This document shows positions 1 through 64,000 of a stretch of 64,000 nt of DNA, piece after piece. The notes beneath the pieces are model-generated. The model saw nothing but the letters and a program-made list of their open reading frames with translations, ran no database searches and was not told the origin of the DNA. The stretch spans positions 1-64,000 of the forward strand of contig JAPLVC010000001.1 in the NCBI GenBank assembly GCA_026397315.1, written 5' to 3'. Both the position numbers and the translations under genes were made by a program. Positions within the stretch are counted from its first letter, which is position 1. Each line of letters opens with the position of its first letter. This DNA comes from Candidatus Aenigmatarchaeota archaeon (GTDB lineage Archaea > Aenigmatarchaeota > Aenigmatarchaeia > QMZP01 > QMZT01).

Positions 1-179
1 GCAGGCTTTTGCAAACTTTATTAATACGTTAGAATCAGATTTCACTGGGGACCCCCTCCTGTTTTTTCTCAACAATTAACAGTTGGGGACCATCCCCTCT
101 TATAAAAAATAGAAAGGATTTCTACACGGGTGTTTAAACATGAACTATGATAAAATCCAAGAAACGATGGCTATTGCCG

Positions 180-245
180 CTATTTGTGCGGCTCTATGAT
201 AATTTTGAGCGACTCTTTGCCGCTCATGACCAGCTCAAAGCCTTT
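180..245. repeat. Direct repeat copy 1: orphan duplicate of the last 21 codons plus stop of the Zn-dehydrogenase gene
   Basis: 58/66 nt identical to 2998..3063. The minus strand reads KGFELVMSGKESLKIIIEPHK*. It abuts the stop codon of the 905-aa gene. Confidence 0.95.
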
Positions 246-2963
246 TCAGAGATGCTTCAGCGTGCCTGTGAAATGCAGGACAAGCAAAACCCCGATAATG
301 GATGCAAAGGCGATAATCCCTCCCAGGAAAACGAAATTGTAAATATGTTGCCCCCGGGGTTCTTCGGTGGTGGTAATATTCGCTTCAGAAAGCTGCTCAT
401 CGGCGATTTCCTCTTCATATGCAACGCATTTGTGTCCTTCGCATTTTTGGTTTCCATGGCAGTCGCTGTCTTCGCAGCATTCATATTCAATGCAGGCGTG
501 GTTATCCAAATAACCGCAAACACATTTTATCCTCAGGCATTCGCCATCTGAGCAGTATTCGTTGTCGCTGCAATTGGAATCGTGGCTGCACCCTTCATCA
601 GCCGGGGCTGGCGGGTAATATGTCCTAGAATGTGAAGCCCCTCCCGGGCAGGAACCGCAGTCCTGAGAGCATGCGTTGCAGGTCTCGCCTGTGTCGCAGT
701 AGCTGTCGCCGCAGTAGGTCGAAGTCGAGCGGCAGAAGCTGTGGACGCAATAATCGACTGAGCACTCGATAGCAACGGTGCACGGAAGGCCTTCTGCCTT
801 TATGTCTCCCATCTTAACAGTGTGCTCCGAGCCCAGGTTAACGCTTATGTTTACCTCGGTTCCGTTCATTGTATAATTGCAATCGGGAGAGAGGCTGCAG
901 TTTGCACCGTCGAAGGTGACGAAGTAGCTGGTGGAATTCAGCTGGCCCGGCATTATAATCGTGAGGTTGGTTGCCCCCTCCCCATCGAGCACTATCTCGG
1001 TCTCGTTTCTCCCGTCAGCCGGCATGGTCGCCGAGAGTATGTCGATGTCCTCGTTGGATATGTTCTTTATCGCGGGCGTTGCTGAATAGGAGTAGGTGAT
1101 GTTGGCGTAAGATATGTCGGTGGAATTGGTGTATATGTATGGGTTGGCCGAACTCCCATTAAGTTTTATTGACATCTCGTACCACATCCAGCTGTAATCG
1201 GCGGGCCAGTCAACGCTAAAATTGAAGTTCCTCCTCGATTCAACGCCCCCTGTCTGTAAAGCAAATGTATTTACATCCGTGTCTCTGCCATAGGTGACAT
1301 ACCTTTCCGTTCCCGTTGTCCCGTTTACGCTCAACCTGTATCTTATGGAATAATTGACCTGCTCGTATATGCCGAAAATATAGTCAGGGAGTATATCGAC
1401 AGAAAACTGAATCCAGTCACCGCAATACCTGTATTCATCGGATGTCGGGGCTTCTCTCAGCAGGGATCCTGCATCAATGAATTTTTCTGACACCGGCTGG
1501 TAATGCGTCGGGAGCTGGGACCTGAAATAGTAAGTAACCGAACTTTCGGTGCCGTTGATTAAATAGATGTGTTTCCTTGCCTCGGAATTGCCCTGTGGGT
1601 CGGTTACGGTTAATAACAACGAATAGATGCCCTTTCTTGCCGGGGTAAAGCTTCCTGACACAAACGATCCCGCAGGTGAGCTCTGAAGGGAAGATTCTGA
1701 TGGGTTTAATTCCAGCTGATAGGAGCATGCGGGGCATTCGCTTCCATTCACGTAAACCATGGTGAAGTTGAAGTTAACAGCTGACCCGACAACGCCCTTC
1801 TGGGAAGATGTTGAAAAGTTGAAGAACGTTTTCATGTTCTTTGAGAGCGTGTTTGATGTGAAGGAGTTCAAATAACCGCTCGAATAAACTGCTTTCAAAT
1901 TCTTTTCAAGTGTGTTTGATACGACGGTATTATTCTCGCTTAAACCCAGTCCGTATGCGTTTGAGATTGCAGTGTTGTTGATAAGTGTATTGTTACTCGA
2001 TCCTATAGAAAATCCATCCCCAGCATTGGAGATGGCCGTGTTGTTCACTATCGTATTGTTTGATGAAATGATCCAAAAACCGTTACCTAAATTCGAATTG
2101 ATTGTGTTGTTGATTATTGTGGTGTTATCTGAGGCAGAAGTAAGCAATCCTGCTCTGCGATTCGAGCTAATTGTATTGCCCGCAATTATGATGTTGTCCG
2201 ATGAATCAATATACATGCCATCGGCTGTTGAGGCTCCGCAGCCACTGCCACTGCCAATGCATGAAGCATTGTTCAGGCTTGCAGTGTTGCTAAGAATGTT
2301 GTTATTCGGAGAAGACATCAAATATATACCGTAACTTCTGGTCATACAGCTAACTGTACACCTGGAATTGCTGTGGCTGGCATTATTGTTAACAAGCGTG
2401 TTGTTGGATGATGATTCCAGATATATCCCGTAGGAGTAGGCACCACAAAAGTTGACGCTTCCATAACTGTTGGATTGCAGGGTGTTGTTTGAGAGGAGAG
2501 AATAGGAAGATGAACTGAGATAGATTCCATAGGTTTTGGTGGGATCTCCGAAAGCCACATTGCAAACAGGCCCATACGAATTTATCGTGTTGTTTGCAAT
2601 GGTCGTGTTGTCTGATGAATTCACAGACACTCCCCGGCTGAAGTTCAGCAAAATGCAGTTGTTTATCGTGTTGTTGTCCTTTCCATCAAGATATATACCA
2701 TAGCCGCTCGTGTTGCCCGTCATGCTGTATGACTGGCAGTCAAATATCTTACTGGTGAAGTTCTCGGGGTTATTGATGCAAGTATCATTTACGGGCGTTG
2801 ATGCGTTGAGATAAACCGTATTGTAAGTGTTGTTGTTCAAAGCATTGGTGCAGTCGGTGCAGTTTGCGCAATAGAAAGCATTGCCTGATTCTGTGTAAGC
2901 ATCAACGGGATGGAAAAACAAGAGGAATATACATGCAACTAAAGCCCAATGCAAGCCCCTCAT
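246..2963 (-). CDS. Secreted, membrane-anchored surface protein with NosD/pectin-lyase-like parallel beta-helix repeats and Cys-rich C-terminal modules
   Basis: N-terminal signal peptide, many GIYLxSSxNNTLxNN repeats, Cys-rich EGF-like tail, C-terminal TM helix. Confidence 0.85.
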   Translation of the reverse strand: MRGLHWALVACIFLLFFHPVDAYTESGNAFYCANCTDCTNALNNNTYNTVYLNASTPVNDTCINNPENFTSKIFDCQSYSMTGNTSGYGIYLDGKDNNTINNCILLNFSRGVSVNSSDNTTIANNTINSYGPVCNVAFGDPTKTYGIYLSSSSYSLLSNNTLQSNSYGSVNFCGAYSYGIYLESSSNNTLVNNNASHSNSRCTVSCMTRSYGIYLMSSPNNNILSNTASLNNASCIGSGSGCGASTADGMYIDSSDNIIIAGNTISSNRRAGLLTSASDNTTIINNTINSNLGNGFWIISSNNTIVNNTAISNAGDGFSIGSSNNTLINNTAISNAYGLGLSENNTVVSNTLEKNLKAVYSSGYLNSFTSNTLSKNMKTFFNFSTSSQKGVVGSAVNFNFTMVYVNGSECPACSYQLELNPSESSLQSSPAGSFVSGSFTPARKGIYSLLLTVTDPQGNSEARKHIYLINGTESSVTYYFRSQLPTHYQPVSEKFIDAGSLLREAPTSDEYRYCGDWIQFSVDILPDYIFGIYEQVNYSIRYRLSVNGTTGTERYVTYGRDTDVNTFALQTGGVESRRNFNFSVDWPADYSWMWYEMSIKLNGSSANPYIYTNSTDISYANITYSYSATPAIKNISNEDIDILSATMPADGRNETEIVLDGEGATNLTIIMPGQLNSTSYFVTFDGANCSLSPDCNYTMNGTEVNISVNLGSEHTVKMGDIKAEGLPCTVAIECSVDYCVHSFCRSTSTYCGDSYCDTGETCNACSQDCGSCPGGASHSRTYYPPAPADEGCSHDSNCSDNEYCSDGECLRIKCVCGYLDNHACIEYECCEDSDCHGNQKCEGHKCVAYEEEIADEQLSEANITTTEEPRGQHIYNFVFLGGIIAFASIIGVLLVLHFTGTLKHL

Positions 2964-2997
2964 ATAAAATCATTTGGTTTCCAGAATAAATATATAA

Positions 2998-3063
2998 CTA
3001 TTTGTGCGGCTCTATGATAACCTTTACCGACGCCGCGCCGCTCATGACCAGCTCAAAGCCTTT
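2998..3063. repeat. Direct repeat copy 2 (functional 3' end of the Zn-dehydrogenase gene)
   Basis: Matches 180..245. Reads KGFELVMSGAASVKVIIEPHK*. Confidence 0.95.
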
Positions 3064-4068
3064 CTGCGTTTGAGCGAGCGGGAGTCGATGAGTGACCATC
3101 GGCTTCACCTTGATCTTCTTCGTCTTTATCAGCTTTATCGCTTCTGTCAGGTCGCAGCGCGCCGCTGCGTATGTAGTGACGATGCTCGCCGACTTGAACC
3201 AGATGTCGTTGAACGGCAGCGGCACATCGGCTCCGGGGTCTGTGGGCGCGAAGAATAGAATCGTTCCTCCCGCATCGAGACAAGAGAACGCCTGCTTTAT
3301 CGCAGGCATGGCACCTGTCGAAACTATGACTCTGTCCGCGAGCTTGCCTGCAAGCTCCTTTATCTTGGATGGGACGTCTTCGCGCGCGTCTATGACGTAA
3401 TCCGCGCCCATCTTCTTGGCCATTTTCAGGCGGTATTCGCTCACATCGGTCGCGACGACTGTTGCGCCTTTCGCCTTCGCCAGCTGTATGTGGAGCAGGC
3501 CGGTCATGCCCGAGCCGAGGACCGCGACGACGTGGCCTTTACGCACGTTCGCGACGCGCTGGCCGCGGACAACGCAAGCGACGGGCTCGACGAACGTTCC
3601 TTCGTCGAAAGTCATTCCCTTGGGTAGTCGGAGCGTGCCTTTCTTCACGTTTATTTCGGGGACGCGTATGTACTGGGAGAAGCCGCCTGGATGGAAGTTG
3701 GTCGTCTTTAACGTGTGGCACGCGGTCTCGTTGCCGTCCCTGCAGTATGAGCAGCTGTCGCAGGGCACGTGATGAGTGACGAATATGCGGTCGCCTTTCT
3801 TGAAGCTTTTGACCTTTTTGCCTGTCTTGTGCACGACACCAGCAACCTCATGGCCGAGGACTAGCGGCGCCTTCTTTATGCGGTACCATTCCATGATGTC
3901 TGAGCCGCAGATGCCGGAAGACATGACTTTCAGAAGTATTTCCTTGTCGCCTATGTCCGGCACCGGCATTTCCTGAAGACGGATGTCATGGTTGTTGTAA
4001 TACATGGCGACTTTCATAGTATCACGTTTTCGGTTTTCTTTCGGCTTTCGATTTTCAACAGCTTTCAC
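2998..4068 (-). CDS. Zn-dependent medium-chain dehydrogenase (polyol/threonine dehydrogenase-like); true start probably 4017 (MKVAMYY)
   Basis: GICGSD, GHE, CxxCxxC...C structural Zn site, GSGMTG Rossmann motif. Confidence 0.9.
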   Translation of the reverse strand: MKAVENRKPKENRKRDTMKVAMYYNNHDIRLQEMPVPDIGDKEILLKVMSSGICGSDIMEWYRIKKAPLVLGHEVAGVVHKTGKKVKSFKKGDRIFVTHHVPCDSCSYCRDGNETACHTLKTTNFHPGGFSQYIRVPEINVKKGTLRLPKGMTFDEGTFVEPVACVVRGQRVANVRKGHVVAVLGSGMTGLLHIQLAKAKGATVVATDVSEYRLKMAKKMGADYVIDAREDVPSKIKELAGKLADRVIVSTGAMPAIKQAFSCLDAGGTILFFAPTDPGADVPLPFNDIWFKSASIVTTYAAARCDLTEAIKLIKTKKIKVKPMVTHRLPLAQTQKGFELVMSGAASVKVIIEPHK

Positions 4069-4379
4069 TTCAGAATTCCCGTTATCCTGCTGAGCGGCCT
4101 GAGCGCCTCGAATATCCTGTCTTTATGCGTTACGGTGCCCCAGCTCACGAACACTGCCGCGGTTATGGCCGTGCCGAGCGCGAGATCCGAAACGAGGTTC
4201 GGGCCGATCATCATTAGTTCGCCGTTCCACGCGTGGTCGACGACTCCGAAGACTGACGCGCCCGCGAACATGAGGCTGAGCCAGACGCCCTCTTTATCCT
4301 TCTTGTGCATGACCTTTCGCCTCGCGGCTGTTATAATGCCAGTCGCCAGCGGAATTATATAACACACCATACCCATCAC
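4065..4379 (-). CDS. Small membrane protein of unknown function
   Basis: Three hydrophobic segments, tightly packed within the operon. Confidence 0.7.
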
Positions 4380-4391
4380 CCAACCTTTCGA

Positions 4392-5198
4392 TTATTTCTT
4401 CTTTCTGGAATTCGCTTTCAGAATATTATACGCTTCCCTAGGGGTTGCCTTCTCGTGGACTATCGCCCTGACGGCTTTTATCATCGCTACCGGGTTGTCC
4501 GCCTGGAAGATGTTGCGGCCCATGTCGACGCCTGCTGCGCCTGCTTCTATCGCCTTGTATGCCATCTCCAGCGCTTCCATTTCCGGCAGCTTCTTGCCTC
4601 CGGCGATCACGACGGGCACCGTGCACGTATCGACGACTCGCTCGAAGCGGTCACAATAATAAGTCTTGACTATGCTCGCGCCGTGTTCGGCAGCGATGCG
4701 CGACGCCAGCGCAAAATACCTGTCGTCGCGAGCCATGTCCTTCCCGACGGCTGTCACAGCGACGACCGGGATTCCATACTCCTCGGCCTGATCCACGACC
4801 TGCGAAAGCCCTAGTATCGTGTCTCGCTCGTATTCCGAGCCGACCATTATCGAGAAAGCGACGCCGGCGACGTTGAGCCTGACTGCGTCCTTCATCGAGA
4901 CGGTTATGCCTTCGTGCAGAATCTCTTTGCCAATCACGCTGGTCCCGCCCGAGACCCGAAGTACGACGGGAATGTCGATGTTAGTGTCCACGCAGTTGCG
5001 CAGCACTCCCCTCGTCGGCATCAGGCAGTCCGCGTAAGGCGCTAGCTGCATTATCATCTTCCTCGGCTTCTCGAGGCCGCTCGTCGGTCCTAGGAAATAG
5101 CCGTGGTCGACGGCGAGCATAAGCGTGTGGCCGTCGGGCCTTATGATCCTGTCCATGCGATTTTTCTTGCCCCAATCCATAACATCACCCCAAACCAA
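4392..5198 (-). CDS. lsrF: LsrF-like / DhnA-type class I aldolase (thiolase)
   Basis: MDWGKKNR start, [18 protein letters not shown] Schiff-base Lys, [16 protein letters not shown]. Confidence 0.85.
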
Positions 5199-5243
5199 AA
5201 TATGATGATATAAAAGACATTTTTGGAAATATAAAAGTTATTT

Positions 5244-6275
5244 TCATTTTCTGAAAGCGCGGACTATCGCACGTGGCTTTATGATGCCCAGCGGCGTGAT
5301 GAAGCCTGTGACGTACTTCGCTGGTGTGACATCGAACGCAGGATTCCTCGCCTTCGCGCCTTTTGGCGTGACCCTGCACTGGCCCACGAAATGAATTTCG
5401 CCTTCGTCCCGCTCCTCGATTACTATCTGGCTGCCGGACTTGCAGCCGAGGTCGAAAGTGCTCCTGGGCGCGGCGACGTAGAACGGAATTTTGTTTTCCT
5501 TTGCGAGGACGGCTTTCTCATACGTGCCTATCTTGTTCGCGAAGTCTCCGTTCGCAGCGATCCTGTCCGCGCCGACTATCATCATGTCGACTTCTCCGCG
5601 TCGCATATAGTGGCCGAGCGCGTTGTCCGCTATGACCGCATGAGCGACTCCTTCGTTGAGCAGCTCCCATGACGTGAGTTTCGCTCCCTGTAAACGGGGG
5701 CGTGTCTCATCGACCCATACGAATATGTTCTTGTTTTGCCGCTTGGCGAAATATATGGGCGACAGAGCGGTGCCCCAGTCCACGCAGGCTATCCAGCCGG
5801 CGTTGCAGTGCGTTGCTATCCTGTAGTTGTTTTTTATCAGTTTCGAGCCGTGTTCCCCGATTTTCTCGCACGCCTTTGCTGATGCGTTCGCATACGCCTC
5901 CGCGGCTTTGATTGCCAGCCGTTTTTTCTGCTCCGGAGTTTTCGCGCTTTTGATTGAGTCAAGAATGAAGTCCACTCCGTGGAATAAGTCGTAAGCCGTA
6001 GGCCGCGCAGCCTTGATTTTTTTGGCCGTCTGCGCTATCTGGGCATCGAAGTTCTTTTTGGACGCGCTAGCGACGCCGAGCGCCATACCATACGCAGCCG
6101 TAGCTCCGATTGCCGGCGCGCCGCGCACGACCATTGTTTTAATCGCTTTCACTATCTCGTCCGTCGTCCTCAGGCTGACGATTTCGAACGCGTGCGGTAG
6201 AAGCAACTGGTTTATCATTTTCATTTTGTTTTTTTCCAGCCAGACCGTGCGGTAATGCCTGCCATTGACTAACAT
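5244..6275 (-). CDS. mtnA: S-methyl-5-thioribose-1-phosphate isomerase (eIF2B-alpha family)
   Basis: MVVRGAPAIG, RPTA, THCNAG, ETRPRLQG, GADRIAANGD, NKIGTY, NPAFDVTP. Confidence 0.9.
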   Translation of the reverse strand: MLVNGRHYRTVWLEKNKMKMINQLLLPHAFEIVSLRTTDEIVKAIKTMVVRGAPAIGATAAYGMALGVASASKKNFDAQIAQTAKKIKAARPTAYDLFHGVDFILDSIKSAKTPEQKKRLAIKAAEAYANASAKACEKIGEHGSKLIKNNYRIATHCNAGWIACVDWGTALSPIYFAKRQNKNIFVWVDETRPRLQGAKLTSWELLNEGVAHAVIADNALGHYMRRGEVDMMIVGADRIAANGDFANKIGTYEKAVLAKENKIPFYVAAPRSTFDLGCKSGSQIVIEERDEGEIHFVGQCRVTPKGAKARNPAFDVTPAKYVTGFITPLGIIKPRAIVRAFRK

Positions 6276-6307
6276 AGAATAAAATTAAGGGAAAGGGGTT
6301 AAAAAGT

Positions 6308-8299
6308 TTAGAAGAGCAGCGGAGCGAATAAGAGCGCGACTATGCTCATCAGCTTTATCAGGATGTTCATGCTAGGACCGGCCGTGTCTTTGAATGGGTC
6401 GCCGACAGTATCGCCGACGACCGCGGCTTTATGAGTGTCGCTGCCCTTGCCACCGAAGTTGCCGTCCTCTATGAACTTCTTCGCGTTGTCCCACGCGCCT
6501 CCCGCGTTGGCCATCATGACAGCCAGCAGGAAGCCTGTCGCCGTCGCACCCGCCAGCAGCCCGCCCAGCGCAGCGGGGCCGAGCAGCAATCCCGTCGCAA
6601 GCGGAGCGATTATCGCCAACGAACCGGGAACTATCATTTCGCGCAGCGAAGCCTGCGTCGATATCTCGATGCAGCGCGTGTAGTCCGGCTTCTTCTTGCC
6701 GCTCATTATGCCGTTGTCCTTGAACTGCCTGCGGACTTCGTTCACAATCTTGTAAGCGGTTTTGCCTACGGACGCCATTGCGAACGAGGAGAACAGGAAC
6801 GGCAGCAGAGCGCCTAAGAAAAGGCCTGTGACGACGAATGGGTTTGTCAGAGACATGTTCTCAAGGCCAAACGTTTGAGCGTACGTGACGAAAAGCGCCA
6901 GCGCCGTGAGCGCGGCCGAAGCGATGGCGAAGCCCTTGCCCATCGCGGCCGTCGTGTTGCCGACTGCATCGAGATTCTCTGCTCGTTCACGCACTTCGCC
7001 GTGAAGCCCCGCCATTTCTGCGATGCCTGCGGAGTTGTCCGCGACCGGGCCGTACGTATCAGTCGCCAGCGTAATGCCCAGAGTGGAAAGCATGCCCACC
7101 GCGGCAATCGCTATCCCGTACATGCCCGCGAACTGGTATGCAATCAATATGGAAGCGCCTACTGCAAGAACCGGAATGAGTGTGCTTTTCATGCCGACAG
7201 CGAGGCCGATTATTATGGTCGTGCCCGCGCCCGTCTGCGACGCCTCAGCGATGCTCTGCGCGGGTCTCTTGTCTTTCGAAGTATAATATTCGGTAGCGAG
7301 GCCTATCACCACGCCCGCGACGAGGCCGGCGACTGTCGCGTACCAGACTCCTATCTGCGCGCCGGCATAGATTATGATGAAATACGAGAACACGAACATT
7401 ATTGCTGAAGACGCGTAGATGCCGCGGTTGAAAGCGGATATTGCGCCTTTGACCTGAGTCTTCTCGTTAGTGCGCACGAGGAACGTGCCTATGACCGAAG
7501 CGACGATGCCCAAGCCGGCCAGCGCGAGCGGCAGGATTGCTCCCTGAAAGGACGAGAATATCACGCCCAGCGCCATGGCGGCGATTATCGAGTTGACGTA
7601 GCTTTCGAAGAGGTCGGCTCCCATGCCGGCTATGTCGCCGACGTTGTCACCGACGTTGTCCGCGATGACGGCCGGGTTTCTCGGGTCGTCCTCCGGGATG
7701 CCTTTCTCGACCTTGCCCACTAAATCAGCTCCGACGTCCGCGGCTTTGGTGAATATGCCTCCGCCGACCCTGGCGAAAAGAGCGATGGATGACGCACCGA
7801 AACCGAAGCCGTAGATTATCTGCGGGTCGCCGAAAACAATGTAAAGGAACGCCACTCCGAGCAGGCCGAGTCCGACCACCGACATGCCCATGACCGTGCC
7901 GGAAGAGAATGCGATGCGCAGCCCTTCGTTAAGGCTTTTCCTGCAGCCTTCCGTCGTTTTTGCGTTCGACCTCGTGGCGATGCGCATGCCGATGTTGCCT
8001 GTGAGGGCGGAGAACACCGCGCCGAGCACGAACGATGCAGCAGTCTCCTTGTTGATGAGGACGAGTAGAATTATCGCCATCACGACAACGAAGACTGACA
8101 GGATTTTGTATTGCTTGTTCAGGTAGGTAAGCGCGCCCTTGTGGATGATGCCGCTTATCTCTCTCATCTTCTCGTTGCCTTCCGGTTTTTTCTTCAGCGT
8201 CCAGGCAAGATAGCCCGCGAAAACAAGAGCTATTACGACCGATATCCAGACGAAAAACTCAAGGAACATCATGCCTACCCCTCCCCGAATAACCCTCAA
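6308..8299 (-). CDS. hppA: Membrane pyrophosphatase, K+-dependent type (probably Na+-translocating); start probably 8272
   Basis: [23 protein letters not shown] (Ala at the K+ site), [10 protein letters not shown]. Confidence 0.92.
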
Positions 8300-8352
8300 T
8301 ATAAATAATTAGGTTGGCTGCTCCCTTTATACTTTGTTGTCTGATTGTGCGT

Positions 8353-10332
8353 CTATATGAACAGCGTCGCGAATATCAGTGCGAGCGTGCTGAGCAGCTT
8401 TATCAGCACGTGCAGGCTGGGACCGGCCGTGTCCTTGAACGGGTCGCCCAGCGTGTCGCCGACCACCGATGCTTTATGCGCGTCCGTGCCGTGACGGCCT
8501 TCGGATTCAATGCGCTTCTTCGCGTTGTCCCACGCGCCTCCGCCCGTGTTCATCATCATCGCGAGCAGTATGCCTGAGATGGTCGCGCCTATGAGAAACG
8601 CGCCAGCAGCTTCGGCCCTGAGCAATATGCCCACCGCTATCGGAGCGATGATAACGAGCATGCCCGGCAGTATCATCTGGCGCAGCGACGCCTTAACGCT
8701 TATGTCCACGCACTTAGCGTAGTCCGGCTTGGCCGTGCCTTTCATGATGCCAGGCGTCGCCTTGAACTGCCTGCGGACTTCGTTTATCATATCCTGCGCA
8801 GCTTTGCCGACGGCCCTTATGGCGAAAGAAGAGAACAAAAACGGCAACAACGCCCCGAGGAACGCGCCCACGAAAACGACGGGTTTCGCCACGTCTATGC
8901 TTGTAAGACCGGCGACCTTGAAGTATGCAGAGAACAAAAGGAACGCGGACAGAGCAGCGACTCCCATCGCATACCCTTTGGTCAGCGCTTTGGTAGTGTT
9001 GCCTACGGAGTCTAGGCTGTCCGTCCTGTAGCGCGTCTTCTTGTCGAGCTTCGACATTTCCGCAATGCCGCCTGCGTTGTCGGTGATCGGTCCGAAGACG
9101 TCCATCGCGAGTATCATGCCAGTCGTAGCGAGCATGCCCATCGTAGCGACCGCCGTCCCGTAAAGCCCGCCGAGCGTGAACGACGCGAGCAGCGCGACGC
9201 AGATGACGACGACCGGAAGCGCAGCCGCTTCGAGAGCGATGGCGAAACCGGTTATTATGTTGGTCGCCGCTCCTGTATGCGAAGACCTGGATATGTTCCT
9301 GACTGGCCTGTAATGCTTGGACGTGTAGTACTCGGTTATTATGGCTATCAGCAGGCTCGAAACAATGCCTATCAGAGATATATAATAATAGTTTATGCTG
9401 CCGAGAGTGTTCATGACGAGCGGATAGAACGCTATGCCCGCGACTACCGCCGTGACTGCCAATCCCTTCCACAATGCGCGCATCGGGTTGTTGCCCTCTT
9501 TCGTGGAGACGAAGAATGATCCGATCATGGTGGCGTAAATTCCGACTGTCCTTGCAAGCAGCGGGAAGATGATGCCGTAGATGCCGAACACCGGCATGAA
9601 CGCGACGCCCAAAATCATGGCGCCGATGTTCTCCGCGGTTATCGATTCGAACAGGTCTGCTCCGCGCCCTGCGCAGTCGCCGACGTTGTCGCCGACAAGG
9701 TCAGCTATCACCGCAGGGTTCCTGGCGTCGTCCTCGGGGATGCCTTTTTCAATCTTGCCCACGAGGTCAGCGCCTATGTCCGCGGCTTTCGTGTAGATGC
9801 CGCCGCCGAGCTGCGCGAACAGCGCGGCAAGCGAAGCGCCGAAAGCGAAACCCGTTATCATTTGCGGGTCGCCGAAAAGCATGTATAACGAAGTGACGCC
9901 TATAAGGCTAAGGCCCATGACGGCAAGGCCCATGACAAGGCCGCCCCTGAAAGAGACTCTTATCGCCCTGTTGATGCCGGTCCGAGCCGCGTTGGCCGTG
10001 CGTATGTTGGCGCGCGTCGCGACGTCCATGCCCAGGAAGCCCGCGAACAGCGATGCGGCGACGCCGAGTATGAATGAGAAGCCGGTCTGCCATGAGAAAA
10101 AAATCCCTAGCAGAACAGCGACTACGACTCCTATTATGGCGATGGTCTTGTACTGGCGCCTGAGGAAGGCGTAGGCGCCGGTCCTTATGTAATCGGCGAT
10201 CTCGTTCATCTTGTCTGTGCCTTTGTCCTGCTTGTTGACCCACCATGCTATGAGCAGTGCGACAAGAATCGAGAATACTCCGCTTCCCAAGGCGAAATAC
10301 AAAAGTTCGTTGACCATCAGCACACCTATCAT
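8353..10332 (-). CDS. hppA: Membrane pyrophosphatase, K+-independent H+-translocating type
   Basis: DIGADLVGKIE, GNTTKA (Lys at the K+ site), GDTLGDPFKD. Confidence 0.92.
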   Translation of the reverse strand: MIGVLMVNELLYFALGSGVFSILVALLIAWWVNKQDKGTDKMNEIADYIRTGAYAFLRRQYKTIAIIGVVVAVLLGIFFSWQTGFSFILGVAASLFAGFLGMDVATRANIRTANAARTGINRAIRVSFRGGLVMGLAVMGLSLIGVTSLYMLFGDPQMITGFAFGASLAALFAQLGGGIYTKAADIGADLVGKIEKGIPEDDARNPAVIADLVGDNVGDCAGRGADLFESITAENIGAMILGVAFMPVFGIYGIIFPLLARTVGIYATMIGSFFVSTKEGNNPMRALWKGLAVTAVVAGIAFYPLVMNTLGSINYYYISLIGIVSSLLIAIITEYYTSKHYRPVRNISRSSHTGAATNIITGFAIALEAAALPVVVICVALLASFTLGGLYGTAVATMGMLATTGMILAMDVFGPITDNAGGIAEMSKLDKKTRYRTDSLDSVGNTTKALTKGYAMGVAALSAFLLFSAYFKVAGLTSIDVAKPVVFVGAFLGALLPFLFSSFAIRAVGKAAQDMINEVRRQFKATPGIMKGTAKPDYAKCVDISVKASLRQMILPGMLVIIAPIAVGILLRAEAAGAFLIGATISGILLAMMMNTGGGAWDNAKKRIESEGRHGTDAHKASVVGDTLGDPFKDTAGPSLHVLIKLLSTLALIFATLFI

Positions 10333-10458
10333 GATAAATTTCTTAATATTGCCGCGGTAGCTTTTAAAGTTTTCCTATTCCACGGACAATCACGAACAAT
10401 ATATGATATTATTTAATTTGTCTGTGGCTTGCTAAAAATGCGATTCAAACCATGCAAG

Positions 10459-11130
10459 TCAGATGTGCTTCAGAATCTCGCGCATGTCCTTCTTCTCTAT
10501 GACCACGTCCGCTACCGCCTTCAGCTTGTCGGACTTGGGATCGAAGGCTATCGCCAGGCCGGCGATTTTCGAGGCGCTCACGTCGTTGCTGTGGTCGCCG
10601 ACGAACACACATTCTTCCAGCGGGATGCGCTCGGCCGCACAGATTTCGCGGAGGGCGATGTCCTTGTTCCACGCGTCGTGGCAGGTATCAATCCCTTTTA
10701 CGCTGCCTTTGCCGTCGAAAAATATTTTCAGTATGTACACGTAATCGAAAAGTTTTTTGTAATCAGGTATGATCTTTTCAAGGACCACGTCCATGCTTCC
10801 CGAGACGATAGCGAGCTTCATGCCCTTCGCCTTAAGCGCATCCAGCGTCTCGCGCGCGCCTTTCATCAGCTTTACGCGGTCTAACGCCTTCAGCACCTTG
10901 TCCCTGTTGACGCCGTATTCCACCATGAGCTTCATGTCGCCCTCCGCCCACTCCCGGTAGCCTATCTCGCCGGTCCTGAACTTGTCGCGCAGTTCTATCC
11001 TTCTCGGATGCTCGTTTATGCCCAGCGATTCGAGTATGGTCCTCCATATCGACGCTGTGCCGTCGGCGAGCGTGCCGTCTAAGTCAAAGACGACTATCTT
11101 GTATTTTGGACGGGTCTGCTTTGTTGACAT
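10459..11130 (-). CDS. HAD-superfamily phosphatase (phosphoserine phosphatase-like)
   Basis: FDLDGTL, IVSGS, K, VGDHSND motifs. Confidence 0.85.
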   Translation of the reverse strand: MSTKQTRPKYKIVVFDLDGTLADGTASIWRTILESLGINEHPRRIELRDKFRTGEIGYREWAEGDMKLMVEYGVNRDKVLKALDRVKLMKGARETLDALKAKGMKLAIVSGSMDVVLEKIIPDYKKLFDYVYILKIFFDGKGSVKGIDTCHDAWNKDIALREICAAERIPLEECVFVGDHSNDVSASKIAGLAIAFDPKSDKLKAVADVVIEKKDMREILKHI

Positions 11131-11192
11131 AGAAACAGAATTGTTTTCATTTCTTAAATAAAGTTTTAAATAAAATTTGCGCGCGGCCTGCG

Positions 11193-11579
11193 CTAGTAAT
11201 CGCCTGTTTCCACCAGGTATCTTTTCTGGTGGAGCGTGATGCAGCGGATGCCCGCGGCCTTCGCGCTGTTAAGGAGTGCCTGGTCCTGGGTGCAGACGGC
11301 ATAGTTCTTCGTCTTGGCGAGGCGCAGTATCTCGTCGTCCACTCGTTTCAAATCGCCTTTCGTCTGGAGAACCGTGACGCCGGAATTCCTGACTATCTGG
11401 AGCGCGACGCGCGAGGCTTTCGCTATCTTCCCGCCTTTAGTCGAAAATTTCTCCAGCTCCGCGACGACGAGATCGAGCGTGAATATCTCGATGTAGCCGA
11501 GGCTCATCAGCCCTGAAATGATGTCGACCTTGAATTCGACCGGTATCATGAGAAAGTTCGTGTCGAGAAGCGCTTTCAT
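11193..11579 (-). CDS. PIN-domain ribonuclease, Fcf1/Utp24-like
   Basis: LLDTNFL, VVAEL, VDDEI, VCTQD. Start moved to MKALLD. Confidence 0.85.
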   Translation of the reverse strand: MKALLDTNFLMIPVEFKVDIISGLMSLGYIEIFTLDLVVAELEKFSTKGGKIAKASRVALQIVRNSGVTVLQTKGDLKRVDDEILRLAKTKNYAVCTQDQALLNSAKAAGIRCITLHQKRYLVETGDY

Positions 11580-11715
11580 GACGAGATGATGGGATTTAGA
11601 AATAAATAAGTTGCGCCACAATTATTATATTAATTGGTATTATAATTACAGCAACAATCTCCAGCGACTACAACGGCCAATAGCGGATTGTGGGTTTTGA
11701 GCGGTTGGTAAGGCT

Positions 11716-14250
11716 ATGATAAGGCTCGAAAAGATAGTTGTCCAGGGCTTCAAGTCGTTCAAGCGCCCGGTGACGATGCAGTTCCCCATGAACTTCGTCG
11801 TCGTGACGGGACCGAACGGCTGCGGAAAATCGAATGTAGGCGATTCCATAGCCTTCGTGCTCGGCCGCTCGTCCTCAAGGCATTTGCGCGCGAAGAAGGC
11901 GCAGGACCTGATTTTCCACGGCAGCAAGGGCAGGACGGCCGCGGATTTCGCAAAAGTCAACCTCGTTTTCTCCAACGAAAAGAAAGTGCTCCCGGTCGAG
12001 GAAGGGAATGTCACAGTCACGAGGACTCTGAACAAGGAAGGCGTGTCGTCGTATCGCATGAACGGCAAGGTCACGACGCGCCAGCAGATAATAGACATCT
12101 TCATGCAGGCCAGGCTCAATCCTGGCGGCCACAACCTGATAAAGCAGGGCGACGTGTCGAAGATTATAGACATGAACCCGCTCGAGCGAAGGGAAATAAT
12201 AGACGAGATATCCGGCATAAGCGAATACGACGAGAAGCGCGACCGTGCCATGAAAGAACTCGATAAAGTCGACGCGAAGGTCAAGGAAGCCGAAATCATT
12301 CTGCAGCAGAAGGAGCAGATCGTGGACAAGCTGAAGCGCGACCATGACTCCGCCCTGGAATACCAGAAGCTCAACAACGAACTGGAGCTTGTCAAGTCCA
12401 CCATAATCTGGAAAGAGTTCACTTCCGCCGAGAAGAACATGGGCAGCATCGGCGACGAGATAGGCAGTCGCGAGAAAGCGCTCGTCGTTCTGGACGCTGA
12501 AGTGAAGAAGATAGACGTCCAGATGGACGCGAAGGAAAAGGAAATGGAAAACCTCATGAAAGAGGTCATGAGGAAGGACCAGATAGACGCCGTCTCGAAG
12601 GTCTCGAGGCTCGAGGCGTCTATCGAGAGTAAAGAGAACCTCATCGATTCGAACGGCCGTGAAATCGGCCGCCTGAACGAGATGATAAAAAGTCTCACCA
12701 TGCTTAACCGCGACGTTTCGCCGAACCTCAAGCCCGTCCTGCAGATGGGCGGCGTGCGAGGTTTCGTGCGCGACCTCGTGGTCGTGCCTGATCAGTATCG
12801 CGTGGCGGCCGACGTCGCAGCTGGCGCGCACATGAACGACATAGTCGTCGATAACGTGAATACTGCGATTAACTGCGTGCGCTACCTGAAGGAGAATCGC
12901 GTCGGTCGCGCGAGGTTCCTGCCGCTCGACAAGATTCACGCGTCGTCGAAGACGCAACTCCCCGACGGCACGCTGGGCTGGCTTTCGGACCTGGTGCACC
13001 ATGAGAGGGAATATACTAATGTTGTAGAGTATGTCTTCGGCAGCACGGCCTGCGTCAACGATTTGGACAAGGCGAAGAAGATCACGGAAAAATCGCGCTC
13101 GCGAATGGTCACGCTGGACGGCGATCTCTTCGAGACGTCCGGAGCGGTTTTTGGCGGCTTCTACTCGAAACAGGGAAAATCGTCATCGCTGCCCGAGACG
13201 AAGAAATACGCTTCAGACATCACCAAGCTCGAGGAGGAGAACCGGATCCTTAAGCTGGAGATAGAAGAGATCGAGAAACAGCTCGGCCAGTTCAGGAAGC
13301 AGTTAAAGGACACGAAGAGCTTCGATTACGAAACGCGCATGAACAAGATAAAAGGCGAGATAGCCGGCCTCAGCGGGAGGCGCAGGGAAGCGTATGACAG
13401 AAAAGCGACGACACAGGAAGAGATAAACAGGCTCAGGATAAACATGGCGAGATACGAGGCGAACTTCGAGAACCTCAACGTCCAATGGGAAGGCAGCAAG
13501 AAGAAATGGGATGCGCTTTCCGAAAAGGAGGAATACCAGAAAAAGGGCCTGCAAACGCTGAAGGACGCGGAAAGGGAGGCGCTTTCTAAAATCGCTTCCC
13601 TCGGCCCGGTAAACATGAAGGCGATAGACGAGTTCGACGTGCTCTTCGAGGAGTTCGGGGAGTTCAAGGGCAAGGTAGACCAGATAGTCAGGGAGAAAAA
13701 CAGCATCATGTCCACGCTGGAGGAGATAGACAACAGGAAACGCGAGGTCTTCACCATCACGATGACGGAGATGTCAAGGCTCTTCAAGGAGATTTACATG
13801 GAGCTGACCAGCGGCGAAGCCGATTTAACGCTAGAAACGCCGAACGACATAAACTCGGGCCTGCTCATACTGGCGCAGCCGCCCGGCAAGAAGCTGCTCT
13901 ACATAGACTCGATGTCCGGAGGCGAGAAGGCGCTGACAGCGCTGGCGTTCCTGTTCACGATACAGAAGTTCAAGCCGTCGCCGTTCTACATATTAGACGA
14001 AGTGGATGCGCCGCTCGACAAGATAAACACCAAGCGCGTCATAGACATGGTCAAGAAGCAGTCGAAGAAAGTCCAGTTCATAATCATCTCGCACAACACG
14101 GAGATGGTGAAGGCCGCGGATATCGTGTACGGCGTCTCGATGGAGGACGGCGAGTCGAAGCTCATCGGCATAAAGATGCCGGACGACAGCAAAAAAGCGG
14201 GGGAGAACATCGAGGGGCTTGAAGACGTCCCGGACGCGGGCAACAATTAG
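11716..14250 (+). CDS. smc: Chromosome segregation SMC ATPase, short-armed
   Basis: GFKSF, Walker A GPNGCGKSN, Q-loop, hinge (GRARFLPL, VTLDGD..GAVFGG), MSGGEK signature, ILDEVDAPLD, ISH. Confidence 0.92.
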   Translation: MIRLEKIVVQGFKSFKRPVTMQFPMNFVVVTGPNGCGKSNVGDSIAFVLGRSSSRHLRAKKAQDLIFHGSKGRTAADFAKVNLVFSNEKKVLPVEEGNVTVTRTLNKEGVSSYRMNGKVTTRQQIIDIFMQARLNPGGHNLIKQGDVSKIIDMNPLERREIIDEISGISEYDEKRDRAMKELDKVDAKVKEAEIILQQKEQIVDKLKRDHDSALEYQKLNNELELVKSTIIWKEFTSAEKNMGSIGDEIGSREKALVVLDAEVKKIDVQMDAKEKEMENLMKEVMRKDQIDAVSKVSRLEASIESKENLIDSNGREIGRLNEMIKSLTMLNRDVSPNLKPVLQMGGVRGFVRDLVVVPDQYRVAADVAAGAHMNDIVVDNVNTAINCVRYLKENRVGRARFLPLDKIHASSKTQLPDGTLGWLSDLVHHEREYTNVVEYVFGSTACVNDLDKAKKITEKSRSRMVTLDGDLFETSGAVFGGFYSKQGKSSSLPETKKYASDITKLEEENRILKLEIEEIEKQLGQFRKQLKDTKSFDYETRMNKIKGEIAGLSGRRREAYDRKATTQEEINRLRINMARYEANFENLNVQWEGSKKKWDALSEKEEYQKKGLQTLKDAEREALSKIASLGPVNMKAIDEFDVLFEEFGEFKGKVDQIVREKNSIMSTLEEIDNRKREVFTITMTEMSRLFKEIYMELTSGEADLTLETPNDINSGLLILAQPPGKKLLYIDSMSGGEKALTALAFLFTIQKFKPSPFYILDEVDAPLDKINTKRVIDMVKKQSKKVQFIIISHNTEMVKAADIVYGVSMEDGESKLIGIKMPDDSKKAGENIEGLEDVPDAGNN

Positions 14251-14256
14251 AAAACA

Positions 14257-14628
14257 TCAGAACCTGAGTTCATCGCCGATTTTTGTTTTAGTTTCCCTTG
14301 CGCGGCCGGCGCTTACCTCGATGACCCATTTGCATTTCGCTTTCGGCACGTAGATTCTCCACGTTTTCGGATGTCTCGAAATGGGAAGCACTTTTTCCTT
14401 CATGTCCACGACCTTCTTTTCTGCCGATATGAAAATTATGTCAATGGGGAAGCGCATGAAAGGCATCCATATGCCGGGCTTCGTCTCGCCGGGGAATTTC
14501 ATGAGCAAACCAGCGTTTTTTGCGAGCGAGTCGCGGAACATCAGGCCCTTTGTTTTCTGCCACTCCGATTTGGCCACTTCTGTTCTTTCAGCCACGACGG
14601 TCTTTTTAGTGGCGTTGATAATTTTCAT
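14257..14628 (-). CDS. DUF192 family protein
   Basis: KGLMFR, IWMPFMRFPIDIIF, VIEVSAG. Confidence 0.85.
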   Translation of the reverse strand: MKIINATKKTVVAERTEVAKSEWQKTKGLMFRDSLAKNAGLLMKFPGETKPGIWMPFMRFPIDIIFISAEKKVVDMKEKVLPISRHPKTWRIYVPKAKCKWVIEVSAGRARETKTKIGDELRF

Positions 14629-14653
14629 AAGAAGAATATGGTTCCGGTTATAA

Positions 14654-15142
14654 TTATTTCTTCCTGAAGGGCACGAGCTCGATTTTCGTATGTTTCAGTA
14701 TCTCGATGCCTTCATCATCGGGGTAAATCTCGACGTATACGATCTTCGCTATCCCTGAGTTGGCTATCATCTTGGCGCATATCTTGCACGGCTTCGCGTT
14801 GACATACATGGTAGCTCCGTCCATCCTGAGCGGGTCGCCGCGGATTATCGCGTTCTGCTCGGCATGGACGCCCCTGCATACTTCATGGCGCGTCCCGGAC
14901 GGGATTTTCAATTCGTCACGTAAGCAGCCGATCTCAAGGCAGTGCGGCAGGCCGCGTGGCGCGCCGTTGAAGCCGGTCGAGACTATTATGTTGTCTTTGA
15001 CTATGACCGCGCCGATGTTCCTGCGGAGGCATGTGGAACGCTTGCCCACCTGCTCGACGATGTTCATCCAGTATTCGTCCCAAGTCGGGCGGCTCGTTCG
15101 CGCCTCATGTTTTTTTGCTTCCATGGAATTCGCCTGAGTCAT
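14654..15142 (-). CDS. dCMP deaminase (ComEB-like)
   Basis: RPTWDEY, RSTCLRR, HAEQNA, PCKIC. Confidence 0.9.
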   Translation of the reverse strand: MTQANSMEAKKHEARTSRPTWDEYWMNIVEQVGKRSTCLRRNIGAVIVKDNIIVSTGFNGAPRGLPHCLEIGCLRDELKIPSGTRHEVCRGVHAEQNAIIRGDPLRMDGATMYVNAKPCKICAKMIANSGIAKIVYVEIYPDDEGIEILKHTKIELVPFRKK

Positions 15143-15166
15143 ATTATATATTGAAATATATTAAGT

Positions 15167-15796
15167 TTAGGCCACGGGCAGGCCCGGCTCCGTGGGCGTC
15201 TTTTCGTGCGCGTATTTGTAGTCGGTCTTTTTCACGATCTTCGCGCCCTTTGTCTCGAGCTGGAAAAGGATGAAACAGCTCGCGAGCGCCATGACACCGA
15301 CGAACAGGAACGTATATTTGAAGCCGATGAATTCTGCTATGGCCGCGCCTATGGCAGCCGTCGCTGCCGTGCCGACTCCAGTGAGCGTCGAATAAAGGCT
15401 CCACTCGTAGCTCTCGTGGCCTTTGTCGAGGTTCGTGCTCCACAGGCCGAGCCATGTCGGGAAAGAGAATCCCGCTCCTATGCCTGCTACGATTTCAGCA
15501 ACGTAAACGTAAATTATGTTGTCGGCGAAGATGTATATGAACGGAACAGTCGAAGCCACGACGGTCCCAATTACGAGCAGCCTCACTTTGTCGTCGCTCT
15601 TGTCCACGTACTTTGAGAACGGCAGCTGTATGGCGCTTTTCGTGACCAGGAACAACGCGCTGGCGAGCCCGGCGGTGAAAATCGTCCCGCCTGCTAGATT
15701 GTCCTTTATGTAAATCGCCAGTATCGGGCTGATGAGGCCGAAGCCTGTCAGGAAAAATATGTCGGCAATCATCAGGAGCTTTATAGTGCGGTTCAT
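15167..15796 (-). CDS. Half-size MFS transporter (about 6 TM)
   Basis: MFS-like helix pattern with a motif-A-like FSKYVDK. Only 209 aa. Confidence 0.75.
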   Translation of the reverse strand: MNRTIKLLMIADIFFLTGFGLISPILAIYIKDNLAGGTIFTAGLASALFLVTKSAIQLPFSKYVDKSDDKVRLLVIGTVVASTVPFIYIFADNIIYVYVAEIVAGIGAGFSFPTWLGLWSTNLDKGHESYEWSLYSTLTGVGTAATAAIGAAIAEFIGFKYTFLFVGVMALASCFILFQLETKGAKIVKKTDYKYAHEKTPTEPGLPVA

Positions 15797-15852
15797 ACCC
15801 TTTCTTCACTTCAGTCTATAAAAATTTTTATCTAAAGCATGCGCACACACAT

Positions 15853-18060
15853 CTACAGAATCGTCTGGTCGTCTTTTAACTGGTTCAGCTGGTCCTTTAT
15901 GTCTTTCGCGACTTTCGGGCCGATAATCCTTGAAAGGCTTTCCAGCGGCACTTTTCTCAGGTCCGCTAGCGAACGCAGATTCGAGTTGAACAGCATTCTC
16001 GCCCTCGCGCGTCCCACGCCCTTCAGCATGACCAACGCTAGCAACTCTTCGCGAATGCCGTATTTCACGCGGATGCGCGCCTTCTTTATGTGTTTTAACA
16101 AGTCTTTCTTGCCCGACAGTTGCGCGAGCTCGTGCGTCGAATAGAGGAGCCAGTCCGCGTTCGACAGGCGGACGTGAAGCTCCCCCGGCGCGACGCCGAA
16201 GTTCTCGAATATCATGTCCTCTCCGAGCTCGTCCGTCCACTCGAGGAAGAACCACGCCGTCTTTACCGAGCGCACGTAGTCCTCGTATTCGACGTCCCAC
16301 GGATTCGGCGGCTTCTCGACGAGCGTTTTCTCGTTCTGGACCAGTATGTCGTTTATCTTTTCCATGTCCCTCTTGCGTATCGATAACGCTGGTCTCATTT
16401 CCATAGTGCGCGAAATGAGCTGGAAGAGCGCGAACGGATGTATGTAATCCCCGGCTTTTGCGAGATTCTTTATCAGGTAGTTGGCAGTGAGCGGGTCTAT
16501 GTATAATTCGGAGACGCGCTTGCCTATTGCAGTCGCCTCGAGCTTGCCGCTGCCCTTTGTCATTTCCAGCGCGGAGCGGAAAGGGTTGGGACCAGCGGCT
16601 TTGCTGCCATCGCCTTTCACGAAGCCGAAGTCCTTCAGCATTTCCAGGACCGCATCGAGCTTGCTGTTGAGCTGCGACATGTCGCCGTACTGTTTTGCGT
16701 AGAAAGTCTTCGAGAAGAATTCGGATAGCCGTTGTTTTGAGAAAGCGAGTCCGCTCGCAATCAGAGCGAGCGAATGCATGCGGAGGACGGGTTCGACGCC
16801 GAGCTTCGACTGTATCTTCTCCGGCTCGCCGTTTATGTAGTTGTCGAAAACGTATTCTGCCTCGCCCTCGCTTTTCGCGATGAGTATCGCTTCGCCCTCC
16901 TGGTCGTATTTCGGGCGGCCTGCGCGGCCCATCATCTGCTGGACTTCGAGAGCGGGAATGTAATCGCTGCCATACCCGGATGAGAAGCGCTTGAGATCGC
17001 GTATCACGACTCGATACGCCGGGAGGTTAACGCCCCACGCGAGCGTCGGAGTCGCTGTGATGAATTTTATCGCGCCTTCCTTGAAGCCGTCCTCTATCGC
17101 CTTCCTCTGCTCGTTGGTAAGGCCTGCGTGGTGGAAGGCGACGCCGTTGAGAACCTGGTTGGCGAGTTTCTCGCACTGCATGGTCGGGCGCTCGATTGCA
17201 CCGCGCACTTTCTGCGAAATGCGCTTCAGCTTCTCTTTGTCCGCGGCGCTTATCGACTCGCCGATGACCTTGCCGAGATTTCCGGAAAGCGCTTCGGTGC
17301 TGCTGCGCGTCGATACGAATATGAGCGCCTGCTTGTTCAGACGCAGTGTGTCTTTAGCGATTTCGAAGTCGGGCGGCAGCTCATTCGCTAGCGACGTCTC
17401 CTGCTTCTTCGGCTCGTAATGAATCTTGCTGTCGAAGCACACGCCCTTGTAGAGTTTCACGGGCCTGTATTCTGAATATACGGGAACGGCGTCCAGCCAT
17501 TCGGCGATTTCCTCGTAATTTTTTATCGTCGCCGAGAGCGCGAGTATCTGAGGATGCGCGAGCTGCCGGAGCTTGGTTATCGTCACTTCGAGTGTAGGCC
17601 CCCTGGACGGGTCGTTGAGGAGGTGAATCTCGTCGACGACGACAAGGCCGATCTGCCCTATCCACGGGATTCCGTGCCGTAACAGCGAATCGAACTTTTC
17701 CGACGTTACGATTATGATGTCCGAACGGGAGAGCCACGGGTCATTCGAATCCAGATCGCCCATGCTGAGCGAAATCTTTATGCCAAGTTTCTCATACTTG
17801 CTGACGAAATCATGATACTTCTCGCTTGCCAGCGCGCGCAGCGGGACTATGTAAACGACTTTCATGCCTTTCTTTATGACGTTTAGCGCGGCGAATTCCG
17901 CAACCAGCGTTTTTCCGCTCGCAGTCGGCGCTGCTACGACCATGTTCTTCCCGTCGAGCAGCCCGGCCTTGAGAGCTGCCTCCTGGACGGGATTCAGCTG
18001 CGTGATGCCTGACTTCTCGAGAACCAGCTTCACTGACGGATTCGCTTCCGAAAGGCTCAT
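15853..18060 (-). CDS. hel308: Hel308/Ski2-like SF2 DNA helicase
   Basis: APTASGKT, DEIH, SAT, HHAGL, GRAGRP, C-terminal GVGRARAR HhH. Confidence 0.92.
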   Translation of the reverse strand: MSLSEANPSVKLVLEKSGITQLNPVQEAALKAGLLDGKNMVVAAPTASGKTLVAEFAALNVIKKGMKVVYIVPLRALASEKYHDFVSKYEKLGIKISLSMGDLDSNDPWLSRSDIIIVTSEKFDSLLRHGIPWIGQIGLVVVDEIHLLNDPSRGPTLEVTITKLRQLAHPQILALSATIKNYEEIAEWLDAVPVYSEYRPVKLYKGVCFDSKIHYEPKKQETSLANELPPDFEIAKDTLRLNKQALIFVSTRSSTEALSGNLGKVIGESISAADKEKLKRISQKVRGAIERPTMQCEKLANQVLNGVAFHHAGLTNEQRKAIEDGFKEGAIKFITATPTLAWGVNLPAYRVVIRDLKRFSSGYGSDYIPALEVQQMMGRAGRPKYDQEGEAILIAKSEGEAEYVFDNYINGEPEKIQSKLGVEPVLRMHSLALIASGLAFSKQRLSEFFSKTFYAKQYGDMSQLNSKLDAVLEMLKDFGFVKGDGSKAAGPNPFRSALEMTKGSGKLEATAIGKRVSELYIDPLTANYLIKNLAKAGDYIHPFALFQLISRTMEMRPALSIRKRDMEKINDILVQNEKTLVEKPPNPWDVEYEDYVRSVKTAWFFLEWTDELGEDMIFENFGVAPGELHVRLSNADWLLYSTHELAQLSGKKDLLKHIKKARIRVKYGIREELLALVMLKGVGRARARMLFNSNLRSLADLRKVPLESLSRIIGPKVAKDIKDQLNQLKDDQTIL

Positions 18061-18090
18061 AGATATAAGATATCCCCATTAAAATTAAAT

Positions 18091-18384
18091 ATGGTTATGG
18101 CTGAGCGCATGAACGCGCGCGTGCATCTGCTGATATCCGGCGAGGTTCAGGGCGTCTTTTTCAGGGCGAGCACGCGGAAGTTCGCCAGCGACCTCGGCGT
18201 GACGGGATGGATCAGGAATCTTTCGTCTGGCATGGTCGAGGTCGTCGCTGAAGGACGAAAGCCGCTGCTTGACAGGCTCATCGAATACTGCAAACAGGGC
18301 CCGCAGGGAGCGAAAGTGGACGAGATGGAAATAGATTGGGAGAAGTTCAAAGGGGATTTGCAGGGCTTCGCGGTCAAGTCTTAG
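18091..18384 (+). CDS. acyP: Acylphosphatase
   Basis: GEVQGVFFR, GWIRNL. Confidence 0.92.
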   Translation: MVMAERMNARVHLLISGEVQGVFFRASTRKFASDLGVTGWIRNLSSGMVEVVAEGRKPLLDRLIEYCKQGPQGAKVDEMEIDWEKFKGDLQGFAVKS

Positions 18385-18977
18385 ACTTTATAGCGTGACC
18401 CGAGCTGTCGGTGAGCCGTTCCATCGCGTGGCCGCCGTGAAGTATTTGTCCTATGTCATCACCGATGTGGATAAGATTGTTGAACCTGTTCCTCAGTTCC
18501 TGGGCCTTTGATTTTTTATTTTTCGGGCTTATTTTCACGTATTCTCCCAGGCTTGAACGGCGGATTGCTGAAACCGTCTCGAATATGCTTCCGTATATTA
18601 TGTCGTGCGCCAGTTCCGGTATTTCTGCGGGCTTCAGATGCTTGTTGCGGTATGAAACGTCGCGAAGTTCGTTATGAAGCTCGAAGGCGGATCTGAGCAT
18701 GTGCAATATTTTTTTGTCGTTTTCGTAAAGGATTGGCTCGTTTTCCCTTAAGGTCGTTATTCTTACGCCGCTACTCCTGAAAAGCTCGCGGGCGTATGAC
18801 GTGTCGCCGGTGGCCCAGCGCGTTTATCGCGGCCCCGGAAATCACGTATTTGGCTTTTGTGGATGCATCGTGATATTTCTCTTTAACAAGATCGATCAAC
18901 TCTGCGGCGCTGTAATCCTCCCTGAAAAGGTTGTATCCGAACTGCAGCTTTTCACCGAGAGGAATCCTGTGAGGCAT
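18374..18977 (-). pseudogene. Frameshifted hypothetical gene of about 200 aa (two track ORFs are probably one gene)
   Basis: The frame of 18374..18706 stays open upstream to 18823. Removing one G in CTG-GGC near 18815 fuses it to the 18977 ORF (…INALATGDTSYARELF…). Confidence 0.6.
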
Positions 18978-19070
18978 GCCGTCACCAAAATACAGAAGTT
19001 TATTTTGAATCTTGATTCTAACACATTTAAAAGGCTCGTGTTCAGAAAAAGAGAGGCCGGAGAATTTGCT

Positions 19071-21041
19071 TTATTGCGAAAGCTGGCCCTTCGCTGCTGG
19101 AATGAACTTCTGGAACTCGTCCAGCGGGATTTTCTCCAGAGTCTCCCTTGCGTCTGGAGCGGCTTTTATGAGAATCGCATTTCTTATTCTTCTCGCGAGC
19201 TGCTTTGCTTCTTCGTCGCCGGGCCTTATGACGGCGAAGGCCTGCGTTTGCTTGCTGACGGTTGCGACCGGACCTGCGACGATCTCTGGCGGCGTGTCCT
19301 TTTCCAGCTTAACGCCTATCGCCATCTTCAGCTCCGTGCCCCGGAACCATTCGCGCTCGCCGTAAATCATGAAACTTCCCTTGGGCAGATATTCGCCGGG
19401 CTGCGCCTGCTTCGAGACCTGCTCGGGCTTTATGCAGTAAACATCGATGGTCCCGACGCCCGCCTGCCATGCCTTCGAATAAGATGCCGTGAATTCTGCG
19501 GCTTCTTTTTTCGCAACGTCTGTGATGGCCTTGCCTTCAGAACGAATGACGACGAAAGGCGAGCCCTGTATGTCCGAGTGCAGGACCAGGTCGCTCTTGC
19601 CAGCGTATTTTTTCACCAGAACTTCGTTCGACGTCGCGTCCTTGCCGCCGACTATGAGAAATCCGTCGCTAGAAACGAACCACCTGAACTTCTCGAACCA
19701 TTTCTTGTCTTTCTTTTCGACTTTCGCTAGCCTGCCTTTCGTTTCGATTTCCGGAACCTCTTCCATTTTTTTCTTCGTTTTTTTCATCGCCTCGCTCACG
19801 CCCGCGATTTTCTTCTTCGCGAACTTGGAGCGCTCGTAATAGGCCTGCGCGTTCTCCATGACTGTCCTGCGGAAATCGATTTCCAGCCTGCTGCCTTCTA
19901 TCTCTAGTATGACGAGCGCCTTGCTCTCCTTTATTTCCTTGACCATCTTGCCGTCCGGCAGCTCTTTGATGACCGCCTTGATCTCGTCCCAGGAAAGGCC
20001 GGAAGCCTTCATCTTGTTTATCCAGTCGATGATGCCCTCGACCTGAGCGTAATTGTTGTAAATAAGGTCTGCCATCGACTTCTTCTCTTCTCGGGCGACT
20101 TCCCATTTCTGCAGAGACGACGATTGCTCGTTAAGCATGCGGCCGTATTTATCGCGATGCGTTGCGACTACGTCTTTCCCGTAGTTCTCGGCCTGCACTA
20201 TCTGCTGCTCCATGTAGAACTCGTCCAGCGCGGAGTAGAACGTTTCCGTCTGTTTTAGCGCGCTGCCTGCATCGGGATTCTGCAGCTCGAACGGCGCTAC
20301 AGCATTCTCGTATATGGTGGGCTTTACCGTGAAATTGTCAATCTCCCTTATGGTGTTGAAAAGCGATACGCAAAGGCCAGGACTCATGCGCTCCGCCGGC
20401 GTGTCTGCATCTATCTTCGCTAGTAAGCATATCTCTTTCGCGTAAAGCGGGCCGAAGCCCATGCCTGCGGCGATGACTGCGATTATCTTCTTGTTTATTT
20501 GAGAAAGGTATTCGCGCATGTATTCGAAGCTCACCGCGAAAGGGTTTATGCGCGTCGGCGGATAAGCGTAAGCGACTTTTGGCCTGAGGATGCGGTCCTT
20601 CCAGTCCTGCGTGTAGAGCGGCATTAATATTTTGCGCTCGGTGTCGCAGAGGATGAGGTTGCCATCTGCGAAAAGCTCGATCACCAGCACGTTGTTAGCA
20701 GTCTCTATCTCGACTATCCTGTCGAAGCCGTGCTGGCGGACGTCGAGTATTTTCGTCGCTTCCATTCGCTTTCGTAACAGCTGGCAGAAGCCCGGCGGCT
20801 CGGACGGCGATGGCTTCCTGTAAGTGGTTATGAAAATCCTGTTCTTGTCCGCGTAGAGCCAGAGCTGACCCTTCCCGGGCGCGAATACCTCGAAGAGGAA
20901 CTGGTGCGTCTTCTCGTTCGGTTTGCCCGGAACCGGGATTTCATACTGGTAGATTTTCCTGATATACCCGTTCGCTAACGATGACTTCAGCTCTTTAGCC
21001 AGAAAGCGCAGGTCGAGCGACGACATCTCGTAGTTTTCCAT
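19071..21041 (-). CDS. rqcH: Ribosome quality-control protein Rqc2/NFACT
   Basis: MSSLDL, FDRIV, ELF.GNLIL, KWFEKFRWF, GGKDATSNE, GEYLPKGSFMIYG. Confidence 0.9.
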   Translation of the reverse strand: MENYEMSSLDLRFLAKELKSSLANGYIRKIYQYEIPVPGKPNEKTHQFLFEVFAPGKGQLWLYADKNRIFITTYRKPSPSEPPGFCQLLRKRMEATKILDVRQHGFDRIVEIETANNVLVIELFADGNLILCDTERKILMPLYTQDWKDRILRPKVAYAYPPTRINPFAVSFEYMREYLSQINKKIIAVIAAGMGFGPLYAKEICLLAKIDADTPAERMSPGLCVSLFNTIREIDNFTVKPTIYENAVAPFELQNPDAGSALKQTETFYSALDEFYMEQQIVQAENYGKDVVATHRDKYGRMLNEQSSSLQKWEVAREEKKSMADLIYNNYAQVEGIIDWINKMKASGLSWDEIKAVIKELPDGKMVKEIKESKALVILEIEGSRLEIDFRRTVMENAQAYYERSKFAKKKIAGVSEAMKKTKKKMEEVPEIETKGRLAKVEKKDKKWFEKFRWFVSSDGFLIVGGKDATSNEVLVKKYAGKSDLVLHSDIQGSPFVVIRSEGKAITDVAKKEAAEFTASYSKAWQAGVGTIDVYCIKPEQVSKQAQPGEYLPKGSFMIYGEREWFRGTELKMAIGVKLEKDTPPEIVAGPVATVSKQTQAFAVIRPGDEEAKQLARRIRNAILIKAAPDARETLEKIPLDEFQKFIPAAKGQLSQ

Positions 21042-21076
21042 GATAATTAATTCGCCGGCGGGTTATTTAATCTGTC

Positions 21077-22270
21077 TCATTTGGATTGCCTGAGAACAAA
21101 AGGTATGAGGTCGTTGCCCTTTATCATGAAGCCGCACTCGCACGACTTTTCGTCGAACTTCCTGGCGATGCCGGGTTTTATGCCGTCACCTGCGACGAGA
21201 ACCGGGACCGGGTCACCGGTGTGCCTGTAAAGCTTGTAAGCCGGGTCGCTCGCCGTCCGGTGGTCGGACGTTATGACAATCGCAGTGTTTTTCATGTCCA
21301 CCGCTTTCATCAGCCCGCCAAGCTGCCCGTCTATTTTCTCTATGAATCCCGTCTTTTCGTCACGCTTCGCGTCGTGGGAAAGTATGTCGGTGCCGTTGAT
21401 GTGCAAAAGGACGAAATCATACGCTTTCATCGCTTCCGCGGCTTTTTCGAACTTGCCTTTCAGGTTCGTGTCGGGATAGCCTGTCGCTCCGGGGACTGTG
21501 ATGATGTCCATGCCCAGGAACGCAGCGACGCCTTTGATTATGGGGATGCCGCCTATGCAGCAGGAGCGCATGCCATACTTTTTTTTGAATGGCTCAACTG
21601 CCGTCTTCCTCGAGAAGCCGCGCATCAGGATAACGTTGGCCGGGAATTTCCTCTCTTTGTTTACGCTTTCCGTGGAAAGCATTTTGCCTGTCTTGAATAC
21701 GAATTTGTTCAATACGCTGGACGTGAATTTCGCTTCCGCGTTTTTCGCCTTGAACTGGAGCACGGGCACGCCTTCCTCTTCCGGGTCGTTGGATTCGACG
21801 TTTTCGGAAAGCTTGACATTCTCATCAAGCGGCCTCATGACTATTACCACCCTGTGACCAGCGGACTTTTTCAGGAAGAAATGGACGCCGTCTATCTCGA
21901 TGCCGTCGAGCCTTTCAGTGAGCTCTTCGAGCCCGGTTTCGTCGCGTCCCGCGCGGCGGTCGAGGATGTTGCCGTTAGCCCCGAGCGTCGCAAAGTTGCC
22001 GCGGATGCAGACATCGCTTTCTCGTATGTCTTCCATGCCGAGGCCCAGCGCCTCGAGGTAGCCGCGGCCCGGGTATGTTTCTTTGGAGTAGAAACCCAGA
22101 AGGCTGAGATACCCGAAATCCGACTGCGGCGTTCCTTTATAGCATATGTCGAGAAGCCCGCACGCCCCTTTCGCTGCCAGCGCCGACATGTTGGGTTTCC
22201 TGGCAATTTCATAGGGAGTCTTCTTGCCTACGTCGCCACCGCCGTCGAGCACCAGCATCAGAATTTTCAT
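21077..22270 (-). CDS. apgM: 2,3-bisphosphoglycerate-independent phosphoglycerate mutase
   Basis: LDGGGD, QSD, GRGYLEALG, DRRAGR, D..SHD, TSDH, HTGDPVP. Confidence 0.9.
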   Translation of the reverse strand: MKILMLVLDGGGDVGKKTPYEIARKPNMSALAAKGACGLLDICYKGTPQSDFGYLSLLGFYSKETYPGRGYLEALGLGMEDIRESDVCIRGNFATLGANGNILDRRAGRDETGLEELTERLDGIEIDGVHFFLKKSAGHRVVIVMRPLDENVKLSENVESNDPEEEGVPVLQFKAKNAEAKFTSSVLNKFVFKTGKMLSTESVNKERKFPANVILMRGFSRKTAVEPFKKKYGMRSCCIGGIPIIKGVAAFLGMDIITVPGATGYPDTNLKGKFEKAAEAMKAYDFVLLHINGTDILSHDAKRDEKTGFIEKIDGQLGGLMKAVDMKNTAIVITSDHRTASDPAYKLYRHTGDPVPVLVAGDGIKPGIARKFDEKSCECGFMIKGNDLIPFVLRQSK

Positions 22271-22440
22271 GGTTTTTTCACCATTAATTCTTATACAAAA
22301 CTACTATAAAAGCCGTTCCCAGCGTAGCCCACCCCCCATTCCGGAACATTAACCGTTTGTTATGCCGGGAAAAAATTCTCTAAAAAATTTATACTAATAT
22401 ACTATTACAGAAAAGAGGAATGAAAGAAGAGGAAAGCTGC

Positions 22441-23979
22441 TCATCTCTCGAGGATGAAATACCTGTCTTCCTCGGCGTGCGGGACTTCGTCCAGCAGCAT
22501 GCCGCGCTCTTTCCCGACGCCTATCACGTCGAGCTTGCGGACATTCTCTATGGCACGGCTGAGCTTATTGTTTTTCTCGGCGTATATCTCGAAAAGCACT
22601 TCGCCTTTCCTGACCTTGTCGCCGAGCTTTTTCTTGAAATATATTCCAGCCCCCTTGTCCCTTGGGGCGCCGGCGTCCCTTGCGATTATGTCTATACCCT
22701 TATTGCTTATCCACAGCACCTTGCCTGACTTGCTGGATTTGAACTCGGCAACATATTTGCCGGAATGAAGGTCCTCGGGCTTTATGTCCGGGTTGCCTCC
22801 CTGCGCCTCGATTATTTCCCTGAGTTTCTTGTATGCCTTACCGGATTTCAGGATTTCAAGTGCGGCCTGCTTGCCGTCTTTCGCCCCTGCGAATCCGAGC
22901 AGCACGCCCGCGAGCGTCGTGGCCTTGTCGACCAGGTCGGGCGGGCCGTGGCCGTGCATGACGGTGCTGAGAGCCTCTCTCGCTTCCATCATCGGCCCGA
23001 CGGCGTGGCCGATCGGTTGGTCGGCGAAAGTCGAGATGCAATCTACCTTTATGCCTAATTTTTTTCCCAGCTGTATGAATTCGCATGCAAGATTTTCGAA
23101 TTCTTCCTTGGTTCTGATTTTCGTTTCCCTCCCGGTCGGAATATCGATGACAAGATACTTCGCGTTGACGCATTTCTTCTTGGACATGACGGACGGCAGC
23201 AAGAACGGGTCTATCGAAAGCGGGTATTCTATCTTTATGAAAATATCATCCGCCGGCGCTAAATCGACCGCTCCGCCCCATACCATGCAGGCATTGGTCT
23301 TGTTGACCACCCTGCGCACTTCATCCAGCGAGAGATTGACAGGCATGATGCATTCGACCCTGTCCGCGCTGCCCGCAGGCGACGTGATGGCTCGCGAAGA
23401 AGTCTTGGGAATTGTGAGGCCCGCTGCCGCGACAATCGGGACGACCACGATGGTCGTCTTGTCCCCGGGACAGCCGCCGATGGAGTGCTTGTCGTAAACC
23501 GCCTTGGTCCTGAGGTTGAGCGAGCGGCCCGTCTTGGTCATGGATTCCGAGAGGCTGGCGATCTCGCCCATGGTCATGCCCTTGTTGTAAAGCGACGTGA
23601 CGAACGCCGTCAGCTCTATGTCGGAAAGCCTGTGGTGCACGGTATCGACTATTATGGCATGTATTTCCTTGGGTGTGAGCGTGTGGCCGAGAAGTTTTCT
23701 TTTTATGAACGCCATCGACTTGGGCGGCGGCGCGGTCTGGACGTGCACTTTCTCGTCCGGCTTGACGTCGAGATGCTCCTGTATCTCCTCGTAAAGGCCT
23801 ATCTCGCCCTCGCGCACTATCTTCTTCGCGATGTTCACTATGGCGACTACCTTGTCCTTGCCAAAAGAAAGCTCCACCCTGTCGAGCGGCTTTATGCCCA
23901 GCTCGGCCGCGTCCTCGATGTTGAAAATGGCGACCGGCTTATCAGCTTCAAGCTGCAGGAACTTCGCGCGCAAAAACAT
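22441..23979 (-). CDS. deoA: AMP phosphorylase
   Basis: N-terminal extra domain, DKHSIGG, KTSSRAITSPAG, WGGAVDLAPADD. Confidence 0.92.
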   Translation of the reverse strand: MFLRAKFLQLEADKPVAIFNIEDAAELGIKPLDRVELSFGKDKVVAIVNIAKKIVREGEIGLYEEIQEHLDVKPDEKVHVQTAPPPKSMAFIKRKLLGHTLTPKEIHAIIVDTVHHRLSDIELTAFVTSLYNKGMTMGEIASLSESMTKTGRSLNLRTKAVYDKHSIGGCPGDKTTIVVVPIVAAAGLTIPKTSSRAITSPAGSADRVECIMPVNLSLDEVRRVVNKTNACMVWGGAVDLAPADDIFIKIEYPLSIDPFLLPSVMSKKKCVNAKYLVIDIPTGRETKIRTKEEFENLACEFIQLGKKLGIKVDCISTFADQPIGHAVGPMMEAREALSTVMHGHGPPDLVDKATTLAGVLLGFAGAKDGKQAALEILKSGKAYKKLREIIEAQGGNPDIKPEDLHSGKYVAEFKSSKSGKVLWISNKGIDIIARDAGAPRDKGAGIYFKKKLGDKVRKGEVLFEIYAEKNNKLSRAIENVRKLDVIGVGKERGMLLDEVPHAEEDRYFILER

Positions 23980-24021
23980 ATTGCAAACCCCAACATCAAC
24001 CCAATTTCAAATATAGTATTA

Positions 24022-25302
24022 TTATCTTTTGACGCCCCACTTTTTTATTGCTATTGCCAGTTCCTCGTTTTTCAGGGAGTATTCATCCAGCGAGACGCCT
24101 TTCATGTAAGCCTCGAGGGCCTGGCGCATCGCTTTCGCTCCAGCCTCGCTGCCCCACGGGTGGCCGTGCACGCCTCCGCCGGCCTGGATTATGACATTGT
24201 TGCCCATTATCTTCAGCAGTTTGGGCAGGCTGCCCGGGTAAAGGCCGCCCGATGCGACGGCGAAGACCGGCTTGACGTTGTACCAGAACTGCTCCAGCGA
24301 ATGGCCACTTCTCAGCTCAGTGACGAACTTGCTCTCAATCTCGTCCTCTATCTCGCTCGTCTCGTCACCGGACATTTTTCCGACGTTCGCGGTCCCGACG
24401 TGTATCTGGTCGACGCCGATCAGCCTCGCCAGTTTCGCTATGACCAGCATCGAAATGCCGTGCTTATTGCTCTTGGTGAAGGCCGCATGCCCTGCGCGGT
24501 GCGCGTGCAGTATCAGGTTCATCTCGTTATTGTAATTGCGCACAGTTTGCAAGCCCGACCAGCCTATCGACACGATATCGACCATCGCGTACTCGCAGCC
24601 GTGGTCCTTGACAAACTTCATCCTGCGCAGCATTTCGCTCGTCTCGGCCGTGATGTTGGGCATGTAGAATTTTCCTTCGCCCGTTTCTTCCTCGGCGCGG
24701 TCGCGCATCTTGAGCGTTTCGACGACGCGCTTTTCGAAGCGGTTGAAGCCCATGCTCGTGAGGTTCTCGTCGTCCTTCACTATGTCCAGGCCGCCGACCC
24801 ATGATTCGAAGGCGGATTTCGCATGCTCGCTTTCGCTGAGGCCGAGCTTCGGCTTCACTATCGTCCCTAGCAACGGACGTCTTTTGACGCGCAACTTCTG
24901 GCGTATGCCGGGAATGCCGAACTTCGGCCCTGAGAAGGACTTTATGTATCTTTCCGGCAGGCGGATGTCGAGAAGACGCAGGTTCTCTAATGTCTTCATG
25001 CCGAAAACGTTTCCGGCGATAGAGCTCATGAGCTGCGGCACGTTGCCCGGCTCGAACAGAGCTAGCGGATAAGAGATGCGGGCTATCTTTTCCTTCTTGT
25101 TGATAGAAAATACGGTCGGCCTGAGGTCGCGCCATATGCGCGCCTTCATCGTGCTCACTTCTGTCCACGTGCCTATGGAGCTCTCGCCTGTCAGATCGTT
25201 GCACGCCTTCTCGAATGACGTCTTGTTCGGCTCGAGATAGAATTCGGCGATAACGTCGTCCCTTGAAGGGACGTGATCAAGATCGATATACTCGTTTCTC
25301 AT
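24022..25302 (-). CDS. rbcL: RuBisCO large subunit, form III type
   Basis: ESSIGTW, TIVKPKLGL, KDDE, HAHRAGH, GKM loop 6, SGG, QAGGGVHGHP. Confidence 0.93.
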   Translation of the reverse strand: MRNEYIDLDHVPSRDDVIAEFYLEPNKTSFEKACNDLTGESSIGTWTEVSTMKARIWRDLRPTVFSINKKEKIARISYPLALFEPGNVPQLMSSIAGNVFGMKTLENLRLLDIRLPERYIKSFSGPKFGIPGIRQKLRVKRRPLLGTIVKPKLGLSESEHAKSAFESWVGGLDIVKDDENLTSMGFNRFEKRVVETLKMRDRAEEETGEGKFYMPNITAETSEMLRRMKFVKDHGCEYAMVDIVSIGWSGLQTVRNYNNEMNLILHAHRAGHAAFTKSNKHGISMLVIAKLARLIGVDQIHVGTANVGKMSGDETSEIEDEIESKFVTELRSGHSLEQFWYNVKPVFAVASGGLYPGSLPKLLKIMGNNVIIQAGGGVHGHPWGSEAGAKAMRQALEAYMKGVSLDEYSLKNEELAIAIKKWGVKR

Positions 25303-25385
25303 GGCAACGCACCCGCATGACCCGCAATATATATAATTTGAATTCCAGCATAAAAGTATTTTAGCTTCAAAGACAAGCTAGAAGC

Positions 25386-25463
25386 ATGGCATCAAAAATA
25401 AGCGTTAGCAGGAAAGGCAAAATTAAAACGACCAAAAAAGCTAGCCAACATGGTACTATATAA
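25386..25463 (+). CDS. Candidate 25-aa precursor peptide MASKISVSRKGKIKTTKKASQHGTI (not in ORF track)
   Basis: ATG..TAA ORF with an AT-rich TATA-like segment about 25-30 nt upstream and a T-rich terminator downstream. Convergent with the RRE-like/M50 protease. Confidence 0.55.
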   Translation: MASKISVSRKGKIKTTKKASQHGTI

Positions 25464-25502
25464 TTTTTTGTAAGCGTTTTTTATTTTTCTTTCTGAGTTG
25501 TT

Positions 25503-26723
25503 TTAGCTTCTGCTATGCTTTGGCTTTCTTATTTTTCTTCTGAAATGGCCCCTCATGACAGCGTAGCCGAGCAGCCCGTATTCAGCGCCGAAGATGAGGA
25601 GAAAAGCCATGCTGTCAAGAATCTTCTGCGGATCGGAAGACACGAACAGGTTCGTCATGGAAGTCGTGAAGACTTGGTAGATGATGGGTATGTCAAAAAC
25701 AAGGAAGCTCACGACGGCTATCGACGTCCCCGCGAGGAAGAAAACGGAGAATATTTCGGTTACAGTGTACTCCCTCCCGCCGGCCCGGGGTCTGCCGCCC
25801 TTGCCAAGCATTCCCATGAACTCCGCCCTGATGAACTTAAGCGACTTTTCGTACAGGCCTTCAGTCTTCAGGAGCGTCTCGAAGATGAGATAGACATCCG
25901 TCTTCATGAAAAACATGAACTGCCAGACTAGCCCGAGTATTTCCATCATGACAAGATAACGCAGCACGAGATAGACGTGATAAGGCAGGGGCAGCGCGCC
26001 CGTGTCGGAAAGAAACATGGCGAAAATGAAGAGCGAGATGAAAAGGACGTCGCTCGCCATGCCGGCGAAATATATCCTGAGCCTCTTTATTCTCGGCAGC
26101 CTCCACACGTTAGTGACGTCGGTGACGGCGACCAGGTAATACAGCCTGTAGTCTATGCCGAAATCCGCCTTTATCCCGCAGGATATCGCGGCTAGGAAAT
26201 GGGAGAACTCGTGCCTCGTGACCATGATTATGCTGAGCAGGAAAGAAACCGCCGCTATGAACGTGTAGCTTTGACTGAAAAAGAAATCCTCGTATCTCGG
26301 CACGTAGTCGGGGTTTGCGATGACGAGGAAGAGGGCGAAAGTGACGAACATGACATAAGCGAAGTAGGCAGGCTTGGAGAAAATCCAGGACACGTGCCCT
26401 GGCTTCAGCCACGGGAAAAGATAATGCGCCTTCTTCCTCTTCTTCAGCTTCCTGCCGCCTATGCTCCTGACGAAGCCGTCCTGGGCGAGCTCGCGGACGA
26501 AGCCTTTAACATCGAAATCTTTGCCGTATTTTTTACGGGCTTCCTTCCCGGCCTGCTCCACGGTCCTGCCGGACTTGAGGAGCCGGATTATATCGAGGCC
26601 CGCGTCAGGTATGCCGATATAGTCCTCCGTCTCCTGCCTTCCTATTATGTATTCATTGCCTTCTTTCCTGGAGGAAATCCTGAAGAAATGAATCTCGTCC
26701 GTGTCGCTTATCCTCAGCACCAT
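25503..26723 (-). CDS. PqqD/RRE-like N-terminal domain fused to an M50-type intramembrane Zn metalloprotease
   Basis: N-terminal 3-strand plus 3-helix pattern (YIIGR..YIGIP..IIRLLKSG..DVKGFVRELAQDGFV), HEFSH, IYFAGMASD, QFMFFMKTDVY. Confidence 0.8.
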   Translation of the reverse strand: MVLRISDTDEIHFFRISSRKEGNEYIIGRQETEDYIGIPDAGLDIIRLLKSGRTVEQAGKEARKKYGKDFDVKGFVRELAQDGFVRSIGGRKLKKRKKAHYLFPWLKPGHVSWIFSKPAYFAYVMFVTFALFLVIANPDYVPRYEDFFFSQSYTFIAAVSFLLSIIMVTRHEFSHFLAAISCGIKADFGIDYRLYYLVAVTDVTNVWRLPRIKRLRIYFAGMASDVLFISLFIFAMFLSDTGALPLPYHVYLVLRYLVMMEILGLVWQFMFFMKTDVYLIFETLLKTEGLYEKSLKFIRAEFMGMLGKGGRPRAGGREYTVTEIFSVFFLAGTSIAVVSFLVFDIPIIYQVFTTSMTNLFVSSDPQKILDSMAFLLIFGAEYGLLGYAVMRGHFRRKIRKPKHSRS

Positions 26724-26787
26724 GTTAATACTTTCGGCGAGGATATTGAAAAATCAGTAATTCATATCCTGCTGGTATTTTTATTTT

Positions 26788-28053
26788 TCACTGGCCGTAG
26801 TCCTTCTTGCTGGAATACGTCGACTCGCCCATGTACTCGCTCTTCACCGTGTAAAACCTGTCCTCGCTTTTAGCGCCCAAGTTTATCTCGTATTTGTCAT
26901 CTTTCTCGTGCGTCTCCTCGAACGACTTTTTCACGACCATCTCAAAGATCTTGTATGGCGGGTCGATCTTCGAAATGCCTCGGTCGCTGGAGGCGAAGCG
27001 CCAGATCTCTTTGCCGTCGAGGTCGATGCAATATAAATGGCAATCCCAAGAGCCATCGTAAAGCCTGTCCTTCCATACGGCAGGCGGGCTCCATACCGGG
27101 CCGCCCGTCTTGAATCTCCAGATTTCCTTGCCCTCATTATTCAGGCAGTAAATGTTGCCGTTTTCGCTGCCGAAGTAAACCCTGTCTTTGTGGCAGGTTA
27201 TGCCGACGGCCACAAGCGCGCCGGCGTTGAAGCGCCACAGCTCCTTGCCTTTCATTGAAATGGCATAGAGTATTCCGTCCCTGGAATTGATGTATATGAC
27301 ATTGTCTTGGACGGAAGGCACGCAGCAAATGCCATACTTGCCGGTCCTGAACCTCCAGAGCTCCTTCCCGCTTCCAGCGTCGAGCGCATAGAGGTTGTTG
27401 TCCATGCAGCCGAAATACACAACGCCTTTGTAAAGCAACACGGGCAACTCGTTTATGATCTCATCGCCTGCCCTGAAGCGCCAGACTTCCTTGCCATCCG
27501 GAGTGATGCAGTAAAAGTTGCAGTCGCCCGAGCCAAAATAGATTTTTCCGTCATATGCGCTCGGGCCGCAATAGACGTAATCGCCTGTTTTGAATCTCCA
27601 CATCTCCCTGCCTTCCGCGTTAAGGCAGTAAAGGTTGCCGTCCAGCGAACTGAAATAAACCCGTCCGTCATGAAACAGCGGCTTTGTAGTCACGCCGCCG
27701 CCTGCCTTGAACCTCCAAACCAGTTTTCCCGTCTTGGCTTCCAGCGCGTATAGTGAGCCTGACATCGCCCCGATGTAGATTGTCTTGCCGTCGGACTCGG
27801 CCGAGTTGCAAGCCAGCTGGCCTTCGGCCTTGTATTTCCACACGAGCTTTCCGGTTTCGCATTCCACAGCGTAAACGTAACGGTCCATTGACCCGAAATA
27901 AACCGCACTGTCGACTATTTTCGGCAGGCAGAATATGCTGCCTCCGGGACCCACGCTGGTGGCGCGCGTCAGAAGGGATTCCCTTTTCTTGACCTCGAAG
28001 TCCTCGAGCTCCAGCTCGAAGCCGGAAAAACCGTCGTTCAGATTCGCATTCAT
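26788..28053 (-). CDS. PQQ-binding-like (BamB-type) beta-propeller repeat protein
   Basis: About eight YFGSxDxxLYxLxxxGKExWRF repeats. Confidence 0.88.
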   Translation of the reverse strand: MNANLNDGFSGFELELEDFEVKKRESLLTRATSVGPGGSIFCLPKIVDSAVYFGSMDRYVYAVECETGKLVWKYKAEGQLACNSAESDGKTIYIGAMSGSLYALEAKTGKLVWRFKAGGGVTTKPLFHDGRVYFSSLDGNLYCLNAEGREMWRFKTGDYVYCGPSAYDGKIYFGSGDCNFYCITPDGKEVWRFRAGDEIINELPVLLYKGVVYFGCMDNNLYALDAGSGKELWRFRTGKYGICCVPSVQDNVIYINSRDGILYAISMKGKELWRFNAGALVAVGITCHKDRVYFGSENGNIYCLNNEGKEIWRFKTGGPVWSPPAVWKDRLYDGSWDCHLYCIDLDGKEIWRFASSDRGISKIDPPYKIFEMVVKKSFEETHEKDDKYEINLGAKSEDRFYTVKSEYMGESTYSSKKDYGQ

Positions 28054-28113
28054 GTCTATATGTATAAATTAGGAATTTAACAATATTATTATAGGTTGGG
28101 TTTGTGATTTGGC

Positions 28114-30369
28114 ATGGCTGTTTGTGAATACACGTATGACGAGGATTCGAGACGACTGAAAATCGACTGCCTCGGCTGCGTATACGGCGCGTCCGTTGAA
28201 GACTACGACTCGTGCATGTCCCTCGTCATAGACAAGCTGCTATCGAACAAGAATGTCGGCTCCATCGTCCTCGCAAAAGAGAGGGAATACGAATACAGCG
28301 GCGAGCAGGTAAAAATGCTTCTCGAGATAGCCAGGATAATCGAGGACATAGTAAGGGAGAAGACAATATCGTATTCAACTCTCAAGCCGGAGACCTGCGG
28401 GCGCTGCTATCCCGACTTCTCGCAGCGCATGCAATACATAGCCATCAATCTGCTCCGCCGCGACCCGGTCGGGGCTTATGTCGAGCTGATACGCGAGGCA
28501 CGAGAACTTTTGGTGAAAAGCGAGAGACGCGACGGCTGCAGCAAGTGCTACAGGTATTACAAGGAAGAGATAATAGACATGCTCAAGAAGAAGCTCGAGG
28601 CGACGAAGATGATACAGCTCGCCAAGCCGCATCTGTCAGGGTATCACGTCGGCTCGCGCGAAATTTACAGGCAGATATTCACGCCGAGTGTCAGGCCGAA
28701 CTTCATGCTCACGCGCTATATGATTACGCCGCCGGAAGGGGGCACGTCAGTCGACCGTTATTCTGTCGGCGATATACAAGTCGAGATATACAAGGTACCG
28801 CAGCACGCTCATTACGTCTACCACGTCGTGCCGCCGGAATTCAACCTGTCCGAGGAGAAATACGCGGTCATGGACGCGGCGAGGCGCTACATGGCGTCGC
28901 ACAGGCCTAAGACCGCGGAGTTCGTCCGTTCCGAAAAGGTTCGAGAAATCTTCTACAACATCGGCCGCGACATGCTGCGCGAGGTCGCCGACAAGATGGG
29001 CGTATACCTCACCGCTAAGGACGTCGACCAGCTCGCCAACATACTCACAAGATACACGGCCGGCCTGGGTGTGCTGGAAGTCCTGCTCGCGGACGAGAAG
29101 ATACAGGACATTTACATAAACTCGCCGGTTGAGAGCCAGCCTGTCATGATATTCCATCAGACATATCAGGAATGCCTGACCAACCTCATTCCCACGCGCG
29201 AGGATGCGGAATCCTGGGCCACTCGCCTTAGAATCCAGTCAGGCAGGCCGCTCGACGAGGCCAACCCTGTTTTAGACACGGACATCGCAGTCCCGGGAGG
29301 GAAAGCCAGGTTCGCAGTCATAACAAAGGGGTTGTCACCAGAAGGGTTCGGCTTCGCCATAAGAAGGCACAGGGACAAGCCATGGACACTGCCGTTATTC
29401 ATAAAGTCCGGCATGATGAGCCCGCTCTCGGCCGGGTTGCTGTCATTTCTTGTGGACGGCTCCGTCTCGCTCCTGGTCGCAGGAGGCAGAGGCGCCGGAA
29501 AGACAAGCGTTCTGGGAGCGCTGATGTTAGAACTGCTGCCGAAAGTCAGAATAGTCACGATAGAGGATACGCTCGAGCTTCCCATTGACCAGCTGAGGGA
29601 CTTGGGATACAACATCGAGTCGCTCAAGTCGCGCTCTGTCATAACCCACGTCGAGTCAGAAATGCCGGCAGAAGAGGCGCTGAGAACCGCGCTGAGGCTT
29701 GGTGATTCGGCGCTGATTATAGGCGAGATACGTTCGAAAGAAGCGTCAGCCCTCTACGAAGCCATGAGAGTCGGGGCGCTCTCGAACGTCGTGGCTGGTA
29801 CGATACACGGCGAGTCGCCTTACGGCGTATACGACAGGGTCGTCAACGATTTAGGCGTCCCTCCGACGAGTTTCAAGGCGACAGACATTATCATGATATG
29901 CAAATCGCTGCGCACCGCAGATGGTCTGAAGCGCTTCAGGCGCATGACCGAAGTCACGGAAGTGCGCAAGCACTGGGAGACGAACCCGCAGAAGGAAGGC
30001 GGCTTCGTCAACCTCCTGGAATATTCGGGCAAGGAAGACATGCTCAAGCCGACGGACACGCTGACGAACGGTGAATCAGAAGTTCTGAACAGAGTGGCGT
30101 CATACGTCAAGGAATGGCACGGCAACTGGGAAACCGTCTGGAGCAACATACAGCTGCGCGCCAAGATGAAAGAGTCGCTAGTTAAATACTCCGACAAGCT
30201 CAACATGCCCGAGCTCATGGAAGCTGAATGGATAACGAGTTCCAACTCGCAATACCACATACTGGCCGAAAAGTCCAGGGAAGAAACAGGCACTACGGCT
30301 CCCAAGATGATTTACGACGAGTGGGAGAAGTGGCTCAGGCTGAAAATAAAGTCAGGAAGCAAAGTCTGA
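28114..30369 (+). CDS. Type IV pilus / type II secretion ATPase
   Basis: Cys-rich N-terminus, GGRGAGKTS, TIEDTLEL, LIIGEIR, TIHG. Confidence 0.9.
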   Translation: MAVCEYTYDEDSRRLKIDCLGCVYGASVEDYDSCMSLVIDKLLSNKNVGSIVLAKEREYEYSGEQVKMLLEIARIIEDIVREKTISYSTLKPETCGRCYPDFSQRMQYIAINLLRRDPVGAYVELIREARELLVKSERRDGCSKCYRYYKEEIIDMLKKKLEATKMIQLAKPHLSGYHVGSREIYRQIFTPSVRPNFMLTRYMITPPEGGTSVDRYSVGDIQVEIYKVPQHAHYVYHVVPPEFNLSEEKYAVMDAARRYMASHRPKTAEFVRSEKVREIFYNIGRDMLREVADKMGVYLTAKDVDQLANILTRYTAGLGVLEVLLADEKIQDIYINSPVESQPVMIFHQTYQECLTNLIPTREDAESWATRLRIQSGRPLDEANPVLDTDIAVPGGKARFAVITKGLSPEGFGFAIRRHRDKPWTLPLFIKSGMMSPLSAGLLSFLVDGSVSLLVAGGRGAGKTSVLGALMLELLPKVRIVTIEDTLELPIDQLRDLGYNIESLKSRSVITHVESEMPAEEALRTALRLGDSALIIGEIRSKEASALYEAMRVGALSNVVAGTIHGESPYGVYDRVVNDLGVPPTSFKATDIIMICKSLRTADGLKRFRRMTEVTEVRKHWETNPQKEGGFVNLLEYSGKEDMLKPTDTLTNGESEVLNRVASYVKEWHGNWETVWSNIQLRAKMKESLVKYSDKLNMPELMEAEWITSSNSQYHILAEKSREETGTTAPKMIYDEWEKWLRLKIKSGSKV

Positions 30370-30437
30370 TTTTGCGCGGTTTGGTTTTTATGAATTTCGC
30401 GGCGTTTATTAATAAATGAAATATATTAAACACGAGT

Positions 30438-33400
30438 ATGTTGCCGTGGAGAAAGTTGTTTTTTGCATTGCTTCTGCTCTGTTTATTGCTGGCAACAGCC
30501 ACTTATGCGGATGCTAGTATCGAGTGCGACACATGCGCCCCGTGCATTAGCAGCTGCGATAATAAGTGTTATGTGGAAGGATGCTACGGTACTGCGAATA
30601 ATTGCGCGGCTTGTTATGACTGGGGGGAATACCGTTGTGACACGAGTTACTGCGGCGCGACCTGCGACGTTGTCAGCGGCTGCCCGGATACGTGCGTAAG
30701 CAGCACGCTTTACACGGGCAGGACGTGCAACACGGCATGTTCCAGCTGCTCATGCACCACTGGCTCGGCAACCGACTGCCTGACGCAGTGCGGTGGCCCC
30801 TGCACAGCGCGCACCGGATGCACTTCAGGTGCCTGCAGCGGCTTATCAGACTGTGGAGACAACACTTGCGCAGACGGGATAGGATGCACGTCAACGTGCA
30901 GTCATGCTTGCGGAGCCGAGTGCGACGTGGATGGTGAATGCACTACTGACTATTGCGCAGGCACGTGCGGCACCGGGGCGGACAGCTGCGCGTGGAGGGA
31001 TTATTATTGTACGTCTGGCTGCGCATGCACGTATGACGCATATGACGCCGACACGACTTCGGGAAGGTGCACGGGATGCAGCCAGAACTGGAACACCGGC
31101 GGCAGCGGCGACTGCACGGGCGAGTCGGGATGCACGACGGCCTGCTGCGGCGACGACTCGGGCGAGAATTACAGGACTTTCGTGGAATATGCAGGGAATG
31201 CTCACGGAGTCATGGACTGGGGAGCCAGCCAGAAAACGTGCTGCGATGCAGCCGACCAGATAAATTATAATTCACAGTGTGTTACGTCAGGCTCAGGCGG
31301 CAACGCTGTTGACACGGGATATACAGGTCATGACAAATACGGCTATCCTTACACAACAGGCTGGCTTGACCTTGACGGCCATTCCACATGGCCGGCTGTT
31401 TATGGAGCAAATGTCTGCGGTGGTGGCTGGATATACATGCTTTACGGTGATTCTACTGGAGAAAGATGCGGAACAGCCGGCGGGGACGCATGCGATGAAG
31501 ACGAAAACTATGGCTGCTGCGGCGATGATGCCGGCGAATACTATCTCTATAGACAAAATTATAATTATCCTGGCGGTGATCAAGTTGGAGGAATTACAGC
31601 AACTGCTACAGGCGATTATGCGTGTTGCGATACATCAACCGACTGCGTGTACAATAATGTTTGTTATGCTCTTTCAAGTGATTTTACTACCACTGCTTAT
31701 GATTTAGATGGCAATGGTGTTAAAGATTCATACTGCTATAATAATGGCGGTACAGGACAATGGCTAAACGTTGATAGACACCAAAGCTATTGTGATGCTT
31801 CTCCTCTTGGAAGTGGGCATTGGAATATTGGCGGAGATGCAGATGCGGAAACTAGTTACTACCAAGCCGGTGGAGGCGGCGTCTATTGCGATATAGGTTT
31901 AGCTGGTTATCCATCAAGGCAATGCTGCTGCGGCGATGATGCCGGCGAGTATTATAATACTTGTACCGACAGTTCCGCGAACGGCGACTGCGGAGCAGAT
32001 ACAACAGCGTGCTGCAGTGCAAACACAAAATGCATAGACCACACTGGCGCATGCCAATCAACAGACTCGTGTTATACATTCGGGTCAGGCGGCTTAATGT
32101 CATGGTGCAACTCCGGAACATGGGAAGACCCTGACGAAGCATCTGGCTATTGCACGGCAACTGGCTGTGCTTATAGCTGGATGTCCAATGTTCCTACCTC
32201 GGGAACTCGCTGCTGCGGTGACGACACGGGCAGCGACAACTCTTATTATTATTCGGCTAATCCTACGACTGCAACATCGCTTTCCTGCGAGCGCTGCAAC
32301 GCGGGCACTTATGCTTCCGCGAATACGTATTACGGCAACGGGTACATGCCGGGAAGCTCGACGACGAGGACTTGTTATTATGGTGACATAACGTGCAGCG
32401 CCGCGTCCGGGGCGAACGGCACTTCTATCAGTGTATATGGGTGGGGGTGGTATAATTCAAGTCTAACGACAACGCCTGCTGTAATATGCCTGAGCGGAGC
32501 GGCGACTTGTTCTGACGGCAGCGCTGCTAACGACAGCGCGAGCACTCTGTATGGCAATGGCCGTTGGTCAGGCACGGACAAGACAACCGATACGAGCGGC
32601 ACATGTTATTACGGCGACATAACATGTTCTGACGGTTCCGAAGGCAACGGCGCGTCGGCGAGCCTCATAGGCAACGGCAACTCGAACGGCTGTTCGCTTA
32701 CGACGGCGACTGGCTGCACATGCTATTATGGCGATCTAACATGCGCCGACAATAGCGCGGCCAACGGCACTTCGACAGGTATCATCGGAAACGGTAATTT
32801 GCAGGGCTCGGGAACTTCAAGGACATGCTACTATGGCGACATGGGATGCTCAGACAACTCGGCGACCAACGGGACCACGCAAACAGTTTTTGGTTGGGGC
32901 TGGTATAACGCAAGCCTGACAACTACACCGGCCGTGCTGTGTATGAGCGATGCGGCAACATGCACCAATGGCAATGCGGCAAACGATACTATAAGCATAT
33001 TGTTCGGCAACGGTTACCTTTACGGCAGCGGGACTTCCAGGGTGTGCTTTTACAACGACATAACATGTGCATCGGGCAGCGAAAACAACGGAACGTCAGC
33101 AACCGTTTACGGCTGGGGGTGGTACAACAGCTCGCTCACGACGACGCCTGCGGTAATATGCAGAAGTAACGCCGGATCATGTTCGGACGGGAGCTATGCC
33201 AACGATTCCGCCACGACGCTATGCGGCAACGGCTACTTCTCCAGTTCGGCCGCGTCGTGCAGCTCGGCCGACGCTACGTCCGCGACAAGCGGCTATTGCT
33301 ATTACGGTGACATAACTTGCTCATCCGGGAGCGAGGCGAACGGCGCGGTGAGCAGCCTCCTTTTAGGTAACGGCTACACCACCGACACTCCGGCAAGCGA

Positions 33401-36290
33401 CGCTTCAGGCACATGTTTCTACGACGACATCACCTGCGCCAACGGCAACAGCGCGAACGGGACACAGGCGACCGTTTACGGCAACGGATACGATTTCGGC
33501 GCCACATGCTATCATGGCGACTGGTCCTGCGGCGACGGGACGTATGCTAACGGCAGCAGCTGTACGATGGCGTGCAGCGGAGCTAGCGAATGTTGCACAA
33601 GCCAGAACATCTACACCGACGCTGTCGGTTGCTCCGACACTGGATGCGCGCAAACCAATCATGAAAGAGACAGCGGCTCGAGCTATTGCACGGCCACCGC
33701 TAGCGGATGCACGGCATACGACTGGAATATAGGCGGCGAGATTAACGCTAGCGTATGCTGCGGCGACGATGCTGGTGAGAACATCCTGGTAAGGTTCTGC
33801 GGTTCGTGGTGCACTTCGAACTCGAGCGACGACGCATGCTGCGACGCGGGCAGCAAGTGTGTTTATGAAAATTCATGCTACGATTCTGCTTCATGTTATT
33901 CGAACGACGCTTACTGCGACGCTGGCACCTGGCGCGACTCGGACGGAGGGCAGACATACTGCGAGGCCTGCGCCGGCGCGGGCAGGTGGAACGCGGGCGG
34001 TGAAATCTCGCCTACGACATGCTGCAGCGACGACACTGGCGAGAATTATGCGTACAGGCTTGCGGACGGAGGGATGGACAACAGCTGGGCCACGAATTCC
34101 AGCGATAACGCATGCTGCAACGCCGCGGACAAATGCGTCGCGGAAAGCGTATGCTATGCGAGCGGCTCGCGCAACGATACGGACAGCGACGGGGACGACG
34201 ACTACTGCAACGCTGGCACGTGGTATGACTGCAACACCCAGTCTGACTGTCCTGCCGGTTACGACTGCTACGGCGGCGACTGCGTCGACGTGATAGACCT
34301 TTCATATGTTTTGCCCACGCCATCGCACGACTCGGTCAACACTGACAACTCGGTCACCATAAACGTCACGGCCAACGATACTCAGGGCAACGGCATAGAC
34401 ACGTGCACGCTTGAATGGAACGGCGTGAACGAAACGATGACCAAGCACGGCAGCGGGACGTATGTCACCTGCCATTCGGACAAAGCCACGATGGCTGGCC
34501 AGAGCTACACTTTCCGCGTCTACGCGAACGACAGCGCGGGCGTGATAGAACTCGAGAACGAGAGGACGTTCGCTGAGAACACCGTACCGTCGATGATGTC
34601 GGTTTACATGAATGTCAGCTACGCCAAGAACGGCGACACCGTGATCATCGCCAGCTCAGGCGCGTCGGACGGTGATGGCGATACTTATTGCATGCGCTGC
34701 GGCAATACCAGCGGCGATGAAAACGTCTGCAATTCGACGCTCGGCTCCGGCGAAATGAACTGCACGTTCGCCAGTGCATGGAGCGGCAATTCACAGCATC
34801 CTGTTTACTGCCGCCTTTACGACGGTTATGAATATTCTTCCGAAAGCAACGCTAGTCTGACAGCGGACAACACGCCTCCGACGCCGGAACCTGCGCAGGT
34901 TTCGTCGCTAGCTCTGGGCTCGACGACAGCATCAGTGACTTCCGTTGTGGCTAGCGACAGCGGTTCCGGACTGCATGCGACTGCATACAGGTTTTATGAT
35001 GCAGGCGTATGGAGCGATTGGCAGGCTTCAAATGTTTACGTTAACTCGTCGCTAGCGCCGAACACGCAATACTGTTTCCGCGCGCAATGCAGGGACAACG
35101 TGAGCAACGTGGGAACGCAGAGCAATGAAACATGCAATTACACCCTTGCGGACCAACCGTCGATAACAAGGGTCGCATGCTATTACGGCGGCACGCACAT
35201 CTGTGTCGTAAATTTCTCCATGGCGTTGAATCCGACGGGAGTTGATTATTACATAGAAGAGACCAGCGGCAACGCCGGAGGCAGCGACGAGAACTGGACC
35301 ACGTGGTCCGGCGAGCCGTCGTATAGCGACGTGGTCTCGATGCCGCACACCCAGTATTGTTACAGGATAAAGGCGAGGAACCAGAACGATGAGGAAACCT
35401 CTTACTCCTCCGCAGTTTGCAATACCACGTATAACAACCTGCCTTCCGCTTCGAACGTGAAGACTTACGATTCCACGATGACGCAGAAGAGCTTGCTCCG
35501 CGCGGGAAGGATGATATACATAAGAGCCGACGCGACCGACGGCGACGGAGCGGGTGATATAGAAAGCGTGAAGATAAGGATACGCAACAACAACAGCGAC
35601 ATAATGGTCAACAATGCCGACATGACAGCTATTGCATCGATAACGGACGGCTACACGTACCAGTATCAATACACAATCCCGTCGAACGCCGACGGGGTAT
35701 GGCAGATCGAAATCACCGCCACGGACCTGGGCGCGGCTGAGAACGTGACTTACGCGTCTTTCACCGTAGTCTCGCTGAAGCTCAACATAAAACTCGTGCT
35801 TAACGAGACGCAAGCCAGCACCTATGTCCCGGGAGCAGGCGAAAAGAGCTTCGCTGACTTGGCTTACGCGTATTACGCCATACCGCAGAACTATTACATA
35901 ACATCGTATTATGCGGGCGCGCTTTACGGTCTCGTGTTCCAGAACCAGCAGCCGCTGGGCGTCCTGGTCGACAAAGGCGTCGATAGCGTGACGCTGGGCC
36001 TGGACCTGAAATACCCGAATTCGATAGCGTTCGTCGTGAGCTCGAAAGGCGACTGGAAGAACATGCAGAACAGGATTGGCCTGATAAACAGCGGCTCTTT
36101 CCTGCAGTTTTCGGAACCGACGTTCTCGTTCGGCCTCGGAGACAAATATCCCATGGCGATAGTGCTTAATTACGATAACATGGACATACTCGGCAGGAGA
36201 ATGGACGTCGGCAAGGGAAGCAACAATATTGCCATAAGACACGAGGGCCTTTTCGACGAGGACATAGGCCTCAACATATCGAGAAAGTGA
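30438..36290 (+). CDS. Giant secreted Cys-rich repeat protein (1950 aa) with Ig/FN3-like domains; putative adhesin
   Basis: Signal peptide, CCGDD repeats, CYYGDITC..ANG repeats, LAPNTQYCFRA / PHTQYCYRIKARN FN3-like motifs. Confidence 0.8.
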   Translation: MLPWRKLFFALLLLCLLLATATYADASIECDTCAPCISSCDNKCYVEGCYGTANNCAACYDWGEYRCDTSYCGATCDVVSGCPDTCVSSTLYTGRTCNTACSSCSCTTGSATDCLTQCGGPCTARTGCTSGACSGLSDCGDNTCADGIGCTSTCSHACGAECDVDGECTTDYCAGTCGTGADSCAWRDYYCTSGCACTYDAYDADTTSGRCTGCSQNWNTGGSGDCTGESGCTTACCGDDSGENYRTFVEYAGNAHGVMDWGASQKTCCDAADQINYNSQCVTSGSGGNAVDTGYTGHDKYGYPYTTGWLDLDGHSTWPAVYGANVCGGGWIYMLYGDSTGERCGTAGGDACDEDENYGCCGDDAGEYYLYRQNYNYPGGDQVGGITATATGDYACCDTSTDCVYNNVCYALSSDFTTTAYDLDGNGVKDSYCYNNGGTGQWLNVDRHQSYCDASPLGSGHWNIGGDADAETSYYQAGGGGVYCDIGLAGYPSRQCCCGDDAGEYYNTCTDSSANGDCGADTTACCSANTKCIDHTGACQSTDSCYTFGSGGLMSWCNSGTWEDPDEASGYCTATGCAYSWMSNVPTSGTRCCGDDTGSDNSYYYSANPTTATSLSCERCNAGTYASANTYYGNGYMPGSSTTRTCYYGDITCSAASGANGTSISVYGWGWYNSSLTTTPAVICLSGAATCSDGSAANDSASTLYGNGRWSGTDKTTDTSGTCYYGDITCSDGSEGNGASASLIGNGNSNGCSLTTATGCTCYYGDLTCADNSAANGTSTGIIGNGNLQGSGTSRTCYYGDMGCSDNSATNGTTQTVFGWGWYNASLTTTPAVLCMSDAATCTNGNAANDTISILFGNGYLYGSGTSRVCFYNDITCASGSENNGTSATVYGWGWYNSSLTTTPAVICRSNAGSCSDGSYANDSATTLCGNGYFSSSAASCSSADATSATSGYCYYGDITCSSGSEANGAVSSLLLGNGYTTDTPASDASGTCFYDDITCANGNSANGTQATVYGNGYDFGATCYHGDWSCGDGTYANGSSCTMACSGASECCTSQNIYTDAVGCSDTGCAQTNHERDSGSSYCTATASGCTAYDWNIGGEINASVCCGDDAGENILVRFCGSWCTSNSSDDACCDAGSKCVYENSCYDSASCYSNDAYCDAGTWRDSDGGQTYCEACAGAGRWNAGGEISPTTCCSDDTGENYAYRLADGGMDNSWATNSSDNACCNAADKCVAESVCYASGSRNDTDSDGDDDYCNAGTWYDCNTQSDCPAGYDCYGGDCVDVIDLSYVLPTPSHDSVNTDNSVTINVTANDTQGNGIDTCTLEWNGVNETMTKHGSGTYVTCHSDKATMAGQSYTFRVYANDSAGVIELENERTFAENTVPSMMSVYMNVSYAKNGDTVIIASSGASDGDGDTYCMRCGNTSGDENVCNSTLGSGEMNCTFASAWSGNSQHPVYCRLYDGYEYSSESNASLTADNTPPTPEPAQVSSLALGSTTASVTSVVASDSGSGLHATAYRFYDAGVWSDWQASNVYVNSSLAPNTQYCFRAQCRDNVSNVGTQSNETCNYTLADQPSITRVACYYGGTHICVVNFSMALNPTGVDYYIEETSGNAGGSDENWTTWSGEPSYSDVVSMPHTQYCYRIKARNQNDEETSYSSAVCNTTYNNLPSASNVKTYDSTMTQKSLLRAGRMIYIRADATDGDGAGDIESVKIRIRNNNSDIMVNNADMTAIASITDGYTYQYQYTIPSNADGVWQIEITATDLGAAENVTYASFTVVSLKLNIKLVLNETQASTYVPGAGEKSFADLAYAYYAIPQNYYITSYYAGALYGLVFQNQQPLGVLVDKGVDSVTLGLDLKYPNSIAFVVSSKGDWKNMQNRIGLINSGSFLQFSEPTFSFGLGDKYPMAIVLNYDNMDILGRRMDVGKGSNNIAIRHEGLFDEDIGLNISRK
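32320..33560 (+). repeat. Tandem intragenic repeat array (about 11 units of roughly 35-40 aa)
   Basis: C(Y/F)(Y/H)xD(I/L/M/W)xC units alternating with three (Y/F)GWGWYNxSLTTTPAV(I/L)C units. Confidence 0.85.
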
Positions 36291-36345
36291 ATCGTTTCTG
36301 CGTCAAGAGTCTTGAAATATAAGCGGACTAGGACAATTAATAAAC

Positions 36346-38460
36346 ATGGTCAGCCTCTTCAAAAAAAAGAAGAACGACAGGGCAAAGGAAGAAGCATCTG
36401 AAGGCGTCCCGGACAGCATAATAAAAAGCTACCAGACGCTGCGCTTCCCGGAAGACAGGAAAGTAACGGTCACGTCGAGGGAATTCCAGCTGTTCAAGAA
36501 AAAGGAAGACATCCCGCTCACGTGGTTCGAAAGGCTCGCCGGCATTGCGGGAAAGATAATTTCCGTTAACCCGCCGGACGCGAAGACGAAAGCGGACATC
36601 GACAGCGCCATAAACTTCACCGGCATGCGCATCACGTCCAAGGACGTCACGGCGCTCGTTTATCTGACGATAATGTTTTTCGTGATTTCATCCATCATAC
36701 TCGTGGCGCTGGCTCTCATTCCTTTAATGGGCATACTGTTCATATCAGCCGCCGGAGTCGCCTTGGCGTTCTATTTCCTGAAATATCCGATCAACCAGAT
36801 GAAGATGTACAGGATCGAAGCCTCGTCGCAAGTCGTGCTGGCCATCCTTTACATGGTCGTGTCGATGCGCGTCACTCCCAATCTCGAGCAGGCGCTGCGC
36901 TTCTCAGCGGCGAACGTCACTGGTCCGCTCGCATGGGACATGCGCAAGCTGCTGTGGGACATAGAGATGGGCAAGTATTATTCCGCGTCACAAGCCATGA
37001 CAGATTACATTGCCAAATGGAAATCCGAGAACGAGGAGTTTTCTGAAGCGCTGCGGCTTATCCGCGACTCGCGCACGCACAGTTCCGAGAAGGCGGAGAT
37101 AATCCTCGACGAGGCGCTCGACGTCATACTCAGCGGCACCAAGACGCGCATGAAGCACTACGCCCAGGATCTCACGCTGCCTGTCAGCATAATACACATG
37201 ATGGGCATCGTGCTTCCGATACTCGGCAGCATCATGGCGCCGCTAGCGGCCGTCTTCCTTTCCGACATCGCGAAGCCGGAATATTTCTTCGCGCTTTACG
37301 ACGTCATCCTGCCGATATTCATCATATGGTTCATCAACTCCATCCTGAAGAAGCGCCCGACTACATTCTCGCAGGTCGACACTTCCATGCATCCCGACCT
37401 CCCGCCGCAGGGCAGCTTCAGCGTGAGGATTGGCAAGAAGAAAGTAAATCTTCCAGCCATGCCGTTCGCCTTAATCGTGGGCCTCGCCTTCATCCTGCCG
37501 GCGCTGCTTTTCTTCGCGGCGAACCCGGAATCCATAATCTCGGCGAAAGGGACGCACGACATAGTGTCCATGGTCATGTCCATGATGCTGATATTGGGAG
37601 GGGCCTTCGGCATCGCGACTTATTGCATACTTTCCAATTTCCAGCGCATAAGCATACAGGACGACGTGCTGAAGACGGAGAGCGAGTTCGAGATGGCGCT
37701 GTTCCAGCTGGGCAACAGGATTTCCGGCGGCATACCGCCCGAGCTGGCCATAGAGAAATCCGCCGACGACGTGAAAGACCTGAGCATTTCCGGCCTCTTC
37801 ACGATAACGATAAGGAACATGAGAAACCTCGGCATGACATTCAGGGAGGCGCTGCTCGACGAGAAATACGGCGCGATACGCTACTACCCGAGCAACCTGA
37901 TAAGGAACATCATGTTCATGGTCGTGGACATAGCCAGAAAAGGCGTCAAATACGCCGCCGAGGGCATGCTCACCGTCTCGAAATACCTGCGCAACATCCG
38001 CGAGACGCAGGAATACATCCGCGACCTGTTACAAGAATCGGTGTCGTCGATGAAGTTCCAGGCCTACATGCTCACCCCGATGGTAACGGGGCTCATAGTC
38101 TCGATGGCCCAGATAATCATAAAGGTGCTTGCCATCCTCAGCTCCAAGCTGAGCAGCCTGAGCGCGGGCACCGACATGCCCATAAACATCAGCGGCGGCC
38201 TGATGGGAGGCGGCGACATGTCCAGCACAGTCTCGCCGGAGATATTCCAGATAATCATAGGCATCTACCTGATAGAAATAATAATAATCCTCGCCATGTT
38301 CATGACCAAGATATCACAGGGAGAGAACAAGGTCTACATGTGGTACACTGCTGGCAAGATGTTAATCGTAGCGGTGGTCATGTACTTCCTGGTCGCGCTC
38401 GGAGCTTCGACGATGTTCGGCGAGCTCATAGCCAGCGCGGTCGAGGGCATAACAGGATGA
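36346..38460 (+). CDS. Type IV pilus membrane platform protein (TadB/TadC, GspF-like, two domains)
   Basis: NLEQALRFSA, two GspF-like domains with TM clusters, downstream of the ATPase. Confidence 0.85.
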   Translation: MVSLFKKKKNDRAKEEASEGVPDSIIKSYQTLRFPEDRKVTVTSREFQLFKKKEDIPLTWFERLAGIAGKIISVNPPDAKTKADIDSAINFTGMRITSKDVTALVYLTIMFFVISSIILVALALIPLMGILFISAAGVALAFYFLKYPINQMKMYRIEASSQVVLAILYMVVSMRVTPNLEQALRFSAANVTGPLAWDMRKLLWDIEMGKYYSASQAMTDYIAKWKSENEEFSEALRLIRDSRTHSSEKAEIILDEALDVILSGTKTRMKHYAQDLTLPVSIIHMMGIVLPILGSIMAPLAAVFLSDIAKPEYFFALYDVILPIFIIWFINSILKKRPTTFSQVDTSMHPDLPPQGSFSVRIGKKKVNLPAMPFALIVGLAFILPALLFFAANPESIISAKGTHDIVSMVMSMMLILGGAFGIATYCILSNFQRISIQDDVLKTESEFEMALFQLGNRISGGIPPELAIEKSADDVKDLSISGLFTITIRNMRNLGMTFREALLDEKYGAIRYYPSNLIRNIMFMVVDIARKGVKYAAEGMLTVSKYLRNIRETQEYIRDLLQESVSSMKFQAYMLTPMVTGLIVSMAQIIIKVLAILSSKLSSLSAGTDMPINISGGLMGGGDMSSTVSPEIFQIIIGIYLIEIIIILAMFMTKISQGENKVYMWYTAGKMLIVAVVMYFLVALGASTMFGELIASAVEGITG

Positions 38461-38529
38461 CGATTTCGAATGACGACCTGAACTATAAATCCAAGTCGTC
38501 TATCGCTTTCTTTTTCTGAAAGAAAAAGG

Positions 38530-38604
38530 GGCCACGGCCGAGATTTGAACTCGGGCTAAGAGATCCACAGTCTCTTGTGCTGACCAGGCTACACCACCGC
38601 GGCC
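38530..38604 (-). tRNA. tRNA-His(GTG), with genomically encoded G-1
   Basis: GCCGCGG/CCGTGGC acceptor stem, AGAGA-CT-GTG-GA-TCTCT anticodon arm, TTCAAAT T-loop. Confidence 0.95.
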
Positions 38605-38657
38605 ATAGTAATATAATGAATCATCGATGCTTTAAAAATTTAAAAGCGGCGGGCCGT

Positions 38658-40250
38658 TTATTTTTCTTCCTTTTTTTCGTGGTGTTTTTCCTGCGGCTTG
38701 TCCTGCGGTTTCGCTTCCATCTCCGGCCTCATGAACGGGAACAGAATCACGTCGCGGATCGAGACCGAGTCTGTGAGCAGCATGGTCAGGCGGTCAATCC
38801 CGACTCCAAGACCCGACGTGGGCGGCATCCCGTATTCGAGCGCCTCGATGAAGTCCTCGTCCATGCGCTGGCTCTCGTCGTCGCCGCGCTTGAACTCTTT
38901 TTCGGCCTCCTGCCAGTACTCTCGAAGGCGGTTTGGGTCGTTCTCCTCGCAGTATGAAAGCCCCATTTCCCAGCCATTTATTATTATCTCGAATGCCTCG
39001 TTGAGCCTCGGGTCGTCCTTATTTATTTTCGCAAGTCCCGCCGCCTCGAACGGATAATCGTGAACCAGCGTGGGCTGGATGAGCTTCGGCTGGGCCAGCT
39101 CCTCGAACGTCGCTAACACTATCTGGCCCCACGTCTCGCATTTCTCCAGCTTGACTGCATCGACTCCAGCTTTGTGCGCCGCCTTTTTCGCTTCGCTAAA
39201 ATCGAGACTGTCGTAGTCGACGTGCGCGTGCTCCTTTATCGCGTCGAGCAAACGCACGCGCCTCCACGGCGTTTTCATGTCGAGCTCAGTGCCCTGGTAA
39301 TTCATCTTCGCGTGACCATGAACTTTCTTGGCGATGAAGCTGAACATCTCCTCGGCGAAAGTCATGTTGTCCTTGTAGTCGGCGTAGGCCCACATGGTCT
39401 CGACCTGCGTGAACTCGGGATTGTGCAGCTTGTCTATCCCTTCGTTGCGGAAGTCGCGCGAGAACTCGAATATCTTCTCGTAACCGCCCACGATGAGCCG
39501 CTTGAGATAGAGTTCATTAGAGATTCGCATGTAGACTTTCATGTCGAGCGCGTGCAGCTTCGACTCGAAAGGCCTTGCGGCCGCGCCGCCGTATATCGGC
39601 TGGAGTATCGGCGTTTCGACTTCGGTAAATCCTCGTTCAGTCATGAAGTCGCGGATGGCCTGCATGATTTTTGAGCGGTTGTCAAACGTCTTGCGCACGT
39701 CCGGGTTCAGTATTAGGTCGACGTATCGTTTTCGATAGCGCAACTCCTTGTCCTTGAGGCCGTACCAGTCCTTTGGAAGGGGGAGCAGTGATTTTGTCAG
39801 CAGTTCAAAGTCGTCCACGTGCACGCTCAGCTCTCCTCGTTGTGTGCGCAGCACGCTTCCATGCGCGCCGACAATGTCGTTGGTATTTATCATCGCATCG
39901 AAGAACGCGAACTTCTCGGGTCCCACACCTTTCTCGTCTATGAAAAGCTGTATTTTGCCAGTCCCGTCCTGCAAATCGGCGAATATGAGCTTGCCGTGCT
40001 TTCTTATCGACTTGAGGCGGCCGGCTATCGACGTTTTCGCTCCATGAAGATGCTCGCCGTTCTTGAGCTCTTTCGCTTTTTCTGCGATCGCTTCTATCAT
40101 GTGCGTCTTCTCGAAGCGCCTCTTGTATGGATCATTCGCTTTTCGCAGCTCTGCCAGCTTCGCTTTCCTCTCCTCGATTTCAGAAGCGGAAGCATCCTGC
40201 CCAGGCTGATCTGGGATTTTATGCTGGGAACTTTCATCTTTACTACTCAT
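38658..40250 (-). CDS. lysS: Lysine--tRNA ligase, class II
   Basis: OB fold, GGAAARPF, FRNEG..HNPEF, YGMPPTSGLGVGIDRL, IRDVILFP. Confidence 0.95.
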   Translation of the reverse strand: MSSKDESSQHKIPDQPGQDASASEIEERKAKLAELRKANDPYKRRFEKTHMIEAIAEKAKELKNGEHLHGAKTSIAGRLKSIRKHGKLIFADLQDGTGKIQLFIDEKGVGPEKFAFFDAMINTNDIVGAHGSVLRTQRGELSVHVDDFELLTKSLLPLPKDWYGLKDKELRYRKRYVDLILNPDVRKTFDNRSKIMQAIRDFMTERGFTEVETPILQPIYGGAAARPFESKLHALDMKVYMRISNELYLKRLIVGGYEKIFEFSRDFRNEGIDKLHNPEFTQVETMWAYADYKDNMTFAEEMFSFIAKKVHGHAKMNYQGTELDMKTPWRRVRLLDAIKEHAHVDYDSLDFSEAKKAAHKAGVDAVKLEKCETWGQIVLATFEELAQPKLIQPTLVHDYPFEAAGLAKINKDDPRLNEAFEIIINGWEMGLSYCEENDPNRLREYWQEAEKEFKRGDDESQRMDEDFIEALEYGMPPTSGLGVGIDRLTMLLTDSVSIRDVILFPFMRPEMEAKPQDKPQEKHHEKKEEK

Positions 40251-40839
40251 ATTCCACCCATGCTTTTTCGAAATACGTCTCCATCTGGCGCGCCAGCGCC
40301 TCGGAGTATATTATGACGTTGGCCTCGCGGTTCGCTTCGAATGAATAATGTTCCAGATGCGACGAGCCTATTATAACAATTTTCGAGTCTATTATTATAA
40401 AGTTAGCGCCGGATGTTGTGTTGGTCGAATCGTATCGTATGCTCATGTTCCTCGCGTCTATCGTCACCAGGACGTCCCTGGACGTGGCCTTTCTCGAAGT
40501 TATTATCTTAACATCAACGCCTCTTCCGAGCGCGCCTTCCATGCTTTCGACGACGCGGTTGACGCTGCTCTTCGGGTAGGAAAAGTAGAATCTCATGTCG
40601 TACATCATCATGCGAACGCTGGTATTGGCCGAGTTTATCAGGCCCGTCACCGCCGGGAAATAATCCCTGTCAGTGACCAGACGGACCTGGTTCCCGCCGA
40701 TGTCAAAAGGGCCGTGCGATGACAGCGTGAAAGCGAAATACGCGTAAGTCAGAAGCGAGCCGAGCAGCGCAGCGGCCGCCAGCCATATACAAAAAGCCCT
40801 GAAATCGATTTTCCCGCAAGGCATATGCTTCGCGCACAT
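40243..40839 (-). CDS. Membrane-anchored phospholipase D/Nuc-like protein with a degenerate HKD motif
   Basis: RGVDVKII, SGANFIIIDSKIVIIGSSH, NREANV. Confidence 0.75.
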   Translation of the reverse strand: MCAKHMPCGKIDFRAFCIWLAAAALLGSLLTYAYFAFTLSSHGPFDIGGNQVRLVTDRDYFPAVTGLINSANTSVRMMMYDMRFYFSYPKSSVNRVVESMEGALGRGVDVKIITSRKATSRDVLVTIDARNMSIRYDSTNTTSGANFIIIDSKIVIIGSSHLEHYSFEANREANVIIYSEALARQMETYFEKAWVEYE

Positions 40840-40895
40840 AGCTATACTATATAAGTTAATTATAATAATAAATAGAAATAGAGGCAGCCATAATT

Positions 40896-43800
40896 TTGGT
40901 GGGTATGATGCGTAATTTGAGAAATCTATTGTTCGCTTCAGCGTTAGTTTTGTTTGTTTTTTTGTTTTCGTTATACCAGGGCTCTGCTGTGAACAGCAGT
41001 CTCGGCAATTTCACGGTAACGCCGGACACACTGTATGTCAACTGGACCAGCGGCGTGATAAACATAACATCCATAGCCGCTAACGATACTTTCTACCACA
41101 TTCAGAACACGACAGAAGCGCTCTCATCCCAATACTTCAGCAGCAGCATATATCCGCAAAATTCTTACACTGGATATAATGGAACTAACACTTCCTATTG
41201 TTTTACCAGCGGTGCCAGCGGCATGAAATTCTATGTCCAGAACGCCAGCTCAGGCGCTTACACAAATTTAACCGACTTTATTAACATCAGCATTCCGACT
41301 CTTTATAATATAATTGCATATCAGTTCTGTCCGCCGGGCCTTTACAACGGCACGTTCAATGTCACAAGAAACAGCACGTTTATCGATTACGCAATCATCA
41401 ATGCCTCAATAATAATACCCGTCAGCACGTCGAACACTTTTTCCGAGGCCAGCAGTTACGGCTTCGTGAGAGGCACGGTGACGACCGGCTCCAACCTCAT
41501 TCATAAATTCTACTTCAACACGAGTATCGCGCAGAACCTGACCGGCGTGTTCATCAATCTGACCGACACGACCGACCAGACTGAAGACATAGACGCTTAC
41601 CTTTTCGATTCTTCCGGAACGCTTCTTGTGCGCTCCGCCGAGAACGGCACGACCATGGATAATATTTACAGGGAACTGCCATCTACGAGCGACATGTGGC
41701 AGCTGTGGGTGCTCGGCAACGTCTCGTCTTCGCATAGCTATCATGTCAACATATCTTTCTCGACGCTGAACGCCACCAACGCTAACGACGGGCTCCAGCA
41801 AATCACGTCGCTGGATTTCGGCGAGTTCACACCAGTGAACAACCAGTCATCTCAGATAAACGTGACGCTCAGGAACATCGACACGACTGAATGGAGCAGC
41901 GTGATGCAGAGGAGCGAGATTTACCGCACCGAGACATGGACCATGAAAAACACGACCGGCGACTATTACTTCATCGTTCCGTCATTCGCAACCAAGGTCA
42001 AAATCAAAATAGAATGGAAAGGCCAGACGCGCTGGACAGTCGCGCTTAACAAGACCGACACTTTTGTGGGCAACAGCTCAAGGAAATACCAGACGGGCAA
42101 CCTGACCAGCACGACTCAGGAGGAAAACGTCATTTACACTGGTGCAATAAGCGAGAGCAACGACGGCCTGTGGAAAATAAGCGTCGGTAACATATCTGCC
42201 ATAGGCGACGACAAATACAACGTGACTGCGCAGGTCTGGTATAACTCATCATACTGGCTCAGTTCCGACTACCCTGCTTCGGGGTTCAATTTCAACTCGT
42301 CACTTGGCTTGGACAACTCGACCAAGAACGTTTCATTGAGGATCACGCTTCCGCCGGCAAACATAAACAATGGCAACTACAGCGGTTTCGTGGAATACTA
42401 CAGAGACGGCAGTTGGGCCAAGAGAATCCCGCTGTCATTCTCTGTCAGAGCCGGAACACTTATAATCAACAACACGCTGAGCACCGTGACCGAAACAAGG
42501 CACGACAACATCGGCTTCAACAGAGCAGGGGACGGCGCGCTTTGGGTGAACCTCACGCTCAACAACACGGGCGGCTCGGACATATACTTTGTTAACACCA
42601 CGTCGAACTACACGCTCTTGAACTCTGGCTACAACATAAGTTTCGACGTGCAGTGGCCTTCCAGTCCGATAGCCGCAGGCACACAGAAGACCATGAACAT
42701 AAGCATAACCATAAACACAAACAACACACAAAACACACAGGGCCTTTATTACGGCGAGATAATCCTGAACACTACCAATTCGACAAATTCATCTTCAGTC
42801 TCGTACCCGTTCAACGTATACTATGTGTACCTTTACGTCAACCTCACGGATGTCGTGATTGTTAACGTCACTGACGTGAGCCCGACTTTCATCGCGCTGC
42901 CGAACATCAGCAATAACATGACGTTCAATGTGACGGCGATGCTGGCAAACGGAAGCGTAATCTCACAGATGGATTTGATAAACGAAAACCATTTCACAAA
43001 CATAAGACTCATTGAAGGTAACTTATCGGCAAACAACATCACAACGCTCGGTAGTTACGGCAAATCGAACATAAGTGCTCCGTGGGATAAAGTTTGCCCG
43101 ACATCCGGAGGGTATACATATTGCAGAATAAATGCAACTCAGCCAAACGGGGCGCCGCCGGGCGGAACTTACTATGGTTATGTCACCGTCAATTTCAACA
43201 CATTACAACTCGGCGGAACCGGAGAACGCAACATAAGCGGCACAGGAAGGACTGCCGTGCCCGTGACAATAAACGACTCCGGCCTCAAGTTGCATCCAGA
43301 CATATTCAACGACGACAACGGGTTCTACGAAAACAAAATCGCTTATTTCTCGGCAAACATTTCAAATTACGGCCCGCTGGGCGTGACCAACGCATTCGTG
43401 ATTTTCAAGAAGAGTTCATCTACTGATTGCACAAATGCCATATACAGTGTCATAAGAACTAATGCCACATGCAGCGTCGGGACAGTGGTTGCAGGATCGG
43501 GCAACGATATATGGAACGTGACACTTCCCGGATTCATGATCGGTGCCACAAACTGCACGCTGAGATGGAGAGTGACTGCCAATGCAGTCAACGCCAATAC
43601 TGACTGCAATATGATATTGGGCATAGCCAACAATTATTCAAATTTCGGCAACTACACGCAACTCTACATAACAGTGCTGGACAATACGACGACAACGACC
43701 GATGAGGATGAAGGCGGGGGCGGCCAGACGACGACTTGTTCGTCCAACATAACATGCGGCGACACGCAATACTGCAAGAGCGGAACATGCACGAATCTCG

Positions 43801-44825
43801 TGTGCCAGTCCGGGTACGTCGCGTCAGCCCACAAGTGCGTGCAGAAAGCCGGCAAGCTCGAGGTGACCGATTACACTTCAAAGGTTTACGTGGTGCAGGG
43901 AGCGACGAACGCGACCAAAGTCACGGTCAAGAACACGGGCGGATATTTGTACACGACGAAGATGACCGCGACGTCACCCATAAGCGAACTCACTGCGACC
44001 GTCACACCAGCCAGTTATTCATTAGGCATCAGCAACTCGGGCATATTCACCGTGACTTTCACCACTACCGAAGCGACCGAAGTGGGCTATCATACCGTGA
44101 CGGTGAAGGCTTACGCCTCGGAGAACGGGAGCGTTTACGTCACCAAGGACATAATAGTCGGGGTCCAGCCCGCGGAGGGAGGAAAGACCGTGATAAACAC
44201 GACCCGCGACGATTTGAAAGCGTTGTTCGCGTCGGTGACGACGCTGTTCAACCAGCTGCCGCCAAGCGCGGAACAGAATTACACGCTGGCGAACAGGACC
44301 TACACGCGCATCCTCAACATGTTCCAGGAAGTGGAGAGCAACATACAGGCGGGCAATTATCTCGAAGCGAACAGCCTTCTCACGGAGCTTAACGCTTCCA
44401 TCGCGGAGTTCAGGAGCCAGGTGAGCGGTGTAGGAGCCGCCGGCATAGGCTCGCTTTTCGGCGGCGACATGAGCGGCACGCTCATGCTGGTCGCGATACT
44501 CGTGGTGATAGTCGTCATAGGCGCGTTCCTGGCGTACCTGCTCATGCCATCGAAGAAAGGGTATCATCCGGTCCTTGGCTACCTGCCGAAAGAGAAGACT
44601 TCGATAATGGGCAAGATAACGCACGCCTTCTCGAAGCTGAAGTTCGGCGGCAGGCAGAAGAGCCTCGGCGATTTCGGGGCAAGATCCGCCGCTCCGTCGG
44701 TTCAGCCCACGCCCGTCCAGCAGGCCAGACCGGACAACAAAACGTATGCGGATGGTTACCACAGGCTCGACCAGTTCGGCCTGACCTACGACAAGACGAA
44801 ATTCAAGGACAGGGAAAAGAAGTAG
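40896..44825 (+). CDS. Large surface glycoprotein (1309 aa) with a C-terminal TM anchor
   Basis: Signal peptide, very many N-x-S/T sequons, Ig/CARDB-like segments, a Cys module, helical stalk and TM helix. Confidence 0.8.
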   Translation: MVGMMRNLRNLLFASALVLFVFLFSLYQGSAVNSSLGNFTVTPDTLYVNWTSGVINITSIAANDTFYHIQNTTEALSSQYFSSSIYPQNSYTGYNGTNTSYCFTSGASGMKFYVQNASSGAYTNLTDFINISIPTLYNIIAYQFCPPGLYNGTFNVTRNSTFIDYAIINASIIIPVSTSNTFSEASSYGFVRGTVTTGSNLIHKFYFNTSIAQNLTGVFINLTDTTDQTEDIDAYLFDSSGTLLVRSAENGTTMDNIYRELPSTSDMWQLWVLGNVSSSHSYHVNISFSTLNATNANDGLQQITSLDFGEFTPVNNQSSQINVTLRNIDTTEWSSVMQRSEIYRTETWTMKNTTGDYYFIVPSFATKVKIKIEWKGQTRWTVALNKTDTFVGNSSRKYQTGNLTSTTQEENVIYTGAISESNDGLWKISVGNISAIGDDKYNVTAQVWYNSSYWLSSDYPASGFNFNSSLGLDNSTKNVSLRITLPPANINNGNYSGFVEYYRDGSWAKRIPLSFSVRAGTLIINNTLSTVTETRHDNIGFNRAGDGALWVNLTLNNTGGSDIYFVNTTSNYTLLNSGYNISFDVQWPSSPIAAGTQKTMNISITINTNNTQNTQGLYYGEIILNTTNSTNSSSVSYPFNVYYVYLYVNLTDVVIVNVTDVSPTFIALPNISNNMTFNVTAMLANGSVISQMDLINENHFTNIRLIEGNLSANNITTLGSYGKSNISAPWDKVCPTSGGYTYCRINATQPNGAPPGGTYYGYVTVNFNTLQLGGTGERNISGTGRTAVPVTINDSGLKLHPDIFNDDNGFYENKIAYFSANISNYGPLGVTNAFVIFKKSSSTDCTNAIYSVIRTNATCSVGTVVAGSGNDIWNVTLPGFMIGATNCTLRWRVTANAVNANTDCNMILGIANNYSNFGNYTQLYITVLDNTTTTTDEDEGGGGQTTTCSSNITCGDTQYCKSGTCTNLVCQSGYVASAHKCVQKAGKLEVTDYTSKVYVVQGATNATKVTVKNTGGYLYTTKMTATSPISELTATVTPASYSLGISNSGIFTVTFTTTEATEVGYHTVTVKAYASENGSVYVTKDIIVGVQPAEGGKTVINTTRDDLKALFASVTTLFNQLPPSAEQNYTLANRTYTRILNMFQEVESNIQAGNYLEANSLLTELNASIAEFRSQVSGVGAAGIGSLFGGDMSGTLMLVAILVVIVVIGAFLAYLLMPSKKGYHPVLGYLPKEKTSIMGKITHAFSKLKFGGRQKSLGDFGARSAAPSVQPTPVQQARPDNKTYADGYHRLDQFGLTYDKTKFKDREKK

Positions 44826-44895
44826 CGCTTCCGTGCTTTTTATTTTTAACGCCATAATACCATAATAGTTTCATATATCAGCGGAAGGTGTTGAC

Positions 44896-45711
44896 GTGCT
44901 CAGGGTAATCGGAGTATCTTTGTTTTTCATCGCGCTGTTCACTCTCACTGGCTTTGTAATCGGCGCGGCCGGCGTCTTCTTCGGCTTGTGGAGCATGCGG
45001 ATTCTGACCATCGTCTCCATGATATTCGCCATGGTTTCGATTCTGCTCATAGCCGCGGCATATCATTACGCTCCTTCCGTCATACTGAAAAAATACAAGG
45101 CAAAAACAAGTGATAAAAAAGAGATTAACGCGATAGTGGACAAGATGGCCATAAACGCCAAGATCCCGACGCCGAAAGTCTGCGTCCTTCCAATCGACGT
45201 GCCGAATTCGTTCATCGTGGGCAGAAACAGGAATGACACAACCATATGCGTCACGGAAGGCGTGCTGAGCATGAACAAGGGCGAAATAGAGAACATAGTC
45301 GCCCACGAGATGTGGCACGTATACAACGGCGACTACAAGATACAGCAGTTCGTCTCGGTCGTCGCGGCCGTGCTGAGGAAGACGGGCATTTTCATACCGC
45401 TCGCCATGCTGACCGTGAGGCTCGGCCTTTCGGAGCGCGTGGAATACAGGGCGGATTATTACGCCACGAGGTTCTCCGGCAAGCCGCGCGACCTTGCGTC
45501 GGCGCTGAACAAGATGAGCGAGACGGCGAGGCAGAATCCCATGCACGGCTCTCCCACTTACGAGAGCATATGGATAGTCAATCCATTCAAGCGCGAAGGC
45601 CATCGGCGATGGTACTACACTCATCCTCCCACTGTCAGGAGGGCCAAGAGAGTCGAAGAGATGACGCACGAGGGCATGTCTGAGATACCCGAGGCGACGG
45701 AGGTGGACTAA
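44896..45711 (+). CDS. HtpX-like M48 metalloprotease
   Basis: PNSF, VTEG, AHEMWH, EYRAD, THPP. Confidence 0.85.
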   Translation: MLRVIGVSLFFIALFTLTGFVIGAAGVFFGLWSMRILTIVSMIFAMVSILLIAAAYHYAPSVILKKYKAKTSDKKEINAIVDKMAINAKIPTPKVCVLPIDVPNSFIVGRNRNDTTICVTEGVLSMNKGEIENIVAHEMWHVYNGDYKIQQFVSVVAAVLRKTGIFIPLAMLTVRLGLSERVEYRADYYATRFSGKPRDLASALNKMSETARQNPMHGSPTYESIWIVNPFKREGHRRWYYTHPPTVRRAKRVEEMTHEGMSEIPEATEVD

Positions 45712-45959
45712 TGGCAAAGAAAATCACGGACAGCATAGACAAGGAGCTGAAGCTGCTGCATACAAGGATTGAATCAGGCGGCTCCGGCATGGACGCCTTA
45801 TGCGCTACGCTGGAGAAAGTCATGCGCGACCTTAAAGTCTACGACCAGAGGCGCCACCACCACGAGCAGATGGAAGACGATTTGAACAGGCGCTTTGAAG
45901 CGCTGGTCCTCTCGCTCGAGAAGATAACGAAAACTCTCAGGGAAAACGGCATGCTCTGA
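45711..45959 (+). CDS. Small helical hypothetical protein
   Basis: Start overlaps the stop of the M48 gene. Codon style resembles core genes. Confidence 0.65.
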   Translation: MAKKITDSIDKELKLLHTRIESGGSGMDALCATLEKVMRDLKVYDQRRHHHEQMEDDLNRRFEALVLSLEKITKTLRENGML

Positions 45960-45971
45960 GCGACTAAAGAA

Positions 45972-46460
45972 TTAAGACGGTTTCTGTTCCTTTTTCTTCT
46001 TTACAGGGGCGGCTGCAGGCTTCTGTGCCGGCTTTACTTCAGGCTTTACAAACGTCTCGTATTCCTTCTTGAAGACCACGAGCCTGTTGTCAAGCTCCTT
46101 CCTTTCCTTGTTGTACATGTTCTTGTCTATGAGGTTGTCCTTGGAGACGATCTTCAGCGCGCCCATGTCCCTGTATATCTTCATCATGTCGGCCTTCACG
46201 TCTTTGGACGTGCGCGGGTGGGGCTTGGCTACTCCAGGCTTTACGCCTGCATCTATCTCCTTCTTGAGCTCCATGAACCTGAAAAGCATGATGGCAATCG
46301 TTATGAGAATCGCTATGAAGACACCGGTCAGGATGGTCTTTTCGAGTATGACCGTCACGCTTGGCGCGTTGAGGACTGACACTATGTAATATATGGAGAT
46401 TATCACGCCCAGAAGGAATATCGTCACGACGGTGTATTCGTTGTCTTTCATCGCGCACAT
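45972..46460 (-). CDS. Hypothetical two-TM membrane protein
   Basis: Two hydrophobic helices and a Lys-rich tail. Start moved to avoid overlap. Confidence 0.7.
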   Translation of the reverse strand: MCAMKDNEYTVVTIFLLGVIISIYYIVSVLNAPSVTVILEKTILTGVFIAILITIAIMLFRFMELKKEIDAGVKPGVAKPHPRTSKDVKADMMKIYRDMGALKIVSKDNLIDKNMYNKERKELDNRLVVFKKEYETFVKPEVKPAQKPAAAPVKKKKEQKPS

Positions 46461-46507
46461 AATATATTTTTTACGCAGCTTGCTTATTAAGTTGGAATCG
46501 AGACGGC

Positions 46508-47059
46508 TTACGGCACCAGCTTTCTGTTCTCGGACGCGCGTTTCACGAGCTCTGCTATTCGTCTCCGCCGGGTCTCCGGCCTCCTGGAGCTTATTACCCA
46601 CCATAAGAAGTGCTTCCTGTGGCTCGGGGGGAAATTGCGGAAATTCTCCCAGGCCTTCTTGTCCGCCTTTAGCGCTTTCTCAACGTCGTTTGGCATTCCC
46701 ACCAAAGACGGGACTCTCGTTTTCTCGTGGCAGGCGAATTTCTCCAGTCCCGCAGGCGTCATTTTGCCGAGCTTTATCATCTTCTTCACACGGTTTATGT
46801 TGCTCTCGGCCCACACGCTGCGCTTCCTCCGCGGGCAGAAGCGCTGCATGAACCTCTCAGTATCGAGTCTCTTGATCTGTCCGTCTATCCAGCCGAAGCA
46901 TAGGGCTTCCTCGACCGCGTCATCGTAAGGGATTCTGGCCTTTCCCGTGCCCTTCTTGTAATAAATCAGCCATACCTCCTTCCTTCGCGCATGGTTCGCC
47001 TCCAGCCACTTCCTCCACGCGCGCCTGTCGCTGGCGTAGAACGTGCCTTTCGTCTCCAT
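46508..47059 (-). CDS. YdeI/OmpD-associated family protein
   Basis: WRKWLEANH, AVEEALCFGWIDG, RPETRRRR. Confidence 0.88.
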   Translation of the reverse strand: METKGTFYASDRRAWRKWLEANHARRKEVWLIYYKKGTGKARIPYDDAVEEALCFGWIDGQIKRLDTERFMQRFCPRRKRSVWAESNINRVKKMIKLGKMTPAGLEKFACHEKTRVPSLVGMPNDVEKALKADKKAWENFRNFPPSHRKHFLWWVISSRRPETRRRRIAELVKRASENRKLVP

Positions 47060-47198
47060 ATGAATCCTATGCCTCCGCGAATAATATTGACGTGGCAGGG
47101 CTTCGCCCGCGCACGCTTACCTCGCTTGCCTGGCCTGAAAAGCTTTATATATATATAATATAGTATAAGGATACAAAACCCAATACGGAGGGATAAAT

Positions 47199-47432
47199 AT
47201 GGCAAACGTAACATTCGAAACTGTGAAAGCAGAGGAAATAAAATTCGGTAGGAACAACTTCCTGGAAGTTGCCCGCAAAAAGGCGACCACAGAACAGGGA
47301 GAGAACGAGTTCATAGCAATTTCTCGTGGATTCTTCCTTCCAGACGGAACGAAGAAGTTCAAGAGATCCATTGCAATACCGGACGAGCAGGAAATAAAGG
47401 ACTTCATAGCCAAGAACATAGCGGAGTTCTAA
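47199..47432 (+). CDS. Small protein, possibly PC4/PUR-like nucleic-acid binding
   Basis: Strong TATA and GGAGG SD upstream. Beta-rich with a C-terminal helix. The fold is inferred. Confidence 0.7.
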   Translation: MANVTFETVKAEEIKFGRNNFLEVARKKATTEQGENEFIAISRGFFLPDGTKKFKRSIAIPDEQEIKDFIAKNIAEF

Positions 47433-47547
47433 TCGGGAGCTCGTGCGATTAAAAACGCAAAACAAACTGTTTATTTTTAATTTTTCTTTCTTATCATCTA
47501 GCGACTTAGACCCGAGTCTGGGGCTTTAAAATAAAATACGAAGAGAA

Positions 47548-47892
47548 TCAGCCTATGTAGCCTTCTTCCTTGCCCGAGATTATCTCAGTGTCGGCTTTCA
47601 CTACCTTTTTCTGAATCTTGGGCAGCTTTATCACGCCGTGCTTCTTCTCGTAACCATCGACGGATTTCTTGAGCGTCTCAAGGAATATCTTTGCGAATTT
47701 TATGTCGAGGATTATGACGTTGTGCTTCACGGCGATGGTCTGCTGCTGCTTGTCCTGTATCTGGTCGATCCTCGGCGTGCTCTGCTTGAAGTCAAGTATG
47801 AATTTCGATGGATTGTAGATTATGCTTATGGAATCCGAGTAGAAACCCGCATCCCTGTGGTCTATCTGGACGTTAATGCTTTTCTCTTCCAT
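47548..47892 (-). CDS. DUF3467 family protein
   Basis: FYSD..KFILDFKQ..IILD..AK. GGAGGTG SD before MEEKS. Confidence 0.75.
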   Translation of the reverse strand: MEEKSINVQIDHRDAGFYSDSISIIYNPSKFILDFKQSTPRIDQIQDKQQQTIAVKHNVIILDIKFAKIFLETLKKSVDGYEKKHGVIKLPKIQKKVVKADTEIISGKEEGYIG

Positions 47893-47985
47893 AATGACAC
47901 CTCCGGTCGTGCTCACATGAGAATGCAAACATGCGACAATTGTCTGATTATTGGCGCGCTTCTTAATAACTTTTCGTGACCAGCG

Positions 47986-49536
47986 TTACCTGAAGAAGTT
48001 GAGCAGTAGCGGCGAGGCGTTGAGCAGGATGAGAACGAGTATTATGGCTATCATTATTTTTATTATGAGCTCCTTGTGGCGCTTCCTTATGCGGAACTCC
48101 GCCATCACTTCCTCGAACATCTTGCCGCCGTCGAAAGGCGAGATGGGCAGCAGATTGACCAGTGCGATGTTGAAGCTCAGGAAGAATATCCAGAACAGCG
48201 TCGGCCCCAGAAAGAATACCGCCTCCGTCTGCAGCGCGTATTTGGTGCGGAATTCCTCGCGTATGTCGTACGCTTGCTGCAAGTCGATGCCTATGTAGCC
48301 GCGGCTCGCGTTGTCGGGTCTCGGGGAGAGCGTCAGGTTGAACGTGCCGTTCGACGTGGCGAATGCGACGGTCTGGTTGGGCTTAAGGCCGACAACATAA
48401 TTGTTGAAATCATCTGTCGTGTTTATTTTCTTGCCGTTTATCTCCTTTATTATCATGCCTTTCTGCAGGACGCCGTAGGAAGGCGTGCCGTTAAGGGCGG
48501 CCGTTATCTGCATGCCCGTAGGCTCTGTTATCGCATCCAGCATGGGCGACAGGACGGTCACTATCAGCAAAATGGAAAGCAGCGCCACTATCAGGTTCGT
48601 GAACGAGCCGACCGCGTATATCCTCATCTTCTCCCTGCTTCTGCGCAATCGCAGTATGCGTTCGTCAGGCTCGACAAAAGCGCCTATGGGAATGACGCTC
48701 GCCGTCAGCACGCCCGCCGATTTCAGGCGTATCCTGTGCGCGCGCGTCAGTATGCCGTGCGCCAGTTCGTGCGGCACGAGCAGGCATATCATGGCTATGA
48801 GCGCCTGCCAGAACGGGATGAATATGCCGGTTCCGGGGAAGAAGAAGCCCGGTCCCTCGTCACTCACGGTAGGCAGCAGCGGCGAAACGCCTGGGACGTT
48901 GGACTGGCCAAGCGTTATTTTCGCGGCCTGAGAGAACATCAGGCTGACCAGCAAAGCGGGTATGCCCAAAACGCCGACCAGCAGCGCGACAAAGGACCGC
49001 ATTATGGCCACGTCGGAAAATCCGGGGAAGATGGCGAACATTATAGTTCCCAGGACCGCGACGCCCGCGCAGAAATGGAAAATGGGTTTCGGGTATTTCT
49101 TCAGCAGAATCGCGCCTGCGGTCAGCATCACTAACCCGGCAGCAGCGGCTTCAAGGCCGACTGTGGTGTAAACCAGCGCGAGCGCGAATGTCCCTAGAAG
49201 CGCGTTTATGAGCCACGTGTTGCGGTATCTCGAAACATAGTATGAGCCTAAGCCGCCGAACGAGACGACAATCGCCATGTCACCGAAAAACTTCCAGAAT
49301 TCAGGAGCGAGCCTTGCAATTTTGTCCACGAAGTTAAGGCCGTGCCTCGTCTGTATGAGGAAGAATATGTAGTAGCGCTTGACTCCGAGCCTGTAAAGCA
49401 GCAGGAATCCAGCTATGAAAACGACCAGCCCGGCAATCAGATAGTTGCCAGCGACTATCGCTAGAACTGTGATTGGTCCTCCTACGGCAAGCAGCAGGAT
49501 TGTCAGAAGGACTGGAGAAATATCATTGAATTCCAT
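47986..49536 (-). CDS. Site-2 protease (M50) with PDZ domain
   Basis: HELAH, IGAFVEPD, PDZ, NLLPISPFDGG. Confidence 0.9.
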   Translation of the reverse strand: MEFNDISPVLLTILLLAVGGPITVLAIVAGNYLIAGLVVFIAGFLLLYRLGVKRYYIFFLIQTRHGLNFVDKIARLAPEFWKFFGDMAIVVSFGGLGSYYVSRYRNTWLINALLGTFALALVYTTVGLEAAAAGLVMLTAGAILLKKYPKPIFHFCAGVAVLGTIMFAIFPGFSDVAIMRSFVALLVGVLGIPALLVSLMFSQAAKITLGQSNVPGVSPLLPTVSDEGPGFFFPGTGIFIPFWQALIAMICLLVPHELAHGILTRAHRIRLKSAGVLTASVIPIGAFVEPDERILRLRRSREKMRIYAVGSFTNLIVALLSILLIVTVLSPMLDAITEPTGMQITAALNGTPSYGVLQKGMIIKEINGKKINTTDDFNNYVVGLKPNQTVAFATSNGTFNLTLSPRPDNASRGYIGIDLQQAYDIREEFRTKYALQTEAVFFLGPTLFWIFFLSFNIALVNLLPISPFDGGKMFEEVMAEFRIRKRHKELIIKIMIAIILVLILLNASPLLLNFFR

Positions 49537-49559
49537 AGTGTTATTTTGGTAGCATACGG

Positions 49560-50141
49560 TTAAATAGCATCCCGGTTTTTTTCGGAAATATGCTTAAAAT
49601 CGGCGCGGACCTTCGAGAAAGCCGCCCTTATTTCCGGCGTCGCGATGTTCTGCTCCCCGTCCTCGAAAAACTCGGCGAATTTCTTTTTGTTTTTATCCTT
49701 CCTGGCATATTCCAAAGCCTGCATGCACATCTCCAGCTTGTCCAGGTCCTTGACTAGCTGCGCTTCTTTCGTTTTGCGTGCCACGAATTCCTTCCAGAGG
49801 CCGCGCATTTCCTTCGCTTGCGCTAGCGGCAGGCGAGAAAGCGTCTTGCGCATGCCCGCTGCTTCGCGTTTTCTTTTTTCCTCACGCGGCATCGTCCTGT
49901 CGCGGTCGTTTATCCTGTCCGGTATGTCGCCAGAGAACGCCTCGCCAAGGTCATGCACCAGCGCCATTTTGACGCACCTGTCCGCATTGAGGTTCAGCTT
50001 TTTCGCATATAAGTAAGACATGACGGCCAGCATGAAAGAATGGTCGGCAACGCTCTCAGGCGCCGCGACGTTTTTGAGAACCCACCCCGTCCGCTTGAGG
50101 CGCTTGAGCTCCCGCGCCTTATTCAAAAAAGAAAAAAACAT
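49560..50141 (-). CDS. HD-domain 5'-deoxynucleotidase-like protein
   Basis: LKRTGW, ESVADHS, HDLGE, DLDKLE. Confidence 0.88.
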   Translation of the reverse strand: MFFSFLNKARELKRLKRTGWVLKNVAAPESVADHSFMLAVMSYLYAKKLNLNADRCVKMALVHDLGEAFSGDIPDRINDRDRTMPREEKRKREAAGMRKTLSRLPLAQAKEMRGLWKEFVARKTKEAQLVKDLDKLEMCMQALEYARKDKNKKKFAEFFEDGEQNIATPEIRAAFSKVRADFKHISEKNRDAI

Positions 50142-50142
50142 A

Positions 50143-50282
50143 TGCGGGAGCAGGGATTCGAACCCTGGAAGGCACTAAGCCACTGGGTATCTAATCATAG
50201 AGGCCAAGCCTCTCTTCGGGCTAGATTTCGGACAAAGCCGTGAACCTTAGCCCAGCCCCGTTGACCGCTTGGGTACCCCCGC
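50143..50282 (-). tRNA. tRNA-Leu(AAG) with a 56-nt intron at 37/38 (50189..50244)
   Basis: GCGGGGG/CTCCCGC-A acceptor, CTGGG-CT-AAG-G|A-CCCAG anticodon arm, long variable arm, strict BHB (CTAA/TTAG). Confidence 0.9.
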
Positions 50283-50381
50283 GTGCTTTGATTTTTTACT
50301 CTTTGCTAAAGTTTATAAGCTTTAAAGTTTTTATATCCTTAATTGCTTTAATTATAGTTATTATTTAATAAAGGTGATATT

Positions 50382-51161
50382 TTGAAGATAAAAATCCTCA
50401 GCAAGAAAGGTGAAAACCTGAAGTTCGTCCTTGAAGGGGCGACTCCCGCATTCGCGAATTCGATGCGCAGGATAATGATAGCTGAAGTCCCTAACCTCAC
50501 GATAGACACGGTCGAGTTCCACGACAACACGTCCGCGCTGTTCGACGAGATAGTCGCGCACAGGCTCGGCATGATTCCCCTCGAGTTTGACCCGGAAAAG
50601 TTCAACATGCAGAACGACTGCAAGTGTGACGGCAAAGGCTGTCCGTCCTGCCAGGTGTTCTTCGCGCTTGAAAAGACCGGACCGGCGATGGCATACTCTT
50701 CTGACCTGAAATCTTCCAACAAGAGTGTCAAGCCCACATCACCGGATTTCCCGATAGTCAAGCTGCTCAAGGAACAGCACATCAAGGTCGAGGCGACCGC
50801 GAGGCTCGGCACGGGCAGGGAGCACTCGAAGTTCCAGACCTCCAACGCGACCTACACTTATGTTATTTCCGTGGAATGCTCAAAGACAGACGACGCGAAG
50901 AGGATAGTCAACGCATGCCCCAAGAACATTCTCGAAGTCAAGGGCACGAAAGTCGTCCTGGCAGACCCATACGAGTGCAACGAGTGCAAGGCCTGCGAAG
51001 AGGCGAGCGGCGGGGACGTGAAGGTCGTAGGCGACCCGAGCAAGTTCGTCTTCACCGTCGAGAGCATTTCCGGCCTCGACCCCGAATACATAGTCGGGAA
51101 GGCCGCAGAGATACTTGAAGGGAAAGCCAAGGAATTCAAGGATTTGCTGAAGGATGTTTAA
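50382..51161 (+). CDS. rpoD: DNA-directed RNA polymerase subunit D (Rpo3), with ferredoxin-like insert
   Basis: FANSMRRIMIAEVP, DEIVAHRLGMIPL, ACPKN..CNECKAC. Confidence 0.95.
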   Translation: MKIKILSKKGENLKFVLEGATPAFANSMRRIMIAEVPNLTIDTVEFHDNTSALFDEIVAHRLGMIPLEFDPEKFNMQNDCKCDGKGCPSCQVFFALEKTGPAMAYSSDLKSSNKSVKPTSPDFPIVKLLKEQHIKVEATARLGTGREHSKFQTSNATYTYVISVECSKTDDAKRIVNACPKNILEVKGTKVVLADPYECNECKACEEASGGDVKVVGDPSKFVFTVESISGLDPEYIVGKAAEILEGKAKEFKDLLKDV

Positions 51162-51369
51162 AGGGAACGGCATGACTACCAAGCTCATAGCCTCCTGGAT
51201 TTTTGGCGGCATTCTTTTATCCATAGGAGCATGGATAATGGGCCACGTCGAAGTGAATGTCGGGGTTTCTGATATCGCCTACGCCATGGCGATTATAGGC
51301 GCTTTCATACTGATTCTGCTGGGCGGGCTGGTCTGGATAAGCGTCGCTACCGCAACTTCGAAGAACTGA
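51154..51369 (+). CDS. Small two-TM membrane protein
   Basis: Two hydrophobic helices, coupled to rpoD. Confidence 0.7.
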   Translation: MFKGNGMTTKLIASWIFGGILLSIGAWIMGHVEVNVGVSDIAYAMAIIGAFILILLGGLVWISVATATSKN

Positions 51370-51415
51370 TTTTCAGCAGAAACGAATAAAAGGGAAACCC
51401 GACCAATAATAAAAC

Positions 51416-51634
51416 ATGTTAAGCGAAAGCGAAAAACAAGTTCTTGGGGTCTTCGGCAAGTTTCAGCTCATCAGAAAAGACGAGCTCAGGCGAGTGCTCA
51501 CCGAGAGCGGAGTCGACGAAGGCATCGTCACCGTCAACAAGCTCAGCGGCATGGGTTACCTGAAGTTCATAGAGGCTGTAGGCTCGCCGTGCTACACCAT
51601 AACGCAAGAGGGTATCAGGGTCCTTAAGACATAA
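51416..51634 (+). CDS. Small winged-helix protein
   Basis: KLSGMGYL..YTITQEG wHTH signature. Confidence 0.65.
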   Translation: MLSESEKQVLGVFGKFQLIRKDELRRVLTESGVDEGIVTVNKLSGMGYLKFIEAVGSPCYTITQEGIRVLKT

Positions 51635-51703
51635 AAACCCTCGCGCTTCTTTTTTATTAAAACCATAACAACAGTTAATAGACGGCAGACCGTCTTGCAT
51701 TTT

Positions 51704-51827
51704 AGCCCCGTAGTCTAGTGGCCAAGGATCCCAGGCTTTGGATTCACGAAGTCCAAAACTTCGAGCAGGTTTCGCCTGCGGTGAGAGAAGAAACCTGGTG
51801 ACGGCGGTTCGAATCCGCCCGGGGCTA
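51704..51827 (+). tRNA. tRNA-Gln(TTG) with a 51-nt intron at 37/38 (51742..51792)
   Basis: AGCCCCG/CGGGGCT acceptor, CCAGG-CT-TTG-G|A-CCTGG anticodon arm, BHB-like CTTT/GAAG helix. Confidence 0.93.
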
Positions 51828-51835
51828 TTCGCTTT

Positions 51836-52390
51836 TCAGCAAAAATAATCATAAAAAAATTCGTCATCAGCGACCAGTTCTTTCAGCCTTTTCTCGGTGG
51901 ATTCAACTTCTCCCGGGGCAATGGGTTCCCAATGCTCGAGGTCGAACCAGTAGCCCATGCCCCTTTTCGTGTCGAACATGAAACCATCCCCGCTGCGTTG
52001 CAGAATAGGCTTTATGCCACCTTCGGTGAAGATTTGGTGCATTTCTTTCATGAACGCGGCGATAGCTCTGTCAGCATCGGCGCCTTTCAGACAGCGGACT
52101 TTTTTGGCCAGGTCGCCGATATCCATCATAACCACAAAATAACCGGTTTCGTTTCCGGTATCCGCTGGTAGGACGCCAGGTCTTGTTATGACGGGCGTTT
52201 GCTTGCCGATTTCCTTAAGCTTTAGAGAATAAAAGACCTCGTTGCGGGCATTGTCAATCTGGCCTTCGCTGAACTCTTTGGCTATATAACCGTTGCCCAG
52301 GTCATAAATGACGTGCCTGCCACCGCTATAGCTCCTGTTGTTTCGCCTGACGGAAGACTCTATTGAACGGATAATCTGCCCTGTATCCAT
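51836..52390 (-). CDS. Hypothetical protein with a possible minimal protein-kinase-like fold
   Basis: GGRHVIY, IAKEF, NE, VVMMD, WFDLE in kinase-like order. Confidence 0.5.
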   Translation of the reverse strand: MDTGQIIRSIESSVRRNNRSYSGGRHVIYDLGNGYIAKEFSEGQIDNARNEVFYSLKLKEIGKQTPVITRPGVLPADTGNETGYFVVMMDIGDLAKKVRCLKGADADRAIAAFMKEMHQIFTEGGIKPILQRSGDGFMFDTKRGMGYWFDLEHWEPIAPGEVESTEKRLKELVADDEFFYDYFC

Positions 52391-52454
52391 GGAGAATTAT
52401 TGGTTTTCATATTTAAAAATTTATCACTCAAACGTTGTAATAATTTTTTGCTTT

Positions 52455-52862
52455 TCAAGCCGCATGATACAAGTTGAACGTGCCCCTCGTGTTGCGTCCC
52501 TGGGACGTGAGGCTCACGCTCAGCCAGAGCGGCGCTGGCGGCGACGTCGCGAGCCAGCGCGTGCAGTTGAGGTTGTAGTTAATTTCGATGGAGTACTCCC
52601 TGCCGTGCTCCTCAAGGAACGATGTCTTAATGTCTTCCATACGCATGCCGAAGCTGTCCTTGGTCTCGTTGCAGTAATACGTCTCCGCAATCGTCCTGTT
52701 GACCACGCCGACTATGTTGCCGAAAAGTTCGGCGTCCTTGTTAGCGAAGGGCTTCGACATCTCTATGGTCGAATACTGGAAAAGCGATTGCTGGACTATG
52801 AAAATCATGCCTATCAGGAAAACGATGGATACCAAAAAAAGCTGGCCCTTTCTCGCGCTCAT
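52455..52862 (-). CDS. Pilin-like protein with class III signal peptide
   Basis: MSARKG|QLFLVSIVFLIG. Confidence 0.7.
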   Translation of the reverse strand: MSARKGQLFLVSIVFLIGMIFIVQQSLFQYSTIEMSKPFANKDAELFGNIVGVVNRTIAETYYCNETKDSFGMRMEDIKTSFLEEHGREYSIEINYNLNCTRWLATSPPAPLWLSVSLTSQGRNTRGTFNLYHAA

Positions 52863-53003
52863 GAAAATACTTTGAAAGGATTAAATAAAAAGCAAGAGGC
52901 AGGCTAATTGAAGGAGGGGTGAGTCTCAATCGTCATAGCCTACTCTCTTTTGATTCTGAATACTGGACTCTGGCGTATCGCAACCGCCTTTACGCGAGCG
53001 CCT

Positions 53004-54176
53004 TTATGCTAGCAGCGGTATGCCCAGTTCCCTGTGGACAAGCGCGTGCACGTCCGGAATGTCTTTCATGTGGGAATGCGCGTCCAGCTTGCCCAGGATG
53101 TAAGGCGACTTGACTCCAGTGACGATTGTTATGACCTTTATCTTGTTCTTGAACGAGGGATCGATTCTCGCGCCCCAGATGACCTGAGCATCAGGATCCA
53201 GCTGTTTCGAAACGTATTCTCCTATCCTGCTCACTTCGTCGAGCCTCATGTCAGGTCCGCCGGTTATGTGGATTAACGCCCCGCTTCCGCCGTGGTAATC
53301 GACGTCTAACAACGGGTTGGACATGGCCCTTATGATGCATTCCTCGGCGCGCTCGTTCGAGCAGGCCTCGCCGAACCCTACGGTAGCTACGCCTCCCGAG
53401 TGCATTATAGCCTTCACGTCTGCGTAGTCCAGATTCACCAGCGACGGGGTCGATATCGTCTCGGTTATGCCCTTTATCATGCTGGCCACCAGGTCATCCG
53501 CCACTGAAAACGCTTGCTTCAGCGGCAGGTTGCCCGCTATCTTGAGCAGGCGGTCGTTCTCTATGGCTATGACCGTGTCGCAATACTGGCGCAGGTCGAA
53601 AAGGCCGTCTTCCGCCTTCCCCATGCGCGCGCCCTCGACCTTGAAAGGCATGGTCACGTTCGCTATAACAATAGCTCCGGCTTCCTTGGCTATCCTCGCC
53701 ACTACAGGTGCGGCTCCCGTTCCCGTTCCGCCGCCCATGCCGGCCACCAAAAACAACATGTCTATGCCTTCAAGCATCTTCTTGAGCTCGCGCTCGCTCT
53801 CTTCAGCGGCCTTCTTGCCCGTTGCCGGGTAACCGCCCGCACCAAGCCCACGAGTGACGTCTTTGCCTATGAGGAACTTCTCGTGTGCCCTCGAAGCCGT
53901 CAGATGCCTCGCGTCCGTGTTTACCGCTACCGTCTTCGCTCCAGTTATGCCTATGTCCGTCAATCTGCTTATCGTATTGCTGCCGCCGCCTCCGATGCCC
54001 ATGACCATTATCTTGGCTCCCATGAGCTCGAAGCCCAGCTCGTCTTTCACCCTTTGCTCATAGGAGGTGTCGGCCACGCCCTGGCCCGGTATCTTTACGG
54101 CTGCCTGGACTGGCGCCACGCTAGCGAGCGCGTCCGCTCCTACCTCCACATTCACTATCTCTCCCATATGCCTCAC
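53004..54176 (-). CDS. ftsZ: Cell division protein FtsZ
   Basis: GIGGGGSN, GMGGGTGTG, NLDYADV. Confidence 0.96.
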   Translation of the reverse strand: MRHMGEIVNVEVGADALASVAPVQAAVKIPGQGVADTSYEQRVKDELGFELMGAKIMVMGIGGGGSNTISRLTDIGITGAKTVAVNTDARHLTASRAHEKFLIGKDVTRGLGAGGYPATGKKAAEESERELKKMLEGIDMLFLVAGMGGGTGTGAAPVVARIAKEAGAIVIANVTMPFKVEGARMGKAEDGLFDLRQYCDTVIAIENDRLLKIAGNLPLKQAFSVADDLVASMIKGITETISTPSLVNLDYADVKAIMHSGGVATVGFGEACSNERAEECIIRAMSNPLLDVDYHGGSGALIHITGGPDMRLDEVSRIGEYVSKQLDPDAQVIWGARIDPSFKNKIKVITIVTGVKSPYILGKLDAHSHMKDIPDVHALVHRELGIPLLA

Positions 54177-54650
54177 CCCTTAATTCAAAGCATCCCGCCG
54201 CGAGACAACGATGCATTCACTGCATCATATATTTCCGGTTTGTTGTTTTCGAGCAGCGAAATGTATTTAAGTTCTTTTCTCAATTATTCTCAGAAAACTA
54301 GCTTATACTCAAGGGTGACACAAAAGAACCAGATTCAACGAATCCTCTTCGTCGCCAAACGAATTGGATCCGCATCGAGGCAACTTCGCCAAAAGTTGCC
54401 TGTTAATCCCCTATTTCTGATGTCGTTTCTAACAGTTTGAATAATTTACAGTAAATAGTTCCTTTTTTGCTATATAAGCTTTTCCCGCCCGTTTTGGACG
54501 AAAGGGGGATTTTTAGGCCCTTTTTACCGCCTTCCGGGAGGCTTTCTCTCATTAAGAATAGAGGCGACGTATATCGAATTTCGCCATAAGTAAGCTTTAT
54601 AAGTCTTCGAATTAATTACTTAGCAGAGATAACACATATGGAGGGTAAAT

Positions 54651-55163
54651 GTGATATCTCGGATTTATACAAAAACACAAAACAAAACAGACGAAAAGAA
54701 AAGGGTGCTTGAGATGAAAAAGAATCCGTTCAAAAACTACACGGGAAAAGAAGGCGGACTTGGCCAGACGGAGTCGCAGTTCAAGGAGTACCTTAGACTG
54801 GGTCTTAGTGGTCTGGGCACGGCTTACGATTTGTTAGTCAACGGTACGAATTTTGCAAAACCCAAGCGTGAAGTTTACGGCAAAACCGTGATAGACGGCG
54901 AGCCGGTCACACTTGCGGACAGCGACTACATAGGCTGGGTCCTGGACACGAACGGCGGCAGGAGTGACAAAGTCAACCTTGGTGCTTGCGTTTCCGACAC
55001 GGGCGAGATTTTCGTGAACCCTGATTCCATAAGATGGGGTTATCATCCTCTTGAAATATTCGGCCACGAACTTGCTCACAAAAATGGTATTCTTGATGAG
55101 GGGCAGGCTGACGCGGCAGGGGCAATATTTTACAAGGGCAAAGTGAGCAAGCTTAGTAACTAA
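54651..55163 (+). CDS. Hypothetical protein with an HExxH motif (possible zincin); start uncertain
   Basis: IFVNP…IFGHELAH…DEGQAD. Confidence 0.6.
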   Translation: MISRIYTKTQNKTDEKKRVLEMKKNPFKNYTGKEGGLGQTESQFKEYLRLGLSGLGTAYDLLVNGTNFAKPKREVYGKTVIDGEPVTLADSDYIGWVLDTNGGRSDKVNLGACVSDTGEIFVNPDSIRWGYHPLEIFGHELAHKNGILDEGQADAAGAIFYKGKVSKLSN

Positions 55164-55176
55164 TCTGGTGAAATAA

Positions 55177-56217
55177 ATGGCAGGAAAAGCGTCTCTGGGA
55201 AGAATGACAAATGGTCTTTATCCAGATGAAGCTGCGCTTGCGCAAGTTCTCAAATCGGCCGCGCACGGCAACGGAGGTAATAATGCAGCAACTGAACCCC
55301 CAAAAGACTCTTTTGATGCTATCGACGAAAGATTCGGGGCAATGTTCTGGGAATTACCAAAAGCGGCTATTATTGAGAAAATTTTTGGTCAACTCCCCAT
55401 ACCTAAAAGTGAAGGTTTGTTAGCTACATTTTACACAAACATTGTTAATGGTATAAAAAACAGATATAACACACAGAAGCACATCAAAGGTCAAATAGCT
55501 TTTGAAAATCCCTTTAAAATACCGTTTTTAAGACAATTTCCATTCCAGAATGGATGGTCGGCTTATAAATTTTCACAAGGCTGCACCACAATCAATGAAA
55601 TTTATACAGTAGTTGACAGTCAAGGCGCAGAAACTATATTTTATATTGGTTTAAAAGGCGGAAAAACACCTGGCAATGCAGAAATAGAAAATGCTGCCAG
55701 AGATTTGATGGCAAAGGATACAAAAGAGATAGCTATGCTTTCACAAAACATGTTACAAACAGTATTACAACGCGCGGAAAACGGTGAATTTACCTACGGA
55801 GGGTGTTATGACGAATTAACAGACAGAGAACTTGGCGTACTGAAAGGTAAATACGCCGATCCGTCAAGAATAAAACCAATTTTCATGCAGAATGAAATTT
55901 CACTTTACATGAGCGGTCCTAAACAAGTTGTTTCGAACAAACAAGGCGTTAAAATCATAAAATACTCGGATCCTGGGTCAATCAAAAAATTAGCATATTA
56001 CACATTAGCTAGCAACATTTTTACTCTGATGGACATAGTTTACGAACCTGCAGAAAAAATGCTTAGCGGAAGCGGCTTTGAACTCCAGAGAATGAGGGCT
56101 TACGATAAGGAAATAAAGGGTACGTTTAATGTAGCTAATTCGGCTTTCAATGTACAAAACAGGTTTGGTTACGTAAATAACAATAACGGACAAGGTGGCA
56201 GCCATGGCGGCCATTAA
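55177..56217 (+). CDS. Hypothetical protein, AT-rich
   Basis: 346-aa ORF with GGTGA SD. No recognisable motif. Confidence 0.7.
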   Translation: MAGKASLGRMTNGLYPDEAALAQVLKSAAHGNGGNNAATEPPKDSFDAIDERFGAMFWELPKAAIIEKIFGQLPIPKSEGLLATFYTNIVNGIKNRYNTQKHIKGQIAFENPFKIPFLRQFPFQNGWSAYKFSQGCTTINEIYTVVDSQGAETIFYIGLKGGKTPGNAEIENAARDLMAKDTKEIAMLSQNMLQTVLQRAENGEFTYGGCYDELTDRELGVLKGKYADPSRIKPIFMQNEISLYMSGPKQVVSNKQGVKIIKYSDPGSIKKLAYYTLASNIFTLMDIVYEPAEKMLSGSGFELQRMRAYDKEIKGTFNVANSAFNVQNRFGYVNNNNGQGGSHGGH

Positions 56218-56265
56218 CTGTCTCGAATGCCGTCTTATTTAAATTTGGCCGCTCAATAGATTAAC

Positions 56266-56940
56266 ATGGCAGTCGACATATTCGAGATGCTGATTGACAT
56301 ACTCAAGATAAACCAGAACCAGGTCGCTGAATACGCGGCGCAGGGGCCGCTTTACCAGCTTTTCTACCTGATTTTCTTCCCCACGATTTTCATCGTCATT
56401 TTTGTATGGATATTAACACACGCGATAATAGGCAGGGAAGGCCAGCATAAGGCCATGAGACTACTGCTAGCGATTGCTGTTTATGCTTTCATAGTGTTGC
56501 AGGGCTTATACAACTGGTTCGTCATGCTCAGCAAGTTCTGGCTTTTCGGCCTGATGTTCCTGGGCTTCATCTACTTCATCACGTATCGCGGCGGCCGCGG
56601 AGGCGGCGGAGGTGGGGCGCACGGCAAGACGATTGGAGGAGTAGGAAGCGGCGGAGGGGTTGTAGGCTATATCGAAGGTATCACCGGAAAGAAGCTGAAC
56701 CCGCTGAAGTCCGTCGAATACGGCCAGAAAATAAAAAGGGACATAGTCATATTAGAAAATAACAAGCGAGCGCTCCAGAGAGAGGCAGACAAGCTAAAGA
56801 AAGACCCGAAAGCGGCAGAACAGATATTCGATCAGATAGCGCACGTGGATGTGGCCTTAACAACACTGCAGAGTTTCCTGCAGACCGGCGATTTCGCCGA
56901 TTATGAGAAATGGAGAAACGGCAGCCGATTGTTCAAGTGA
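56266..56940 (+). CDS. Membrane protein with a Gly-rich linker and helical C-terminus
   Basis: Three TM segments, poly-Gly linker, coiled-coil-like tail. Confidence 0.75.
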   Translation: MAVDIFEMLIDILKINQNQVAEYAAQGPLYQLFYLIFFPTIFIVIFVWILTHAIIGREGQHKAMRLLLAIAVYAFIVLQGLYNWFVMLSKFWLFGLMFLGFIYFITYRGGRGGGGGGAHGKTIGGVGSGGGVVGYIEGITGKKLNPLKSVEYGQKIKRDIVILENNKRALQREADKLKKDPKAAEQIFDQIAHVDVALTTLQSFLQTGDFADYEKWRNGSRLFK

Positions 56941-56944
56941 TATC

Positions 56945-57436
56945 ATGGCGGACATATTCAGTTCTTTTGGAGGCGGCATGTTCTCGATGGAGATACTGCT
57001 GCCCTTCTTCCTCGTGCTGGCAATTGTCTATGGCGCGCTCGAGGTCTCGAAAGTCTTTTCCAACAAGGGCGTCAAGGCGATAATAGCGGTCGTCTTCGCC
57101 TTCTTCGCGATAATGAACTCGCAGGTTGTCACGTTCATAAACTCGATCCTGCCCTACGCCGCGATGATATTTGTCGTGATATTCATAGCGTGGATACTGC
57201 TAAAGCCTTTGAGGGGCGAAAATAAAGACGGCAAGAAAAAAGATCCTGTCCTGATAATAGTCATCCTCGTTCTGGTTATGGTCCTGCTGGCAAGGATGCA
57301 GGCTACCGATTATCTGCCGGAAAACAGCATATTGTCGAACACGAATCTCATATGGGTAGTGGGCATCCTGGTGATAGGCGTTATTCTCTGGAAAATATAC
57401 AAAATGTCTCAAAACGAAGGCGGCGGGCATCCCTGA
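56945..57436 (+). CDS. Multi-TM membrane protein (LPFxLxLAIVYG family)
   Basis: About five TM helices. Paralog of 58218..58766. Start moved to MADIF. Confidence 0.78.
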   Translation: MADIFSSFGGGMFSMEILLPFFLVLAIVYGALEVSKVFSNKGVKAIIAVVFAFFAIMNSQVVTFINSILPYAAMIFVVIFIAWILLKPLRGENKDGKKKDPVLIIVILVLVMVLLARMQATDYLPENSILSNTNLIWVVGILVIGVILWKIYKMSQNEGGGHP

Positions 57437-57475
57437 CAATTATTGGAATACAATGCTCATTGATAAAATAAAGCG

Positions 57476-58024
57476 TCAAGCTGCCAGAGGCATTTCCGAC
57501 CCTTGCGCGGATGCCGCCTCTCCTTTGATTTTAGCTATCATTTCGTCGCCAAGAAAGTAATCTTTCAGTATTTTGCAGCCTTTCGTGAAAATACTACTGG
57601 GTACACCGCCTTTGATAGCATAAATTTTGACAATATCCTGCGTTATCTGAGGATCAATAAGACTATAAAATTGGGCTGAACTGTTGATTATTGTTCCGTA
57701 TGTTTTCTGAAGTTCCCTATTGACGCCTTCCACGTCTTTTATCTTGCCGGATTTCGCTTGCTCAACTAACTGGTCTATATAGCCGAGTGACTGCCCCATC
57801 TGGCCGGATAGTTTTGAAAGAGCTGATTTGTAACTATCATTATATTTTTTTATCTTACCGAAGTCAGCGTTTTCTCCTGCAACTACGGATAATCTGTCCA
57901 TGTGAAGGTCCAGCTCGTAAAAAAGTTCTTTCTCGTATTCCTGCAGAGCGCCCATCCCTTCATGCATTGCACTAATAGTTTTGGCACCATCAACCTGTTT
58001 TGTCATAATCACACCATCAATCAC
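57476..58024 (-). CDS. Hypothetical helical protein
   Basis: Long AT-rich ORF. No motif recognised. Confidence 0.65.
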   Translation of the reverse strand: MIDGVIMTKQVDGAKTISAMHEGMGALQEYEKELFYELDLHMDRLSVVAGENADFGKIKKYNDSYKSALSKLSGQMGQSLGYIDQLVEQAKSGKIKDVEGVNRELQKTYGTIINSSAQFYSLIDPQITQDIVKIYAIKGGVPSSIFTKGCKILKDYFLGDEMIAKIKGEAASAQGSEMPLAA

Positions 58025-58217
58025 GAAGCTCGGAAAAGTTAAACATTCTGTTGTTACTTATTAGTAGTTTTTATTACTTATAAAGCTTTTTGAGGCTATC
58101 ATTTAGCACTGGAACGGCGTGGGAGCGGGCCCGGACGGCATGGCAAAGGCCGGTGATAAAAAGCGATATCTGCCGTTGAAGATAATACTTATAAAGGTTG
58201 TATTCTAATACTTTAAC

Positions 58218-58766
58218 ATGGCAGGAATATTCGACCAACTGGTCCAAAACATGTCGAGAATGGGTTTCTTCCAGTTCTTATTTCCGTTCCTGCTCGCTTT
58301 GGCGATAGTCTACGGACTCCTGACATGGGCACTTGAAAAACAGATACCCAAGTCTGCTAGGGCGTTGGTTTCACTGATAGCGGCATTCTTCGTGATGCTG
58401 TACTCCAGCTGGAACGTCATGGTTGTGCAGTTCTTTGCCAACCTTTTCGGTCCATTCTTGGCGGTGGCCACGGGCATACTAGTGATAGTAATGCTGTTCG
58501 CTCTGGTCGGCTTCAAGGTTGAAACGCTCACCCAGGGGAAGTACAGCAAATGGGTACTAGTCTTGCTGATGGTATTCATTGGCATCGTGCTTTTCTTCGG
58601 AGCAGGCGCATCATACCTTATAGACGTGCCAGGATTTGCCATGAACTCTGACTTCTTTACAGTGATATTCTTCATCATAATACTCGCTGTAGTGATGTTC
58701 TGGCTATCGAAAGAAGGCGAGGGTGGCGGAAGCGCAGCGACGCCTACGACTGGAGGAAAGTCGTAA
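58218..58766 (+). CDS. Multi-TM membrane protein (LPFxLxLAIVYG family)
   Basis: LFPFLLALAIVYGLL, about five TM helices, Gly-rich tail. Confidence 0.8.
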   Translation: MAGIFDQLVQNMSRMGFFQFLFPFLLALAIVYGLLTWALEKQIPKSARALVSLIAAFFVMLYSSWNVMVVQFFANLFGPFLAVATGILVIVMLFALVGFKVETLTQGKYSKWVLVLLMVFIGIVLFFGAGASYLIDVPGFAMNSDFFTVIFFIIILAVVMFWLSKEGEGGGSAATPTTGGKS

Positions 58767-58851
58767 AGTTTTTTCTTTTTTGCTTTTGCTTTATTTTGCA
58801 TGCTCAGCGGCAGCAATATTTATTGCGGCCCGCCAAGACATTCATGAGAAC

Positions 58852-59190
58852 ATGAACAGGAAAAAGCCCGAGGCCTGGACCAAGCTCGCCAGAGAGCGCA
58901 TGCAGATATTGCTAGCGCTGGCTGAGGTCGAGGCTGGAGCGCATCCTAAACGCTCGAAGCGATACATAGAGCTTGCGAAAAAGATAGGCATGCGCTACAA
59001 CGTGCGGCTGAAAGCTACGAAGCGTTTCTGCCGCAAATGTTCATCGCCGCTGGTTCCGGGCGTGACATGCAGGATCCGCTCGAGAAAGGACAGGCAAGCC
59101 ATGGTAACGACATGCCTCAAATGCGGCGCTATATCGCGACACCCTTATATACGCGAGAAGAAAATTATTAAGCAAAGGAGAACTGCATGA
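58852..59190 (+). CDS. rnp4: Ribonuclease P protein component 4 (Rpp21)
   Basis: LARERMQIL, RYIELAKKI, FCRKC, TCLKCG. Confidence 0.9.
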   Translation: MNRKKPEAWTKLARERMQILLALAEVEAGAHPKRSKRYIELAKKIGMRYNVRLKATKRFCRKCSSPLVPGVTCRIRSRKDRQAMVTTCLKCGAISRHPYIREKKIIKQRRTA

Positions 59191-59450
59191 AACTCGTCAT
59201 TTTCCTCAGCACGCTCGTCATTTTCATCTCGTGCTTTTTCATATTCTTCACTTTCGACTCCATGATAAAGACGAAGATGGTCTGCGACTACAAGGAAACG
59301 TTCAAGTGCAACGTCGTCGAGCTCAACTCGACCATCATATTCGGCATCCTGATAGTGGGCATGTTCCTTTTCGTGGACTGCATCGTGATGTACATAATGG
59401 TAAAGACATGGGTGCCGAACCTGTTCATGTACAGCTTTAGCCGAAGATAA
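59187..59450 (+). CDS. Small two-TM membrane protein
   Basis: ATGA overlap with rnp4. Two hydrophobic helices. Confidence 0.7.
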   Translation: MKLVIFLSTLVIFISCFFIFFTFDSMIKTKMVCDYKETFKCNVVELNSTIIFGILIVGMFLFVDCIVMYIMVKTWVPNLFMYSFSRR

Positions 59451-59454
59451 CGCC

Positions 59455-60126
59455 TTATTCTACGCCCAGCAGCTTCCTGAACAACAGCGACGCTCCCATC
59501 AGGAAAATCAGTATATACCACGCCAGCCAGTTCAGGTAAGTCCATCCGACCAGCGGTACAGTGAACGGCAGCTTTACGGCGGTCTCCATCTTCGTCGAAT
59601 TGAGGTCGAGCGGGTTCACATCCCAGACGACGCTGCCGAACCTCACGAGCTCGCCCTTCGCATACGTCTTGTCGTCCGAGAAATCCCCGTTGTCGTTGGC
59701 GTCTATCGTCACCTTGTATTCCAGATCGCTTATCTTATCCGTCCTTATGGTGTGGTTAAAGTCCGCGAAAACGAAATGGCCCGTCGCCGAATTTTCGCTA
59801 GCGGACGCAGTCTGGACGATCACGCTGCCGTACGTCTGGCTCAGGAAGCCGAACGCCAGCAGGACTATGCCAAGGCTTATGAACATGGGCAGCATGTTCA
59901 TGCGCATCTGCTTCTGGCTCAGCTTCATCATCTCGCTGACGTATTCATTCGCTTTTTTGACGTCCTTTTCCTTCTGCGCTTCCTTGGACTTCTCCCTGTA
60001 GAACTTCATGTCTTCTTTTATCTTGCGCATCTCTGCCGGTTTGTTGAAGATTCGATAGACTAAGCTGGATACGAATGAGAGCAAGAGCGTCCACAGGAGG
60101 ATATCCTGGTAAGGAAGGAATATCAT
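59455..60126 (-). CDS. EMC3/TMCO1 (DUF106, Oxa1 superfamily) membrane insertase
   Basis: TM-coiled coil-TM pattern, LNWLAWYI..FRKLLGV. Confidence 0.85.
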   Translation of the reverse strand: MIFLPYQDILLWTLLLSFVSSLVYRIFNKPAEMRKIKEDMKFYREKSKEAQKEKDVKKANEYVSEMMKLSQKQMRMNMLPMFISLGIVLLAFGFLSQTYGSVIVQTASASENSATGHFVFADFNHTIRTDKISDLEYKVTIDANDNGDFSDDKTYAKGELVRFGSVVWDVNPLDLNSTKMETAVKLPFTVPLVGWTYLNWLAWYILIFLMGASLLFRKLLGVE

Positions 60127-60135
60127 AAAAACCGC

Positions 60136-60654
60136 CTACTGTTTGAGCATCTCCCCGAGCTCTTTCATCGAGTCCATCATCTTCTTCTCGTGGAACTTTA
60201 TTATCTTGAGCGCGGAGCCGGAAGCGGAAGAATAGATCGAAGCGTAATAGCGGTTTATGCGCTGGTGCTCGTTCGTCTTGTCGTCGCCTGGCGTGTCTCC
60301 CGCTTTTTCAAAAACGACTATAGAGTCCGGTCTGAACGAGCGGAAAAATTCATCAGGTATGGCCCTCACGTAGCCGTATCTGGTGAGGAACGTGAGATAA
60401 CCGCTGACTATTATGTTGCCTTTCTGATCCTTCAGTTTGGTGATCATTATCTTCTGCAACTTGTCGTAGAACTTGGCGGCGACCTTCCTGATCGCGTCTA
60501 TGTCCGGGATTTCCCCGATCTCCTCGGCCAAGTTCTCTATCTTGTCGAAGTCGACGACCGTGAAATCGTTCTTTCTCCCCGCGTGCTGGAGCGCCAAGTC
60601 TACGAGAGTCGCCTTGTCTATGCCGTAAACGCCTGAGATGAAAATCAGCTTCAT
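60136..60654 (-). CDS. Archaeal adenylate kinase-like protein with a divergent P-loop
   Basis: ISGVYGIDKAT, FRPDSIVV, HQRINR. Upstream of DUF106 as in the archaeal adk-DUF106 order. Confidence 0.65.
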   Translation of the reverse strand: MKLIFISGVYGIDKATLVDLALQHAGRKNDFTVVDFDKIENLAEEIGEIPDIDAIRKVAAKFYDKLQKIMITKLKDQKGNIIVSGYLTFLTRYGYVRAIPDEFFRSFRPDSIVVFEKAGDTPGDDKTNEHQRINRYYASIYSSASGSALKIIKFHEKKMMDSMKELGEMLKQ

Positions 60655-60683
60655 AACACACCCTCCCGGATTGTATATTATTG

Positions 60684-61724
60684 CTATTGCTCTTTTAAAA
60701 TAGTTTTCAGCTTGGATATCAGGCTGTCGTCGCCCGGGTCCTTGCCGCGCAGCATGCCCAGGTATATGCTCACGAAGTCGAGCACGTACATGGTCGACAG
60801 CGCGCGAGAAAGCTCGTACGGGTAGACGGACCAGACCTCTATGACCGAGCGCGCCGACCTCTTTAGTAGTTCCTTGGTGAAGTTTATCCTCCTGCGCATG
60901 CGCTCATTCTCGCTGTTGTCGCGTATGATTATGACTGAAAAATTTCTCGAAAGCGCCGTGTCCTCCCACCCGAGGATCGAGTTGTGGTTGAGCTCGGGAT
61001 ACGTCTCGCACATGGCCACGACCTTCGAGTTCTCGTTGAACTGCGTTCTAGCGCGGTAGACGACGGGCTCGTATATGCCGAAACCATGGATGACAGGAAC
61101 CGAGTTGATCAGCTTGTAGGCGATGCGCTTCGCTGGATTGTCCTTCATGAGCTTCGATGACTTTATTTCGTCCCTCGTTTCCTTGAGATTCTTGATGACG
61201 AGGTCAAGGTTCTGCTTCTCCAGAAACTTCGCTTTTTCCAGAATCGCTATGATGGGGAAAAGCATGTGGCCTATCGCGAAGCGCGGCTTGAGCCCCTTCG
61301 GGACGCGCATGCACGCCAGGCCGCGCCTGCAGCACTCGCGTTCGAGCTCGCCTCCCGAGGTTATGGCGAATATCTCACACTTCCTTTTGACGGCTTCTCT
61401 GAAGGCGGAAAGCGTCTCTTCAGTATCGCCGGAATAGCTGACGAAGAAAACCATGTCGCCGTTCTTCACGTATGCGGGCAGGCCATACCCTTTGAGAACG
61501 CGTATTTCATTGTTGGGGAAAACGCCCGCGAGCATGTCGCCCACTATACCCGAGCCGCCCATGCCGCACACGAAGACGCGCTCAGGCTTCTTCAGCTTAA
61601 GGTCTCCCGCGAATTTCTTCCCTGACGCAATCGCCTCCTCGCACTGCTCGGGGAATTTCTCGAGAGAAGCGACCACTTTGGAAAGGTCAAGCTTTTCCAT
61701 TTCCTTCTGGTCGTCAAGAATCAT
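60684..61724 (-). CDS. Bifunctional phosphoglucose/phosphomannose isomerase
   Basis: GMGGSGIVGD, SYSGDTEET, QFNENSK, PELNHN. Confidence 0.9.
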   Translation of the reverse strand: MILDDQKEMEKLDLSKVVASLEKFPEQCEEAIASGKKFAGDLKLKKPERVFVCGMGGSGIVGDMLAGVFPNNEIRVLKGYGLPAYVKNGDMVFFVSYSGDTEETLSAFREAVKRKCEIFAITSGGELERECCRRGLACMRVPKGLKPRFAIGHMLFPIIAILEKAKFLEKQNLDLVIKNLKETRDEIKSSKLMKDNPAKRIAYKLINSVPVIHGFGIYEPVVYRARTQFNENSKVVAMCETYPELNHNSILGWEDTALSRNFSVIIIRDNSENERMRRRINFTKELLKRSARSVIEVWSVYPYELSRALSTMYVLDFVSIYLGMLRGKDPGDDSLISKLKTILKEQ

Positions 61725-61741
61725 GTTTTCCTCAAATCCAA

Positions 61742-63115
61742 TTATTTGTGTTTTTTTGTGTGTTTTTCCTCTTTTGCCACAGGTTTTTTCGGGGCTATCT
61801 CGCTGAAGCCCGTATATTTTACCAGCGCCTTGGGAATTTTTATCGTACCATCTCTCGTCTGGCAGTTCTCGAGTATCGCCGTTATCGCGCGCTCAGTCGC
61901 GATGGCAGTCGAGTTTAGAGTATGGACAACTTCTGTTTCTCCGTGTTTGTTCATGAACCTTATACCCAGCTTCCTGGGCTGGTAGTCCGTGCAGTTGGAG
62001 CACGACACCATCTCGCGGAAAGCGCCCTGCGCGGGCATCCACGCCTCGAGGTCGTATTTTATCGCTGCGTTGTCGTTCATCTCGCCAGAGCAGACGGATA
62101 TCACCCTGTAAGGGATGCCCAGCTTCTGGTAAATCGCTTCGGCATTGCCTATGAGCTTCTCGAACCATTTCTCCGATTCGCATGGCTTGCAGAAGACGAA
62201 CTGCTCGACCTTGTCGAACTGATGGACGCGGAATATGCCTTTCGTGTCCTTGCCGTGCGACCCTGCCTCGCGCCTGAAGTTCGTGGAGAAACCGGCGTAT
62301 GTTTTAGGCAGGTCTTTCTCCTGGAATATTTCTCCCATGTGATACGCGGCCAGCGTCTGTTCGGCGGTTGCTATCAGGTAAAGGTCCTCGCCTTCGATCT
62401 TGTAGAGCTGGCTCTCGAAGTCCGCCAGCTCGGCCGCGGCGGAAATCGCCGCCTTCTGCAGCATGAAAGGGGTCCACATCGGAGTGAATCCTTGTTCTAT
62501 AAGGAAGTCAAAAGCGAATCTTATGAGAGCGAGGTTGAGAATGACCAGCTCGTTTTTCAGGTAGTAAAACCTCGCTCCAGCGAGCTTCGCCGCCTTGTCC
62601 GTGTCGGCCAGGTCGAGGCTCTGCAGAAGTTCCGTATGGCCTTTCGGCTCGAAATGCATCGGCTCGAATTCCAGCTTGCCGCGCGTGTCGCGCTTGAAGC
62701 TTTCCATGTCCTTGAGAAGCACGAGAGGCTTGCCCCACGCGCGTATGAACTTGTTCTCCTGGTCGCCATTGCCAACATTGACGTCCTTGTGCAGGATGTT
62801 GCCTATCTTATACCTGTAAATGTCGCGCTCGGCGAGAAGCGCTTCGGCCTTCTTGTCGCTGTGTTCTATCTCCTCGTTTATCTTCCTCATCTCGTGGATT
62901 TTTTCATCCGCTTTCTTGCCCGCCTTCTTCATCTCGGCAATCTCGCGGGAAACAGTGTTCCTCTTGCATTTCAGCGCCTCGACGTGCTTCAGTACGTCAC
63001 GCCATTCCTTGTCAAGCTCCACGACCTTCTCGACGACGGCCGGGTTCTTGTACCTTTTCTTTTCCGAGTCTATGACTGCCTCCGGATTTGTCCTGAAAAT
63101 CTGTATGTCAAGCAT
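61742..63115 (-). CDS. serS: Serine--tRNA ligase
   Basis: LIATAEQ, FRREAGSHGKDTKGIFRVHQF, VSCSNCTDYQ, HTLNST. Confidence 0.96.
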   Translation of the reverse strand: MLDIQIFRTNPEAVIDSEKKRYKNPAVVEKVVELDKEWRDVLKHVEALKCKRNTVSREIAEMKKAGKKADEKIHEMRKINEEIEHSDKKAEALLAERDIYRYKIGNILHKDVNVGNGDQENKFIRAWGKPLVLLKDMESFKRDTRGKLEFEPMHFEPKGHTELLQSLDLADTDKAAKLAGARFYYLKNELVILNLALIRFAFDFLIEQGFTPMWTPFMLQKAAISAAAELADFESQLYKIEGEDLYLIATAEQTLAAYHMGEIFQEKDLPKTYAGFSTNFRREAGSHGKDTKGIFRVHQFDKVEQFVFCKPCESEKWFEKLIGNAEAIYQKLGIPYRVISVCSGEMNDNAAIKYDLEAWMPAQGAFREMVSCSNCTDYQPRKLGIRFMNKHGETEVVHTLNSTAIATERAITAILENCQTRDGTIKIPKALVKYTGFSEIAPKKPVAKEEKHTKKHK

Positions 63116-63123
63116 GTTAGCAC

Positions 63124-63660
63124 CTACTCTTCGGCGTCGTAATTGACTACGCTGAAAACATCATAACCCTTAAGCTTCTCCCGCCCCTTGAGGAAGCTCA
63201 GCTCTATCAGTATCGATATGCCTACAACGTTGCCACCGAGCCTTTCGACGAGTTTCGTCGCCGCTTCCAGCGTCCCTCCGGTCGCCAGCAAATCGTCGAC
63301 TATGAGAACCGTTTCGCCTTTCTTTATCGCGTCCTCGTGTATTTCGAACGCGTCTTTCGAATATTCCGTATCGAACTCCTCGCGCAGCTTTTTCCACGGC
63401 AGTTTGCCCGGCTTGCGCAAAGGCACGAAGCCCGCGCCAAGCTCGTAAGCTATCGCTGAACCCAGGATGAAGCCGCGGCTCTCGGCGGAAACGACTTTAT
63501 CTATGCGTCTGCCATCGAAATGCGACATCATCTGCTTCACGGAACTGCGGAAAGCATTCGCGTCCTGCAGGAGCGTGGTGATGTCCTTGAACATTATGCC
63601 TTTCTTCGGAAAATCAGGCACGGTGCGTATCTTTGACCTCAAATCAACCTTGTTCTCCAT
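63124..63660 (-). CDS. apt: Adenine phosphoribosyltransferase
   Basis: PDFPKKGIMFKDIT, ESRGF, RKPGKLP, VDDLLATGGT. Confidence 0.95.
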   Translation of the reverse strand: MENKVDLRSKIRTVPDFPKKGIMFKDITTLLQDANAFRSSVKQMMSHFDGRRIDKVVSAESRGFILGSAIAYELGAGFVPLRKPGKLPWKKLREEFDTEYSKDAFEIHEDAIKKGETVLIVDDLLATGGTLEAATKLVERLGGNVVGISILIELSFLKGREKLKGYDVFSVVNYDAEE

Positions 63661-63769
63661 GTTATCAATATTGTTTCAGCGGTTTTAAATAAAATATAGC
63701 GTCCTTGGGTTAAACTTTTTTTAGACCTATTTACTTACAACGCTACCTTATAGAAACGAGAGTGGTGGT

Positions 63770-64000
63770 ATGAAAGAGGGAGACGAAATTTGGGCTAGAA
63801 TGGAAAAAATAAAAAATATGGACGTAAACGCAGAAAACATAAAGACTGTGGTTGAGTTCGACAAGTTGAATGAAATAAACGGACTAACGCCGGGAACAAG
63901 AGTCGGTCACCTAACAATGCTGAGGCATCTTCTGACATATTGTGGCGGCAAACCATTTACCGAGTTGACTGGCTCAGACATAAGGGAGTTCATGGGATTG
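63770..64000 (+). CDS. Partial CDS, probably the N-terminal core-binding (SAM-like) domain of a tyrosine recombinase/integrase
   Basis: Open from ATG 63770 to the window end: …NGLTPGTRVGHLTMLRHLLTYCGGKPFTELTGSDIREFM. GGTGG SD upstream. Confidence 0.55.
   Translation, partial: MKEGDEIWARMEKIKNMDVNAENIKTVVEFDKLNEINGLTPGTRVGHLTMLRHLLTYCGGKPFTELTGSDIREFMGL

Follow-up and report, generated by a model that had tools for sequence, protein, structure and literature searches.

A two-gene unit of an RRE–M50 fusion protease and a candidate 25-residue substrate peptide in an Aenigmatarchaeota archaeon

M50 membrane proteases that cut small ribosomal peptides have been described in RiPP pathways, EpeP in the epipeptide and TglG/TmoG in the pearlin pathway, and EpeP is thought both to cleave and to export its product (PMC10885120). 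[quoted passage not shown]

We analyzed a stretch of 64,000 nucleotides (the window) from a Candidatus Aenigmatarchaeota archaeon, which contains a gene for a 406-aa protein with the same combination of an N-terminal RRE and an M50 membrane protease as MpaP/DapP, likewise beside a short candidate precursor ORF. The features of this part of the window are as follows:

24022..25302, minus strand: form III RuBisCO gene (rbcL)
25340..26787, no strand assigned: acquired two-gene unit with approximate limits, flanked by the beta-propeller gene on one side and the core promoter of RuBisCO on the other
25350..25363, plus strand: TATA-like AT-rich segment ATAAAAGTATTTTA, as read from the sequence; identical in the relative L008
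25386..25463, plus strand: candidate substrate or precursor ORF of 25 aa, basic, reading MASKISVSRKGKIKTTKKASQHGTI
25464..25492, plus strand: oligo-T tracts T6, T6, T5 and T3 directly 3′ of the ORF stop, resembling an archaeal terminator in their sequence
25503..26723, minus strand: RRE–M50 fusion protease of 406 aa, assigned from Pfam matches, 1149 homologous cluster representatives, an AlphaFold model and fold matches
25896..25925, minus strand: WQFMFFMKTD, residues 267–276 of the protease, with W267, Q268, T275 and D276 conserved or invariant
26112..26165, minus strand: beta-hairpin after the HExxH helix, residues 187–204, from the AlphaFold model
26199..26213, minus strand: zinc-binding and catalytic motif HEFSH, residues 171–175, with H171, E172 and H175 invariant
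26439..26723, minus strand: PqqD/RRE-like N-terminal domain, residues 1–95, modelled as four strands, three helices and one strand

In several respects this locus differs from the described systems. Daptide leaders contain ELExMEAP and the daptide peptides have an invariant terminal Thr, whereas the leader family described below is characterized by K-I-x-V-R-K...T-T and the 25-aa peptide ends in Ile. Enzymes of the MpaB/C/D/M type are absent, the neighbors being a beta-propeller protein and RuBisCO instead, and the NCBIfam model for the daptide protease did not match the 406-aa protein at E≤1. The pathways of EpeP and TglG/TmoG comprise modifying enzymes, which the present unit does not have, and TglG/TmoG trim C-terminal residues, unlike the leader removal that we propose here. 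The peptide–protease unit would work like the M50 systems of the daptide, epipeptide and pearlin pathways, but it is not a daptide system. A functional analogy, and only that, can be drawn to the peptidase-containing ABC transporters acting on double-glycine leaders, in which one membrane protein also recognizes and removes a conserved leader from small peptides that otherwise differ widely; these transporters, however, combine a cysteine protease with an ABC pump and belong to an unrelated class, and there is no ATPase in the present unit.

For the 406-aa protein the preliminary description had suggested a PqqD- or RRE-like N-terminus, an M50-type protease with the motif HEFSH and an unusual motif for the third ligand, and our analysis bears out all three suggestions. 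The Pfam matches stayed below the curated cut-offs: PqqD (PF05402) matched residues 25–85 with 17.6 bits (cut-off 23.4, E 0.0048) and was found at E≤0.01 in 12 of 47 homologs, and Peptidase_M50 (PF02163) matched with 24.2 bits (cut-off 27.2, E 2.4e-5). With NCBIfam a marginal match to RseP was the sole one at E≤1. An exhaustive homolog search returned 1149 cluster representatives at E≤0.001, among them 278 at E≤1e-30, and since these homologs mostly aligned over the full length, the RRE–M50 fusion is a large established family. The AlphaFold model of the protein has a pLDDT of 93.3 and a pTM of 0.88. In the modelled N-terminal domain three strands (16–21, 24–29 and 34–39) are followed by three helices (40–50, 55–66 and 72–81), i.e., the three-stranded sheet and the subsequent three helices of a winged-helix RRE. 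Foldseek listed TbiB1, lasso B1, PqqD, ThcOx and McbB as best matches of this domain. For residues 1 to about 90 the best fold matches were TbiB1 with its leader (5v1u/5v1v), lasso B1 (6jx3) and PqqD (5sxy), with target TM-scores of 0.66–0.74, an rmsd of 2.3–3.4 Å for the best and a sequence identity of just 16–23%. TbiB1, lasso B1 and PqqD stand alone and serve a separate enzyme; here the RRE is fused to the protease.

The membrane part of the protein matches the fold of the site-2 protease of M. jannaschii (3b4r), and shares with this enzyme, RseP and SpoIVFB an intramembrane HExxH motif, a distal Asp and a hairpin following HExxH. In RseP this hairpin can pair with an extended substrate. 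Among 47 aligned members of the family H171, E172, H175, R193, R214, G221 and D276 are invariant. HEFSH (171–175) and the distal Asp of an M50 protease are both present; D276 is presumed to be the third zinc ligand. The canonical motif NxxPxxxxDG of site-2 proteases is absent and WQFMFFMKTD stands in its place, in the family more generally WQFxFFM(R/K)TD. Moreover, canonical site-2 proteases select their substrate by a PDZ or CBS domain and cut a transmembrane segment, whereas the present protein has an RRE and its presumed substrate is a soluble 25-mer.

The ORF of 25 codons is located between the form III RuBisCO gene and the convergent 406-aa gene, 39 nt away from the stop codon of the latter. 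It encodes a peptide with 7 K/R and zero acidic residues, in which KISV begins at residue 4. Further genes in the surroundings code for an AMP-phosphorylase-like protein, a PQQ-type beta-propeller and a FlaI/T2SSE-type ATPase. The ORF with a TATA-like segment before it and a T-tract after it had been reported in the preliminary description, and each of these elements was recovered: the ORF is present at 25386..25463, the center of TATTTTA (25357..25363) is 26 nt 5′ of the ATG, and T6, T6 and T5 span 25464..25488 immediately after the stop codon. We infer that the AT-rich segment is a putative archaeal promoter for the ORF, and the position of TATTTTA would imply a leaderless or near-leaderless transcript. 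On the opposite strand a separate TATATATA box precedes the start of the RuBisCO gene by about 30 nt, so that the gap contains two diverging promoter-like elements.

By itself an ORF of 25 codons in an AT-rich gap of 200 nt is not remarkable, and the gap in fact contains four ORFs of similar size (19–25 aa). The ORF might hence not be a gene but a chance frame within an intergenic stretch that is conserved for other reasons, such as the promoter of the RuBisCO gene, the T-rich terminator of the protease gene or an antisense RNA. In line with this explanation the first T-tracts after the protease stop, read on the protease strand, fall inside the ORF, whose lysine codons are the complement of these T-tracts, a possible terminator of the protease gene; also the adjoining promoter region is equally conserved in the relative L008. 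An Rfam scan of the gap, however, gave no match beyond noise. A hairpin-type terminator was looked for in the gap and none was found, and no Pfam or NCBIfam model matched the 25-aa peptide beyond noise.

The only close relative, L008, is a syntenic Aenigmatarchaeota MAG with a protease that is 85% identical. It has an ORF of the same length at the same place, with start and stop codon kept, which reads MASKISVSRKGKVKTTKKASTHIFK. The first 20 codons differ by three synonymous changes and one conservative change from I to V, corresponding to a dS of 0.30, a dN of 0.021 and a dN/dS of 0.07; this dS is comparable to that of the flanking genes (0.29–0.70). The last five codons are fully rewritten, with the position of the stop codon unchanged. 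Under a neutral expectation of about 20% synonymous changes the binomial chance to find at least three synonymous among four is about 0.03, a figure based on four events, so that the coding evidence is modest; the whole estimate of conservation is derived from one relative and four substitutions. In the overlapping antisense ORF of 19 aa, in contrast, the differences to L008 are mostly amino-acid changes. This contrast and the retention of start, stop and length despite the divergence of the last five codons speak against a chance frame. The division into conserved residues 1–20 and variable residues 21–25 would correspond to the pattern of conserved leader and variable core that is usual for precursor peptides. 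Conservation in the relative, substitution pattern and context of the ORF together exceed chance, and we consider it improbable that the ORF is not a gene.

Of 61 relatives searched, the same two carried both peptide and protease, and neither of them was found in the other 59; in the phylum as a whole the protease is present in just 2 of 371 genomes. Three further genomes from this genus lack the unit, and in them the propeller gene directly abuts rbcL; the stretch shared in an alignment with these three genomes is the core promoter of rbcL only. It follows that protease and ORF form one unit of about 1.45 kb, which one sub-lineage has gained. We also considered whether the beta-propeller gene belongs to the system; its position next to rbcL in relatives without the cassette led us to reject this. 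As the acquired unit consists of the protease and the ORF only, the earlier suggestion of a minimal system with no adjacent modifying enzyme holds. We think it rather likely that the ORF and the protease gene were acquired horizontally as a two-gene cassette and that the protease has the encoded peptide as its own substrate. One could also imagine a genuine micro-protein of basic character, perhaps binding nucleic acids or associated with the ribosome, that is functionally unrelated to the protease. The 7 K/R and the lack of acidic residues would suit such a protein; the arrival of peptide and protease as one unit argues against it, and further observations bearing on this explanation are given below.

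Short peptides of the type K-I-T-(V/I)-R-K...T had been mentioned in the preliminary description from the vicinity of such proteases in actinobacteria. We fetched 117 loci of homologous proteases, and nine more later; for the locus scan a 12-sequence alignment was used. Peptides of this type do occur: in Actinobacteria, Myxococcota and one cyanobacterial MAG an ORF of 24–38 aa is situated 50–250 nt upstream of the protease on the same strand and follows the pattern M-K-K-I-x-V-R-K-x-G-x-V-R-L-T-S-A-A, continued by a variable and often Cys-rich tail. A leader HMM matched 51 ORFs near the protease with at least 10 bits versus 3 elsewhere in the loci; after iteration a match of at least 9 bits was obtained in 49 of the 117 loci. 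In addition, an acidic variant, MTIEIKKVEEVETTGNSNSC, is found about 1.2 kb upstream in 26 further Nonomuraea-type loci. Altogether leader-type peptide genes adjoin about 75 of the 117 sampled proteases, which come from Actinobacteria, Myxococcota, Cyanobacteria and archaea, and the canonical leader peptides are nearly all upstream of the protease and on the same strand. Four of the bacterial loci examined also encode a TPR protein of about 690 aa 3′ of the protease.

The proteases that are closer to the 406-aa protein (29–37% identity) belong to low-GC relatives. Beside them we find MEKIAVRKIEDIKTT... and MEKITVRKIEDISTTGG..., both with long hydrophobic tails, furthermore ...KKLYIRKLEALRTTQ..., MEIIVRKVEDKKLA... 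and MKIEVKKIQAVATT..., the last one downstream of the protease, as well as ...TRKLEEIKTTRRSYHIF, which is cut by the end of the contig. In a relative with 34% identity a PqqD–radical-SAM–SPASM enzyme comes after the peptide MEIRAKKLENIKPTAAAG..., then the protease and then another radical-SAM enzyme, which is the make-up of a conventional modified-peptide cluster. Eight of the relatives' peptides were compared with Pfam and NCBIfam and nothing matched beyond noise, and in the literature we found no paper containing the leader motif strings or describing the leader family. The unit in the window has the look of a pared-down archaeal form of this widespread and undescribed bacterial peptide-processing system.

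Does the 25-aa peptide itself belong to this leader family? Its segment KISVSRKGKIKTT can be aligned without gaps to KIAVRKIEDIKTT of a family leader with 7 of 13 residues identical, and by eye the tail KTTKKASTHIF of the L008 peptide resembles KTTRRSYHIF of the peptide at locus L088. Its placement also corresponds to that of the family: a short ORF less than about 300 nt from the protease, which has the motif at its very N-terminus and combines a conserved head with a variable tail. The convergent orientation, downstream of the protease, is atypical for the family. When leader HMMs (bacterial, mixed and low-GC) were run on 34,632 ORFs of the genome, the 25-aa ORF ranked 190th to 758th with 2–3 bits, and with the leader HMM another ORF close to its protease outscored it. 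Only searches with single sequences placed it higher: with the leaders beside two of the closer proteases it was 24th (locus L092, whose protease is 31% identical) and 40th of 34,632. Considering the roughly ten ORFs of the neighborhood, we estimate the corresponding local chance at about 0.01. Other ORFs of the genome with higher leader scores do not have a start codon beside the motif and look like chance matches. The earlier claim that the segment KIxVxRKxxIKTT is leader-like is borne out by the by-eye alignment with family leaders and not by the profile HMMs. Because the HMMs do not recognize the ORF, a result that also speaks for a chance frame, we treat its sequence membership in the leader family as unproven.

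We further predicted the complex of the full protease, with its alignment, and the 25-mer, using three unrelated 25-mers as controls. The score was 0.69 for the 25-mer compared with 0.00–0.02 for the controls, a part of which may reflect likeness since RRE–leader complexes have already been solved. Among solved complexes 58 of 80 attained the mark of the 25-mer, as did 2 of 110 mismatched pairs; the calibration comprised partners of 30 aa or more, so that the 25-mer falls outside its range. Over the runs the partner had a pLDDT of 70–71 and at least 71% of the contacts were in common. In the model, which is geometrically coherent, residues 2–21 of the peptide form the interface, and on the N-terminal domain residues 24, 26, 33, 35–39, 41–45 and 68–82 are contacted. 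Peptide residues 7–11 are predicted to run along the RRE strand 35–38 and to touch residues 68–82 (helix 3), just as in solved RRE–leader complexes the leader lies as a strand beside the last strand of the sheet and helix 3. Residues 12–15 are predicted to pair with residues 200–204 of the hairpin strand 196–204 and T15 to be in contact with E172 and H175; the predicted interface also includes residues 273, 275, 276 and 279 of the protease. The model supports binding of the peptide to the protease, and the gap to the unrelated 25-mers argues against a chance frame. Likewise, the predicted specific docking on both RRE and active site is not what one would expect of a micro-protein unrelated to the protease.

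If the peptide is indeed the substrate, the cytoplasmic RRE would capture its conserved N-terminal part (about K4–G11) as an added beta-strand, and K12–T15 would then pair with the hairpin behind the HExxH helix, along its edge strand. The region K14-T15-T16 would thereby come to lie at the zinc site and be cut, and a short, variable and basic C-terminal piece of about (T)KKASQHGTI would be set free and possibly passed across the membrane. A core of about KKASQHGTI had been proposed beforehand and fits the model with T15 at E172/H175. We infer expression, binding, cut site, export and the biological role of the peptide; that the released piece acts as a pheromone is a guess.

The peptide could also bind to the protease without giving rise to a matured product and be a regulator, a decoy, an occupancy switch or a tag that is degraded, and convergent transcription might in addition supply antisense control. 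The predicted cut would leave a very short tail of about 9–10 residues, the unit has no exporter, modifying enzyme or receptor, and the convergent arrangement leads to overlapping 3′ ends, all of which would be understandable in such a case. On the other hand, in the relatives the same type of leader precedes tails that resemble products, being long and hydrophobic, Cys-rich or radical-SAM-associated, and a conserved head combined with a variable tail is what precursor peptides usually display. We regard binding without a matured product as unlikely.

In a quick tree the 406-aa protein groups with members from Woesearchaeota and Nanoarchaeota and with L124 (SH-aLRT 86–93); the sister of this DPANN–L124 group is the low-GC clade with the canonical peptides. 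We counted basic ORFs (ATG start, 18–130 aa, K+R of at least 40%) in the DPANN-type loci and found 7 within 300 nt of the protease versus 0 in the other 65 kb, the seven matches representing about four independent lineages. Among these basic ORFs near DPANN proteases are MAKKRKVKAKKMKKARATGRANI-type ORFs, a 33-mer in two convergent copies and, at L124, a convergent gene for a 106-aa protein with AKKK repeats, starting with MVSKTRKKTTKKKA. The 25-aa peptide fits this trend, as it is basic, has a convergent ORF and begins with MASK...KTTKKA. Lys-rich proteins such as the 106-aa protein of L124 resemble chromatin proteins, as a micro-protein with a function of its own might do; the clustering of such ORFs at the protease (7 versus 0) is at odds with a function unrelated to it, and taking this together with the joint acquisition and the predicted docking we hold an unrelated micro-protein to be very unlikely.

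Tentatively, and with considerable doubt, we put forward that the DPANN branch of the RRE–M50 proteases has switched to ultra-basic substrates and releases cationic peptides without an ABC exporter or a modifying enzyme. Under such a switch the substrates may be the 25-mer, the K/R-rich ORFs of 23–33 aa in Woesearchaeota and Nanoarchaeota and the 106-aa AKKK-repeat protein.

The leader-peptide family beside RRE–M50 proteases is large and uncurated, with tails that are Cys-rich, hydrophobic or associated with radical-SAM enzymes. The cassette in the window is close to the minimal size for a system of this kind, one protein for recognition and cleavage and one peptide of 25 residues, and would lend itself readily to studying how substrates are delivered from an RRE to an intramembrane protease. 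To our knowledge very few ribosomal peptide systems have been described from DPANN archaea, which live on other cells in an attached state and presumably rely on factors that are secreted or exposed at the surface. The proposed switch to ultra-basic substrates, if true, would be a minimal new route to secreted effectors of symbiotic archaea, targeting host membranes or nucleic acids.

Small open reading frames of 23-106 aa that are very rich in lysine and arginine lie within 300 nt of DPANN-type RRE-M50 proteases, of which they may be substrates, and were absent from the rest of the same loci (65 kb scanned). Loci (L) were fetched around homologs of the window protease.

K/R-rich small ORFs near DPANN-type RRE-M50 proteases
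L013:5465-5536
L014:5472-5546
L091:3965-4054
L099:2894-2995 and 3071-3172
L124:3877-4197
L101:11-157

A nearly invariant 20-aa peptide, MTIEIKKVEEVETTGNSNSC, is found in 26 loci of Nonomuraea, Microtetraspora and relatives (L018-L065; for example L019:2716-2826), with the protease match about 1.2 kb downstream of it. The protease-bearing open frame is much longer in these loci, reaching about 665 aa in L019, and Pfam yields no match for the N-terminal part of this frame.

In four bacterial loci a conserved set of three genes recurs, encoding the leader-type peptide, the RRE-M50 protease and a protein of about 620-700 aa whose C-terminal half is formed by TPR repeats.

Three-gene sets with the TPR protein
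L055:3719-7312
L075:3744-7319
L073:3660-7232
L041:4007-7094

Since peptide binding is common among TPR proteins, this third protein could serve the peptide product as its receptor or chaperone.

One homolog (34% identity) resides in a conventional RiPP-like cluster (L089:942-5701; also L094 and L132), in which the protease is accompanied by a MEIRAKKLENIKPTAAAG... peptide and by two radical-SAM-SPASM enzymes, one of them of the PqqD-radical-SAM-SPASM type. On the contig of P0020, a response regulator and two 41-aa ORFs come before another homolog, and a 937-aa M1-family peptidase comes after it, a gene context which suggests that the leader is removed in two steps, as in class III lanthipeptides.

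In the window, phosphoglycerate-mutase-like, AMP-phosphorylase-like (DeoA type) and form III RuBisCO genes stand in a row at 21077-25302, matching the archaeal AMP salvage pathway, and their order is kept in the close relative (L008). Between these two genomes the dN/dS of the protease is about 0.28 (window 25503-26723 versus L008:4001-5221), whereas its neighbors, RuBisCO and the propeller gene, have values of about 0.05-0.10. This much faster evolution of the protease is consistent with a recently acquired accessory gene.
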